This document shows, in pieces, positions 1 through 46,044 of a DNA stretch of 46,044 bases. Location of the stretch: the NCBI GenBank assembly GCA_011364905.1, contig RDNZ01000023.1, positions 1-46,044 of the forward strand, in the 5' to 3' direction. The notes beneath the pieces were generated by a model that searched no databases, was not told where the DNA came from, and saw nothing but the letters and a program-made list of their open reading frames with translations. Source of the DNA: Candidatus Thorarchaeota archaeon. Its GTDB lineage: Archaea; Asgardarchaeota; Thorarchaeia; Thorarchaeales; Thorarchaeaceae. Position numbers and translations under genes: made by a program. Numbering within the stretch: position 1 is the first letter of the stretch; every line of letters begins with the position of its first letter.

Positions 1-61
1 CGATTAGAATGACCAATGATAACCATCTAGTCATGACTAATGTTTTGTGAGTACCCTCCAT
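1..61 (-). CDS. Possible 5' end of a secreted/membrane protein running off the left edge (MEGTHKTLVMTRWLSLVILI...)
   Basis: Minus-strand frame open from ATG at 61 (or 34) to the window edge, ending in a hydrophobic signal-like stretch; only 20 codons are visible. Confidence 0.3.
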   Translation of the reverse strand, partial: MEGTHKTLVMTRWLSLVILI

Positions 62-288
62 CGCTAACCATGACAATCCTGCATCAAAATCCAATGAAGT
101 TTTCTATTCACATTCAAAAGAACTAAGAAACAATGTTGCAGCCTGAAGCCTGTCAAGATAGTTGTATAGGCTAAGATTGCTCCTTGATCAACACCATGAG
201 GTAAAGGCGCGGACACACAGAGAAGCAATACGTATGTGCCTCCGTGCATAGGATTACTTAAGGGCGGGAAGCGCCTCTGAAGTGTACT

Positions 289-975
289 ATGATTCTAGAA
301 GTTTACAGCGTCGTCTTTTGGGCCTTCGCCATTGTTTCAACCTATCTACAAGACAAGGCGGCAACAGGCGAGAAAAAGCTCATGTCGATGACTACTCTGG
401 TCAAACTGATCCCAGCTTTGAGTGCGGTTATATCTGTCATCCTTTTGCGCTTACCCACGCTGTTCACTATTCTGCTGGCTGCAGCACTCGTATTCTGTAT
501 GCTTGGAGATGTAGGTATGGAAGTTGATCTTGTCCCAGGGATAGGCATGTTTCTGATTGCGCATATTCTCTACACAACAAACTTCCTTTGGACATCTGCA
601 ACTATTGGACTGCTAGTGATCCCGAGCCTGATATCGGGTGCGTGTTTCATACTTGCAGTGATCTATGTGATTTGGCTAATCAGGTACCTGCGTTCTTCCG
701 GTCCGGAGATACCTCCCTTCATACTTCGGGCGGGAATATTCTACTTCATACTTGTAGCAGCAACGATTGGCACATCTGTACTGCTTTGGCAGACCTCATC
801 AATCGCACTGGGACTACTGCCCGTAATTGGTGCTCTATTCTTCATACTCTCTGACTCACTCATCGCGATCAATGCATTCCATCATGATATAACACACCAC
901 GAGCTTTACATCATGCCAACCTACTACCTGGCAATCTTCCTGCTCTCTCTTGGAGCGTTCGTGTTTCCGTTCTAG
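289..975 (+). CDS. YhhN/TMEM86 (lysoplasmalogenase-like) membrane protein
   Basis: Multi-TM 228 aa with family motifs K-x-x-P (VKLIP), LGD, F-x-x-AH-x-x-Y, GA-x-x-F-x-x-SD-S-L-I-A and TYY. Confidence 0.8.
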   Translation: MILEVYSVVFWAFAIVSTYLQDKAATGEKKLMSMTTLVKLIPALSAVISVILLRLPTLFTILLAAALVFCMLGDVGMEVDLVPGIGMFLIAHILYTTNFLWTSATIGLLVIPSLISGACFILAVIYVIWLIRYLRSSGPEIPPFILRAGIFYFILVAATIGTSVLLWQTSSIALGLLPVIGALFFILSDSLIAINAFHHDITHHELYIMPTYYLAIFLLSLGAFVFPF

Positions 976-1046
976 AGAGAACACATCTGTGGGCCGGTTA
1001 CAAAGTTTGATAAGATTAGTCATCCTCAGAGGCTGAGGGGACATGC

Positions 1047-2312
1047 TTGAATAACAACGAGCTGTTGGAAGCAATAGAAGCAAAACTGGACCAGTTGAAT
1101 CCAGCGGAGCTACTTGAGCCAGAGAGCTTGCGTCCCGTTGCTATTATGACTAGAGAGAGAAGGCAGCTTGCGGAACTCGAGAAGGAGTTTCTCCAGAGAC
1201 TTGAGGAGTTGAAGTCAGAAAAAAGAGTCACAAGAATAATCACACGACTTGCCAATGTCTATCTCTCAGAAGCGGGTTTTGGTCGAGCAATAGTTCTCTA
1301 TGAATTGACATTGGGTCAAGACAGTAGCCAGGTCAATGCATGGATAAACATGGGACTCGCCTATCTGATGCTATCGAGTCCAAAGGAGGCTATTAGTTGT
1401 CTTGGGAGTGCGTTGGCGATTGACCAGAGAAATGCTCTTGCAATGGTGTACATCGCAAAGGCCCAACTCAAGCTAGGAGAGCTTAATGAGGCAAATATAA
1501 ACCTCGATCGGGCTTTGTTCATCGATTCGAATTTGACTCGTGCTTTGCTTGGAAAGGGCCTATACTTTCGTGCAAAGGGTGATCCGGAAGTAGCTGTGAC
1601 TTGGTTGCGGCGTGCCCTGTCCATGGACCCGAAGTTTCTTCCAGCCTTAATGGAGCTTGGCAGCGTCTATTTGGCCTTAAAGAGGTACGATGAAGCCATC
1701 GATATTTTGAATCAAGCACTCAATCTGGACCCAGATCAATCATTCGCACTATCTACGCTAGGGGAGGTCTATAACGAACAACACGATTTGGAGTCTGCGC
1801 TTTACTACTTTGACAAGGCTGTGAGTATCAAGTTTGACGATCCCGAACTGTGGATAAAGAAGGGAGACATTCACAAAGCACTGAAGTCATATCAGCAGGC
1901 CTCCAATGCATATCAAAAAGCGATCAATGCTGATCCAGAGTGCGTAGAGGCATGGGTAAGGAATGGTGCAGTGATGCTTCTCCTCGGAGACGAAGGAACA
2001 GCTCTGGAACACCTCAATACCGCGCTTGCCCTTGACCCAACGAACGCAGAAGTGACACATCAGAGGGGACTCATTTACTACTCACTAGAGAGGTATGAGG
2101 AGGCATTCGCAGACTTTGACGTTGCGTTCTCTAATGACCCAGGTAATCCAGAGAATCTCTATTATCGTGCGTTGATGCTAGAACTGCTGGATAGAAAAGA
2201 AGAAGCGAAACGGACATGGACTGTTGCGCAGCGGCTTTATGATGAGGCTGGAAACATTGTAAAATCCACTGAGTGCAAAACAAGAGCCAGAAGACTCAGC
2301 CAAACTCATTGA
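1047..2312 (+). CDS. Tetratricopeptide repeat protein
   Basis: About 10 consecutive 34-aa TPR-like units (e.g. AWINMGLAYLML...A..ID; ALMELGSVY...A..LDP) after an N-terminal coiled-coil; TTG start preceded by GAGGGG. Confidence 0.9.
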   Translation: MNNNELLEAIEAKLDQLNPAELLEPESLRPVAIMTRERRQLAELEKEFLQRLEELKSEKRVTRIITRLANVYLSEAGFGRAIVLYELTLGQDSSQVNAWINMGLAYLMLSSPKEAISCLGSALAIDQRNALAMVYIAKAQLKLGELNEANINLDRALFIDSNLTRALLGKGLYFRAKGDPEVAVTWLRRALSMDPKFLPALMELGSVYLALKRYDEAIDILNQALNLDPDQSFALSTLGEVYNEQHDLESALYYFDKAVSIKFDDPELWIKKGDIHKALKSYQQASNAYQKAINADPECVEAWVRNGAVMLLLGDEGTALEHLNTALALDPTNAEVTHQRGLIYYSLERYEEAFADFDVAFSNDPGNPENLYYRALMLELLDRKEEAKRTWTVAQRLYDEAGNIVKSTECKTRARRLSQTH

Positions 2313-2390
2313 GATTGACACACTTGCGATGTCAGTCACCATCATTGTTATTAATAAAAAGTGAACAAAATCTGACGGCAATGAACAGAA

Positions 2391-3392
2391 ATGACAGAGG
2401 ACTATGAAAGGTTAGTAAGAAGAAACGGTCGCAAAGTGAAATGGAGCGAGTTCGTAGGCTCTACGACTTTTATTGAATCCAAGAATTTAGCTCGGCAAGT
2501 AGGGTGTGAGAGATTATATCTGAAATTTGAGGGAGGAAACCCTACAGGAACGCAGAAAGATCGTATCGCCCTTGCGATTATGGACTCTGCAAAACAGCAG
2601 AACGCTACTGCTGTGACAGCAGCAAGCTGCGGTAATTTTGGAGCAGCTCTCGCATGGGCGGCAAGAGTGTTTGACATCCCAGCGCACATATTCATCCCAG
2701 AGGGGTATCATGTACCTAAGGACCGTATGAAACGCATTAAGGAAACCGGAGCTGAGCTTCATTTTGCTCCAGGCCAGTACGAGGACCTTGTGGAACTGTC
2801 AAAGAAGACAGCAGTAGAGGAAGGATGGTTTGATGCAAATCCAGGAGGGGAAAGCGTCAAAGACATATCTATTGAAGCATATGCGGACATTTCAAATGAG
2901 ATCTACAGGGATATTCGAAGAGCGCCACACTTCGTCTTTGTTCCTGTTGGGAACGGAACGACTATTGCTGGTGTTCATCTAGGGTTCAAGAAATTGTATG
3001 AAGCCGGAAAGATTCCATTCATGCCAAAAATGGTCGCAACAAGTACCAGACGAGGTAATTCGATTGTCAAGTCTTTCAAGATGAACAGTCGCATCGTTCA
3101 GGACCTCGGTAGGGATGAAATAAAAGAAACCAAATTCAACGAACCCCTTACCAATTGGCACGCATACGACGGGCAAGACGCACTGGACGCCATCTATGAG
3201 TCCAACGGATTTGCAGATTATGCATCTGAGGTAAAGATGATCGAGTTCTCCAAACTGCTCCGACAGGAGGAAGGTCTCTATGTTCTTCCTGCTGCAGCAA
3301 GCACCCTTGCCGTGATGCACAGCCTTGCTGATGATAAGGTCACCATGAAGGGGACCTTTGCAGCTCTGCTTACTGGTCGTGATTTCGAATAG
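2391..3392 (+). CDS. PLP-dependent fold-type II enzyme, threonine synthase-like
   Basis: LKFEGGNPTGTQKDR (PLP Lys), ASCGNFG, PVGNGT phosphate loop, terminal LTG. Confidence 0.85.
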   Translation: MTEDYERLVRRNGRKVKWSEFVGSTTFIESKNLARQVGCERLYLKFEGGNPTGTQKDRIALAIMDSAKQQNATAVTAASCGNFGAALAWAARVFDIPAHIFIPEGYHVPKDRMKRIKETGAELHFAPGQYEDLVELSKKTAVEEGWFDANPGGESVKDISIEAYADISNEIYRDIRRAPHFVFVPVGNGTTIAGVHLGFKKLYEAGKIPFMPKMVATSTRRGNSIVKSFKMNSRIVQDLGRDEIKETKFNEPLTNWHAYDGQDALDAIYESNGFADYASEVKMIEFSKLLRQEEGLYVLPAAASTLAVMHSLADDKVTMKGTFAALLTGRDFE

Positions 3393-3400
3393 ATTGAAGC

Positions 3401-3943
3401 TCACAGGATCAGACGCATGGTGATATTCCCATCGTCCTCAATGCACTCAACAACAAATCCCATGTTCTCATAGAATTGCTGCAATGGAATCCCAATCTCA
3501 TTCTCAGCCTCTGTGTCGAGCACAATCGCTGAGAACTCATTCTGTGTTGCCCACTTGATTATCGATGAGAGCATAATTTTGCCTATGCCTTTTCCTCTTG
3601 TTTTGACAGCAAAAGTATCAAGGTAGAAGGTCGTTCCTTGACTCTCTTCTAAAGCATAGCCTAGAATCATGCCTTCTGGGTTCGCACCCACTAAAATGAA
3701 AAGAAGTAGTACCTGTTTTTTCTTCATCCTAGTTTGGAGTTCTTCAGTGGTGTAGCGGAGGGTTTCTCTGAAGGATTGCATTTCAATATCCTTGAACCAT
3801 TGTTCATATTGATTAGACCAGGAGTCGGGAATGACGATATGCACCTCATCTCCCAGAAAAGGAACAAGATTCATGCGCATTATTTCCCAGACCTGCTGAG
3901 AAGACGAATAAGACATAGATGAGGTCCTCACCCAAAGTGTCAC
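3401..3943 (-). CDS. GNAT family N-acetyltransferase (start uncertain)
   Basis: YLDTFAV..RGKGIGK motif A and FYENMGF; GTG start overlaps the TGA of the upstream ATP-grasp gene (GTGA). Confidence 0.85.
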   Translation of the reverse strand: MTLWVRTSSMSYSSSQQVWEIMRMNLVPFLGDEVHIVIPDSWSNQYEQWFKDIEMQSFRETLRYTTEELQTRMKKKQVLLLFILVGANPEGMILGYALEESQGTTFYLDTFAVKTRGKGIGKIMLSSIIKWATQNEFSAIVLDTEAENEIGIPLQQFYENMGFVVECIEDDGNITMRLIL

Positions 3944-4935
3944 TTGTTAAGACCGTATCTCCGAGCCGCTGACTCAATGAGTCTTTGAATCAGTTGATCG
4001 TAGGTGTAACCAGACTTCTCAGCCATATATGGATAGAAGGAAATGTCTTGGTTATCAGGGTCGAAGTCCATTCCTGGTAATGGATTGATTTCTAGAAAGT
4101 ATATCTCTTCATTATCATCCATTCGGTAATCAATCCTCGCAAAGTCCGGAACCTCAAGTAGTCTGCATATCTCAATAGAGACCTGTCCAATCTTCTTCTT
4201 CAAGTCGCTCCGAACCTTTGCAGGGCATATGTAGTGGTCTAGACCCTCGTAGATTGTCTTGGCTTTTTGCCCGTAAACTCCGCCAACTTCGGAGGGAAAC
4301 CTCGAGAAGTCTATCTCAAGTAAGGCAAGAACATGAGGTTTAGGGCCAAGACAATCCAAGACGCCAACACTGAACTCACGTCCTTGAATGAATTGCTCCA
4401 CCAGGATTGGTTGCTGATATTCCTTTACCATGGAACCGAGCTTTTTGACAAGCTGTTTTTTGTCTGATACAACATTGTCCTCATTGATACCAACTGAAGA
4501 CCCCTCTTCGTTCGGTTTTAGAATGACTGGAAAAATGAAGTCAAGTTTGTTGACCTGTCTAGTACTGGACAGGATGTGAAATTGAGGTGTCACAACATTA
4601 TGGAATGCGAGAAACTTCTTCGTCCAACCTTTGTTCAGACATACTGCAGTTGAAAGGACATTAGCTCCAACATAGGGGATGCCAAGCATCTCCAAGATTG
4701 CAGGGATATGAGACTCGCGACTTTCGCCACGAACCCCTTCCGACCTGTTAAACACCAGATCTGGTTTTACTTGCTTCAGTGTTTCAAGTATATTCTCGTC
4801 AGCTTCGATGAAGATGTAGTCATGACCCGCTGACTCAATTCCATGTTTAATCATCTCTACGGTATGAGGCGGATCGTATTCAACTTCGAATTCCGACTCA
4901 TCCTTCCGCGTGTTAAGTACTAAAGCAACTCTCAT
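3940..4935 (-). CDS. D-alanine--D-alanine ligase-like ATP-grasp enzyme
   Basis: LEMLGIPYVG, NKGWTK, KPNEEGSSVGI, EQFIQGREF, ARIDYR, FLEINPLPG; lacks the canonical Ddl GG-x-S-x-E-H N-terminal motif. Confidence 0.85.
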   Translation of the reverse strand: MRVALVLNTRKDESEFEVEYDPPHTVEMIKHGIESAGHDYIFIEADENILETLKQVKPDLVFNRSEGVRGESRESHIPAILEMLGIPYVGANVLSTAVCLNKGWTKKFLAFHNVVTPQFHILSSTRQVNKLDFIFPVILKPNEEGSSVGINEDNVVSDKKQLVKKLGSMVKEYQQPILVEQFIQGREFSVGVLDCLGPKPHVLALLEIDFSRFPSEVGGVYGQKAKTIYEGLDHYICPAKVRSDLKKKIGQVSIEICRLLEVPDFARIDYRMDDNEEIYFLEINPLPGMDFDPDNQDISFYPYMAEKSGYTYDQLIQRLIESAARRYGLNK

Positions 4936-5008
4936 GAAACTTCGCCCAAATTTGTGTACACTTTCGTATAAATCCTTAATACATCGTCAAACTGGGGGAT
5001 TCAACCAG

Positions 5009-6376
5009 TTATAGCTCAAAAGATTCAATCTCTTCTTTGAAAATCGTCATGACTCTATCCTTCAGGTCCGCAGGAACGCTGATTGGTTCATAGAGGGTTA
5101 TGAACTTCTTGAAGAGCTCATCCTCACGATCTTTGGCTTTATCATACAGCTCGGATGCTTTGAAATCATCAATTAGCTCCCCTTTTGCATTCTTTCTGAC
5201 TGCCGAATAGAATGCGAATAATTGTTCGTCCATTGCGGTTTCTGAGTGAAGATAGGTGAGATTTGATTTGCCTCCGAGAAGCGTAAACTGATTCTTATGC
5301 GTCCTGTTGAGCATGTTTTCGCGGAATCCTACCTGGGCTGGATCAACCCCACCTCCGACACAGAGAAGGTACATCTTAGCGCATACTGAGCAGTTGTGGC
5401 ACCATCTGTAGTCCCTACCAGCCTCAGTCTCAGTGAAGCAGCTCATCTGGTACTTTGCAATGTCCGGATACCTATGAGCAAGGATTCTCTGCACCATCAT
5501 GTCCATCAAGGGTTCAATGAGACTGCCAGTTCCCACGGATCTACCTGAGAACATTTTCGTCATCTGATCGATGTGTACAGTCCAGTTGTGTGTCTGATCC
5601 CAACACGGATTCACGAGCCAACCATATTTGTCCATATACGTTGCAGAAGTCGTTTGTTCGTTGCCAAATAGAATGTACTTGCCCTGAAGTGCATATGCCA
5701 AGGGGATGCATTCTAGTGCGTACTCGGTGGACTGGAGCGCCCAACCAAACTCAGAGAAAGGAAGTCCAAGATAGGGATAGTCCCGAAGTTTCCCAGTTTC
5801 ATGTGCTACAATATGAAGTTCCTTATTGAACTCCTTTTTGAACTGCTCAGCCAGAGCTGTCTTGTGTTTCTCCTCGTAAGTCATACTGTGTTCTATGATG
5901 TATGCCATCTCGGGATCAAGTCCCAATTCTCTGGCAACAGCATAAGTGAGAAGACTGTCTTTCCCAAAACTCATACCGACGATAGCACGAAAACCATCCT
6001 CAACTGGTTCATCGGAAGGTATCTTCACAACAGGGTCCGAGAATCGATATTGAGTATTGAAATACCTCCGAACATATTCTACAGTGTCGGTACCATCGAC
6101 CTCAGTACAGGACGGGATATCGCGGAAGAAGTTCTCAACAAAATACGACTCGAGAAGTGGACGGCCTGAATGATATACAATCTCTGGAGTATCGAAGATT
6201 ATAGGAAGGTGCATGGTTGTTGCTAGTGCCAGGTTGTCAACTAACGCAAGTCTTGTCTGTTCTGGAGTCTTTCGCCAGAAGTTCTTTGGGTATATCACAG
6301 GCAATGGGTCGTTTTTGTAGATGACTTCGAATCCATTTTCGATTGACTTCGAATGTATCTCGAGCATGGTAAACAC
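5009..6376 (-). CDS. MurL-like / QueC-related PP-loop ATP pyrophosphatase with Cys cluster (putative ATP-dependent peptide epimerase)
   Basis: PP-loop SFGKDS, FGNE, VNPCW, SLIEPL and SC-x12-CxxCxxC; motif order matches my recollection of MurL; about 450 aa. Confidence 0.6.
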   Translation of the reverse strand: MFTMLEIHSKSIENGFEVIYKNDPLPVIYPKNFWRKTPEQTRLALVDNLALATTMHLPIIFDTPEIVYHSGRPLLESYFVENFFRDIPSCTEVDGTDTVEYVRRYFNTQYRFSDPVVKIPSDEPVEDGFRAIVGMSFGKDSLLTYAVARELGLDPEMAYIIEHSMTYEEKHKTALAEQFKKEFNKELHIVAHETGKLRDYPYLGLPFSEFGWALQSTEYALECIPLAYALQGKYILFGNEQTTSATYMDKYGWLVNPCWDQTHNWTVHIDQMTKMFSGRSVGTGSLIEPLMDMMVQRILAHRYPDIAKYQMSCFTETEAGRDYRWCHNCSVCAKMYLLCVGGGVDPAQVGFRENMLNRTHKNQFTLLGGKSNLTYLHSETAMDEQLFAFYSAVRKNAKGELIDDFKASELYDKAKDREDELFKKFITLYEPISVPADLKDRVMTIFKEEIESFEL

Positions 6377-6433
6377 AAACTAGACATGATGAGTTTCGAA
6401 TAACTCTTGCTGCATTGAATTAAACGCATCGAT

Positions 6434-7144
6434 TCATTCCTGTTCTTCAGAGGATTGTGATGAATTGCCCGCGCTCTCTGATTTGTTCGCTTTGCCCTTC
6501 TTGAGGCTCTTTTTTTTTTGTCGCTCCCGTTCTTCTTTTTCTTCCTTCTTTTTCTCACGATCGTATTGCTGCCTCTTTTCTTCAATATCAAGGATAAAGC
6601 CAACATCTGAGAAAGCTAATTTCAAACGACTCTCGAAGATCACAAAGATGATAATCAAGATGACCAAATCGACAATAACCATTCCAAGGAGAATATACGA
6701 TAATATCTGAATTAGTAGACTCTGATCTGAAACGATAGGTGTAAGGAAGTTGGCAATTTGAGTCCAAATATATTGAGTGATCACGAGAGCGATGTAACCT
6801 GAGATCAAAATCAGGACTCGATGTATTCGTTGATACTTGAGAAATCGTTCTGTTTCGAACTCCGGGAATGTCTGAGTTCTTGTGATATAGGGGATGAACT
6901 CATCTCGATACCAATTGATACCGACATGGATTACATAGACTCCTCCTGTTACTGCAAGCAGAAGAGGTGGTAATAGACCAGTACCGACACCCCATGAAAA
7001 CCACCCATCCGAGAAGCTGAAAACAGAGATTATGAAGCCAAGCACGATGTGAGCAAGAAGAACATATTTTTGGAAATCATCATGAGTAGATGGTTTGAGA
7101 CTTGACCAGTCGTAGCCCTCGTCTTCATTGCTTTCTGGTTCCAT
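6434..7144 (-). CDS. Hypothetical 4-TM membrane protein with Lys/Glu-rich C-terminal tail
   Basis: Hydrophobic segments and a charged tail; ATG at 7144 preceded by GGAGG. Confidence 0.7.
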   Translation of the reverse strand: MEPESNEDEGYDWSSLKPSTHDDFQKYVLLAHIVLGFIISVFSFSDGWFSWGVGTGLLPPLLLAVTGGVYVIHVGINWYRDEFIPYITRTQTFPEFETERFLKYQRIHRVLILISGYIALVITQYIWTQIANFLTPIVSDQSLLIQILSYILLGMVIVDLVILIIIFVIFESRLKLAFSDVGFILDIEEKRQQYDREKKKEEKEERERQKKKSLKKGKANKSESAGNSSQSSEEQE

Positions 7145-7260
7145 TCTTAAACCTCCAAACACTTGTCATCGCTAGTAGAAATCAGTCTATTAATTCATCG
7201 ATGACAAGAGGAAGATGGAACCTACATAAGATTCGGTACGACTGCTGCGAATTAGTAACG

Positions 7261-7293
7261 AAAAAAAGAAGAGAATAGAGGGGAGAACCCCTC
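7261..7293 (-). terminator. Hairpin + U-rich terminator of the 10626-7304 operon
   Basis: Minus strand GAGGGG-TTCT-CCCCTC followed by TATTCTCTTCTTTTTTT, about 10 nt after the stop at 7304. Confidence 0.7.
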
Positions 7294-7303
7294 CGATTTG
7301 ATA

Positions 7304-8056
7304 CTATGTGAAGATTGCTGTAATTCCACCGATTGATGTTTCAATGATAACTGTCAGCGTCTGTGATGCAGTATTGTAGTCTGTTGACTCATAGTGCTTG
7401 GAAGTGATCTCAGTCCAACCAGGCGCCGTGATGTCAACACCACCGAAGCCCGTGATGCATTCCACGCTGCCTCCAATGCCGGATGGAACATCAACTACTG
7501 CACTAGTGCCTCCAGCTGAGGTCTTAAGGTTGAATGTCGCATTTCCTACTAGAACAACATCATCAGTCATAACCAGAGATATTCCACTTGCTTCAGTTGT
7601 GAGAGAAATATCTCCCACATGTGCACCATTAACAAGTTTCACATCGAGTCCCCCAGAATTAACATCAACGTTGAACGTATAGTTCACACCAGTACCAAGA
7701 GTGATATTCACTCCAGCAGCTGTGTAATCAAGACCAATCGTGTTACTAGCGAAGGTAACTGAAGGGTTACCATCCCTCTCTAGGGTATTGTTTTGAACCT
7801 CCACATCTATCTGATACAACAGGGAGGCATTATCAACGAATGTTATTGATAGACCGCCTGCATCCAGATTAATGTCCAATATTACTGTGCCAGTGGTGGC
7901 TCCGACTTCTCCATCAAAATGGAACTCGGTGGTGCTTGTATTCCAGTTAAACCAGCTAGACCCATAGAAGGATAAAGCTCCAACAGCTACGGCGCCTACT
8001 ATTATAACTGCAAGTATGCACACAACCATGCTTGTATTTCTTTGATAATTACTCAT
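7304..8056 (-). CDS. Membrane-anchored beta-repeat protein (DUF4097/LiaG-like adhesin-type fold)
   Basis: N-terminal TM helix, then Gly/Thr/Val-rich repeats (LDAGGLSI, VNSGGLDV, TSAGGTSA, TSIGGITA). Confidence 0.6.
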   Translation of the reverse strand: MSNYQRNTSMVVCILAVIIVGAVAVGALSFYGSSWFNWNTSTTEFHFDGEVGATTGTVILDINLDAGGLSITFVDNASLLYQIDVEVQNNTLERDGNPSVTFASNTIGLDYTAAGVNITLGTGVNYTFNVDVNSGGLDVKLVNGAHVGDISLTTEASGISLVMTDDVVLVGNATFNLKTSAGGTSAVVDVPSGIGGSVECITGFGGVDITAPGWTEITSKHYESTDYNTASQTLTVIIETSIGGITAIFT

Positions 8057-8684
8057 TTCTTACACCTTTTCTGTGAGACCGTAGAAAAGCGTGCCAGTTT
8101 GTTCTAAGGTCTCTATATTGCGAATCTTCTTCCAGAGCAAAGCGACGCATGATTCGCGATGCATCACCTCGTACTGAGGAGGACAGTTCGTCTAAAGCCT
8201 CCTCATTCACGACAAGATTTCGAGAGCTTATCTCATTCTCTCGATGTATCAACGCAGTGAGGAGCTCCATGGCCTCGTCAATCTGATGCTCTGGAACATC
8301 TATACCATAGACTGAGAGGCTACTGATTATGGACCTCAAGCGTTTTGTCGTATCATCCCCAGTGGCTTGAACCATTTCACTGATACCCATCCTATACTCT
8401 CGGGCAGATGCTCGATAGTATCTCTGGACTATACCAGTCTGGGTCTGTTCTGTTCGTTCTTCAAAGACAAGACCAGCTTCCTTCAGCTTCTGGATATGAT
8501 GCAGGATGGTTCCTGGATTCTTGCCTGTGACTTCTGACAACTGTTTGACTGTCATCGAGTCTTTCACTAGATAGTCAAACATTATCTTGGCTCGGGTAGG
8601 CTCCATGAGCAGTTTGATCAGTTTCTTGTCTTCGATGACTTCCATGTCGCTGATATGTCGTTTTCTCTTCCTGGAGCCGCTCAT
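8049..8684 (-). CDS. ArsR/HTH_20-like winged-helix transcriptional regulator
   Basis: L..PTRAKI...MTVKQLSE..GKNPGTILHHIQKLKEAGLV...QRYY. Confidence 0.85.
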   Translation of the reverse strand: MSGSRKRKRHISDMEVIEDKKLIKLLMEPTRAKIMFDYLVKDSMTVKQLSEVTGKNPGTILHHIQKLKEAGLVFEERTEQTQTGIVQRYYRASAREYRMGISEMVQATGDDTTKRLRSIISSLSVYGIDVPEHQIDEAMELLTALIHRENEISSRNLVVNEEALDELSSSVRGDASRIMRRFALEEDSQYRDLRTNWHAFLRSHRKGVRNE

Positions 8685-8686
8685 TA

Positions 8687-9634
8687 TTATAGTCCTCCTA
8701 TGAAGCTTGGACCACTCTCATCCTCATCCTCGCTGGGTGTGAAATCTTCATCATCAGCTGTGAGAATCATATACACTCTAGTTAGGCCAATTGACATACC
8801 AGGCAGGAAGATTAGTGCCAAAAAGAAGCCCATGATGACTGCATAGATAGCGATTGAAATCATTATGGCATTGAAACCAATCCAAAGACCGGGGATAGCC
8901 ATAATGAACAATGGCAATATTAGAGCCGTTAGAATGATTATGTATGAAAGCCATACTCCAAACACGCGGTCGAAATATTGGATGCTCATTCTGACCGACT
9001 TCTTTGTTGCGTCAATGACGGAATAGCCATCAATGATAGCTGGAAACAGCATAGTCATCATGCCTGTACTCAATAATAGCCAGATCATACCGAGAGCTGA
9101 AATGAATGGATTCATTGTTGACGATGGGCCAAAGAAGGCAATATTGAGTATCTGATCTCCAAACAAGGCTACAGAAGCTAAGATCACTAGCATGATTGGC
9201 CCCAAGATGAATAGGAACAGCATTATGCCGCCGCCTGCCAGTGAGAAGAATTTCTTTTTGTACCATGTGAAAACACCCTCAGCTGAGGTACCTTCGCTCT
9301 CCACAATCTCACGACTCATCCCGAAGAGCGCGCCAATAGCTACGAAGAATGGAGCTACAAATGGGAGCGCAATCAAGAAGATACCAGTGGCGATTGTCGC
9401 ACCGCTTGCCGCATTCCATTCAGCAAGCGAGTCAGCCCAAGCAGTAAAGACTTGGAAGCCTTGAGGCGATAGGAAGATAGGTACAAAGACGAATGCAGCA
9501 ACTAGAGCAATCAGAAGGACGGTAACTATGACAACTCCGATTATCGCAAGCACATAGCTTATCACATTTTTCAATGCAAACCTGATGCTGATCTTCAGAT
9601 CATCAAGAATCGTTTGAAAGCTCGCGTTTTTCAT
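8687..9634 (-). CDS. Multi-pass membrane protein of unknown function (paralog of 9712-10626)
   Basis: About 6 TM segments; shares motifs with its neighbour; GAGGTG RBS. Confidence 0.8.
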   Translation of the reverse strand: MKNASFQTILDDLKISIRFALKNVISYVLAIIGVVIVTVLLIALVAAFVFVPIFLSPQGFQVFTAWADSLAEWNAASGATIATGIFLIALPFVAPFFVAIGALFGMSREIVESEGTSAEGVFTWYKKKFFSLAGGGIMLFLFILGPIMLVILASVALFGDQILNIAFFGPSSTMNPFISALGMIWLLLSTGMMTMLFPAIIDGYSVIDATKKSVRMSIQYFDRVFGVWLSYIIILTALILPLFIMAIPGLWIGFNAIMISIAIYAVIMGFFLALIFLPGMSIGLTRVYMILTADDEDFTPSEDEDESGPSFIGGL

Positions 9635-9660
9635 CGTTTTTCACACCTCGAAAGATAGGA

Positions 9661-9698
9661 GGAGAGTGTCTTGAAAGTTGTTATTCAAGGCACCCTCC
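9661..9698 (-). other. Intercistronic 15-bp stem-loop
   Basis: Minus strand GGAGGGTGCCTTGAA-(8 nt)-TTCAAGACACTCTCC; 14/15 positions pair, counting one G-U. Confidence 0.7.
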
Positions 9699-9711
9699 AA
9701 GTTCATTGCAC

Positions 9712-10626
9712 TTAGACAATGGGCACGTCAACAACACTCTGTGTTGCGATCTCACCACCAGTGAGTTCCTGGTAGACCCGAACCCAAGCAATCCTTACCA
9801 TGGGCAAGAATAGTAAGAGCCAGAGAAAGACCATGACCACTGTGTAGAGCCCAACACCAGCAAGTATTGGGAGAAATGCCGAAGTGACTGTGACTGGTGG
9901 CAAAGTCAAAGCAATGGCAACACCTGCAACAATCATCGGACCGAATGTGATGGCGATCAGAAGCACAATGGCAGTTAGTACACCGTATACACGGTCAAAG
10001 TACTGACGGGATAGAGAGAATGACTCCTTGAAGGCAGCTTGGATTCCTTTCCCACTAACTACAGCAGGCCAGACCAGAGAAGTCAGACCAGCAGTCAGGT
10101 ATACCCACACGAATGTGAATGCTGTGAGGAGATAGTTGGTTGGCGCGGTAATGGTATAACCCATCGCATAGGATGTGAGCCCCCAAGCAAGAACAGGAGG
10201 CAGCACAACAATGATTGTGAGAATGGCACCAGCACCGGCAAAGGAGAGGAACTTATGACGGAAATAGGAGAATGCTAGTTCAGCCTTGGTTTCGCCCTTG
10301 GTCACTAGATCGTGGCTCATTCCATAGATAGATCCACTGACAACCATGAACAGTGAAGCTACTGGGATCAGTATAAGCACACCAAGCCCTCCAATAACGA
10401 GTGGATTGGCAATTGCCCACTGAGCCAGAGCTGTCATCTGGACTTCTGAGAGTGGCGCGAGTACAGCCCATGCCACGAGAGCAATGGGGATTAAGATGAT
10501 TCCGGCAAGAATCACCATGACAATCAACATTCCTAGGTTCGCAAGGAAGTAGCTAAGCATGCTTTTCCAAGCGAGCTTGGCGCTTGTTTTCATGTCATTG
10601 AGAATGGTTCCGAAAGTTGTAGACAT
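9712..10626 (-). CDS. Multi-pass membrane protein of unknown function (paralog of 8687-9634)
   Basis: About 6 TM segments; start reassigned to ATG 10626 (GGTGA RBS; aligns with the paralog N-terminus F-x-TIL-x-D-x-K-x-S). Confidence 0.8.
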   Translation of the reverse strand: MSTTFGTILNDMKTSAKLAWKSMLSYFLANLGMLIVMVILAGIILIPIALVAWAVLAPLSEVQMTALAQWAIANPLVIGGLGVLILIPVASLFMVVSGSIYGMSHDLVTKGETKAELAFSYFRHKFLSFAGAGAILTIIVVLPPVLAWGLTSYAMGYTITAPTNYLLTAFTFVWVYLTAGLTSLVWPAVVSGKGIQAAFKESFSLSRQYFDRVYGVLTAIVLLIAITFGPMIVAGVAIALTLPPVTVTSAFLPILAGVGLYTVVMVFLWLLLFLPMVRIAWVRVYQELTGGEIATQSVVDVPIV

Positions 10627-10649
10627 TGTATTCACCATATTATTGTCGG

Positions 10650-10740
10650 CAAACGTTAGGCTTGTTACCTGCCAAACGTTTGACACATATCAAACTATAA
10701 CACATTTGCTTATAAATTGTTTGGTGAACGCCAAACGTTA
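10650..10740 (-). promoter_or_regulatory. Archaeal promoter (TTTATAA at 10710-10716) flanked by three CAAACGTT operator-like sites
   Basis: CAAACGTTA 10650-10658, perfect palindrome CAAACGTTTG 10673-10682, CAAACGTTA 10732-10740. Confidence 0.6.
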
Positions 10741-10778
10741 CAATAACCATCAAACATAGGCTGATAATTGTTTGAGGT

Positions 10779-11678
10779 TTACCTTTCTTTTATCATCTGG
10801 AGGAGCTTGTTGTATCGGTAGCCTGCGAAATACTGGTGATGGCCAGCAATCAGAGACTTCACACTTGTGACGTGCTTGTTCCTTCGAATCGACCGAACAG
10901 TCTTGATGATCTCAGTTATGTCATCAGCAAAGAGAAGAGCATAAATCACCGGCTCCAAAGCAGACGCGTAGGTCTCCCAGTGTTGAAGCGGATAGTCCGT
11001 TTCCAACCAATCAGAGATAGTGGAATGAGTTGCATTCTTTTCATTCCAAGTTATTCGGACAATGAAGGGTAGGCTTGAAGCTGCCCCAAGTTCAATCAAA
11101 GCATTGAAACGAATCGCTCTATGTTCTTCGAACTCTCCGAGCAAGCGCCTTACTCGACGTGCAGTAAGACCGGTTCTCTGAGCAATGTCAACAATTGAAA
11201 GTCGTGGGTCTTCTAGAAGGGGCTCTAGGACTCGTAGATGAGTCTTTGTCAGGTTCATTTTCGGCCCCCAACCTCCGATGATGGTATGTAGCTCCGCCTC
11301 CACCACACTGTCAAGAGCACGAAGAAAAGCTCCTACCTCATGTAGTTCTTCTGGTCCTTGGTATTCGGCTACAAGTGCGTATATCCCATTGGTGTATGAT
11401 GCTGCAGCAATTACTTGCTTGCTTGACCCGATTGCATCAACCATCTCCATTTCATCACGCGAACCGTCTGTCGAAAGGAGCCCAAAGAGTAGTTCCGTAC
11501 CAGTCATTGCAGGAGGGAGAGAGATAGAATAACCTGAGATAACTCCGGCCTCCTCTAGATTCAAAATCCTGCGTCGAATCGCATTGGCCGAGATGCCATA
11601 TTTCCGCGAGAGTTCTTGGTAACTTACTCTGCAGTTCCGTCGTAGGTCCATCAGAATCTTTCTATCCAGCTCATCCAA
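10779..11678 (-). CDS. Lrp/AsnC family regulator with two tandem HTH+RAM units
   Basis: MDELDRKIL..L..NCRVSYQEL...RRRI..LEEAGVI and a second unit LTKTHLRVL..L.EDPRLSIVDIA. Confidence 0.85.
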   Translation of the reverse strand: MDELDRKILMDLRRNCRVSYQELSRKYGISANAIRRRILNLEEAGVISGYSISLPPAMTGTELLFGLLSTDGSRDEMEMVDAIGSSKQVIAAASYTNGIYALVAEYQGPEELHEVGAFLRALDSVVEAELHTIIGGWGPKMNLTKTHLRVLEPLLEDPRLSIVDIAQRTGLTARRVRRLLGEFEEHRAIRFNALIELGAASSLPFIVRITWNEKNATHSTISDWLETDYPLQHWETYASALEPVIYALLFADDITEIIKTVRSIRRNKHVTSVKSLIAGHHQYFAGYRYNKLLQMIKER

Positions 11679-11769
11679 AACCTTCGCAACCCCGCAAGCT
11701 TGGTGAGTCCTAGTGGTCGTGTTGGCTCAATTTATGCGTTCCTAACTTAGCGATGAAACTGGGATAGAA

Positions 11770-13020
11770 CTATGCAACTGCCTGACGAACATGGCTAAGG
11801 ATTGCTCGTCCTGTTGCAAATTTCTGCACCTTTTTCCTACGTGCATCATACACAACCTTCTCAACCGATATATCGTGATTGATTTCATTCAGCGCGTTAT
11901 TAATCTTGGAGAGCATTGATGCTGGCACATATCGTTTGACCCCCAAGACGGATAGAATCTTATTGCCGTAGCTTGTAAGCCAAAGTGGAAGAAGGTCGAC
12001 CTTCCCTGACCTGTCAAATAAGACCACATCCTGCATCTCTGCATCTCTGCGAGAGAGAACAGCAGGCAGAAGAACACTTCCGGGGGTTGTAGATAGCAGG
12101 TCCAAGTTGAAATACAGCGTACTTCCGCCCCGGGTTAGTTGGGCGTCTAATAGATTCACCATCTTGGAATATAGCTGTAGCCGGCCAGTTTCATAACTGC
12201 CGCTCAAGGGAAGAAGTCGGACAATATCATAAATCGGACCATCATAGCATGCAAGCTCTCGCATTGCAAAGGCCTCGAGAAGTACTCCTTGAGCTGCAAA
12301 CTCGGTCGCGGTTGGAAGTTTCTTTGCCAATGCCAAGAGATGTTTTTTCACCAGTTTCCACCCAAACTTAGAAACGAGGTCTTTGTAGGATTTGGGAACA
12401 AAGTCGATTTCCGCGTCCTTGTCATAGAGCCAGTCTGGAACCAAATTAGCCACCCGGTTTGTAAAGAATGCGAAAAGCGAGTCGTTAAGGTTCGGAGGTC
12501 GGTTGCTCATGAAGGAATCAATTACTACTTTTGGCCTGGGGCCTTGATGAGTGAGCTGAATTACTGCTGTCGTCAGGTGCTCTAGTTGATAAAGAGGAGC
12601 AATGTTGATTCTTCGAAATTGATTCTCCTGTAAGTAGAGATACACCAGTTCTTCGCACCCTGCAAGTGGTGTCAAATCGAGCTCTCTGAATCTATTGTGG
12701 GATAGATCAAGATGTTTCAGGTGCTTGCAGCTTTGAAGTGGTGTAAGGTCAACTGTTTCAAGTTTGTTCACTCCAAGACTTAGATACTCAAGGTCCTTGC
12801 AGGACTCCAGAGGAGTAAGGTCTACCTCTGTCAACCAGTTTGAGCTGATATCAATCCTGACAGGTTGGTCTATTTCCTCAACCCACTTCAGATCTGATTT
12901 CCGTTCGAAAAACTCACTGCCATTATCAGCAAAAGTCTTGAAAATAAAGTGATAATTCTTGGCTGGCGCCTTGGCACACCGTACAACGAGCATATACTTG
13001 TCTGACAACTCACCCACCAC
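11770..13020 (-). CDS. Leucine-rich repeat protein
   Basis: About four 23-aa repeats LxxLxLxxNxL/FxxV/LDLTPL, then a helical C-terminal region. Confidence 0.85.
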   Translation of the reverse strand: MVGELSDKYMLVVRCAKAPAKNYHFIFKTFADNGSEFFERKSDLKWVEEIDQPVRIDISSNWLTEVDLTPLESCKDLEYLSLGVNKLETVDLTPLQSCKHLKHLDLSHNRFRELDLTPLAGCEELVYLYLQENQFRRINIAPLYQLEHLTTAVIQLTHQGPRPKVVIDSFMSNRPPNLNDSLFAFFTNRVANLVPDWLYDKDAEIDFVPKSYKDLVSKFGWKLVKKHLLALAKKLPTATEFAAQGVLLEAFAMRELACYDGPIYDIVRLLPLSGSYETGRLQLYSKMVNLLDAQLTRGGSTLYFNLDLLSTTPGSVLLPAVLSRRDAEMQDVVLFDRSGKVDLLPLWLTSYGNKILSVLGVKRYVPASMLSKINNALNEINHDISVEKVVYDARRKKVQKFATGRAILSHVRQAVA

Positions 13021-13093
13021 TTCTAGAATTTAATCAAGTCACCGTGTATATTAGCACCTCCAAAAGCATGCACCGAGAAAACTAAATTGAGAA

Positions 13094-13768
13094 ATGAATG
13101 ATAATTGCAAAATGACTAGCGTCCTTGAGGATTTACATATCCATTCAAACTATTCCGACGGAGTGTCCAGTGTCGAGGAAATCGTAAAGAGAGCTGCTAC
13201 TCTCAAACTCAAAACCATTGCAATCGCAGACCACTTTTGGCCTTCGTTGGGATCAAAAAAGAGTGGGAGAAACATAATCGATCAGCGACGCCATGAAATA
13301 CAAACCTGTCGAGCTGACTTCCCGGGACTATCAATTCTTGATGCAGCAGAGGTCGATATCCAGTCAAATGGGCAGCTTGCGCCTGTTGCAGGAGGGCTTG
13401 AGCAGTTTGATCTGGTCATAGGTTCATTTCACTGGTACACAGATTCAGTGAGATGGTCATCATCATTGGTCCAAGCTTTGAGAAGAAGGGAGTTTCAAAT
13501 CCTAGGTCACTGGGATGGATATCTCTCTTCATATCGGGAAGAGGACGGAAGGATTGCAGCAGAGGCACTTGCAGATGCTGGAGTCGCAATCGAATTGAAT
13601 GGGAGATACTCTGTTGAGTATGTTGAATTCTTGGAATTGGCAAAGGCGTCTGGGTGTGTCTTCACTCTTGGCAGTGATTCGCATTATGTGGACACAGTTG
13701 GAGACCTAGAATTTCAGGAACAACTGGCATCAAGCATGGGTTTGGACATAAAGAGAATCAATAAATGA
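13094..13768 (+). CDS. PHP domain metallo-phosphoesterase
   Basis: [19 protein letters not shown] and GSDSH metal-binding motifs. Confidence 0.9.
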
Positions 13769-13826
13769 ACGAAGCCAGAAGCCTTTTCTTTCGCGATTTC
13801 TAGTGAAATATTATTGGAGATGATTA

Positions 13827-14246
13827 ATGATGGCTAAAGAATTCACTTTCCCATCAGAAGAATGGATTGAAAACTACATGGAATTCCTGAATAACAACGA
13901 CCGCTATGAGGACGCTGCAAAGACCTGGGAGGGAGACTTCGTCTTTGAGATTACTGCCGATGGAGAAACAGTCACAGAGCCAATTCGGTTCTACATGGAC
14001 CTCTGGCATGGAAAGTGTAGAGAAGCCAGAATGGCTGGACCTGAAGACACAGCAGAGTTCACATATTCGGGGCCATATAAAAACTGGAAACTCTTGTTTG
14101 ATGGGAAGATTGATCCAATCAAAGGAATCATGGCTCGAAAGTTCAAGCTAGATGGCGACATGGGTAAGGTAATGCGCTATACCAAAGCAGCTCTCGAGCT
14201 TGTAGCCACAACAAGACAAGTCCCCACGAAGTATCTTGATGAATAA
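13827..14246 (+). CDS. SCP2 sterol/lipid-binding domain protein
   Basis: FPSEEW, GKIDPIKGIMARKFKLDGDM typical of SCP2. Confidence 0.85.
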   Translation: MMAKEFTFPSEEWIENYMEFLNNNDRYEDAAKTWEGDFVFEITADGETVTEPIRFYMDLWHGKCREARMAGPEDTAEFTYSGPYKNWKLLFDGKIDPIKGIMARKFKLDGDMGKVMRYTKAALELVATTRQVPTKYLDE

Positions 14247-14291
14247 GGAAGAGCCGGAGTAGTTCTCTGGCATCGGGAGAGCCACACTGAA

Positions 14292-15341
14292 ATGCGGTGG
14301 AGAAAGAGTGGTTCAAAGAAACAACAAGGTCCGGGTTGCGCAGTCTGGGAAATAACACTAGCATGTAATTTGAACTGCATACACTGCGGCTCTGCGGCTG
14401 GGAAGAAACGTCCTGATGAACTCTCTACAAAAGAGGCGTTATTTCTCTGTGAATCTTTGAAAGAGATAGACTGCAAAGGGGTAGCTCTTATGGGTGGAGA
14501 ACCTCTTCTCAGGCCCGATTGGGCGGATATCTCAAGACGAGTTCATGAGTTGGGAATGGAACTCTCCATCATCACAAATGGATGGCTGGGTCAGGATAAG
14601 CGGATAACACAGCAAATCCTTGATCTTTCACCTGAATGTGTCACAGTTAGCCTGGATGGAGCAGACCCACTGGTTCACGATATGATTAGAGGTGTTGATG
14701 GTTCCTTTGACCGAGCGATAAAGGCGCTAAGACACTATGCCTCACTTGGAATTCCTACAACGGCAATCACTACAGTTCACAAGCTGAATCTAAAGGACCT
14801 AGTGAAGATTCGTGATTTGCTTAGGGGCCTGGGAGTGGCTTGGCAGATTCAAATGGCGACTCCCTTTGGAAGACTGGAACGTAAACATGTTCTCAGTCTC
14901 GAGGAGTACTATTCCGTTGCAATGTTCATTGCATCAACAAGAAAACTGTACTCGAAAGAATTGCTGGTAGCTGGAGCTCATGATATGGGGTATTTCTCAA
15001 ATATACTTCCGGATCTTCAAGTGAAAGGATGGGAGGGGTGTCAAGCAGGGATTTCAACTTTGGGAATTCAAAGCAATGGAAACATCCTTGGATGCCTTGC
15101 ACTTGGTGATGACTTCATTGAGGGTAATGTAAAGGAACGACCTCTACAGAAAATCTGGAACGATGAATCGTCCTTTCGGTATTCTCGGCATTACAAGAAA
15201 GAGGATATGAAAGTGCATTGTAGCAGATGTAAATACTGGAAACAGTGTGGCGGAGGTTGTTCGGCCGTTTCATACAGCATGACTGGTGATCTCCATCAGG
15301 ACCCCTATTGCGCCCGGCATATCGAGGAGATGATGAGGTAG
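14292..15341 (+). CDS. Radical SAM/SPASM domain protein (splicease-like peptide maturase candidate)
   Basis: WEITLACNLNCIHCGS (CxxxCxxC), GGEP, SPASM Cys set GCQAG...GC...CxxC-x5-C-x3-C...PYC. Confidence 0.9.
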   Translation: MRWRKSGSKKQQGPGCAVWEITLACNLNCIHCGSAAGKKRPDELSTKEALFLCESLKEIDCKGVALMGGEPLLRPDWADISRRVHELGMELSIITNGWLGQDKRITQQILDLSPECVTVSLDGADPLVHDMIRGVDGSFDRAIKALRHYASLGIPTTAITTVHKLNLKDLVKIRDLLRGLGVAWQIQMATPFGRLERKHVLSLEEYYSVAMFIASTRKLYSKELLVAGAHDMGYFSNILPDLQVKGWEGCQAGISTLGIQSNGNILGCLALGDDFIEGNVKERPLQKIWNDESSFRYSRHYKKEDMKVHCSRCKYWKQCGGGCSAVSYSMTGDLHQDPYCARHIEEMMR

Positions 15342-15498
15342 GAGATGCTGTGAATCAAAAGTTTTTAACAAAATGCTCCTAGGTTGTCATCTGTGGGTGA
15401 AGCTAATGCGGTGGAGTAGTTTTAGTAGCGTACATTATTGGTATATGAAAACGCGAAGTAGCCTACCTGCAAGATTGCGTAATTCTACAGATGGCGTT

Positions 15499-15810
15499 AT
15501 GTTATCAAAGAATTTCACAGACTATCAGATTGACAAATTAGAAAATTTGGGCAAATCCATTGGAATGAAGAGAAGTGACATAATAGCAGCAACCAACCTT
15601 CCAATTGACCATATCAATATGGGTGGGGGGAGAAGAGCCACTCTATTCGGAGTTCTAGTTTGTATCATCGTTTTGGCCTGTGTTACCTTTGTAGTCGCAT
15701 TACTCATGAGCAATCCGCAAATCTTGGGCCCTACACCCACTTACACGTACGCGCCAGGCTCGCGTTATGGTAGTATCAGTCCTAATGATTTCAAGAGTAG
15801 TACGTCTTGA
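15499..15810 (+). CDS. Small single-TM protein with C-terminal YG motif (paralog 1)
   Basis: Clear similarity to the next ORF; start chosen at ATG 15499 (earlier in-frame ATGs exist). Confidence 0.7.
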   Translation: MLSKNFTDYQIDKLENLGKSIGMKRSDIIAATNLPIDHINMGGGRRATLFGVLVCIIVLACVTFVVALLMSNPQILGPTPTYTYAPGSRYGSISPNDFKSSTS

Positions 15811-15933
15811 CTACTCCCAGCAGTTTTATCTGAAAAAAGATACAATATTAATCGGTGAGTGGGTTTGAAGATACTTGACATTCAGCTTTTGTGGTTGAAA
15901 TTGGGGCTTCTCAGACCATATCTGCCCAAACAA

Positions 15934-16251
15934 ATGTTCTCGTACTTCAAACGAACAGTACAGAGACCAAGCCCAACACCGAAACAACTAGGCGAACTCA
16001 CAAAACTTGGAGAATCAATAGGGCTTGCGAGAAACGAGGTCATCGCAGCAATCGATGCCCCCTTGGCGGAGCAAGGATCCTCAGGTAGCGGGCGCAAACC
16101 GATGATGATAACCCTCATACTTGTCGCCACAGCTATTGCAGTTTGGAGTCTCTTCATCTGGTATGTTGTGAGCCCAGAAACATTCCCAATTCCTACATAC
16201 AGGTATGGAACATTATATGGAACAATAAAGCCTCAAGACTTTTCGAGTTGA
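15934..16251 (+). CDS. Small single-TM protein with two C-terminal YG motifs (paralog 2)
   Basis: Shares L-x-x-LG-x-SIG-x-x-R-x-x-x-IAA and PTY..YG.I.P.DF with the previous ORF; start chosen at ATG 15934. Confidence 0.7.
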   Translation: MFSYFKRTVQRPSPTPKQLGELTKLGESIGLARNEVIAAIDAPLAEQGSSGSGRKPMMITLILVATAIAVWSLFIWYVVSPETFPIPTYRYGTLYGTIKPQDFSS

Positions 16252-16285
16252 AGTTCCACATGTTAATTGACTAAGGTGTAGAAAC

Positions 16286-17587
16286 ATGAAACTCAATATT
16301 GGCTGTGGTCTCGTATACAGGAAAGGGTACGTCAATATTGATGCTTACGACAATACTGTAGCAGATAGGAAAATGTCAGCCATGAGTCTTGGTTTTGACA
16401 ACGACACTTTTACTCAAGTTGATTGTATTCATGTACTTGAACATCTGGGAGCTGCAAAGAGCATCTATGCATTGAGTGAGATTTACCGGGTGTTGAAGCC
16501 AAATGGCATCTTTCTTTTGGAAACGCCTGACTTAGTAAACTCGTTCAAGTCCTTTGTCAAAGGAAAAGAAAAAGACAGAAAGTTGCTCATGAATTGGATC
16601 TATGGGCTTGATTCGCCGGGCATGTCGCACAGATATGGATTCCCAAGAGTGCTCATGAAACGTATGTTGGAAGAGACAGGATTCACTGATCTTGAGATTA
16701 AAAACGTCAACCCGAAATCCGTACATCCCTCAATTCGCGTCACATGCAGAAAGCTTGAGTCTGCTGTTTATCAAACAATCAGTGAGTTTCGGAGAAAGCT
16801 TGTTGAAGAAAAGGCTGTGGACCTGGACAATCAGGTAGAGACAATAGAAAAAGAAGGACTCATTCGAGGCTTGATTGAATTGACCCTTGGCGCAGACTCA
16901 ATGCTTGATGATAGCTACCTGACGAAAATGCTTGAATCTTCAGCGGTCGTCGCGCCAAAAGTGGGAGAGTTCTTCCTGAATTGTCTATATAATAACAAGT
17001 TATTATCAAGTACCAGGGTGAATGAGTTTCGAGGGATATTGGAGAAGCTGGATTCGGTAAACTTTGCAAAAGTACTAACTCTACTCTTCTATAAAATGCC
17101 TGTAAACCCAGGATTCCAAGATGAGTCATTTGATACAGTGGTCAAAGTTGCAGGGCAATTGATTAGAAAAGTGATTAGAGGAGAAGCTGAAGCGCTTAGC
17201 AAAATCGAGAATATAGCGGAAAAAACGGATGATGTTGGACACATTGGCTATTTTTCAAAAACAGCGCTCGAGATTCTTTCAAACGAAAAAGTGGCACTTG
17301 GTCTCAAAGCCTTTGGATTGGATCGACTTGATGAATCAGCTAGGCTGTTTCAAGATGCTGTGAAATTGAACCACGATTCGATAATCTCCTTCTGGAACCT
17401 AGCCAGATTAAATGTATTGAAGCGGAATGATGAGAAAATGGCTCAGAATTATGCAGCTGTGTGGAAAATCCTTGAACTCAAGTATCCAAGGCGCCATCAA
17501 ATTTACACAAAGAAGCTGGAGGAGGAACAAAGACTTGCCGCTTTGGGCAAGCATAGTATTTTCTCTGAACCAATATACTCACTATAG
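16286..17587 (+). CDS. Class I SAM-dependent methyltransferase (Methyltransf_11-like) with helical/TPR-like C-terminus
   Basis: KLNIGCG, NID, HVLEHL, EIYRVLKPNG; TPR-like ALGLKAF...A..LFQDAVKLN. Confidence 0.8.
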   Translation: MKLNIGCGLVYRKGYVNIDAYDNTVADRKMSAMSLGFDNDTFTQVDCIHVLEHLGAAKSIYALSEIYRVLKPNGIFLLETPDLVNSFKSFVKGKEKDRKLLMNWIYGLDSPGMSHRYGFPRVLMKRMLEETGFTDLEIKNVNPKSVHPSIRVTCRKLESAVYQTISEFRRKLVEEKAVDLDNQVETIEKEGLIRGLIELTLGADSMLDDSYLTKMLESSAVVAPKVGEFFLNCLYNNKLLSSTRVNEFRGILEKLDSVNFAKVLTLLFYKMPVNPGFQDESFDTVVKVAGQLIRKVIRGEAEALSKIENIAEKTDDVGHIGYFSKTALEILSNEKVALGLKAFGLDRLDESARLFQDAVKLNHDSIISFWNLARLNVLKRNDEKMAQNYAAVWKILELKYPRRHQIYTKKLEEEQRLAALGKHSIFSEPIYSL

Positions 17588-17630
17588 AGAGATAAGAAAC
17601 TTAAATTGCAGAACATCAATCACAGAGGGC

Positions 17631-18722
17631 ATGCCTCATATACACACTGAACTCTGCGATATCGTGGGAATAAAACACCCCATACTTCAAGGCGGGATGG
17701 GCCCATACAAGACAGAAGACTTAGCAATTGCTGTTGCAAATGCTGGGGCACTGGGAATTATCAGTTGCATTGGCATGGCAGCGACGCTTCTCCCTGAGGC
17801 GGCCCCAATTGATGCCCAGAGATTGTTTGGCTCAGATCCTCCAGCGGTAATCCTTCAGAAATCAATTGAATCAGTTACAAAGCAGACTCGTTCTTCAGGA
17901 GGAGTCTTTGGTGTCAATGTGCCTGTTGCTTCTGAGTTTATTCTTGCATCCAAGATGTTCATTGAACAGACCATAGAGTCCTGCAAAGCAGACTCGGATA
18001 CAGAACGTGCATTGAGAGTCGTTGTCACATCGGCAGGGAACCCAAAACCATGGTCAGTTCTTAAAGATGAAGGGTTCATCTGGGTTCATGTGACGCCCTC
18101 TGTCTATCATGCAAAGAAGGCTGAGGCGGCAGGAGCTGATGTGATTGTGGCATCAGGGCATGAGGGAGGAGCACATGTATCCTGGGATCCTGTGCATTCC
18201 ATGGTACTTGTTCCAGCTGTCGCAAAAGCAGTGAAGACCCCAGTTGTTGGAGCAGGAGGATTCTGTGATGGCGCAACATTGGCTGCGGCTTTGTGCATGG
18301 GTGCTGTGGGAGTTCAAATGGGTACTCGTTTCATAGCTACTAAAGAGAGCGATTTTGAGCCAATGTGGAAACAAGCAATCCTGAACAGAGAGGAACGACA
18401 GACCCTGGTTGGTAGAGGTCTCTTCGGGCCAATGAGGTTCCTTCGGAATAAAAGAGCTGAAGAGATTGTTGAACAGACCCTAGAGGACCTCCCCCACTTC
18501 TACCTTGGAGAACCCCTTGACTCAAACGAGAGGATTCTGAAACTCGAACAGACAGGATTCGATGATCTATTGGACAAGAAAGAAAACACAGCATTGATGT
18601 TCGGAGGAGAAGTTGTGGGGAGAATTGGAAACCTTCCTACCACTGCAGAGCTTATAGAACAAATAATAGATGAAGCCTCAGAGATACTTGAGAATGTGCC
18701 GAAACATGTAGTTAAGAAATGA
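17631..18722 (+). CDS. Nitronate monooxygenase / FabK-like FMN oxidoreductase
   Basis: HPILQGGMG, AVANAGALG, GHEGGAH, AGG..DG, GVQMGTRF; start reassigned to ATG 17631. Confidence 0.9.
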   Translation: MPHIHTELCDIVGIKHPILQGGMGPYKTEDLAIAVANAGALGIISCIGMAATLLPEAAPIDAQRLFGSDPPAVILQKSIESVTKQTRSSGGVFGVNVPVASEFILASKMFIEQTIESCKADSDTERALRVVVTSAGNPKPWSVLKDEGFIWVHVTPSVYHAKKAEAAGADVIVASGHEGGAHVSWDPVHSMVLVPAVAKAVKTPVVGAGGFCDGATLAAALCMGAVGVQMGTRFIATKESDFEPMWKQAILNREERQTLVGRGLFGPMRFLRNKRAEEIVEQTLEDLPHFYLGEPLDSNERILKLEQTGFDDLLDKKENTALMFGGEVVGRIGNLPTTAELIEQIIDEASEILENVPKHVVKK

Positions 18723-18935
18723 ATTCAGCAGTGTCGGCACCAAAGAGGACATACTCCACTATTAGTTCGTGCAGGTTCATTGAGATAGTCTGATTTCGCC
18801 ACCAAGGCCGTTTTAAAGAAACCAAAATTCCGAATCAGCTGCTCAAGATGCTCTTCATATGTAATATCCGGGTAGCAGAGCAAATAAGAGGGAGAAGTGT
18901 AATTCTCAGGTTGCAGCGATATGTTTTAGGGAGCG

Positions 18936-20117
18936 ATGGATATGGTCTGGTGGTTCTTTTGCCCAAACATAACTTATGGAGAAGATGCATTGAGTGATCT
19001 TGAAACGATCAAAGGCAAGAAAGCATTCATTGTGACGGATAAGATAATCAATGGTCTTGGCCTAGCAGAGAAAGTCTGTAGGATATTGACGCAGAAGCAG
19101 TGGGAAGCAGCAATATGGGATGGTGTTGAACCCGACCCCAAGATCTCTACGGTCAAGTCAGCTGCTGAGGCTATCAAGAGGTTTGGTGCAGATTGGATCA
19201 TTGCAGTTGGGGGAGGGAGTGTCATGGACACAGCCAAAGCCGCCTGGGTGCTCTACGAGAAACCAGATGTCGAGCTACATGCTCTGACGCCTTTCGACGA
19301 GTTGGGTCTCCGAACCAAGGCGAAGCTGATATGTATCCCAACGACCACTGGAACGGGATCTGAGGCGACCAAGGCAATAGTGATTCGGGATGATGAAACA
19401 GGGAGGAAGTTCGCTACAATCAATCCAGAACTGACTCCGGATATTGCACTTCTTGACCCTGAGTTCGTGGTTGGTCTACCAAAGAATCTCACAGCATACA
19501 CAGGTATGGATGCCTTGACTCATGCAATAGAGGGGTATATTTCTGTCTGGAAGAATGACTTCTCCGATGGCTGTTCCTTGCAGTCGGTTAGGATGATCTT
19601 CGAGTGGTTGCCGAAGTCTGTTGAGAATCTGTCGGATCTAGAGGCTAGAGAGAAGATGTTGATTGCAGCGTGTCTTGCGGGTATGTCGTTTGGCAACTCG
19701 CAGGCAGCCCTGGCCCATTCCTTAGGCCATAGCATGGGTTCTGTGTTACGGACTCATCATGGTATGTCCGTTGGAATGGCATTGCCCTACACAGTGGAGT
19801 TCAATTGTATTGATGGAGGCGATGCGGCCAAGCAATACTCGGAATTGGCTCGCATGATAGGTGTATCCGGAAAAGGTGATAAAAAAACATCAATCAATTT
19901 TGCTCAGGCGATTAGGGATTTCATGAAGACTGTGGGATGTCCTGCAAGTTTCAAAGAAGCCGGAATCAAGAAGAAGGAGTTCAACGCAGGGCTTGAGAAA
20001 ATGGTGGAGTTTGCTATGATGGACACAAGCTTGACCATGAATCCACGAAACACTGACAGTGAAGAGATTCGGAAGCTATACCAGTACATGTTTGAGGGGA
20101 AGACGGTAGACTTCTAG
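18936..20117 (+). CDS. Iron-containing alcohol dehydrogenase
   Basis: GGGSVMD, PTTTGTGSE, GMDALTHAIE, AHSLGH, HG metal ligands. Confidence 0.95.
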   Translation: MDMVWWFFCPNITYGEDALSDLETIKGKKAFIVTDKIINGLGLAEKVCRILTQKQWEAAIWDGVEPDPKISTVKSAAEAIKRFGADWIIAVGGGSVMDTAKAAWVLYEKPDVELHALTPFDELGLRTKAKLICIPTTTGTGSEATKAIVIRDDETGRKFATINPELTPDIALLDPEFVVGLPKNLTAYTGMDALTHAIEGYISVWKNDFSDGCSLQSVRMIFEWLPKSVENLSDLEAREKMLIAACLAGMSFGNSQAALAHSLGHSMGSVLRTHHGMSVGMALPYTVEFNCIDGGDAAKQYSELARMIGVSGKGDKKTSINFAQAIRDFMKTVGCPASFKEAGIKKKEFNAGLEKMVEFAMMDTSLTMNPRNTDSEEIRKLYQYMFEGKTVDF

Positions 20118-20132
20118 AGGAAGTGACGAGAA

Positions 20133-21953
20133 ATGTTTGGATATAGGGGCAAGATACTAAGACTTGACCTGAGTGCTGGTTCAACGTCAGTGGAATCACT
20201 CAGTGAAAAACTGCTGAGAGAATTCATCGGAGGAGCTGGTCTAGCAGCCCGACTGTTATACGACATGATTGACAAAGATACGGATCCCCTTGGCCCAGAG
20301 AACCCACTGTTTTACCTAACCGGACCTCTGTGCGGCACCATGGCACCAACTGGCAGTAAGTCAACCTTTGCATCCAGGTCTCCAAAGACTGGCATCCTTG
20401 GTTACAGTACCGTAGGAGGCCATCTTGGCGCAGACTTGAAGTTTGCCGGATATGATGGCATCATCTTTACTGGGGTTGCTGAAAAGCCTGTTTATGTTCT
20501 TGTGGACGATTCGGATGTTGAAATCAGGGATGGAGCGCATCTATGGGGAAAGGATACGATTCAGGTTTGGGAGGAACTGAAAAAAGAAACAGGTTTCAGG
20601 AATGCAGGAGTCGCTCGGATAGGTGTAGCTGGCGAAAACTTGGTGAAATATGCCAGCATCATTGTGGACCATAATCGAGCAGCAGGACGAACTGGTCAAG
20701 GAGCCGTAATGGGGTCTAAGAAACTAAAGGCAATAGTCATCCATGGAACAGACCGGAAGATACCTGTCGCTGATGATCAGGCATTCAACGAATATGCCAA
20801 GGAGCTGAACAAGGACAAAAAGGAAGACCCGACCTTCAGGATGTATTCCGACCTGGGAACTGCAGGTTTCACAGATATGGCTAGTATGATGTATGGGTCA
20901 TTCCCTGCAAAATACTACACGGTTTCTGATTTTGATACTTACAATCTAAGTGGCACCTCTGTTCGCGAAACGATTCTTACCGGCAAGACTGCGTGCTATA
21001 GATGTCCGATTGGCTGCGGAAGGGTCATTGAGATTCCAGAAGGCAAATACAAAATGGACAAGTTTGCAGGTCCAGAGCTAGAAGTAACAGGAACCATGGG
21101 TTCGCTCCTTCTCAACAACAATGTGGAGGCGGTGGCTTATGCAAACAAGATTCTCGACATGCTTGGGATTGACACGATATCTGGAGGAAACACAATTGCC
21201 TTCGCATATTATCTGTACAATGAAGGCAAGATAACTGCAGAGGACCTTGATGGTATTGCACCTGAATGGGGAGAGGTTGAATCAGGCGTCGCTCTTGCAG
21301 AAAAAATAGCAAAGCGCGAAGGCATTGGGAATGTGATGGCTGAGGGAGCATTTGAGCTTGGCCAGAAGTTCGGGGTTCCAGAATTGGCTGTTCAGACGAA
21401 TGGTCTCGAATTTCCACAGCACGACCCAAGAGGTTTCTCAGGACACGCCATCGGGTATGCGACTTCTCCTCGTGGAGCATGCCATATGAGTGCAGACATG
21501 TACAATGTCCAAATGGGACAACCTAATGAAGCATTCAATATCGAGAGCGAGGACAGATTCGCGAATGAGGCGGACATTGTGGCAAGACTGCAAAACTTCC
21601 GAGCTCTGACAAACTCCTCTGTGATATGCAATTTCTACCCACTTCAAGGAGATGAACTGCTAAAACTGCTGCAGTTGGCGATTGGTTGGGACATGAAGAT
21701 AGAGGAACTCATACAGACGGGTGAACGTATTTTCACAATGATGCGACTGCTGAATCTTAAGCTTGGATACGATACAAAGAAGGAGAAGCTCCCTGAACTT
21801 ATTCTCAAGCCGCTTGAGGGCCCTACGGAAGGTCATGTTCCGGATATAGAAGCTCAGCTAAAGACTTGGTATGAGTACCGCGGATGGGACCGGAGCTCAG
21901 GCAGACCTCCCAAGGAAAAGCTTGAGAAGCTAGGGTTAGCGTCTCTTACTTGA
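20133..21953 (+). CDS. aor: Aldehyde:ferredoxin oxidoreductase (tungsten AOR family)
   Basis: MFGYRGKILR.DL, AAGRTG.GAVMGSK.LKA, CxxCxxxC (CYRCPIGC), HDPRG, RGACH. Confidence 0.95.
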   Translation: MFGYRGKILRLDLSAGSTSVESLSEKLLREFIGGAGLAARLLYDMIDKDTDPLGPENPLFYLTGPLCGTMAPTGSKSTFASRSPKTGILGYSTVGGHLGADLKFAGYDGIIFTGVAEKPVYVLVDDSDVEIRDGAHLWGKDTIQVWEELKKETGFRNAGVARIGVAGENLVKYASIIVDHNRAAGRTGQGAVMGSKKLKAIVIHGTDRKIPVADDQAFNEYAKELNKDKKEDPTFRMYSDLGTAGFTDMASMMYGSFPAKYYTVSDFDTYNLSGTSVRETILTGKTACYRCPIGCGRVIEIPEGKYKMDKFAGPELEVTGTMGSLLLNNNVEAVAYANKILDMLGIDTISGGNTIAFAYYLYNEGKITAEDLDGIAPEWGEVESGVALAEKIAKREGIGNVMAEGAFELGQKFGVPELAVQTNGLEFPQHDPRGFSGHAIGYATSPRGACHMSADMYNVQMGQPNEAFNIESEDRFANEADIVARLQNFRALTNSSVICNFYPLQGDELLKLLQLAIGWDMKIEELIQTGERIFTMMRLLNLKLGYDTKKEKLPELILKPLEGPTEGHVPDIEAQLKTWYEYRGWDRSSGRPPKEKLEKLGLASLT

Positions 21954-23448
21954 GAACCAGTTTCTTGAGACTAGGAAGATCCTCAATTATATCTCTCAGG
22001 ATATTATAGAGAACCTCCACGTCTATGATCTTGATTCGTTCATCCGGGGTGTGAGGATTCTCTAGACTAGGCCCAATTGAAACCATCTGAATTCCTGGTA
22101 TCTTCGAACCGATTATTCCGCACTCAAGTCCAGCATGAATCGCCTCAATTTTGACTTCTCGTCCGGTGATTTTTTCGAAATGCTTTCTAACAAAGGACAA
22201 GAATAGACTCTTAGGTTCTGGATTCCAACCAGGATATGGATCATGTAGACTAAGGTTCCAACCACTGAGCTCTGCGATTTCAGCAATGCTCTGTCTGAAA
22301 GCCTTTAACTCCGAATCAACGCTACTCCGAGTGGACAGGAGAACAGAGAGTACCGGACCATCAGTCTTTACTACTGCAAGATTGTTTGAGGTTTCCACTA
22401 GACCATCAATATTCGGTGAGAACCGTATTGGGCCGTGAGGAATAATATCGATTGACTGGATTATCTTCTTGGAATCATTAAGGGAAAAAGCAGGTTCCGC
22501 TGCAGACCTCTCCCACTTGATCTGCATGTCAGGCTCAAGCTCATTATAGTACGCTTTCAAGTCGGAACGGATTTTCCCCAGAAGTTCTTCTGCTCTCATA
22601 GCTTTGCCGCTCTCTATTGCGAATTTGGCTGTAGCCTCACGAGGAATCGCATTGTGTTTACTTCCACCGTTCCAAGCACACAGATGTATGTTCATTTCAG
22701 CAGAGATAGTGGAGAGGAGCCTTGCAACAATCTTGTTAGCATTTGCTCGATGTTTGTGAATATCAACACCTGAATGTCCTCCATATAGGCCAGACACAAT
22801 CAAATCATAAAAAGTGGCATCGCCAGTGACCTTGTTGAGTTTAAGGTTCTTAACAAGATCCGTATCTCCCCCTCCTGCTGAGCCTATTGTGATTACTCCC
22901 ATCCTTTCTGAATCGATGTTAACCATGAGTTTGCTCTTGATGCCCATTTTATCAGGTTCAAGACCAAATGCGCCTACAAGCCCGGTCTCTTCATCCACAG
23001 TAATAAGTACCTCAAGAGGGCCATGTCGAATCTTAGGATCCAAAAGTAATGCAAGGGCGACCGATGAGCCAATTCCATTATCTGCACCGAGGGTTGTGCC
23101 ATCAGCATCCACCCATTCTCCATTGTCCTGTATTCGGGCGGGTATCGGATTGTTATCAAAATCGAATCCATCAGGTCTATCAGTTTCACAGACCATATCC
23201 ATATGGCCTTGAAGAAGAAGAGGTTGAGTAGACTCCATCCCCTTTGTTGCGGCTTTCTTGAGGAGGAGGTTACCAGCTTTGTCCTCAATGACCTGAATCT
23301 CAATGCCAAGTGACTGTGCACGTTCAGGAATCCAGCTCTTTAACTTCTCGCGTATCCTATTCTCTTTCTTTGACTCTCGTGGAGTCTTTGTGAAGACGTC
23401 TTCAAATATCTCCCAGGCAAGTTTTGGCTCTAAGTTCTCAAACACCAT
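21946..23448 (-). CDS. pepD: Aminoacyl-histidine/Xaa-His dipeptidase (M20C)
   Basis: LQGHMDMVCE, GTTLGADNGIG, DEETGL, NIDSE, GGHSG, IHAGLECG, PHTPDE. Confidence 0.93.
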   Translation of the reverse strand: MVFENLEPKLAWEIFEDVFTKTPRESKKENRIREKLKSWIPERAQSLGIEIQVIEDKAGNLLLKKAATKGMESTQPLLLQGHMDMVCETDRPDGFDFDNNPIPARIQDNGEWVDADGTTLGADNGIGSSVALALLLDPKIRHGPLEVLITVDEETGLVGAFGLEPDKMGIKSKLMVNIDSERMGVITIGSAGGGDTDLVKNLKLNKVTGDATFYDLIVSGLYGGHSGVDIHKHRANANKIVARLLSTISAEMNIHLCAWNGGSKHNAIPREATAKFAIESGKAMRAEELLGKIRSDLKAYYNELEPDMQIKWERSAAEPAFSLNDSKKIIQSIDIIPHGPIRFSPNIDGLVETSNNLAVVKTDGPVLSVLLSTRSSVDSELKAFRQSIAEIAELSGWNLSLHDPYPGWNPEPKSLFLSFVRKHFEKITGREVKIEAIHAGLECGIIGSKIPGIQMVSIGPSLENPHTPDERIKIIDVEVLYNILRDIIEDLPSLKKLVLK

Positions 23449-23564
23449 CAGAGAACCTCCTCAAGAAATGAGGACATTAAGGCCCACTATAAGCTTTTGT
23501 CAATAAACAAACAGGTTTTTCTCGCACGATGATACGAGGTGTGTACTCCAGTTTGTGGTGACAG

Positions 23565-24440
23565 ATGATGTGGTTTGACCCGGCAATTACTGATCTCTTG
23601 CGAAACTTACTCCCAGGGTTGGATGATTTCTTCTTCTGGGTTTCACAGCTGGGAGGCGAGGTGTTTTACATTGCAGCCCTTTTGATACTCTATTGGGCTG
23701 TTAGTAAGAGGGAGGGAATTCTTGTGTCATACATACTCCTGTTCTCAGTCATCACAAATTTTTGGTTGAAAATAGTAATCGCAAAGGATCGTCCGCCTTC
23801 GAGCTACTGGCATGTAAACGCCAATCCTACTAATTACAGTACACCCAGCGGGCACTCACAGAATGCGGCAACTCTCTATGGTTGGTTCACCTATAGAGTC
23901 AGGAAATGGTGGATGGCACTCATTGCTATTGTGCTTACCCTCTTGGTAGGCATTTCGAGGATTTACATTGGCGTTCACTACCTTGAAGATGTCCTACTCG
24001 GATGGGGAATTGGCATCGCCACAGTACTTGTCATCGCACATTTGGAGAAACCCATGAATCAGTTTTTCTCGAGGTATAAGACCGAACATCTCTTGCTGGT
24101 TCTGATGGCTCTTGGATTTGTGCTTACCCTCGTCGCTGCAGTCCTTCCTCAACCTCCCAACGATAATTTTGGAGCCTATGGGGGCTTGACCATTGGATTC
24201 GCTTTGGGTCTCATTCTCGAGAAGAGATTTGTGAATTTCTCTACTGACTCGTATGACGGGAAGAAGTGGCGACTTGTGGCGCGAGTTGTGATTGGATTGA
24301 CACTTGTCATCCTTGTAATGGCAGGTCTTTTTCTGGTTCTGCCAACTGAGCAGATATGGCTTCGCACACTTCGATATTGTCTGATTGCTCTGACTGGTGT
24401 TTTCCTCTGGCCTTTGATCTTCACAAAGGCAAAGCTGTGA
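23565..24440 (+). CDS. PAP2 family membrane phosphatase
   Basis: K-x6-RP, PSGH and SR-x5-H-x3-D motifs. Confidence 0.92.
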   Translation: MMWFDPAITDLLRNLLPGLDDFFFWVSQLGGEVFYIAALLILYWAVSKREGILVSYILLFSVITNFWLKIVIAKDRPPSSYWHVNANPTNYSTPSGHSQNAATLYGWFTYRVRKWWMALIAIVLTLLVGISRIYIGVHYLEDVLLGWGIGIATVLVIAHLEKPMNQFFSRYKTEHLLLVLMALGFVLTLVAAVLPQPPNDNFGAYGGLTIGFALGLILEKRFVNFSTDSYDGKKWRLVARVVIGLTLVILVMAGLFLVLPTEQIWLRTLRYCLIALTGVFLWPLIFTKAKL

Positions 24441-24483
24441 AGCGAATCTCGGCAGATTCAATAATCGGAGTTCATAGACATGT

Positions 24484-25215
24484 GTGGTGAAACATATGAC
24501 AAAGGGAGAGAGTACACCACTACTATCGCCGACTTATCCTAGGCCCCCATATCACTACGTGGATGCCAAGCTGTTCCTAGCAATGTTCAATCCGCCAGAG
24601 GATGCAATACAGGGTCTGCTTCCACCGCCACTGCGGCCATCGCAGATGCCTCTGGCAGCATTGATGTTTGGAGAAATGCCCTGTAAAGAAACAGGAACGT
24701 TCATGGAGTCTGGACTTCTTGTTCAATGCGTGTTTGACAATCCAGAAACAAAGGAAGAGGAGGTCGGGGTGTACTTTGCGCTGAGTTATGCTGACACAGA
24801 TGTAGCAGTAACTTCAGGAAGAGAGATCTGGGGCTATCCAAGAAAACTAGCAAAGATATCACTAGGGTGGAAAGGTGATACTATCAGTGGCAAAGTCGTG
24901 AGAGACAAAACCACATTGTGGAAGGCCAGCTGCAAGATGGAGGATGAGGGCGCTTGGATTGATAGTGGCCCAAATGTCAACGCAAAGATTATCCCAAGTC
25001 CCACAGGCGAGGGTTACGATTTAGCAGTGCTGACCACGGCTTATCTTGAATATACAATAAAGAGTGGACGTTCAGGTGATATCAAGATGACTTTCAAGAG
25101 TGGGCCTCGAGACGACTTGAGCACTGTGAAGATTGACACACCCATGATAGGGCAGTATTTTGATTGCGACATCATGGTGCCACCGGCAAAGACAATCGGA
25201 AAGATAGATTTGTGA
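24484..25215 (+). CDS. Acetoacetate decarboxylase superfamily protein
   Basis: P.YP.PP..Y, LLPPPL, GREIWGYPRKLA. Confidence 0.8.
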   Translation: MVKHMTKGESTPLLSPTYPRPPYHYVDAKLFLAMFNPPEDAIQGLLPPPLRPSQMPLAALMFGEMPCKETGTFMESGLLVQCVFDNPETKEEEVGVYFALSYADTDVAVTSGREIWGYPRKLAKISLGWKGDTISGKVVRDKTTLWKASCKMEDEGAWIDSGPNVNAKIIPSPTGEGYDLAVLTTAYLEYTIKSGRSGDIKMTFKSGPRDDLSTVKIDTPMIGQYFDCDIMVPPAKTIGKIDL

Positions 25216-25218
25216 AGA

Positions 25219-26934
25219 CTAGAGATAGTCAGAGGCTTCTTTCTGGGTCAATTTGCGACCCGCACTTCTTGCGTAGTGTCGTGATAAGCTTAGACAGATC
25301 AGACCAAATGGCACTAAGACCACATACGCAAATAAAGGTCCAAAGAAGACGCCCAAGCCCATGATTATGGAGAGACCCGTAAACCCGATCAGGTTTGGCA
25401 GAAGCTGAGCACGAAGCATAGACCATCCACGGATAGGCATTTGGACTTGTGCGCCTCTCTGTCTTGTAACAAGCCGCTCTGCACGAAAATCACCGCCTAT
25501 GGCAGCTGCATTTGCTGCAATCCCCCCGGCAGCTTGATTGATGCAAACTGCTGAAACGATTACTACCGGTATGTAAATCCACAAACTGGGAGCTATTATT
25601 GCCACGATAATAGATACTATTGTGCTCGCAACAAGAGCAAAGGGGGCTGAACTATATATTTTCCCCATCACATAGTCATACATACTCAACGGAGCAAGCT
25701 GAAGATTCATGAGATTGCGCCCTTCGTATACTAGTTCATATCCTGCAAAGCTGACTGCATAGGAAATCACAAAGGGAACGATGACTGCAATCACAATGAA
25801 TGACGTATAGCCTGCTACAATATCTCCGCCGGCGAATAGGCCTAGAAAGATAATAGCTACAAATCTCAGAGGTCCCACAAGGTATTGCGCGAGTACTCTT
25901 CCTTCTCTTCTAATGTTAGTGAGATTATACCAGATGGACACACTGGTGGCTGTATTGAAAGTGAACCCAGGAATAGGTCGAGGGTTCCAGGTTTCGTGAA
26001 GGACTGGAGTTTTGGTCTTGGATGTCCGTTTCGAGCCACTTGTTAACCATCCGCTATAATGGGCTGTTTCACTTACATATGCATTGAGATTCACGAGAGA
26101 TATGGCAACCACCCCATAGATCAGTGCCAGGACTACCTCACTAATGGTCACCGGAGCGCCAACGAGAAAGCCCAGCGACAGAGTGCTTGTTGCTGCCCCA
26201 GGACTGATACCTGAAGTGAGTCCAAGAGCGCTAGCTATCTGGATTAAGATAGGGAATAGGTCTCCAAGCCCATTGGAAGCAAAGAAAAAGTAGTAGTAGA
26301 TGATACTACCGAAGACCGCCAATGTTGATCCCAGGAACCAGCCAACTTGTTTGAGTCTTCGTCGACCCGCAAGGATTCGGGAAAATAAAAGCCCCATCAG
26401 ACCACCAATAGATACACCCAATGTCGAGATGACCAGCATCATGGCAACGAAGAGTGGAACGGAGAGGAACGCCAAGGGAGCAGTAGATGTAATGCTCAAT
26501 CCAATGAAGATTGGTGTGCCAATTACTAGAAAGAATACTGAACTGTAAAGAATCACTATGATGGTCTTTTCCAGGAAGAGCGTACGAAGGGATATTGGCA
26601 TTGTCATAAGATACTCCATTTTGGATGAATTGCCAACAGTTGTCGCACTGACCATTATGGACCCTATGAAAGAGAACAGAAGAAGAACATTGAACAGAGA
26701 AGAGCCAGCTCCAATGTTGTCTGAGAGGATTGTACCCAGTGTGTCCCAACCTACGAGAGGGACCACGGCGACGATGACCCAGACGATTACAACTCCAATA
26801 ACTACAGCAGCAATAGGAAGGAGTAGTCTACGGAATACACTCTTCTGTTTCGTTCGTTTCCCCTTTGCACCGGAAACCCTGTAGCTTTGAGTCAGGTCCT
26901 GTTTTAAAAGAACCCAAAGATCTGAGAGCGTCAC
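25219..26934 (-). CDS. Putative ABC exporter permease (large multi-TM)
   Basis: More than 10 TM segments, two YL.TMPIS / LQLAPLS-type motifs; GTGA overlap with the ABC ATPase. Confidence 0.8.
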   Translation of the reverse strand: MTLSDLWVLLKQDLTQSYRVSGAKGKRTKQKSVFRRLLLPIAAVVIGVVIVWVIVAVVPLVGWDTLGTILSDNIGAGSSLFNVLLLFSFIGSIMVSATTVGNSSKMEYLMTMPISLRTLFLEKTIIVILYSSVFFLVIGTPIFIGLSITSTAPLAFLSVPLFVAMMLVISTLGVSIGGLMGLLFSRILAGRRRLKQVGWFLGSTLAVFGSIIYYYFFFASNGLGDLFPILIQIASALGLTSGISPGAATSTLSLGFLVGAPVTISEVVLALIYGVVAISLVNLNAYVSETAHYSGWLTSGSKRTSKTKTPVLHETWNPRPIPGFTFNTATSVSIWYNLTNIRREGRVLAQYLVGPLRFVAIIFLGLFAGGDIVAGYTSFIVIAVIVPFVISYAVSFAGYELVYEGRNLMNLQLAPLSMYDYVMGKIYSSAPFALVASTIVSIIVAIIAPSLWIYIPVVIVSAVCINQAAGGIAANAAAIGGDFRAERLVTRQRGAQVQMPIRGWSMLRAQLLPNLIGFTGLSIIMGLGVFFGPLFAYVVLVPFGLICLSLSRHYARSAGRKLTQKEASDYL

Positions 26935-27695
26935 ACCACGTCACCAAGATATTCAGCAATCTTCTGCATGTCAGGACCGCCTGTCAAGTCCAGAAATATT
27001 TCTTCAAGCGACTTTTCACCCTTTGCCTGCAAACGCAACTCATCCATTGAACCCTCAGCTACCATCTTGCCATCCTTAATTATGCCAATCCTATCGCAAA
27101 GCTGCTCGGCAATCTCCAGAATATGTGTGCTCATTAAGATCGAAGCGCCTTTGGAGCGGAGCCCATTGAGAATCTCTTTTATTGTTGCAGCACCTCGCGG
27201 ATCAATCCCTGCTTGAAGCTCATCAAGAATCAAAACCTTGGGCTGGTGAATCAGAGCTGCGACAAGACTGATCTTTCTGGACATTCCTTTCGAGTATGTT
27301 TCAATGAGATCATCGCTTGCGTCTTTTATGTCCAAGAGGGTCAACAGCTCATCAAGCTCCTTCTCTCTTTCAGAGCCACGAGGAATCTTCCAGATATCAC
27401 TCACATAGTTTGCATACTCCCAACCGGTCAAACGCTCGGGAAGCACCGGTTCCTCAGGGACGTAGCCCATCAAGCGTTTAGCTTCAACAATCTCGGTTAT
27501 GATGTCGTGACCCATGACTTTTGCAGTGCCCTCTGTTGGTCTCAGCAAACCAAGAAGCATTCTCATTGTTGTGGATTTCCCAGAACCATTTGGTCCAAGC
27601 AAGCCGTAGATCTCACCTTGATTGACCTGAAATGAAAGGTTATCAACAGCCACGAATTCGCTGAACACCTTCTTTAGTCCGATAGCCTCAATCAT
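26931..27695 (-). CDS. ABC transporter ATP-binding protein
   Basis: Walker A GPNGSGKST, signature YSKGM, Walker B LILDE, STH; start reassigned to ATG 27695. Confidence 0.95.
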   Translation of the reverse strand: MIEAIGLKKVFSEFVAVDNLSFQVNQGEIYGLLGPNGSGKSTTMRMLLGLLRPTEGTAKVMGHDIITEIVEAKRLMGYVPEEPVLPERLTGWEYANYVSDIWKIPRGSEREKELDELLTLLDIKDASDDLIETYSKGMSRKISLVAALIHQPKVLILDELQAGIDPRGAATIKEILNGLRSKGASILMSTHILEIAEQLCDRIGIIKDGKMVAEGSMDELRLQAKGEKSLEEIFLDLTGGPDMQKIAEYLGDVV

Positions 27696-27806
27696 CAGAA
27701 TCAGGCGTCGTTCATCTGGTATCCATTTATGCCTTAGCATATTGCCACAAGAACGAAAAGGTTTCATTTGGTAACTGATATAAGCCAACCAATTGCGCAA
27801 TAATGT

Positions 27807-28901
27807 ATGGCGCTTGAGAGCTGGAGACTTCTCGACTTGGGTCCAATCGAACCCATCGAGACACAGATCAACTACGACATGATTGCCCAGGGGATAACTG
27901 AAGGAGAGTCCGAAAACACTCTCATCATCTGTTGGCCTGCCAAGCCACTGGTCAGTCTTGGTTACTTCCAAGAGATTGAAGCAGATTTAGATACAAAATT
28001 CTGTCAAGAGAATGATATCTTCTACACTCGCAGAACTGTAGGTGGTGGAGGGGTCTATCTGGATGACGGACAGATGTTCTACCAATTGATTGGAAGGCAG
28101 GATAGTCCAACAACCCCCAGGAGAATTGATGATTATTATGTGAAGTTCTTGGAGGCACCTGTTCGAGCATACAAGAACTTAGGAGTCCCAGCAGAGTTCA
28201 AACCTGTTAATGATATCGTTGCTAATGGAAAGAAGATCTCAGGCAATGGTGCAGGGGATATCGGCGATGCGAGGATATTGGTCGGCAATATGATTTTTGA
28301 TTTCAACTTCGATATGATGGTAAGGGTTCTCAAGGTTCCAGATGAAAAGTTCAGAGACAAAGTTGCAAAAAGCCTACGAGAGAGAATGTCTACAGTCTTA
28401 TTGGAAACGGGTTCAATGCCTGACAGGACAGAAGTGAAAGAGGACCTCCTACGTCTATATGAAGAGACATTGAATATTGAGTTTGTACCTGGAAAATTCA
28501 ACAGATGGGAAATTGACAAGGTCAAGGAGCTCAAACCAAAGTATATGTCAGACGAGTGGTTGCATTGGAGACGAGGCGGCAGGTTGGACGCTAGAACTGT
28601 GAGGATTTCCGCCACGACTCGTGTGGGCACCTCTAACTATAAGGCGGAAGGGGGTCTGATGCGAGTCACAGCTGAAGAAACTGATGGGAAACTGAGTGAG
28701 ATTGTGATAAGCGGGGACTTCTTCATGCTACCGATGGATGCCATCTCTAATCTTGAGAAGACGCTACTAGGGGCAAAGACTGAGAATGGAAACATTATCG
28801 AAAGGGTGAATGAGGCTTATACCAAGTTCAACATTGAGTCACCCGGAGTCACCCCACAGGATATAGAAACTGCTGTGAAACTGGCCTTTGAACAGAAATG
28901 A
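27807..28901 (+). CDS. lplA: Lipoate--protein ligase A family (catalytic + C-terminal domain)
   Basis: RRTVGGGGVYLD, NDIVANGKKISGNG, C-terminal ISGDFF. Confidence 0.88.
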   Translation: MALESWRLLDLGPIEPIETQINYDMIAQGITEGESENTLIICWPAKPLVSLGYFQEIEADLDTKFCQENDIFYTRRTVGGGGVYLDDGQMFYQLIGRQDSPTTPRRIDDYYVKFLEAPVRAYKNLGVPAEFKPVNDIVANGKKISGNGAGDIGDARILVGNMIFDFNFDMMVRVLKVPDEKFRDKVAKSLRERMSTVLLETGSMPDRTEVKEDLLRLYEETLNIEFVPGKFNRWEIDKVKELKPKYMSDEWLHWRRGGRLDARTVRISATTRVGTSNYKAEGGLMRVTAEETDGKLSEIVISGDFFMLPMDAISNLEKTLLGAKTENGNIIERVNEAYTKFNIESPGVTPQDIETAVKLAFEQK

Positions 28902-29007
28902 CAGCCAGCAGATATCTTCATTTTATGCGATGGGCAAGTCTGTTACATGAAGGTCAGACGGAGAGGAAACAGAACTGCTGGATCAGGATTCTCGTTCAGG
29001 ATTTAGA

Positions 29008-30063
29008 GTGAGTGCACCCGGGAGAGTATGTCTGTTTGGGGAACACAGCGACTATCTCGGCCTTGATGTGGTTGCAGCAGCCATTGACATGTCGATAGAG
29101 ATTGTTGCAGAGCCAAGAGAGGATAATAGTATCCACATCAACTATCTTGATCTTGATGAGTCAGACGAGTTCTCACTTGATGATGAGATTCAGTATAGAA
29201 CACAAAGGGACTATATTAGAAGCGCGTTCAACGTGTTGGCTCGTCGGGGGATAAGCCCCATGCATGGATGGAATCTTCAGGTGAGCGGGAGTTTGCCTAT
29301 TGCGGCTGGTCTCTCGAGTTCATCTGCTATGACTGTAGGAGCGATTAAGGCAGTCTTGGGCATGTCTGGTGAAGACCTAGAACCTGAAGAAACTGCGTTA
29401 AGAGCCTATGAAGCGGAGGTTGCCGAGTTTGGTGAAAGCGGTGGGACTATGGATCATTTTGCATCTTCAATGGGTGGAATCATCCATCTGAACACGAAAG
29501 ACAACAAGGTAACAAGACTTCCGGCGGAACTAGATGCTTTTGTCATAGGTGATTCAGGAGAAAAGAAAAACACCGTGGAAGACCTTCGACACATCAAAAC
29601 GACTGTCGAAGGAGAGTACGAGAAGCTCAGAGGACAGATTGAAGGATTCGATAGAAGAACAACGCCGCTATCCACAGTCATGGAGATAAGTCAAGAAAAG
29701 CAAAGTAAAGAGAGATCAATAGCGGAAGCCACCCTTCGCAACCGAGATCTGACTAATCGAGCAATCAAACTTCTGAGTGAATCACTTCCGGACCCTCAAG
29801 AACTAGGAAGCTTACTGAGGGAGCATCATGAGATATTACGGGATGACTTGGAACGTTCAACACCGAAGATTGAGAGAATGATTGCAGCCGCCTATGATGC
29901 GGGGGCGTTGGGCTGTAAGATTAACGGGAGCGGCGGCGGCGGTTCAATGATGGCATATACAGTGGGACATGAACAAGAAGTGGCCACAGCCATTGGGCAT
30001 ACTGGAGCGAAAACCTATGTTGTGAAAGTAGGTAGAGGCACCACTCTCACCAGAGTTCACTAA
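29008..30063 (+). CDS. GHMP kinase, galactokinase-like
   Basis: APGRVCLFGEHSDY, PIAAGLSSSSA, GTMDH, KINGSGGGG. Confidence 0.85.
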   Translation: MSAPGRVCLFGEHSDYLGLDVVAAAIDMSIEIVAEPREDNSIHINYLDLDESDEFSLDDEIQYRTQRDYIRSAFNVLARRGISPMHGWNLQVSGSLPIAAGLSSSSAMTVGAIKAVLGMSGEDLEPEETALRAYEAEVAEFGESGGTMDHFASSMGGIIHLNTKDNKVTRLPAELDAFVIGDSGEKKNTVEDLRHIKTTVEGEYEKLRGQIEGFDRRTTPLSTVMEISQEKQSKERSIAEATLRNRDLTNRAIKLLSESLPDPQELGSLLREHHEILRDDLERSTPKIERMIAAAYDAGALGCKINGSGGGGSMMAYTVGHEQEVATAIGHTGAKTYVVKVGRGTTLTRVH

Positions 30064-31631
30064 GCTGGTTTAGACAGCTCCTTCATTCTAATGTCCACTA
30101 TCTCAAGGATTGACGCCTTAAGACTAGCAGCATTCTTTAGGAGTTTTTCAACCTCTTTGGCAGTCTTATCAGCAAATGATTTGTCCTTGATGTTCCCCAG
30201 ATTGACTCTTACATTCAAAGCAGCACCCTCTATGGATGCCATAAGCGCATGAGTGGCGACACCTGCATCCGTGATTGAGTTAATGTTGCCTTTCTCAGCT
30301 GCCACGAGAGCATGAGTCATGGCACTGTATGAATGCTGCATCGTTGTCAATGGCACTTTGGCCGCTTCTATTGTTGCTTTTTCTAGTGATGCATCCTTCT
30401 TCTTCTTTTCAGCAGCTGTTTCTGCTGGAGACCTCAATGCATCCATAACAACATCAAATGCTTTAGAGTCCTTTTCAATTAAGTCCAAAAGGATACCTCG
30501 ATCATAATCACATGCATGCCTATGCTCCAGCATCTCATCCTTTATGCCAGCGAACTTCCTTCCTGATAGTGAAAGACCTGTGACCATGCATACAAGACCA
30601 GCTCCAAATGAACCAAGAGCAGCAGCAACACTCCCACCACCAGGGGTAGCGCGTGCGCGACGGACCTCATTACCAAATTCAATCATGGACATCTCAGTGA
30701 AGGTCTTTTTTGTTGGATCAGAACCACCCCCAAGGTAGTAGAGGTCCAGAATCATTGACTCATCGAGTTTCTCAGGTTGGATATAATATCGGAGCGCATC
30801 TAGAAGTGCGAAAAGAGGCACCATCCCAACAATCTCAGTTTCAATAACAGTTGCCCCAAACCTGCGTGCTTCGTTTCGTATGACCTCAAGCACTTGGTGA
30901 ATCTTCGTTCGTTTGGGATGGGTCAGGTTCACAGAAACCTGAACGCAGTTCTTCGCTGGAAGATTTAGACCCATTCCCTGAACATTAACAAAGCCACCAG
31001 TCGTTCCGCGTACTGCATCAGCGCAAACCTTCGCTACCTCGAGATTGGTTGTGCTCAAATTGAAGTTTATAGCAATCAAGAAGTTGCGAGCTCCAGTGGC
31101 GGTTGCTCCAGCTGTTGGGTGGATTTTGGTTGGTCCATAGTCAGGATCCTTCTCAGGATTCTTACCGATTTCTTCCCTGAGTCCCTCGAATTCTCCTTCA
31201 CGGATGTTTGGCAAATCTACTCGGTCTCTGCGGGTTGCAGATTTTGCATATAGAAAGATGGGCACTTTGCACTTCTTGGAAAACTCCTCAGCAAACTCCT
31301 TTGAGAGCTCGATACATTCTCCTATTGTTGTACCATGAAGTGGAATGAATGGCACAACATCAACCGCACCCATTCTTGGATGAGCTCCTTTATGCTTAGT
31401 CAGATCAATCTTCTCGACTGCAAGTTCTGCAGCCTTTAGTGCAGCACTCTTCACTTGTTGAGGGCTACCAATGAATGTGAAGACGGACCGATTGTGGTCT
31501 GCGTCAAACTCAACATCCAGAAGCCTGACACCTTCAACGCTTGTGATTGCCTCAGACAATGCATCAATGATTTTCTTGTCTCGTCCTTCTGAGAAGTTGG
31601 GCACGCACTCGACAACTTTCACAAGATTCAC
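30060..31631 (-). CDS. ftcD: Bifunctional glutamate formiminotransferase / formiminotetrahydrofolate cyclodeaminase
   Basis: ECVPNFSEGR, DHNRSV, HPRMGAVDVVPF, then cyclodeaminase TPGGGSVAA and NVRVNL; start moved to GTG about 31631 to avoid overlap with folD. Confidence 0.93.
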   Translation of the reverse strand: MNLVKVVECVPNFSEGRDKKIIDALSEAITSVEGVRLLDVEFDADHNRSVFTFIGSPQQVKSAALKAAELAVEKIDLTKHKGAHPRMGAVDVVPFIPLHGTTIGECIELSKEFAEEFSKKCKVPIFLYAKSATRRDRVDLPNIREGEFEGLREEIGKNPEKDPDYGPTKIHPTAGATATGARNFLIAINFNLSTTNLEVAKVCADAVRGTTGGFVNVQGMGLNLPAKNCVQVSVNLTHPKRTKIHQVLEVIRNEARRFGATVIETEIVGMVPLFALLDALRYYIQPEKLDESMILDLYYLGGGSDPTKKTFTEMSMIEFGNEVRRARATPGGGSVAAALGSFGAGLVCMVTGLSLSGRKFAGIKDEMLEHRHACDYDRGILLDLIEKDSKAFDVVMDALRSPAETAAEKKKKDASLEKATIEAAKVPLTTMQHSYSAMTHALVAAEKGNINSITDAGVATHALMASIEGAALNVRVNLGNIKDKSFADKTAKEVEKLLKNAASLKASILEIVDIRMKELSKPA

Positions 31632-31683
31632 CAGTGCTCGCTCCGGTAGTCGGTCCACAAAAGCGTTTGGGAATGAGTCTATA

Positions 31684-32565
31684 TCACTGGATTTGCGCTT
31701 TGTAAGCTGCAACGACATTCTTCAAGAGCATAGCAATGGTCATCGGCCCCACTCCGCCGGGCACAGGTGTGATACATGTCGCCTTTTCCTTCACTTTTTC
31801 AAAGTCAACATCGCCGTGAGGCGTTGCTACATCAATAACAACTGCTCCTTCTTTGACCATCTCCGCCGTGATGAAGAAGGGATCATTCTCTGTTGTTCGT
31901 CTACCTATAGCAGACACGAGAACATCAGCTTGTTTTGTAAATGAGGGTAGGTCCTTTGTACGCGAGTGGCAGATTGTGACTGTGGCATTGCGGTTCAGAA
32001 GGAGCATGATGAGTGGTTTTCCAACGATATTGGACCTATTGATGATGACGGCCTGTTTCCCGGAGAGGTCCTTCCAGCCAATCCGGTCTAGCATTGTGAC
32101 GATACCGTGTGGTGTAGCAGCGCTAAGATCCTCCTCACCATAAAAGAGACGGTACACATTGGTAGGGGAAAAGCCATCAACATCCTTCAATGGGTCGATG
32201 GCACTGATGATGGCCTTCTCGTCAATCTGTTTTGGAAGAGGTAATTGAACTAGAATTCCATGTACAGTCTTGTCAGCATTGAGCCCTCTGATTAATTCAA
32301 GAAGTTCATCTTGAGTGGTTGTTTCTGGTAAATCGTGATGTTCTGAAAGGATACCAGCCTTGTTTGATGCCTTGTGTTTCATTCGAATATACATCTGAGA
32401 ACCGGGGTCCTCACCTACAATGACAGTTGCCAACTTCGGTGAAACTCCATATCGAGCAACCAGCTCTGTTACTTCATTCTTCACTTCAGTCCGTATCCGA
32501 TGTGACAGGCGACGACCCTTGATTTCGTGATCTTCACAGATTGGTTTCAGCTCATCTTCGGACAT
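31684..32565 (-). CDS. folD: Methylene-THF dehydrogenase/cyclohydrolase
   Basis: YxxxK (YIRMK), HGILVQLPLP, KDVDG, RSNIVGKP, TPVPGGVGPMT; ATG 32565 with GGTGA RBS. Confidence 0.96.
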   Translation of the reverse strand: MSEDELKPICEDHEIKGRRLSHRIRTEVKNEVTELVARYGVSPKLATVIVGEDPGSQMYIRMKHKASNKAGILSEHHDLPETTTQDELLELIRGLNADKTVHGILVQLPLPKQIDEKAIISAIDPLKDVDGFSPTNVYRLFYGEEDLSAATPHGIVTMLDRIGWKDLSGKQAVIINRSNIVGKPLIMLLLNRNATVTICHSRTKDLPSFTKQADVLVSAIGRRTTENDPFFITAEMVKEGAVVIDVATPHGDVDFEKVKEKATCITPVPGGVGPMTIAMLLKNVVAAYKAQIQ

Positions 32566-32577
32566 GGAAATCACCAA

Positions 32578-34194
32578 TCAGAAGACACCACTGATGTTTC
32601 CATCAGCATCAACATCCATCCCTTGAGCCGCTGGTTCCTCAGGTAGTCCTGGCATCAAATTGATGTCGCCCATATAGATGACTATGAATCCAGCGCCATT
32701 GCTGACATCGGCACCGTTGACCTCCACTTCAAAGCCTTTGGGACGTCCTTTCAAACCCTTCTGGTCAGACAAACTGAACTGTGTCTTTGCGATGCAGATT
32801 GGCAGATTGCCAAAGCCTCTCTTCTCAAGTGACCTAATTCGACCTTTAGCTCCTGTTGTGTAGAGAACATCATCAGCCCCATAGATGTTCTTAGCGACTT
32901 TCAAGATCTTGGTCTTGATAGGATCTTTCAGGTCATAGGTGTAATGGATTTTTTTAGCAGGATTCTTCTCGATCGTTTCAAGAACCGCCTGAGCAAGTGC
33001 CTTGCCACCCTCACTTCCCCTAGCAAAGACTTCTGAAACCTCCATCTTCCAGTCCTTCGATTCACAGAACTTTCGTAGTTGTTCAATCTCTTCAGTTGCG
33101 TCATCAGGAAACCGATTGAGTGCCACGACAGCAGGAACTCCAAAGTTATTGATGTTCTCCATATGTTTCTCAAGATTTGGAAATCCTTCCTCAAGATTGC
33201 CATTTCCGTGGTGTTTTAGCGCACGAATTGTAGTGATCACAACACAGGCATCGACCTTGAAATCACCCGCTCTTGTGACAATATTGAAGAACTTCTCAGC
33301 GCCCAAGTCAGCTCCAAAACCAGCTTCAATGACTACATAGTCGAACAGACGCAATGCAAAGTCGGTCCCAATGATTGAGCTTGTACCATGAGCAATGTTC
33401 GCAAAAGGTCCAGTATGAATTATCGCAGGCGTTTCTTCCTGGGTTTGGACAAGATTGGGTTTGAGGGCGTCTCGTAGAATAACAGTCATAGCCCCTTGTG
33501 CCTTAAGGTCCTTAGCAAACATATCCTTCAACTGCTCAGACCGACCAATGAGAATATTCCCCAGTCTCTCCTTCAGTTCGGAATAGCTCTCTGATAGCCC
33601 AAGGATTGCCATCACTTCAGAAGCGGAAGTGATTACGAAGTTGTCCTCCCGTGGAAATCCATCAAATCGTCCACCTAAACCAATGATGACTTTCCTCAAA
33701 GAACGGTCATTCATATCAACATTACGCGGCCAATAGGTCCGTCGGACATCCAACTCCGGTTGACAATCATGTTGAATGTAATTATCAATCATGGCTGACA
33801 AAAGATTGCCAGCAGCAGAAACCGCGGGAAAGTCTCCAGTGAACATCAGATTGATGTTTTCAAAGGGTTCAACCGTGGATTTGCCGCCTCCAGCCGCCCC
33901 TCCTTTTACTCCAAAGACTGGACCCAATGATGGTTGTCGGATTGCAACTACAGCCTTGTGTCCCAAGGCATTGAGAGCCATTGAGAGACCAATCGAGTTG
34001 GTCGTCTTCCCCTCACCTGCTGGAGTAGGGTTGGTTGCAGTCACAAGAATCAGTTTTCCTTTGCGCTCCCCCAGATCCTTGCGAATCTTGAGGTCAATCT
34101 TGGCCATGTACTTCCCATAGTGTTCAAGATACTTCTCATCAATGCCAGCCTTTTTCGCAACTTCAGATATTGGAATCAAAACTTCACTCGCCAA
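32578..34194 (-). CDS. fhs: Formate--tetrahydrofolate ligase
   Basis: TPAGEGKTT, KGGAAGGG, GPFANIAHG, EAGFGADLGAEKF, AKTQFS, MPGLP. Confidence 0.97.
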   Translation of the reverse strand: MASEVLIPISEVAKKAGIDEKYLEHYGKYMAKIDLKIRKDLGERKGKLILVTATNPTPAGEGKTTNSIGLSMALNALGHKAVVAIRQPSLGPVFGVKGGAAGGGKSTVEPFENINLMFTGDFPAVSAAGNLLSAMIDNYIQHDCQPELDVRRTYWPRNVDMNDRSLRKVIIGLGGRFDGFPREDNFVITSASEVMAILGLSESYSELKERLGNILIGRSEQLKDMFAKDLKAQGAMTVILRDALKPNLVQTQEETPAIIHTGPFANIAHGTSSIIGTDFALRLFDYVVIEAGFGADLGAEKFFNIVTRAGDFKVDACVVITTIRALKHHGNGNLEEGFPNLEKHMENINNFGVPAVVALNRFPDDATEEIEQLRKFCESKDWKMEVSEVFARGSEGGKALAQAVLETIEKNPAKKIHYTYDLKDPIKTKILKVAKNIYGADDVLYTTGAKGRIRSLEKRGFGNLPICIAKTQFSLSDQKGLKGRPKGFEVEVNGADVSNGAGFIVIYMGDINLMPGLPEEPAAQGMDVDADGNISGVF

Positions 34195-34309
34195 TACTAT
34201 TGTCTATTGGTTTTTCAAGTGCGCACACACTGATAAACAAAACTCTCTGGCAAGAGGATCGATTGCGTAGATTATTAGGTTAAAATCAGCAGAGAGTACT
34301 AACACCGTC

Positions 34310-35497
34310 ATGCATTCTCGAGGGGTCATAAACAGTACAGTGTCATTTGCCATACTTGCTATTCTAGTTCTGACAATTCCATCGGGTGTTCAATCTAGTA
34401 GACCAGTTCAAGTCTGGCCAACGAGTGGCTGGGCGACTTCAACTCCAGAAGAGCAGGGAATGAGCTCTACAGCCCTCGCAGATGTGTATGACCAAGTGAG
34501 AAACGCCGGTGAGCATATTCGCAGTCTCATCGTTGTGCGACACGGGTTTATCGTTGCTGAGGAGTACTTCACACCTCAGCTCTATGATGTCAATGATACG
34601 CACATCCTGTACTCAGTCACAAAAAGCATAGTGTCATGTCTGATTGGTATTGCCATCGACAAAGGTTTCATCGACAATACAAGTCAGCGTCTCATAGACT
34701 TCTTCCCAGACAGGACCATTGCCAACATGAGTGTCTGGAAAGAACAGATCACTCTGGAGAACGTGCTTATGATGAGGTCAGGTTTTCAGTGGAATGAGGA
34801 CAATTATTATGAGTATAATGATTTCTTCGCTATGAGAGACTCCGATGACTGGGCACAGTATGTTCTCGACCGTCCAATGGCATACGAACCAGGCTCTGTC
34901 TTCTACTATAATAGCGGCAACTCCCACCTGTTGGCCACAATTATCAATGTCACAACTGGTATGAGTCCGCTGGCATTTGCAGACGAGTACCTCTTTGGGC
35001 CTCTTGGAATAACACAGAGGTTTTGGTCTACCGACCCACAAGGAATCAATTTTGGGGGTTCAAATCTGGCATTGACTCCCAGAGACATGGCGAAGTTCGG
35101 GCTTCTATACCTGAATAATGGGACCTGGGATGATCAACAGATTGTGTCATCTGAATGGGTAGCCAGCTCAAGTCAGGGACCTGCAACACCCTATACGATG
35201 ATCAGCTACGGATATCAGTGGTGGATTGATGATTATCATAATTGGTATTCAGCCAGAGGTTACGATGGTCAGTTCATCTATGTAATTTCGGAACACGACA
35301 TGGTGGTTGTGTTCACCTCAGATAACGAAGACGGGCCCAATGAATACGATTGGTTTGTGGGTAGTGGGATTCTAGATGCAATAACGAATATCTATCCAGA
35401 AAGCACGCAGAGCTATCCTCTCAATCCATGGATTGTAGGAGGCATCGCGGCATTTGGAATTGCAGCCATAGTACTTCTCATTAGATTCAGAAGATAG
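34310..35497 (+). CDS. Surface-anchored serine hydrolase, beta-lactamase/PBP-like superfamily
   Basis: Signal peptide, SxxK (SVTK), YNS, ARG; C-terminal TM helix plus basic tail (RFRR). Confidence 0.88.
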   Translation: MHSRGVINSTVSFAILAILVLTIPSGVQSSRPVQVWPTSGWATSTPEEQGMSSTALADVYDQVRNAGEHIRSLIVVRHGFIVAEEYFTPQLYDVNDTHILYSVTKSIVSCLIGIAIDKGFIDNTSQRLIDFFPDRTIANMSVWKEQITLENVLMMRSGFQWNEDNYYEYNDFFAMRDSDDWAQYVLDRPMAYEPGSVFYYNSGNSHLLATIINVTTGMSPLAFADEYLFGPLGITQRFWSTDPQGINFGGSNLALTPRDMAKFGLLYLNNGTWDDQQIVSSEWVASSSQGPATPYTMISYGYQWWIDDYHNWYSARGYDGQFIYVISEHDMVVVFTSDNEDGPNEYDWFVGSGILDAITNIYPESTQSYPLNPWIVGGIAAFGIAAIVLLIRFRR

Positions 35498-35549
35498 CTC
35501 TCCAAAAGAACATAAGACCGACACGTATTGATTTATGTGGTTGATAATA

Positions 35550-36863
35550 ATGGAAAAGCTTCCACTCGATGCACTACCTGATGCATTACCTGATGCAATT
35601 GAGGAGGACAAGTATGTCATCTGCACATACTATGTAGGACTCCCGCCAATTATGGACGCGAGAGAGCTGGCACATGCGGCTGCGGTTGAACAGAGTACCG
35701 GCACATGGACACTGGTGCCTGGCGAAACTCCTGAAGTTCGACGGCGCCATGTTGCAAAGGTCATAGGAGTCTACGAAGTACCTCAACATGAGTACAGCTA
35801 TCCTAAGGACCTTGAGAGAAGGCAGTATGTTATGCAGGTTGCCTATCCTTGGGAGAATTTTGGCCAACAAATCCCCATGCTTCTTACCACAGTTATTGGC
35901 AACATCTCACTGTATGGAAGAATCAAATGTCTTGACATGAAGTTTCCAAAAAGCTGGTTGAAGGGCTTTAAAGGCCCCAAGTTTGGGATCAAGGGTCTCC
36001 GAAAGCTTCTGAAAGTAAAGAAGAGACCGTTCCTTAACAACATGGTAAAGCCGTGCGTCTATACATCATGTCAAATGGGTGCAGATCTTGCCTATGAGGC
36101 GGCCGCAGGAGGTGCGGACATCATCAAAGATGATGAGTTGCTTTCAAATCCTGACTTCAATACACTTGAGGACAGGATTCCTCGATTCATGGAAGCACTT
36201 GATCGAGCAGACTCTGAGAAAGGAGAGAAGACAATCTATACAGTCAATATCACGGATAGGCTTCCGCGAATGTTCGAGAATGCAGAGAAAGCAATCGAAC
36301 TCGGAGCAAACGGACTCATGATCAATTTCCTCGCTGTCGGATACTCAGCATTCCGGCACGTCAGTGAGAATCTTGCACCCAAGGTGCCCCTTCTGGCGCA
36401 TATGGATGTGACAGGAGCAATGACCTACTCGCCTATTGTAGGTATCTCATCTAATATCGTCACTGGCAAATTACCTAGAATCTGTGGTTCGGATATCACT
36501 GTGTTCCCAGCGCCATATGGGAAAGCCCCAGTCCTTAGAGAACGATTCCTCAATGTTGCCCATGACATGATCATGCCTTTACACAATATTGGGCAGACTG
36601 CGCCAATGCCAAGTGGCGGAATCAGTCCAGGTCACGTCGAGGAAGTGATGGACGACCTTGGGCCAGACATCGTGATTGGTACCGGAGCAGGCATCCATGC
36701 TCATCCCAATGGGCCGCGCGCAGGAGCCATTGCTTTCAGACAGGCAATTAATGCGAAGATGCAAGGAATCCCTGTAAGCAAGTACGCAAAAGAGGAAGGC
36801 CATGAAGAACTAAAAGCCGCGATGGACTCATGGGGATCAGGGAAGACTGGAGCGGACCTCTAG
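35550..36863 (+). CDS. RuBisCO-like protein (form IV)
   Basis: EQSTGTW, GPKFG, DIIKDDE, SGG, HAHP; VKPC instead of IKPK and HMD instead of HRA. Confidence 0.9.
   Translation: MEKLPLDALPDALPDAIEEDKYVICTYYVGLPPIMDARELAHAAAVEQSTGTWTLVPGETPEVRRRHVAKVIGVYEVPQHEYSYPKDLERRQYVMQVAYPWENFGQQIPMLLTTVIGNISLYGRIKCLDMKFPKSWLKGFKGPKFGIKGLRKLLKVKKRPFLNNMVKPCVYTSCQMGADLAYEAAAGGADIIKDDELLSNPDFNTLEDRIPRFMEALDRADSEKGEKTIYTVNITDRLPRMFENAEKAIELGANGLMINFLAVGYSAFRHVSENLAPKVPLLAHMDVTGAMTYSPIVGISSNIVTGKLPRICGSDITVFPAPYGKAPVLRERFLNVAHDMIMPLHNIGQTAPMPSGGISPGHVEEVMDDLGPDIVIGTGAGIHAHPNGPRAGAIAFRQAINAKMQGIPVSKYAKEEGHEELKAAMDSWGSGKTGADL
35568..35600 (+). repeat. 12-bp tandem repeat (about 2.7 copies) encoding DALP-DALP-DAI
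   Basis: gatgcactacct gatgcattacct gatgcaatt. Confidence 0.75.
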
Positions 36864-36890
36864 TTTAGGTGGGACCTCGCACTGGTTGAC

Positions 36891-37925
36891 TTGACAAAAC
36901 CAATTGAATTCGCAGGTCTTACAGTAAAAAACAGATTCGTGATGCCGCCAATGGTACGGGGCCTATCTTCAAAGGATGGATCTGTGACTGATGCCCTTAT
37001 CCAACATTATGAGAAACGCAGCAAAGGACAGGTTGGACTCATTATAGTTGAGGCATCAGCCATAGCTTGGGAACACCGGATTGGCATGAAGAACATTGGA
37101 ATTCATGATGATAACATGATTCCGGGACTGAAAAGGCTCGCAGAGGCGATAAAGGCTCATGGGGCACGAGCCTTCATCCAGATTAACCACTCCGGCTCAA
37201 AAACACACTTCAAGACAAGATATGTTGGTCCCTCCGACATCCCTGTCGTGAAACACAAAGTACCAGAGCCACTCTCTACTGATGAGATTAATGACATAAC
37301 GCAGATGTTTGTCGATGCAGCGAGAAGAGCTATGGAAGCGGGATTTGATGGCGTAGAGATCCACGGAGCTCATTACTATCTCTTGAGTGAGTTTCTCTCA
37401 GGTTACACAAATCGCAGAATAGATGACTACGGTGGAACGACGAAAAAGAAAGCGAAGTTCTCTGTGGACGTGATACGAGCCATTCGAAGAGAGCTGGGTG
37501 ACTACCCGCTTATCTTCCGAATGAATGGATTCGAAAATGTTGAGAATGGAATCACAATGGATGAAGGCATTGAGATTGCACGAATCATAGAAGGCGCAGG
37601 GATTGATGTACTCCATATCTCATGCGTCGTAGACTCTACTTTCAACCCAGCGCTTCCTCCACTCTTCGACAGAGAAACGCAACCGGATTTTCTCAGAGAT
37701 TACCCTTACGACTCTTGCATTCCAATTGCTGGACACATTAGAAACCATGTGATCATTCCAGTGATAGGCGTTGGACAAGTCCGTGACGGCAAAATGGTAA
37801 AGAAAGTCATGAAGGACGACATGTGCGACATGCTCGGTATTGGAAGAGGATTACTTGCTGACCCACTGTTTGTCCAGAAGATACTGGAAAACCGGGAGAA
37901 GGAAATAATCCCATGGAAAGAGTGA
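36891..37925 (+). CDS. NADH:flavin oxidoreductase (old yellow enzyme family)
   Basis: KNRFVMPPM, QINHSG, AGFDGVEIHGAH.YLL, NRR.DDYGG, GRGLLADP. Confidence 0.93.
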   Translation: MTKPIEFAGLTVKNRFVMPPMVRGLSSKDGSVTDALIQHYEKRSKGQVGLIIVEASAIAWEHRIGMKNIGIHDDNMIPGLKRLAEAIKAHGARAFIQINHSGSKTHFKTRYVGPSDIPVVKHKVPEPLSTDEINDITQMFVDAARRAMEAGFDGVEIHGAHYYLLSEFLSGYTNRRIDDYGGTTKKKAKFSVDVIRAIRRELGDYPLIFRMNGFENVENGITMDEGIEIARIIEGAGIDVLHISCVVDSTFNPALPPLFDRETQPDFLRDYPYDSCIPIAGHIRNHVIIPVIGVGQVRDGKMVKKVMKDDMCDMLGIGRGLLADPLFVQKILENREKEIIPWKE

Positions 37926-37927
37926 TC

Positions 37928-38833
37928 TCAAGATGTCGGAAATTGAGCAGCCTCGAACCTGAATCTTTGACCCTCATTGAAAATGTCTTTGGGATCTATT
38001 ACCATGAATGCAAACCGATAGGTCAATGTTGTTGCAGTGCTGGACCAAAAGAAGTATTCTGGTGGTAGAATGAACGATTTACTCCACTTTGTGCAGAGAG
38101 AACTGAAATAGCCCTCGACCTTGGGTTGAGAACAAGTCTTTTCCATCTCGATATCAAAAGTGTAGCGATATACTTCATCTCCTCTAGTCAGAAACTTCAG
38201 CTTCTCGACAGCATTTTCAAACCTTGAGTCCTCATCATCATCAGGGTCAAAAATCTCATGTTGATACTTCATGCCTCGTTCATCGAAGAAATCATCTATT
38301 CGGACACGGAAGTTCGTGAGCCGCGAGTCGATAGTAGCGGAGTTTGGGACGAACTGTCTTGTGTGGTCAGTTCGTAGAACGCGTGTATAGTTTAGAGTGA
38401 TTTCTAGAACAATTCCCTCAGTTTCCCCCAGTCGAATGTAGTCCCCAACCCGGAAAGGTCTCGCCACCAGGACATAGAGCCCACTGACGATGTTTGAGAG
38501 AGCTCTTGAAAAGGCAAGGCCAATAGCAGTACCAATCAGGGCACCACCCGCGACTACATACTGCGCTATGGATTCACCGACTGCTGAGAGAAGAACCAGA
38601 AACGCCACTGAAAAGAAGAACAGACGGACCCCGAATATCGTCCCTCCCGTCGCTTCCCTTGGCATCCCGACCTTCTTGAAGGAAACTCTGATTGAACGTA
38701 TGACTATCAGGTATAGGAGGTAAAGAATTATGAAAAAGGGAATCAGAGCTATGAATCCAGCATATTCTCCTAATCCCCATGGAGCAAGTAAACTCCGGAT
38801 GTATTCAACAAATTGGAAAAATATGTCTTGCAA
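37928..38833 (-). CDS. mscS: Small-conductance mechanosensitive channel family protein
   Basis: AIGLAF..ALSNIVSGL....RPFRVGDYI, G.V.EITL..T, VPNS; start uncertain (TTG 38833 chosen). Confidence 0.85.
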   Translation of the reverse strand: MQDIFFQFVEYIRSLLAPWGLGEYAGFIALIPFFIILYLLYLIVIRSIRVSFKKVGMPREATGGTIFGVRLFFFSVAFLVLLSAVGESIAQYVVAGGALIGTAIGLAFSRALSNIVSGLYVLVARPFRVGDYIRLGETEGIVLEITLNYTRVLRTDHTRQFVPNSATIDSRLTNFRVRIDDFFDERGMKYQHEIFDPDDDEDSRFENAVEKLKFLTRGDEVYRYTFDIEMEKTCSQPKVEGYFSSLCTKWSKSFILPPEYFFWSSTATTLTYRFAFMVIDPKDIFNEGQRFRFEAAQFPTS

Positions 38834-38956
38834 GGTCTTTCTGTCTCTCCGAGTGATAAGCGAAGTGTGCGCTTGGATGATTAATCCTTTTGGGTGAGAG
38901 AGATTAGAAACGCACAATAGCTAGGTCTTAATACGAAGGAATCTGAAGAAACGTGT

Positions 38957-39949
38957 ATGAAGTGGAAGGAGATTGCAGGTCAAAAGACGGTTGATTGGAT
39001 ACTTGGACCAGAGAATCCAAGTGTCAGATTCTGGGCACTCCAACAACTAGAGGGAAAACCCGCCAATCATCGTGATGTAAGAGATGCACAGGATGCTGTG
39101 ATGGCAACGCCGTGCGTGAAAGCAATCCTCAATGCCCAGAAAGGAGAGGGATATTGGGGACAGTATCGTGACATGTACAATCCCAAGTACACAGCTATAA
39201 CCCACACCCTACTGATTTTGGCAGAGCTAGGTGCCAAGAGAACGCCCAAGATTGAGCAAGCAATAGAACATGTTTTTCTATTCCAAAGAGACTCGGGGCA
39301 CTTTCTGGCAGATATGCCAAAGACTGCGAAGGGAAAAGCAAGTGTAGTGAAAGATGGATGCTGTCTGGACGGCAACATTCTGTACTATCTAATTCATTTT
39401 GGGTATCTGAATGATGATAGGACGAAGAGGCTGATAGACTTCCAAGTGGATTATCATTCAGACGATGTAGGAGGCTGGAAGTGCAGGGCGTTTCCAATTG
39501 ACAAGAATGGTGTTTATCCAGAGAACTGTTTTATGGGAGGTGCAAAGATGCTCAGAGCTTTGGCTCAGATCCCAAAGGCCCAGAGATCTTCAGACCTGGA
39601 CCGAATCATAGACCAAGAGGTCGAGGTTATTCTAGAGAATGGCATCTACAGGTACCTTCGAAATCCGGATGGGAGCAGGAAAGACAAAGCAGGATGGAAG
39701 AGGTTTGGCTTTCCACTCTTTTATCAATCAGATGTCCTAGAGGTTCTGGATACCCTGACCACGCTTGGAGTCAAGGACAACAGAATGCAGGACTCAATCG
39801 ATCTTGTCGAAGAAAGCCAACAATCGGGTAGGTGGCTTCTCAAGAATACCTTCAATGGCAAGATGCTCTGCGTGATTGAAGAGAAGAACAAACCATCAAA
39901 GTGGATAACACTCAGGGCTCTTAGAGTTCTTCTGAGATTCTATGGCTAA
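38957..39949 (+). CDS. Alpha/alpha-barrel protein with QW-like repeats (terpene cyclase/prenyltransferase-beta-like fold), function unknown
   Basis: Repeats AQKGEGYW, FQRDSGHF, DDVGGWKC, SQQSGRW; FGFPLFY and SKWIT. Confidence 0.65.
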   Translation: MKWKEIAGQKTVDWILGPENPSVRFWALQQLEGKPANHRDVRDAQDAVMATPCVKAILNAQKGEGYWGQYRDMYNPKYTAITHTLLILAELGAKRTPKIEQAIEHVFLFQRDSGHFLADMPKTAKGKASVVKDGCCLDGNILYYLIHFGYLNDDRTKRLIDFQVDYHSDDVGGWKCRAFPIDKNGVYPENCFMGGAKMLRALAQIPKAQRSSDLDRIIDQEVEVILENGIYRYLRNPDGSRKDKAGWKRFGFPLFYQSDVLEVLDTLTTLGVKDNRMQDSIDLVEESQQSGRWLLKNTFNGKMLCVIEEKNKPSKWITLRALRVLLRFYG

Positions 39950-39960
39950 TCAGCGGAATG

Positions 39961-40431
39961 TCAAAACAATCTAACAATGAATCGCCAACTGCACGGATTG
40001 TCAAGGTAACCATGATACAGCACTCCAACGATTGGAGAGGTACCAATTGTGGTCTTAGAAACCAGAGGTCGTGTACTCGGTTGCGTTGTAAAAAGAGAGG
40101 ACCCTGTTAAGATGCTAAGAACAGTATTCGAATTGTCTGCGAATTCAATCAAAAAGTATGCAGTATAGTCAGCATCCTGAATTTGCCCCGGATAAATCCA
40201 GTACATGAACGTGAAGTTGACTGAATGAAAGGTCACAGTATATGAAACATTGTTGTTGGGAGTATACCTTTCGCTGATATACCATAGACTTCCTTGGTCT
40301 TGGACCCAGCCAACTCCCATATAGTGGATATCGAAAACGAGTAACAATGTCATGGATATCATGATGCATATTGAAAACGCCATCAGTATCTTCGCGTTTC
40401 TTTTCCTTCTTTCCAAATTCCGTGCCTTCAC
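39961..40431 (-). CDS. Hypothetical single-TM protein
   Basis: Basic N-terminus, one TM helix, beta-rich body; GTGA overlap with the upstream gene. Confidence 0.6.
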   Translation of the reverse strand: MKARNLERRKRNAKILMAFSICIMISMTLLLVFDIHYMGVGWVQDQGSLWYISERYTPNNNVSYTVTFHSVNFTFMYWIYPGQIQDADYTAYFLIEFADNSNTVLSILTGSSLFTTQPSTRPLVSKTTIGTSPIVGVLYHGYLDNPCSWRFIVRLF

Positions 40432-40937
40432 TGTCTGTCAGCAGGTATCGTTACCTTGTACGAAGCCTCCGTATGGTTCCCCCGTAGCTCCATAAGACCA
40501 TATCCTAGTCCGTAGCAAAACACTGTTGGTTCAGGTATCATCTTGATGTAAACAAACTCACTCCCTAGGTCATCTGCATCAGTCTGGAGGTTCATTCGTC
40601 CAATCCGTGATTGGCTCATTGCCCAACGCCCATCAACATCGTTATCTGGAAGAATCTCTGCGGTTCCTCGGAACATGGCGTAGCTCGCAGGAGCAAAACG
40701 AATCCAGTAATGTGGAAAGGTGACGACAAGGGACACATTTGGATTTCGTTTGATGTTCCTCACCTTCGCGTATTGGGAACCAGATATGCTATAGAGTGCG
40801 AAGGGTTTCTCTGGATGACTTACAGCATAGATTATCCCAGTACTGTGAGGCCGTCCCTTTGAGTCAATAGTCGTCAAGACTCCAAAGGATTTCTTCCTCA
40901 CTTTCTCTTCTATGAAATCAAAAGTGAATTCAGTCAT
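40428..40937 (-). CDS. Pyridoxamine 5'-phosphate oxidase-like flavin/F420-binding split-barrel protein
   Basis: GVLTTI..KGRPHS, KVRNIKRNPNVSL, RGTAEI. Confidence 0.85.
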   Translation of the reverse strand: MTEFTFDFIEEKVRKKSFGVLTTIDSKGRPHSTGIIYAVSHPEKPFALYSISGSQYAKVRNIKRNPNVSLVVTFPHYWIRFAPASYAMFRGTAEILPDNDVDGRWAMSQSRIGRMNLQTDADDLGSEFVYIKMIPEPTVFCYGLGYGLMELRGNHTEASYKVTIPADRQ

Positions 40938-40958
40938 CCTCTCACCTACTGCACTTCA

Positions 40959-42536
40959 TTATTCATTTAATCGCTTATACATTGATTTGTTGTTCTTGTA
41001 GACATTAAGAAACTCCTTGAACAGCGTATCGTACAGGTCACGATTGGCAGGATTGGGTTCAAAGATCTTGGAGTATTGGATTAAGTTGGGAATATCATCA
41101 AAGGTACAAAAGCCCAAGCCTGTCGCAGCGATGAAGGCGGCCCCACGTGCATTTGCCATTATTGGATCTTTGAGTTGTCTAACTGTCCTGTTGAGAATAT
41201 CGGCGAATATTTGACACCAGATATCAGATTGAGCTCCTCCACCAATTATGTTCACAGGGTCCATTTTGCGTTTGATGAACTTCTCAACCAACTCGAACAA
41301 CCACTTAGTGTTGAATGCTACACCCTCGAAAACAGCCCGAATCAGGTCTTCCCGCTTTACAGTGAGAGACATGTTGTGAAAGCCACCCCTTACATTGTGG
41401 TCCTCAATGGGAGTGCGTTCTCCATACAACCATGGTGTGAAAATCAATCCATTACTCCCTGGTGGAGACCCCTTCACGATCTCATCGAACTCCTGAAACA
41501 CTTTAGGATTACCCTTGCGAGATTCATCATCTGGATAGAAGATGTTGTCTCTCAGGAAGTTCAAACAGGCCCCAGCACTCTCCTGCTCATTGGCGATGAA
41601 GTATCGACCAGGTATAGAGGAAGGCACAGCTGCCATGTTATGCGAGATGTCTGTCTTCTTGAATGGAACATGGCAAGTTGTCCAGCTGCTGGTACCTATG
41701 TAGATATGGCCCTCGAAGTCACGCACTGCCCCGGAACCAACAATTGCTGATTGCAGGTCAGGAGAGCCTACTATCACTTGCGTGTCCTCTCGGACTCCCA
41801 ACTCTCGGGCGATCTCTGGCTTTATTGGTCCTAGGACATCTATGGAACTCATCAACGGTGGTAGTTTTTCGGGATCAATGCCGATTTTCTTGATGAGCCC
41901 TTTGTTGTAGTGGACATTGTTGATGTCACGTATGTTCGTGACCCAATGGAGCATGATCGAATCATAGGAGGCGGCGAATTTTCCAGTCAGCTTTAGGTTC
42001 ATGTAGTCCTTGGGCTCGAGAAACTTGTAGGTTGATTGATAGACATTGGGATATTCGTTCTTCAGGTAGAGAATATGAGCTGCTGGATCTTTGCCCGATT
42101 TTGCAGGAAGACCGCCAGTACTTCTTAACCAGCGAGCGATATTGAGTATGCCATACCCTGAGATGTTAATGATACCCTCGTTTATCTTTCTGATATATGG
42201 CTCGCCACGCGAGTCCATCCAGATGATGGCATTGTGGAGGTGAACACCTTTCTCGTCAACAGCAACGGTTCCCGACCATTGGCTTGACACACAGATTGCT
42301 ACAATTTCCGTTGTTGGGACAATATTCTTGGATAAAAGTCGCTTCGTAGCGATGATAAAAGCACTCCACCACTCATCAGGGTCCTGCTCAGCTCCACCAT
42401 CATCGAAGAGGTAAAGCGGGGTCTCTTCAATCTCGAACCCAAGTATCGCTCCGCATGTATCTGCGAGCGCGACCTTCATTCCTGATGTCCCATGGTCTAC
42501 TGCAATCACATATTTTGTTTCTCTCTCGGAAGGCAT
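40959..42536 (-). CDS. FGGY family carbohydrate kinase (xylulokinase-like)
   Basis: AVDHGTSGMK, EQDP..WW, WMDSR, PWLYGERTP, EGVA, GGGAQS. Confidence 0.92.
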   Translation of the reverse strand: MPSERETKYVIAVDHGTSGMKVALADTCGAILGFEIEETPLYLFDDGGAEQDPDEWWSAFIIATKRLLSKNIVPTTEIVAICVSSQWSGTVAVDEKGVHLHNAIIWMDSRGEPYIRKINEGIINISGYGILNIARWLRSTGGLPAKSGKDPAAHILYLKNEYPNVYQSTYKFLEPKDYMNLKLTGKFAASYDSIMLHWVTNIRDINNVHYNKGLIKKIGIDPEKLPPLMSSIDVLGPIKPEIARELGVREDTQVIVGSPDLQSAIVGSGAVRDFEGHIYIGTSSWTTCHVPFKKTDISHNMAAVPSSIPGRYFIANEQESAGACLNFLRDNIFYPDDESRKGNPKVFQEFDEIVKGSPPGSNGLIFTPWLYGERTPIEDHNVRGGFHNMSLTVKREDLIRAVFEGVAFNTKWLFELVEKFIKRKMDPVNIIGGGAQSDIWCQIFADILNRTVRQLKDPIMANARGAAFIAATGLGFCTFDDIPNLIQYSKIFEPNPANRDLYDTLFKEFLNVYKNNKSMYKRLNE

Positions 42537-42595
42537 TTCTCAACACGGTGTTCCCCATGGTCAAACCGCCATATATAGAATGGCTCAGAAAGGAT

Positions 42596-43819
42596 TCACA
42601 TCTCTACTTGTTCTCTATTGCCATCCTTGTCGATTAACTCAATAATCAGTGGAGACCCTTCCCCAGTCATTCCATCCAGACTGAGATACTCCTGCATCAA
42701 GCCAAGGAAGTCAAGCGGATTAACGCAAGCTTCAGGAGGGAGCACCCCCTTTCCTGAGATCTTTTTCCGATGCGTCAGGATGGCTCCAAAGGCTGCAGGA
42801 ATTCCAGTCCCTTCGCCCATTGATTGGCCAACGGATGACATCTGGAAATTGTACTGTCTGAACTGACCATCCTCAAAGCCCTTGACAGTAATCCTAAGGC
42901 ATCCTCGTTGTTCACCAAACTTAGTTTCCCGAAGGAGGCGTTCTCTCTCCTTGATTACATAGGCTATTGCAAAATCTCGAGGAGATACTAGCTGCCCATG
43001 AACCTCAATTGGATCTTCGCTAACGGCACCAACTCTGACAATGTCCTGTGTCAATTGATAGTATTCCGGAGGAAGCACACAACCAAGGTTGGTCACCCTC
43101 TTGCACTTGATGTACCTTGGTAAAGTAATGGTTTCTGGGTGTGGATAGGGATAACAGGTGAACGAACCAATCTGATGAAAATCGACCAACTCTCGCAGAG
43201 CAATGCCATCCTCGCCAAAGTAATCAACTGTGGTGTACTCTCCATTCAGATACACAGGAATTGGAGTGGTCATACTGTGGATTCTATGCGCCACGACAGC
43301 AGGACCTTCTGAAGGTTCGCCACCGTGAGCATGAAATATGTCGATAGACTCGACTTCATCTAGCATGTGTGTTGCACAGAACTTGGCAAGAAGGTTTGCA
43401 ACACCAGGAGAACTACCCATGCCAATGAGTGCTGAGATCTCGGCCTTCTCTGCACTTTCACTCATGTCCAAGAGTTTTCGAGTGGCATCCAAGTCGTCAC
43501 AGATATCGACATAATCGACCCTGGAATCAATCACTGCTCTCATTATAGTAGGTCCGAGTTTATAGAATGGACCCGAGCAGTTAAGCACAATATCAGCATC
43601 TTTGATCACTTTCTTGACCATAGTCAAATCAGTCAAATCCACTTCAGCTGAATCCAGACGCGAGTCCCCCATCTCCGCTACATACATGTCTGCTTTCTCT
43701 TTGTTGATGTCTCCAATGATAATCTCATCGAAGTCGTCAGTTGCCACAAGCGCCTTCACTGCTTGCGTCCCAACAATGCCACAACCACCTAGGACAACGA
43801 TGCGAGACATACTCAACAT
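42596..43819 (-). CDS. Saccharopine dehydrogenase-like NAD(P)-dependent oxidoreductase
   Basis: VLGGCGIVG, NCSGPFY, YVDICDD, GMGSSPG, HPE, GVLPPE. Confidence 0.88.
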   Translation of the reverse strand: MLSMSRIVVLGGCGIVGTQAVKALVATDDFDEIIIGDINKEKADMYVAEMGDSRLDSAEVDLTDLTMVKKVIKDADIVLNCSGPFYKLGPTIMRAVIDSRVDYVDICDDLDATRKLLDMSESAEKAEISALIGMGSSPGVANLLAKFCATHMLDEVESIDIFHAHGGEPSEGPAVVAHRIHSMTTPIPVYLNGEYTTVDYFGEDGIALRELVDFHQIGSFTCYPYPHPETITLPRYIKCKRVTNLGCVLPPEYYQLTQDIVRVGAVSEDPIEVHGQLVSPRDFAIAYVIKERERLLRETKFGEQRGCLRITVKGFEDGQFRQYNFQMSSVGQSMGEGTGIPAAFGAILTHRKKISGKGVLPPEACVNPLDFLGLMQEYLSLDGMTGEGSPLIIELIDKDGNREQVEM

Positions 43820-43883
43820 AGAGATATTCCACTATTTAGTTACTTAGTTCTGGATTGGAGGATTGAATTCATACAGAGAGATA

Positions 43884-44489
43884 CTATAACAACCACGAAG
43901 TCTCGCTGAAGTGCAATCCGGTTCCTATGGGTCCATTCTCGGGATTGTTTTTCATTATGAAGCGAGGTAGTACTCGACCTTTCGAATCAAACCTGACACC
44001 CTCCATTTCAAGAATTCGCCTCTTCATCTCAAGTCCGCCTTGGAATCCACCTAGAGTTCTATCTGTTCTGATTGCTCTATGACAGGGAATAATGATGGGA
44101 AATGGGTTACGAGCAAGAGCATTACCAACTGCGCGATATGCAGTTGAATCAATCTTTCTCGCCACACTTCCATATGATGCCACTTTCCCATAGGGAATTG
44201 ACCACTCTGCTTTGAGTACTTCGATTTGAAATGGATAACACACTGAGAAATCAAGCACATCAAGAGGGAACTTTACATGCCCTCCATTAAAGTAATCTAC
44301 TAGCAAAGCCTCCACTGAATCAAAGGAATTAGATGAAGCTCTGGCATGAGGATACCGTAGTTGCACAGCTTTAAGGGCATCCTTCTTTGTTCGAGGAAGA
44401 ACTACACCTACTATTCCATCTTTGGTTATTTCACGATGAATGACACTGACGTAACCAAGTGAAGTTTCTACTAGTGTGAAATACATCAT
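43884..44489 (-). CDS. ogt: Methylated-DNA--protein-cysteine methyltransferase
   Basis: IPYG...SYG, RAVGNA...NP, PCHR active site; start reassigned to ATG 44489 (AGGAG RBS). Confidence 0.93.
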   Translation of the reverse strand: MMYFTLVETSLGYVSVIHREITKDGIVGVVLPRTKKDALKAVQLRYPHARASSNSFDSVEALLVDYFNGGHVKFPLDVLDFSVCYPFQIEVLKAEWSIPYGKVASYGSVARKIDSTAYRAVGNALARNPFPIIIPCHRAIRTDRTLGGFQGGLEMKRRILEMEGVRFDSKGRVLPRFIMKNNPENGPIGTGLHFSETSWLL

Positions 44490-44592
44490 CTGATCTCCTT
44501 GACAGGGCAAGGAGAATATGAACTTCAAGTTAAGGATTCTACTCTGCTTCTCCGAGAGAAACCCAGCTACGGCAAATTATTGGTTATCTATA

Positions 44593-44880
44593 CTACGCCT
44601 GTGTTGCTAGATGTCTCATAATATCTAGAGCTTTCAAGATTCCAGGATTAGAGATCGAATACAACTTTCGCGTACCATCACGTCTTACGGCAAGGATTCC
44701 AGAGCGAACAAGCTGCGAAAGGTATGAGGAAACGGTGGATTGTGAGAGGCCAATTGTGGGAAAGATATCACACTGACACATCTCACCATCAAGAACTAGC
44801 TCTACAATTTGAAGACGTACAGGATTACTTAGTGCTTTGTGAAATTCAGCACGCCACATAAGATCAGCTTCTTCACTCAT
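44593..44880 (-). CDS. ArsR/SmtB metalloregulator with CxC site
   Basis: FHKALSNPVRLQI, EMCQCDI, LSQSTVS..L. Confidence 0.9.
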   Translation of the reverse strand: MSEEADLMWRAEFHKALSNPVRLQIVELVLDGEMCQCDIFPTIGLSQSTVSSYLSQLVRSGILAVRRDGTRKLYSISNPGILKALDIMRHLATQA

Positions 44881-44886
44881 TATGGT

Positions 44887-45294
44887 TCACTCCCAAGTGT
44901 TTCTGAGTTCATCCACATGACTAGCAATATCATTAGAAAGTTTCTCAACTAAGTCTGAACTACTTTCTTGAATATGCCATTTCTCTTCATCCTTGAGAGA
45001 GATAAAATCAGGATAGTCTTCAAGATTAATCTCAACTGCTGGTTTGTTACTAAATCTTGCAGTACCGATAGCAGCACACATCTTTCCACAACCATCTACA
45101 GTAATAGTTGGAAATCTTTTTGCAAATCCACGCTCACCCTCACCACCTGCGAGGAATAGAGGAAGACAGATGGTTGCAGTTTCATCTGGCCTTAAATTGT
45201 GAAGGACTCGTAATGTTGCCTCTCTTGAGATATTTCCTCCAGGGCAATCCTCACCACTACAGGAAATTATTCCGACTTTTGGTAATTCACTCAT
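44887..45294 (-). CDS. DGC-domain putative zinc-binding protein
   Basis: SCSG, TICLP, VDGCxxxCA. Confidence 0.85.
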   Translation of the reverse strand: MSELPKVGIISCSGEDCPGGNISREATLRVLHNLRPDETATICLPLFLAGGEGERGFAKRFPTITVDGCGKMCAAIGTARFSNKPAVEINLEDYPDFISLKDEEKWHIQESSSDLVEKLSNDIASHVDELRNTWE

Positions 45295-45685
45295 CTCTAT
45301 CACTCTCCTCTTCCAGAATCACGTTTACAATATCCTTTGCTAGAAGCACACCATTAGGTCCAATATCCAAGATAGAACCAGGTTTGTGGTCAGTATTCTT
45401 TGCTAGTATTTTGGGAACCACGACCTCCATAGCAACATCCACTCCTGTACGTTCAACACATAGTGTTGCGCATTTTTTCGGACAACCATCAATCGTATAC
45501 ACACGGGATTGTTTGAGGAGATTGATTGCCTTCTGATCACCTGCGACAAGAAGAGGAAGACAAATTGTTCTATAGTCTTCTCCATTGCCAGTTTTAGTTA
45601 GTTGATACGTGGCTTCTCGTGCAACAGTTCCAAAGGCTTTCCCAATTCCACTACAGGGAATGACTACTCGTTTTGCATCACTCAT
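45287..45685 (-). CDS. DGC-domain putative zinc-binding protein (paralog)
   Basis: PCSG, TICLP, IDGCxxxCA. Confidence 0.85.
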   Translation of the reverse strand: MSDAKRVVIPCSGIGKAFGTVAREATYQLTKTGNGEDYRTICLPLLVAGDQKAINLLKQSRVYTIDGCPKKCATLCVERTGVDVAMEVVVPKILAKNTDHKPGSILDIGPNGVLLAKDIVNVILEEESDRDE

Positions 45686-46044
45686 TCAGACACCTTCTTT
45701 CCTAATTCATGTTTAGCTTTCTCAACACCATATGTCAGGTATTCATCTGCGGTCTTCAATAGGTCCATTTCACTACTGTCACTAGGACGTATAACATACA
45801 GCCAACCCTTTTCGTATGGGTCTTCATTTACTAACTCAGGATTATCCGCAAGCACGTTGTTCTTCTCAATGACCGTTCCTGATATTGGAGATATAATCTC
45901 CATGGCAATTTTTGTTGACTCAAAAGAGCCCAATTCGTCACCAAATTCCATCTGGGTTCCAACCTCAGCAAGCTCGACAAAATAAACATCGGAAACCATC
46001 TGTTGAAGGAGGTCTGAGAGACCTATTCTAACCAAGTCATCTTC
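45682..46044 (-). CDS. gcvH: Glycine cleavage H-like lipoyl-carrier protein (5' truncated by window edge)
   Basis: RIGLSD, FESTK (lipoyl Lys), SPISG.V...N, PELVNEDPY..GW; frame open to the window end. Confidence 0.88.
   Translation of the reverse strand, partial: EDDLVRIGLSDLLQQMVSDVYFVELAEVGTQMEFGDELGSFESTKIAMEIISPISGTVIEKNNVLADNPELVNEDPYEKGWLYVIRPSDSSEMDLLKTADEYLTYGVEKAKHELGKKVSE

Follow-up and report, generated by a model that had tools for sequence, protein, structure and literature searches.

What do a radical SAM (rSAM)/SPASM enzyme and the two small membrane proteins encoded beside it do in a Candidatus Thorarchaeota archaeon, and could they represent a backbone-editing system akin to the bacterial tyramine spliceases, which excise tyramine from peptide backbones and thereby form protease-blocking groups? 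The question arose from a sequence-only reading of a 46,044-nucleotide stretch of one contig (the window), in which the enzyme was proposed to act on conserved X-Tyr-Gly motifs in the tails of its neighbors. Based on analyses of the locus, of its relatives in other genomes and of the enzyme family, we tentatively propose, as a view that could well prove right, that 14292-17587 is a single maturation cassette of a widespread, so far uncharacterised family related to tyramine spliceases. Full-text literature searches on the relevant TIGR/IPR accessions, and on Asgard together with RiPP/SPASM, turned up nothing on this cassette.

Extent and distribution of the cassette

The unit in the window comprises four genes, encoding the rSAM/SPASM enzyme, the small membrane proteins A1 and A2, and a class I methyltransferase, and spans 14292-17587 (Table 1). 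These same four genes are exactly what five congeners miss, as SCP2 directly adjoins a nitronate-monooxygenase-like gene at the syntenic site in their genomes. The methyltransferase, absent from the gene set of the sequence-only reading, belongs to the unit with the enzyme and the small proteins. The remaining gene set was recovered as described: the rSAM/SPASM motifs lie in the ORF 14292-15341, the two same-strand paralogs correspond to ORFs 15373-15810 and 15859-16251 (BLASTP 30% identity, E 2e-16), and codons for RYG, RYG and LYG are present at 15763-15771, 16201-16209 and 16213-16221, respectively. Lengths and gaps required correction. The small proteins, previously taken to be ~100 aa, are probably ~130-137 aa, as conservation among congeners reaches upstream to the in-frame codons GTG 15397 and GTG 15859; with these starts, the intergenic gaps in the cassette, earlier given as more than 100 bp before each small gene, become ~55, 48 and 34 bp.

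Table 1 Features of the cassette in the window
Feature	Position	Strand	Basis
Radical SAM/SPASM maturase, 349 aa	14292..15341	+	Pfam Radical_SAM E 7e-26, SPASM E 5e-9
Candidate substrate protein A1	15397..15810, start uncertain	+	N-terminal conservation, leader, one TM helix, C-terminal core
A1 core site Arg-Tyr-Gly, X = Arg	15763..15771	+	Tyr is invariant column Y90 of alignment A1
Candidate substrate protein A2, paralog of A1, 130 aa from GTG 15859	15859..16251	+	Profile match E 7.8e-31
A2 core site Leu-Tyr-Gly, X = Leu	16213..16221	+	Holds the conserved Tyr (alignment A1)
Class I SAM-methyltransferase domain with all-alpha C-terminal domain	16286..17587	+	Pfam Methyltransf_23 E 1e-9

An ortholog of the enzyme is present in 70 of 301 sampled Asgard genomes, about a quarter. 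The small-protein profile matches proteins in 50 other Asgard genomes (E 1e-16 to 1e-33), a pattern far beyond chance, the matches listed lying on the same contig as the enzyme, with one to four tandem copies beside it per locus. Co-occurrence of the small-protein homologs with the rSAM gene, which the earlier reading had named as a check of its proposal, is near-perfect: among the 301 sampled, 50 of the 51 Asgard genomes with a profile match also encode the enzyme. Family members also occur outside Asgard, in Elusimicrobia, Thermoplasmata and Syntrophus/Smithella loci. Comparison of the locus neighborhoods revealed no conserved protease or exporter beside the cassette, no conserved small partner besides the precursors and the methyltransferase, and no conserved cofactor-pathway genes near the enzyme.

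The enzyme and its phylogenetic position

The enzyme has neither an RRE domain nor an N- or C-terminal extension, and Pfam detects nothing ahead of the radical SAM domain, which begins near residue 20. The CX3CX2C motif (C25/C29/C32) and seven SPASM cysteines (C250, C268, C310, C313, C319, C323 and C340) do not vary among 12 family members. The top NCBIfam matches are TIGR03913 (207.6 bits) and TIGR04103 (196 bits), both splicease-linked and both below their curated cut-offs (591.75 and 725 bits, respectively); the same two models are the best curated matches for all five family members from other phyla. In phmmer comparisons, the enzyme scores 182-198 bits against bona fide splicease-linked references, 155 against AhbD and 81-123 against MftC, NirJ, PqqE and TIGR04053.

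Membership in either splicease-linked family is rejected on these scores. Identity to the TIGR03913 references is about 30-32%, and a sample of 20 from the 150 nearest cluster representatives contains no true member of TIGR04103 or TIGR03913 (at most 294 bits). The neighborhoods agree with this, as there is no Pfam match beside the enzyme to DUF1843 or DUF1842, the partners that TIGR03913 would call for, no Pfam or NCBIfam match on A1 or A2 to the Nif11/NHLP leader of TIGR04103, and no PlpY-like partner of the kind that TIGR04103 has. We note that the Nostoc reference scores 853 bits against TIGR04103 and the Rheinheimera aquimaris enzyme 626, compared with 196 for the window enzyme; if the Rheinheimera enzyme is an ortholog of the validated RhaX, the 725-bit cut-off is no functional boundary.

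A heme or cofactor identity (AhbC/AhbD, NirJ, PqqE, MftC) is likewise rejected, as all scores fall below the cut-offs (AhbD 166 of 500, NirJ 126 of 515, PqqE 105 of 381, MftC 147.5 of 265 bits), the enzyme lies outside these groups in the tree and the pathway genes are not conserved nearby, in agreement with the sequence-only reading, which had found its motifs closer to the splicease families than to AhbD, NirJ and PqqE. The window family, represented by nine rows of the tree, makes up a separate clade (SH-aLRT 97) within a superclade that unites it with the splicease-linked families and leaves the cofactor enzymes outside (SH-aLRT 99), and shares with the splicease references eight residues not found in the outgroups (G33, R40, W77, Q185, Q187, G233, W247 and G267). 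The AU test rejects a grouping with AhbD/TIGR04053 (p 0.0011) and also an exclusive clade, i.e. a sister relation, with the four TIGR04103/TIGR03913 references (p 0.00045). The proposed match to the PlpX/PcpX and GDL-associated families thus holds inasmuch as these are the two best curated matches, but the enzyme is a member of neither. Between the window family and the references lies a large uncharacterised cloud of sequences, and across distances of this size the chemistry of rSAM/SPASM enzymes does change.

Taken broadly, several hallmarks of a spliceotide system are found: the CX3CX2C motif with a seven-cysteine SPASM domain, a superclade shared with known spliceases and separate from cofactor enzymes, and adjacent, often multiple, homologous precursors that co-occur with the enzyme. 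The enzyme is best read as a new splicease-like subfamily that would edit a tail Tyr before export.

The small proteins

The start of A1 favored by conservation is GTG 15397, with ATG 15445 and ATG 15499 as alternatives. From this start, A1 opens with a conserved N-terminal stretch and a helix-turn-helix-like leader, followed by a single TM helix and the C-terminal core. The AF2 prediction on alignment A1 places helices at 8-20 and 25-32 (pLDDT about 90) and the TM helix at 49-71 (pLDDT about 95), with an unstructured tail. Neither protein matches Pfam or NCBIfam, lenient thresholds included, and neither shows leader homology to Nif11/NHLP or similarity to DUF1843. A class III (pilin-type) signal in the TM segment was considered and dropped because 50-80 residues precede this segment.

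Bacterial relatives carry signal peptides and lipoboxes and are clearly exported proteins, which answers the earlier worry that the YG tail might lie across the membrane from a cytosolic enzyme; modification of the Tyr would then have to precede export. Thermoplasmata precursors include soluble peptides of 55-65 aa. The partners of the enzyme are tandem multi-copy and multi-core proteins with a leader-plus-core layout, the signature of RiPP substrates. In three Syntrophus/Smithella homologs, a Kunitz_BPTI domain is inserted (Pfam E 6e-15, 1e-13 and 1e-4). In all three, Lys follows the second Cys of the Kunitz domain, a position that is P1 in BPTI, and residue X before the core Tyr is also Lys. 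As noted in the sequence-only reading, no RRE/PlpY partner is visible; binary splicease systems normally lack one (PMC11414181).

The core motif and its counterparts in known systems

A single Tyr is common to all relatives sampled and present in every core found. The core consensus is Tyr, any residue, a small residue, Ile/Val, three residues, Asp/Glu and Phe; in 88 cores collected with a regex that itself fixes several positions, Tyr is followed by G 48, S 14, A 13, Y 6, T 5, N 1 and F 1, and positions +2 and +3 are Ser/Thr in 73/88 and Ile/Val in 82/88, respectively. Characterised spliceases reportedly act at XYG. Both window proteins contain this motif and its Tyr is invariant; the conservation claimed for the whole motif does not extend to Gly, which is next in only 48/88 cores (about 55%). 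In A2, the RYG at 16201-16209 covers a position that varies in alignment A1 together with a Gly that is conserved, and the conserved site is instead LYG 16213-16221. Residue X splits into Arg/Lys versus Leu/Phe between the paralogs of one Thorarchaeota genome in 8/9 genus loci.

The window cores, SRYGSISPNDF in A1 and TLYGTIKPQDF in A2, resemble ALYGSVIDPHRF, encoded beside the Rheinheimera enzyme (L238:2197-2388), with a small residue, Ile/Val, Pro and a terminal Phe following Tyr-Gly; splicing at LYG has been reported for the Rheinheimera system (PMC11626197). Nostoc cores, SYGVIRPTDIA for example, are likewise similar, with six matches to the same-register motif compared with 0.07 expected in shuffles. 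A degenerate DNA pattern of the published PlpA splice tag gave no more than a single chance match in the genome contigs.

The binary spliceotide systems RhaX/RhaA, RcsX and RasX of Rheinheimera (PMC11626197, PMC11414181) share with the window an rSAM/SPASM enzyme without RRE protein, a precursor leader helix that engages, or in the window would engage, the enzyme, and a target Tyr near the C-terminus. Unlike in the window, the precursor in Rheinheimera is a short peptide, soluble and lacking a TM helix, no methyltransferase accompanies it, and it adjoins two ORFs identified by eye as an ABC exporter and as ATP-grasp-like; Gly after Tyr is described as the normal target. The type I spliceotides PlpX/PlpY/PlpA and PcpXYA (TIGR04103, nif11-class peptide radical SAM maturase 3; reference Nostoc sp. 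C057, L144) belong to the same superclade, carry the clade-specific residues of the window family and likewise have multiple homologous precursor genes beside the enzyme, some Nostoc cores being in register with the window core. However, they need a PlpY partner and Nif11/NHLP leaders, neither of which the window has, and the window enzyme is 70-120 aa shorter. The third counterpart is the GDL motif peptide-associated maturase of TIGR03913 (Azospirillum, Burkholderia; L143, L145, L155), whose partners also present a Tyr, usually in Pro-Tyr-Gly, at a fixed distance before an acidic-hydrophobic pair; in one partner copy Met follows the Tyr, so that Gly is not fixed in this family either. In contrast to the window, these partners, DUF1843 proteins, are soluble and helical and carry their Tyr close to the N-terminus, and the loci have DUF1842 as third gene, no methyltransferase and enzymes of about 490-520 aa.

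Alternative readings

The core motif leaves room for the same cassette and enzyme-substrate relation with another Tyr-directed reaction, i.e. a C-C or C-O crosslink, beta-carbon functionalisation or epimerisation, that would rigidify or alter the tail without forming a ketoamide; we consider this possible, if rather unlikely. A crosslink could take the form of a three-residue cyclophane, with the Tyr ring joined to residue +2, or of a link to an upstream Tyr. The variable +1 position, Ser/Thr at +2 and Ile/Val at +3 fit an aromatic-X-X crosslink equally well as a recognition motif, and a second Tyr is found five or six residues upstream in most cores, but is missing in L105, L108, L109 and L114. 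The separate clade of the window family is compatible with such chemistry, and MftC (mycofactocin) and PqqE (PQQ) provide a precedent as SPASM enzymes whose target is a Tyr close to the C-terminal end of a ribosomal precursor. These two fall outside the superclade, need the RRE chaperones MftB and PqqD, respectively, and make cofactor precursors, not proteins. Crosslinking families are not near the top of the NCBIfam list, with no cyclophane-forming (triceptide) family among the top 25 matches, and the window enzyme lacks the RRE domain typical of cyclophane-forming rSAM enzymes. Moreover, neither the likeness to splicease-adjacent cores nor the residue X pattern is predicted by such a reaction.

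The methyltransferase raises a different alternative, which appears improbable, namely that it makes the decisive change, e.g. O- or N-methylation, with the tail serving chiefly for recognition or sorting and the rSAM enzyme secondary or acting elsewhere in the protein. Its model (AF2 pLDDT 93.3) shows a confident class I SAM methyltransferase fold at about residues 1-157, with invariant Gly and Asp positions, followed by an all-alpha domain of 13 helices; Foldseek returned generic class I methyltransferases only, and the sequence has no match in the PDB. A homolog adjoins the rSAM gene in 20/20 fetched Asgard loci and also in Elusimicrobia and Thermoplasmata loci, its start overlapping the rSAM stop in one Elusimicrobia locus. 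Against a decisive role, no methyltransferase was detected within 4 kb in Kunitz-type L098, L101 and L102 or in Thermoplasmata L073, L083, L105 and L114, where the precursors keep the same core. The methyltransferase is hence a frequent, not an obligatory, partner, and the rSAM-precursor pair represents the constant core of the system.

That the small proteins are anchors or regulators, with the enzyme making a cofactor or modifying another target, is very improbable: although the AhbD-type model is the third-best NCBIfam match and we infer the enzyme-substrate relation rather than observe the modification directly, the AhbD grouping is rejected, the Rheinheimera splicease-family enzyme scores alike against AhbD (168 bits), cofactor genes are not conserved nearby, and the partners are tandem, multi-core leader-plus-core proteins, down to the soluble Thermoplasmata peptides.

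Proposed mechanism and implications

Returning to the splicease-like reading, we propose the following mechanism. The cytoplasmic rSAM/SPASM enzyme would recognize the helix-turn-helix-like leader of A1 or A2 without a separate RRE protein, as in binary splicease systems, and act on the conserved Tyr of the C-terminal core while the tail has yet to cross the membrane. Our leading guess for the chemistry is that a tyramine equivalent is excised at this Tyr, a view drawn from comparison with known systems and by no means assured. The resulting tail, membrane-anchored and facing outward, would be protease-inhibitor-like, with a specificity set by residue X, and the methyltransferase would add an accessory modification. 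Counting against splicing are the lack of Gly conservation, the low identity and separate clade of the enzyme, the missing Nif11/NHLP leader or DUF1843, and the unexplained methyltransferase.

A protease-inhibitor function of the tails is suggested by the Kunitz fusion in the three related loci, and Rheinheimera products, like spliceotides in general, are protease inhibitors (PMC11626197). It is conceivable, albeit doubtful, that Asgard archaea and other anaerobes install alpha-keto-beta-amino acid warheads of ribosomal origin in membrane-anchored or exported protein tails as genetically encoded, surface-tethered covalent-reversible protease inhibitors, with Arg/Lys versus Leu/Phe at X determining specificity and the Kunitz fusion yielding a two-headed inhibitor in some bacteria. 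As the warhead would sit a few residues outside the TM helix, serine proteases that act close to or within the membrane could be among the targets, for instance rhomboids, which are reportedly inhibited by peptidyl ketoamides (PMC8694341).

If real, splicing by this enzyme would carry backbone beta-amino-acid formation beyond bacterial peptides to membrane proteins of archaea, and surface-displayed protease inhibition would represent a natural function for a modification for which the literature still calls the native products elusive (PMC9811515). Compact, helper-free spliceases of 349 aa that tolerate non-Gly sites would also be useful for protein engineering. If the enzyme alters Tyr otherwise, its rSAM chemistry would be new, in a family that about a quarter of the Asgard genomes sampled carry.

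Overall reading

We propose that the radical SAM/SPASM (rSAM) enzyme encoded in the window probably modifies a conserved Tyr of the small proteins encoded beside it. Judged by sequence relationships, the enzyme with its orthologs and relatives (the window family) is best placed as an uncharacterised new subfamily within the splicease superclade, acting on a new class of putative substrates, membrane-anchored or exported proteins, with a methyltransferase as frequent partner. No description of this cassette appears in the literature searched; one paper states, with reference to a survey, that archaeal genomes contain spliceotide clusters (PMC11626197).

Delimitation of the cassette

The unit consists of four genes, for the rSAM enzyme, two small proteins (A1 and A2) and a methyltransferase-like protein. 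The order given by the sequence-only reading, an rSAM/SPASM gene followed by two paralogous genes on the same strand, is borne out by Pfam and by comparison of A1 with A2 (30% identity, E 2e-16), and the Tyr-Gly codons lie exactly where that reading placed them; a Pfam scan of the two small proteins gave no match. Conservation among congeners begins ahead of the first ATGs of the small genes, at GTG codons in the same frame (15397 and 15859), so the genes are closely packed and the earlier caveat of gaps exceeding 100 bp falls away. Five congeners that lack the rSAM gene have SCP2 immediately beside the monooxygenase-like gene, with precisely the rSAM-A1-A2-methyltransferase block missing, which independently delimits the cassette to about 14292-17587.

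Across 20 Asgard loci fetched with long flanks, a methyltransferase homolog adjoins the rSAM gene in every case, and synteny of the PHP, SCP2, nitronate-monooxygenase-like and Fe-ADH-like neighbours (the latter two named by eye) is confined to the genus. The nitronate-monooxygenase-like gene probably starts beyond 17587, since congener alignments begin well within its longest ORF. The AF2 model of the methyltransferase (pLDDT 93.3) combines a class I Rossmann domain with a run of 13 helices C-terminal to it; Foldseek with this model returned nothing beyond generic methyltransferases, and a PDB sequence search gave no match. As Kunitz-type and several Thermoplasmata loci keep precursors with no methyltransferase gene within 4 kb of the enzyme, the methyltransferase would be accessory.

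Features of the cassette, its surroundings and related loci (plain coordinates refer to the window)
Feature	Location	Strand	Remark
rSAM/SPASM enzyme, 349 aa	14292-15341	+	Pfam Radical_SAM + SPASM
Small-protein ORF A1	15373-15810	+	3' of enzyme
Small-protein ORF A2	15859-16251	+	second ORF 3' of enzyme
Methyltransferase-like protein	16286-17587	+	Pfam Methyltransf_23, E 1e-9
Nitronate-monooxygenase-like, longest ORF	17427-18722	+	runs 160 bases into methyltransferase gene's end
416-aa ORF	11770-13020	-	leucine-rich-repeat-like units in N-terminal half; synteny kept in some congeners
Second rSAM/SPASM gene, same genome (L004)	G000:C38:3954-4862	-	497-aa open frame; distant from window enzyme (23% identical, E 1e-20)
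Small proteins with 2-3 TM helices, two other Asgard families	L052:5644-6030, L058:6082-6585, L062:4567-6010		beside enzyme + methyltransferase
Two Aenigmarchaeota ORFs	L041:4384-4978, L041:2115-2747		5' of orthologous enzyme
Thermoplasmata precursors	L083:3537-3866, L086:2248-2631, L114:3572-3886		2-3 repeated cores or two leader-core units per chain
Kunitz/BPTI-fused precursors, Syntrophus/Smithella	L098:3571-3981, L101:3418-3981, L102:3571-4014		domain between signal-like segment and Tyr core
Agathobacter rectalis unnamed radical SAM protein	L152:2983-4137		closest annotated plasmid-borne relative (37% identity, 233 bits); adjoins MFS transporter; in unnamed cloud near splicease references
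Rheinheimera precursor	L238:2197-2388		beside enzyme

The conserved tyrosine

In the AF2 model, the small protein comprises a helix-turn-helix leader, a single TM helix and a tail without structure. Among the Asgard homologs, the only invariant columns are two Tyr six positions apart, with a near-invariant Gly between them, a near-invariant Asp-Phe seven and eight residues past the second Tyr, and a near-invariant leader motif of Leu-Gly, three residues, Gly-Leu, three residues and Glu; the tails in the window read SRYGSISPNDF and TLYGTIKPQDF. When the sampling was widened to 79 loci of named genomes, profile-searched for precursors, the second Tyr is the sole one present in every core, the first being absent from four loci (L105, L108, L109 and L114). 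In 88 cores this second Tyr is followed by G (48 cores), S (14), A (13), Y (6), T (5), N (1) or F (1), counts that inform on the free positions only, as the regex used fixes the others and admits a few off-frame matches. Hence the conserved tail unit is not Tyr-Gly as such, as taken earlier, and of the sites listed earlier for A2 the conserved one is Leu-Tyr-Gly at 16213-16221, not the RYG at 16201-16209 that precedes it.

Co-occurrence and precursor forms

The enzyme is matched (E <= 1e-40) in 80 of 301 sampled genomes of the phylum, 70 of which hold orthologs (at least 45% identity), and its spread is patchy: within the genus, 9 of the 24 further genomes sampled have it. A profile built from 40 Asgard small proteins matches 51 of the 301 genomes, the matches listed being on the enzyme's own contig; 50 of these carry an enzyme ortholog, so that the suspected co-occurrence holds, and the single exception is 88% complete. 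The window's own genome has A1 and A2 as its only copies; the names under which close homologs are recorded place it in Thorarchaeota. The other 20 enzyme-positive genomes belong mainly to two other Asgard families, where adjoining small proteins in three of five inspected loci share a similar leader, have two to three TM helices and end in a shorter Tyr-centred tail (Tyr, then Gly/Ser/Asp, Thr/Val and Phe/Tyr); they are not matched by the window-type profile. The Aenigmarchaeota proteins carry the leader, two TM helices and a single-Tyr loop (Ala-Tyr-Pro); Asp-Phe and an adjacent methyltransferase homolog are absent from this locus, which has a gene for a rhomboid protease 2 kb upstream.

Outside Asgard, Thermoplasmata precursors are soluble, consist of leader and core (55-65 aa) and occur in three to four tandem copies. 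In those of Elusimicrobia the leader is followed by a hydrophobic segment with a lipobox-like Cys at its end, and a long linker then leads to the core; in those of Syntrophus/Smithella a segment resembling a signal peptide by eye and then a Kunitz_BPTI domain (Pfam, three precursors: E 6e-15, 1e-13 and 1e-4) stand between leader and core.

Enzyme relationships and the possible reaction

The splicease-linked families TIGR03913 (GDL motif peptide-associated; 207.6 bits, cut-off 591.75) and TIGR04103 (PlpX-type; 196 bits, cut-off 725) head the NCBIfam ranking of the window enzyme, followed by AhbD (166 bits, cut-off 500), and five window-family members of other phyla have the same top two. The initial impression of a splicease-like enzyme thus stands in rank, at scores below both cut-offs. 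Labelled references were taken from plasmids annotated by PGAP (for TIGR04103 a Nostoc enzyme of 853 bits, three TIGR03913 enzymes, and MftC, NirJ, PqqE, TIGR04053 and TIGR04133 enzymes) and, for AhbD, from a Smithellaceae genome (bona fide, 567 bits). With phmmer, the window enzyme scores 182-198 bits against splicease-family references, 155 against AhbD and 81-123 against the others.

In an IQ-TREE (PMSF) phylogeny of 65 rows, one branch (SH-aLRT 99, length 0.71) joins the window family with the splicease references and with a large cloud of unnamed enzymes; AhbD/TIGR04053, NirJ, MftC and PqqE lie outside and the long TIGR04133 row, of unsure placement, inside. Eight residues are common to window family and references and rare or absent in outgroups. 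Grouping of the window family with AhbD/TIGR04053 is rejected (AU p 0.0011), in line with the sequence-only reading; an exclusive clade with the four splicease references is rejected too (AU p 0.00045), and the window family stands as a clade by itself (SH-aLRT 97). From the nearest 150 clusters, 20 representatives were sampled, and all score below the TIGR03913 and TIGR04103 cut-offs.

Calibration comes from a Rheinheimera aquimaris enzyme scoring 626 bits against TIGR04103, under the cut-off, and 168 against AhbD. Experiments have used RhaX of this species as a splicease (PMC11414181, PMC11626197); as the strain differs from the published one, the Rheinheimera enzyme scored here is a presumed ortholog only. 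If this orthology holds, a sub-cut-off score would not exclude splicease function, and an AhbD score of about this size would be superclade-wide background. The adjacent precursor ends in ALYGSVIDPHRF plus four residues, its two Cys and LYG site agreeing with the published description (PMC11626197). Cores in five Nostoc loci of the TIGR04103 clade share the register of the window motif (e.g. SYGVIRPTDIA), with six same-register matches seen against 0.07 expected in shuffled ORFs across 80 loci of that clade. TIGR03913 partners (DUF1843) carry Pro-Tyr-Gly at a fixed distance ahead of Gly-Asp-Leu, with Met following Tyr in one copy. Tyramine excision is our best single guess for the reaction, a tentative one, and radical chemistry of another kind directed at the Tyr competes with it seriously.

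Export and protease-inhibitor hints

The earlier concern that the tail may end up across the membrane from the enzyme is answered by the bacterial homologs, which are evidently exported: with the tail finally outside the cell, a cytoplasmic enzyme would have to act ahead of export or insertion, which is feasible as the core lies at the extreme C-terminus. The ketoamide of spliceotides makes them inhibitors of serine and cysteine proteases (PMC11626197). Within Thorarchaeota genomes, in 8 of 9 genus-level loci, the residue before the conserved Tyr is Arg/Lys in one paralog and Leu/Phe in the other, a split that would be the expected look of a P1-like specificity position. In the three Kunitz fusions, Lys follows the second Cys, at the position that is P1 in BPTI, and Lys also precedes the core Tyr.
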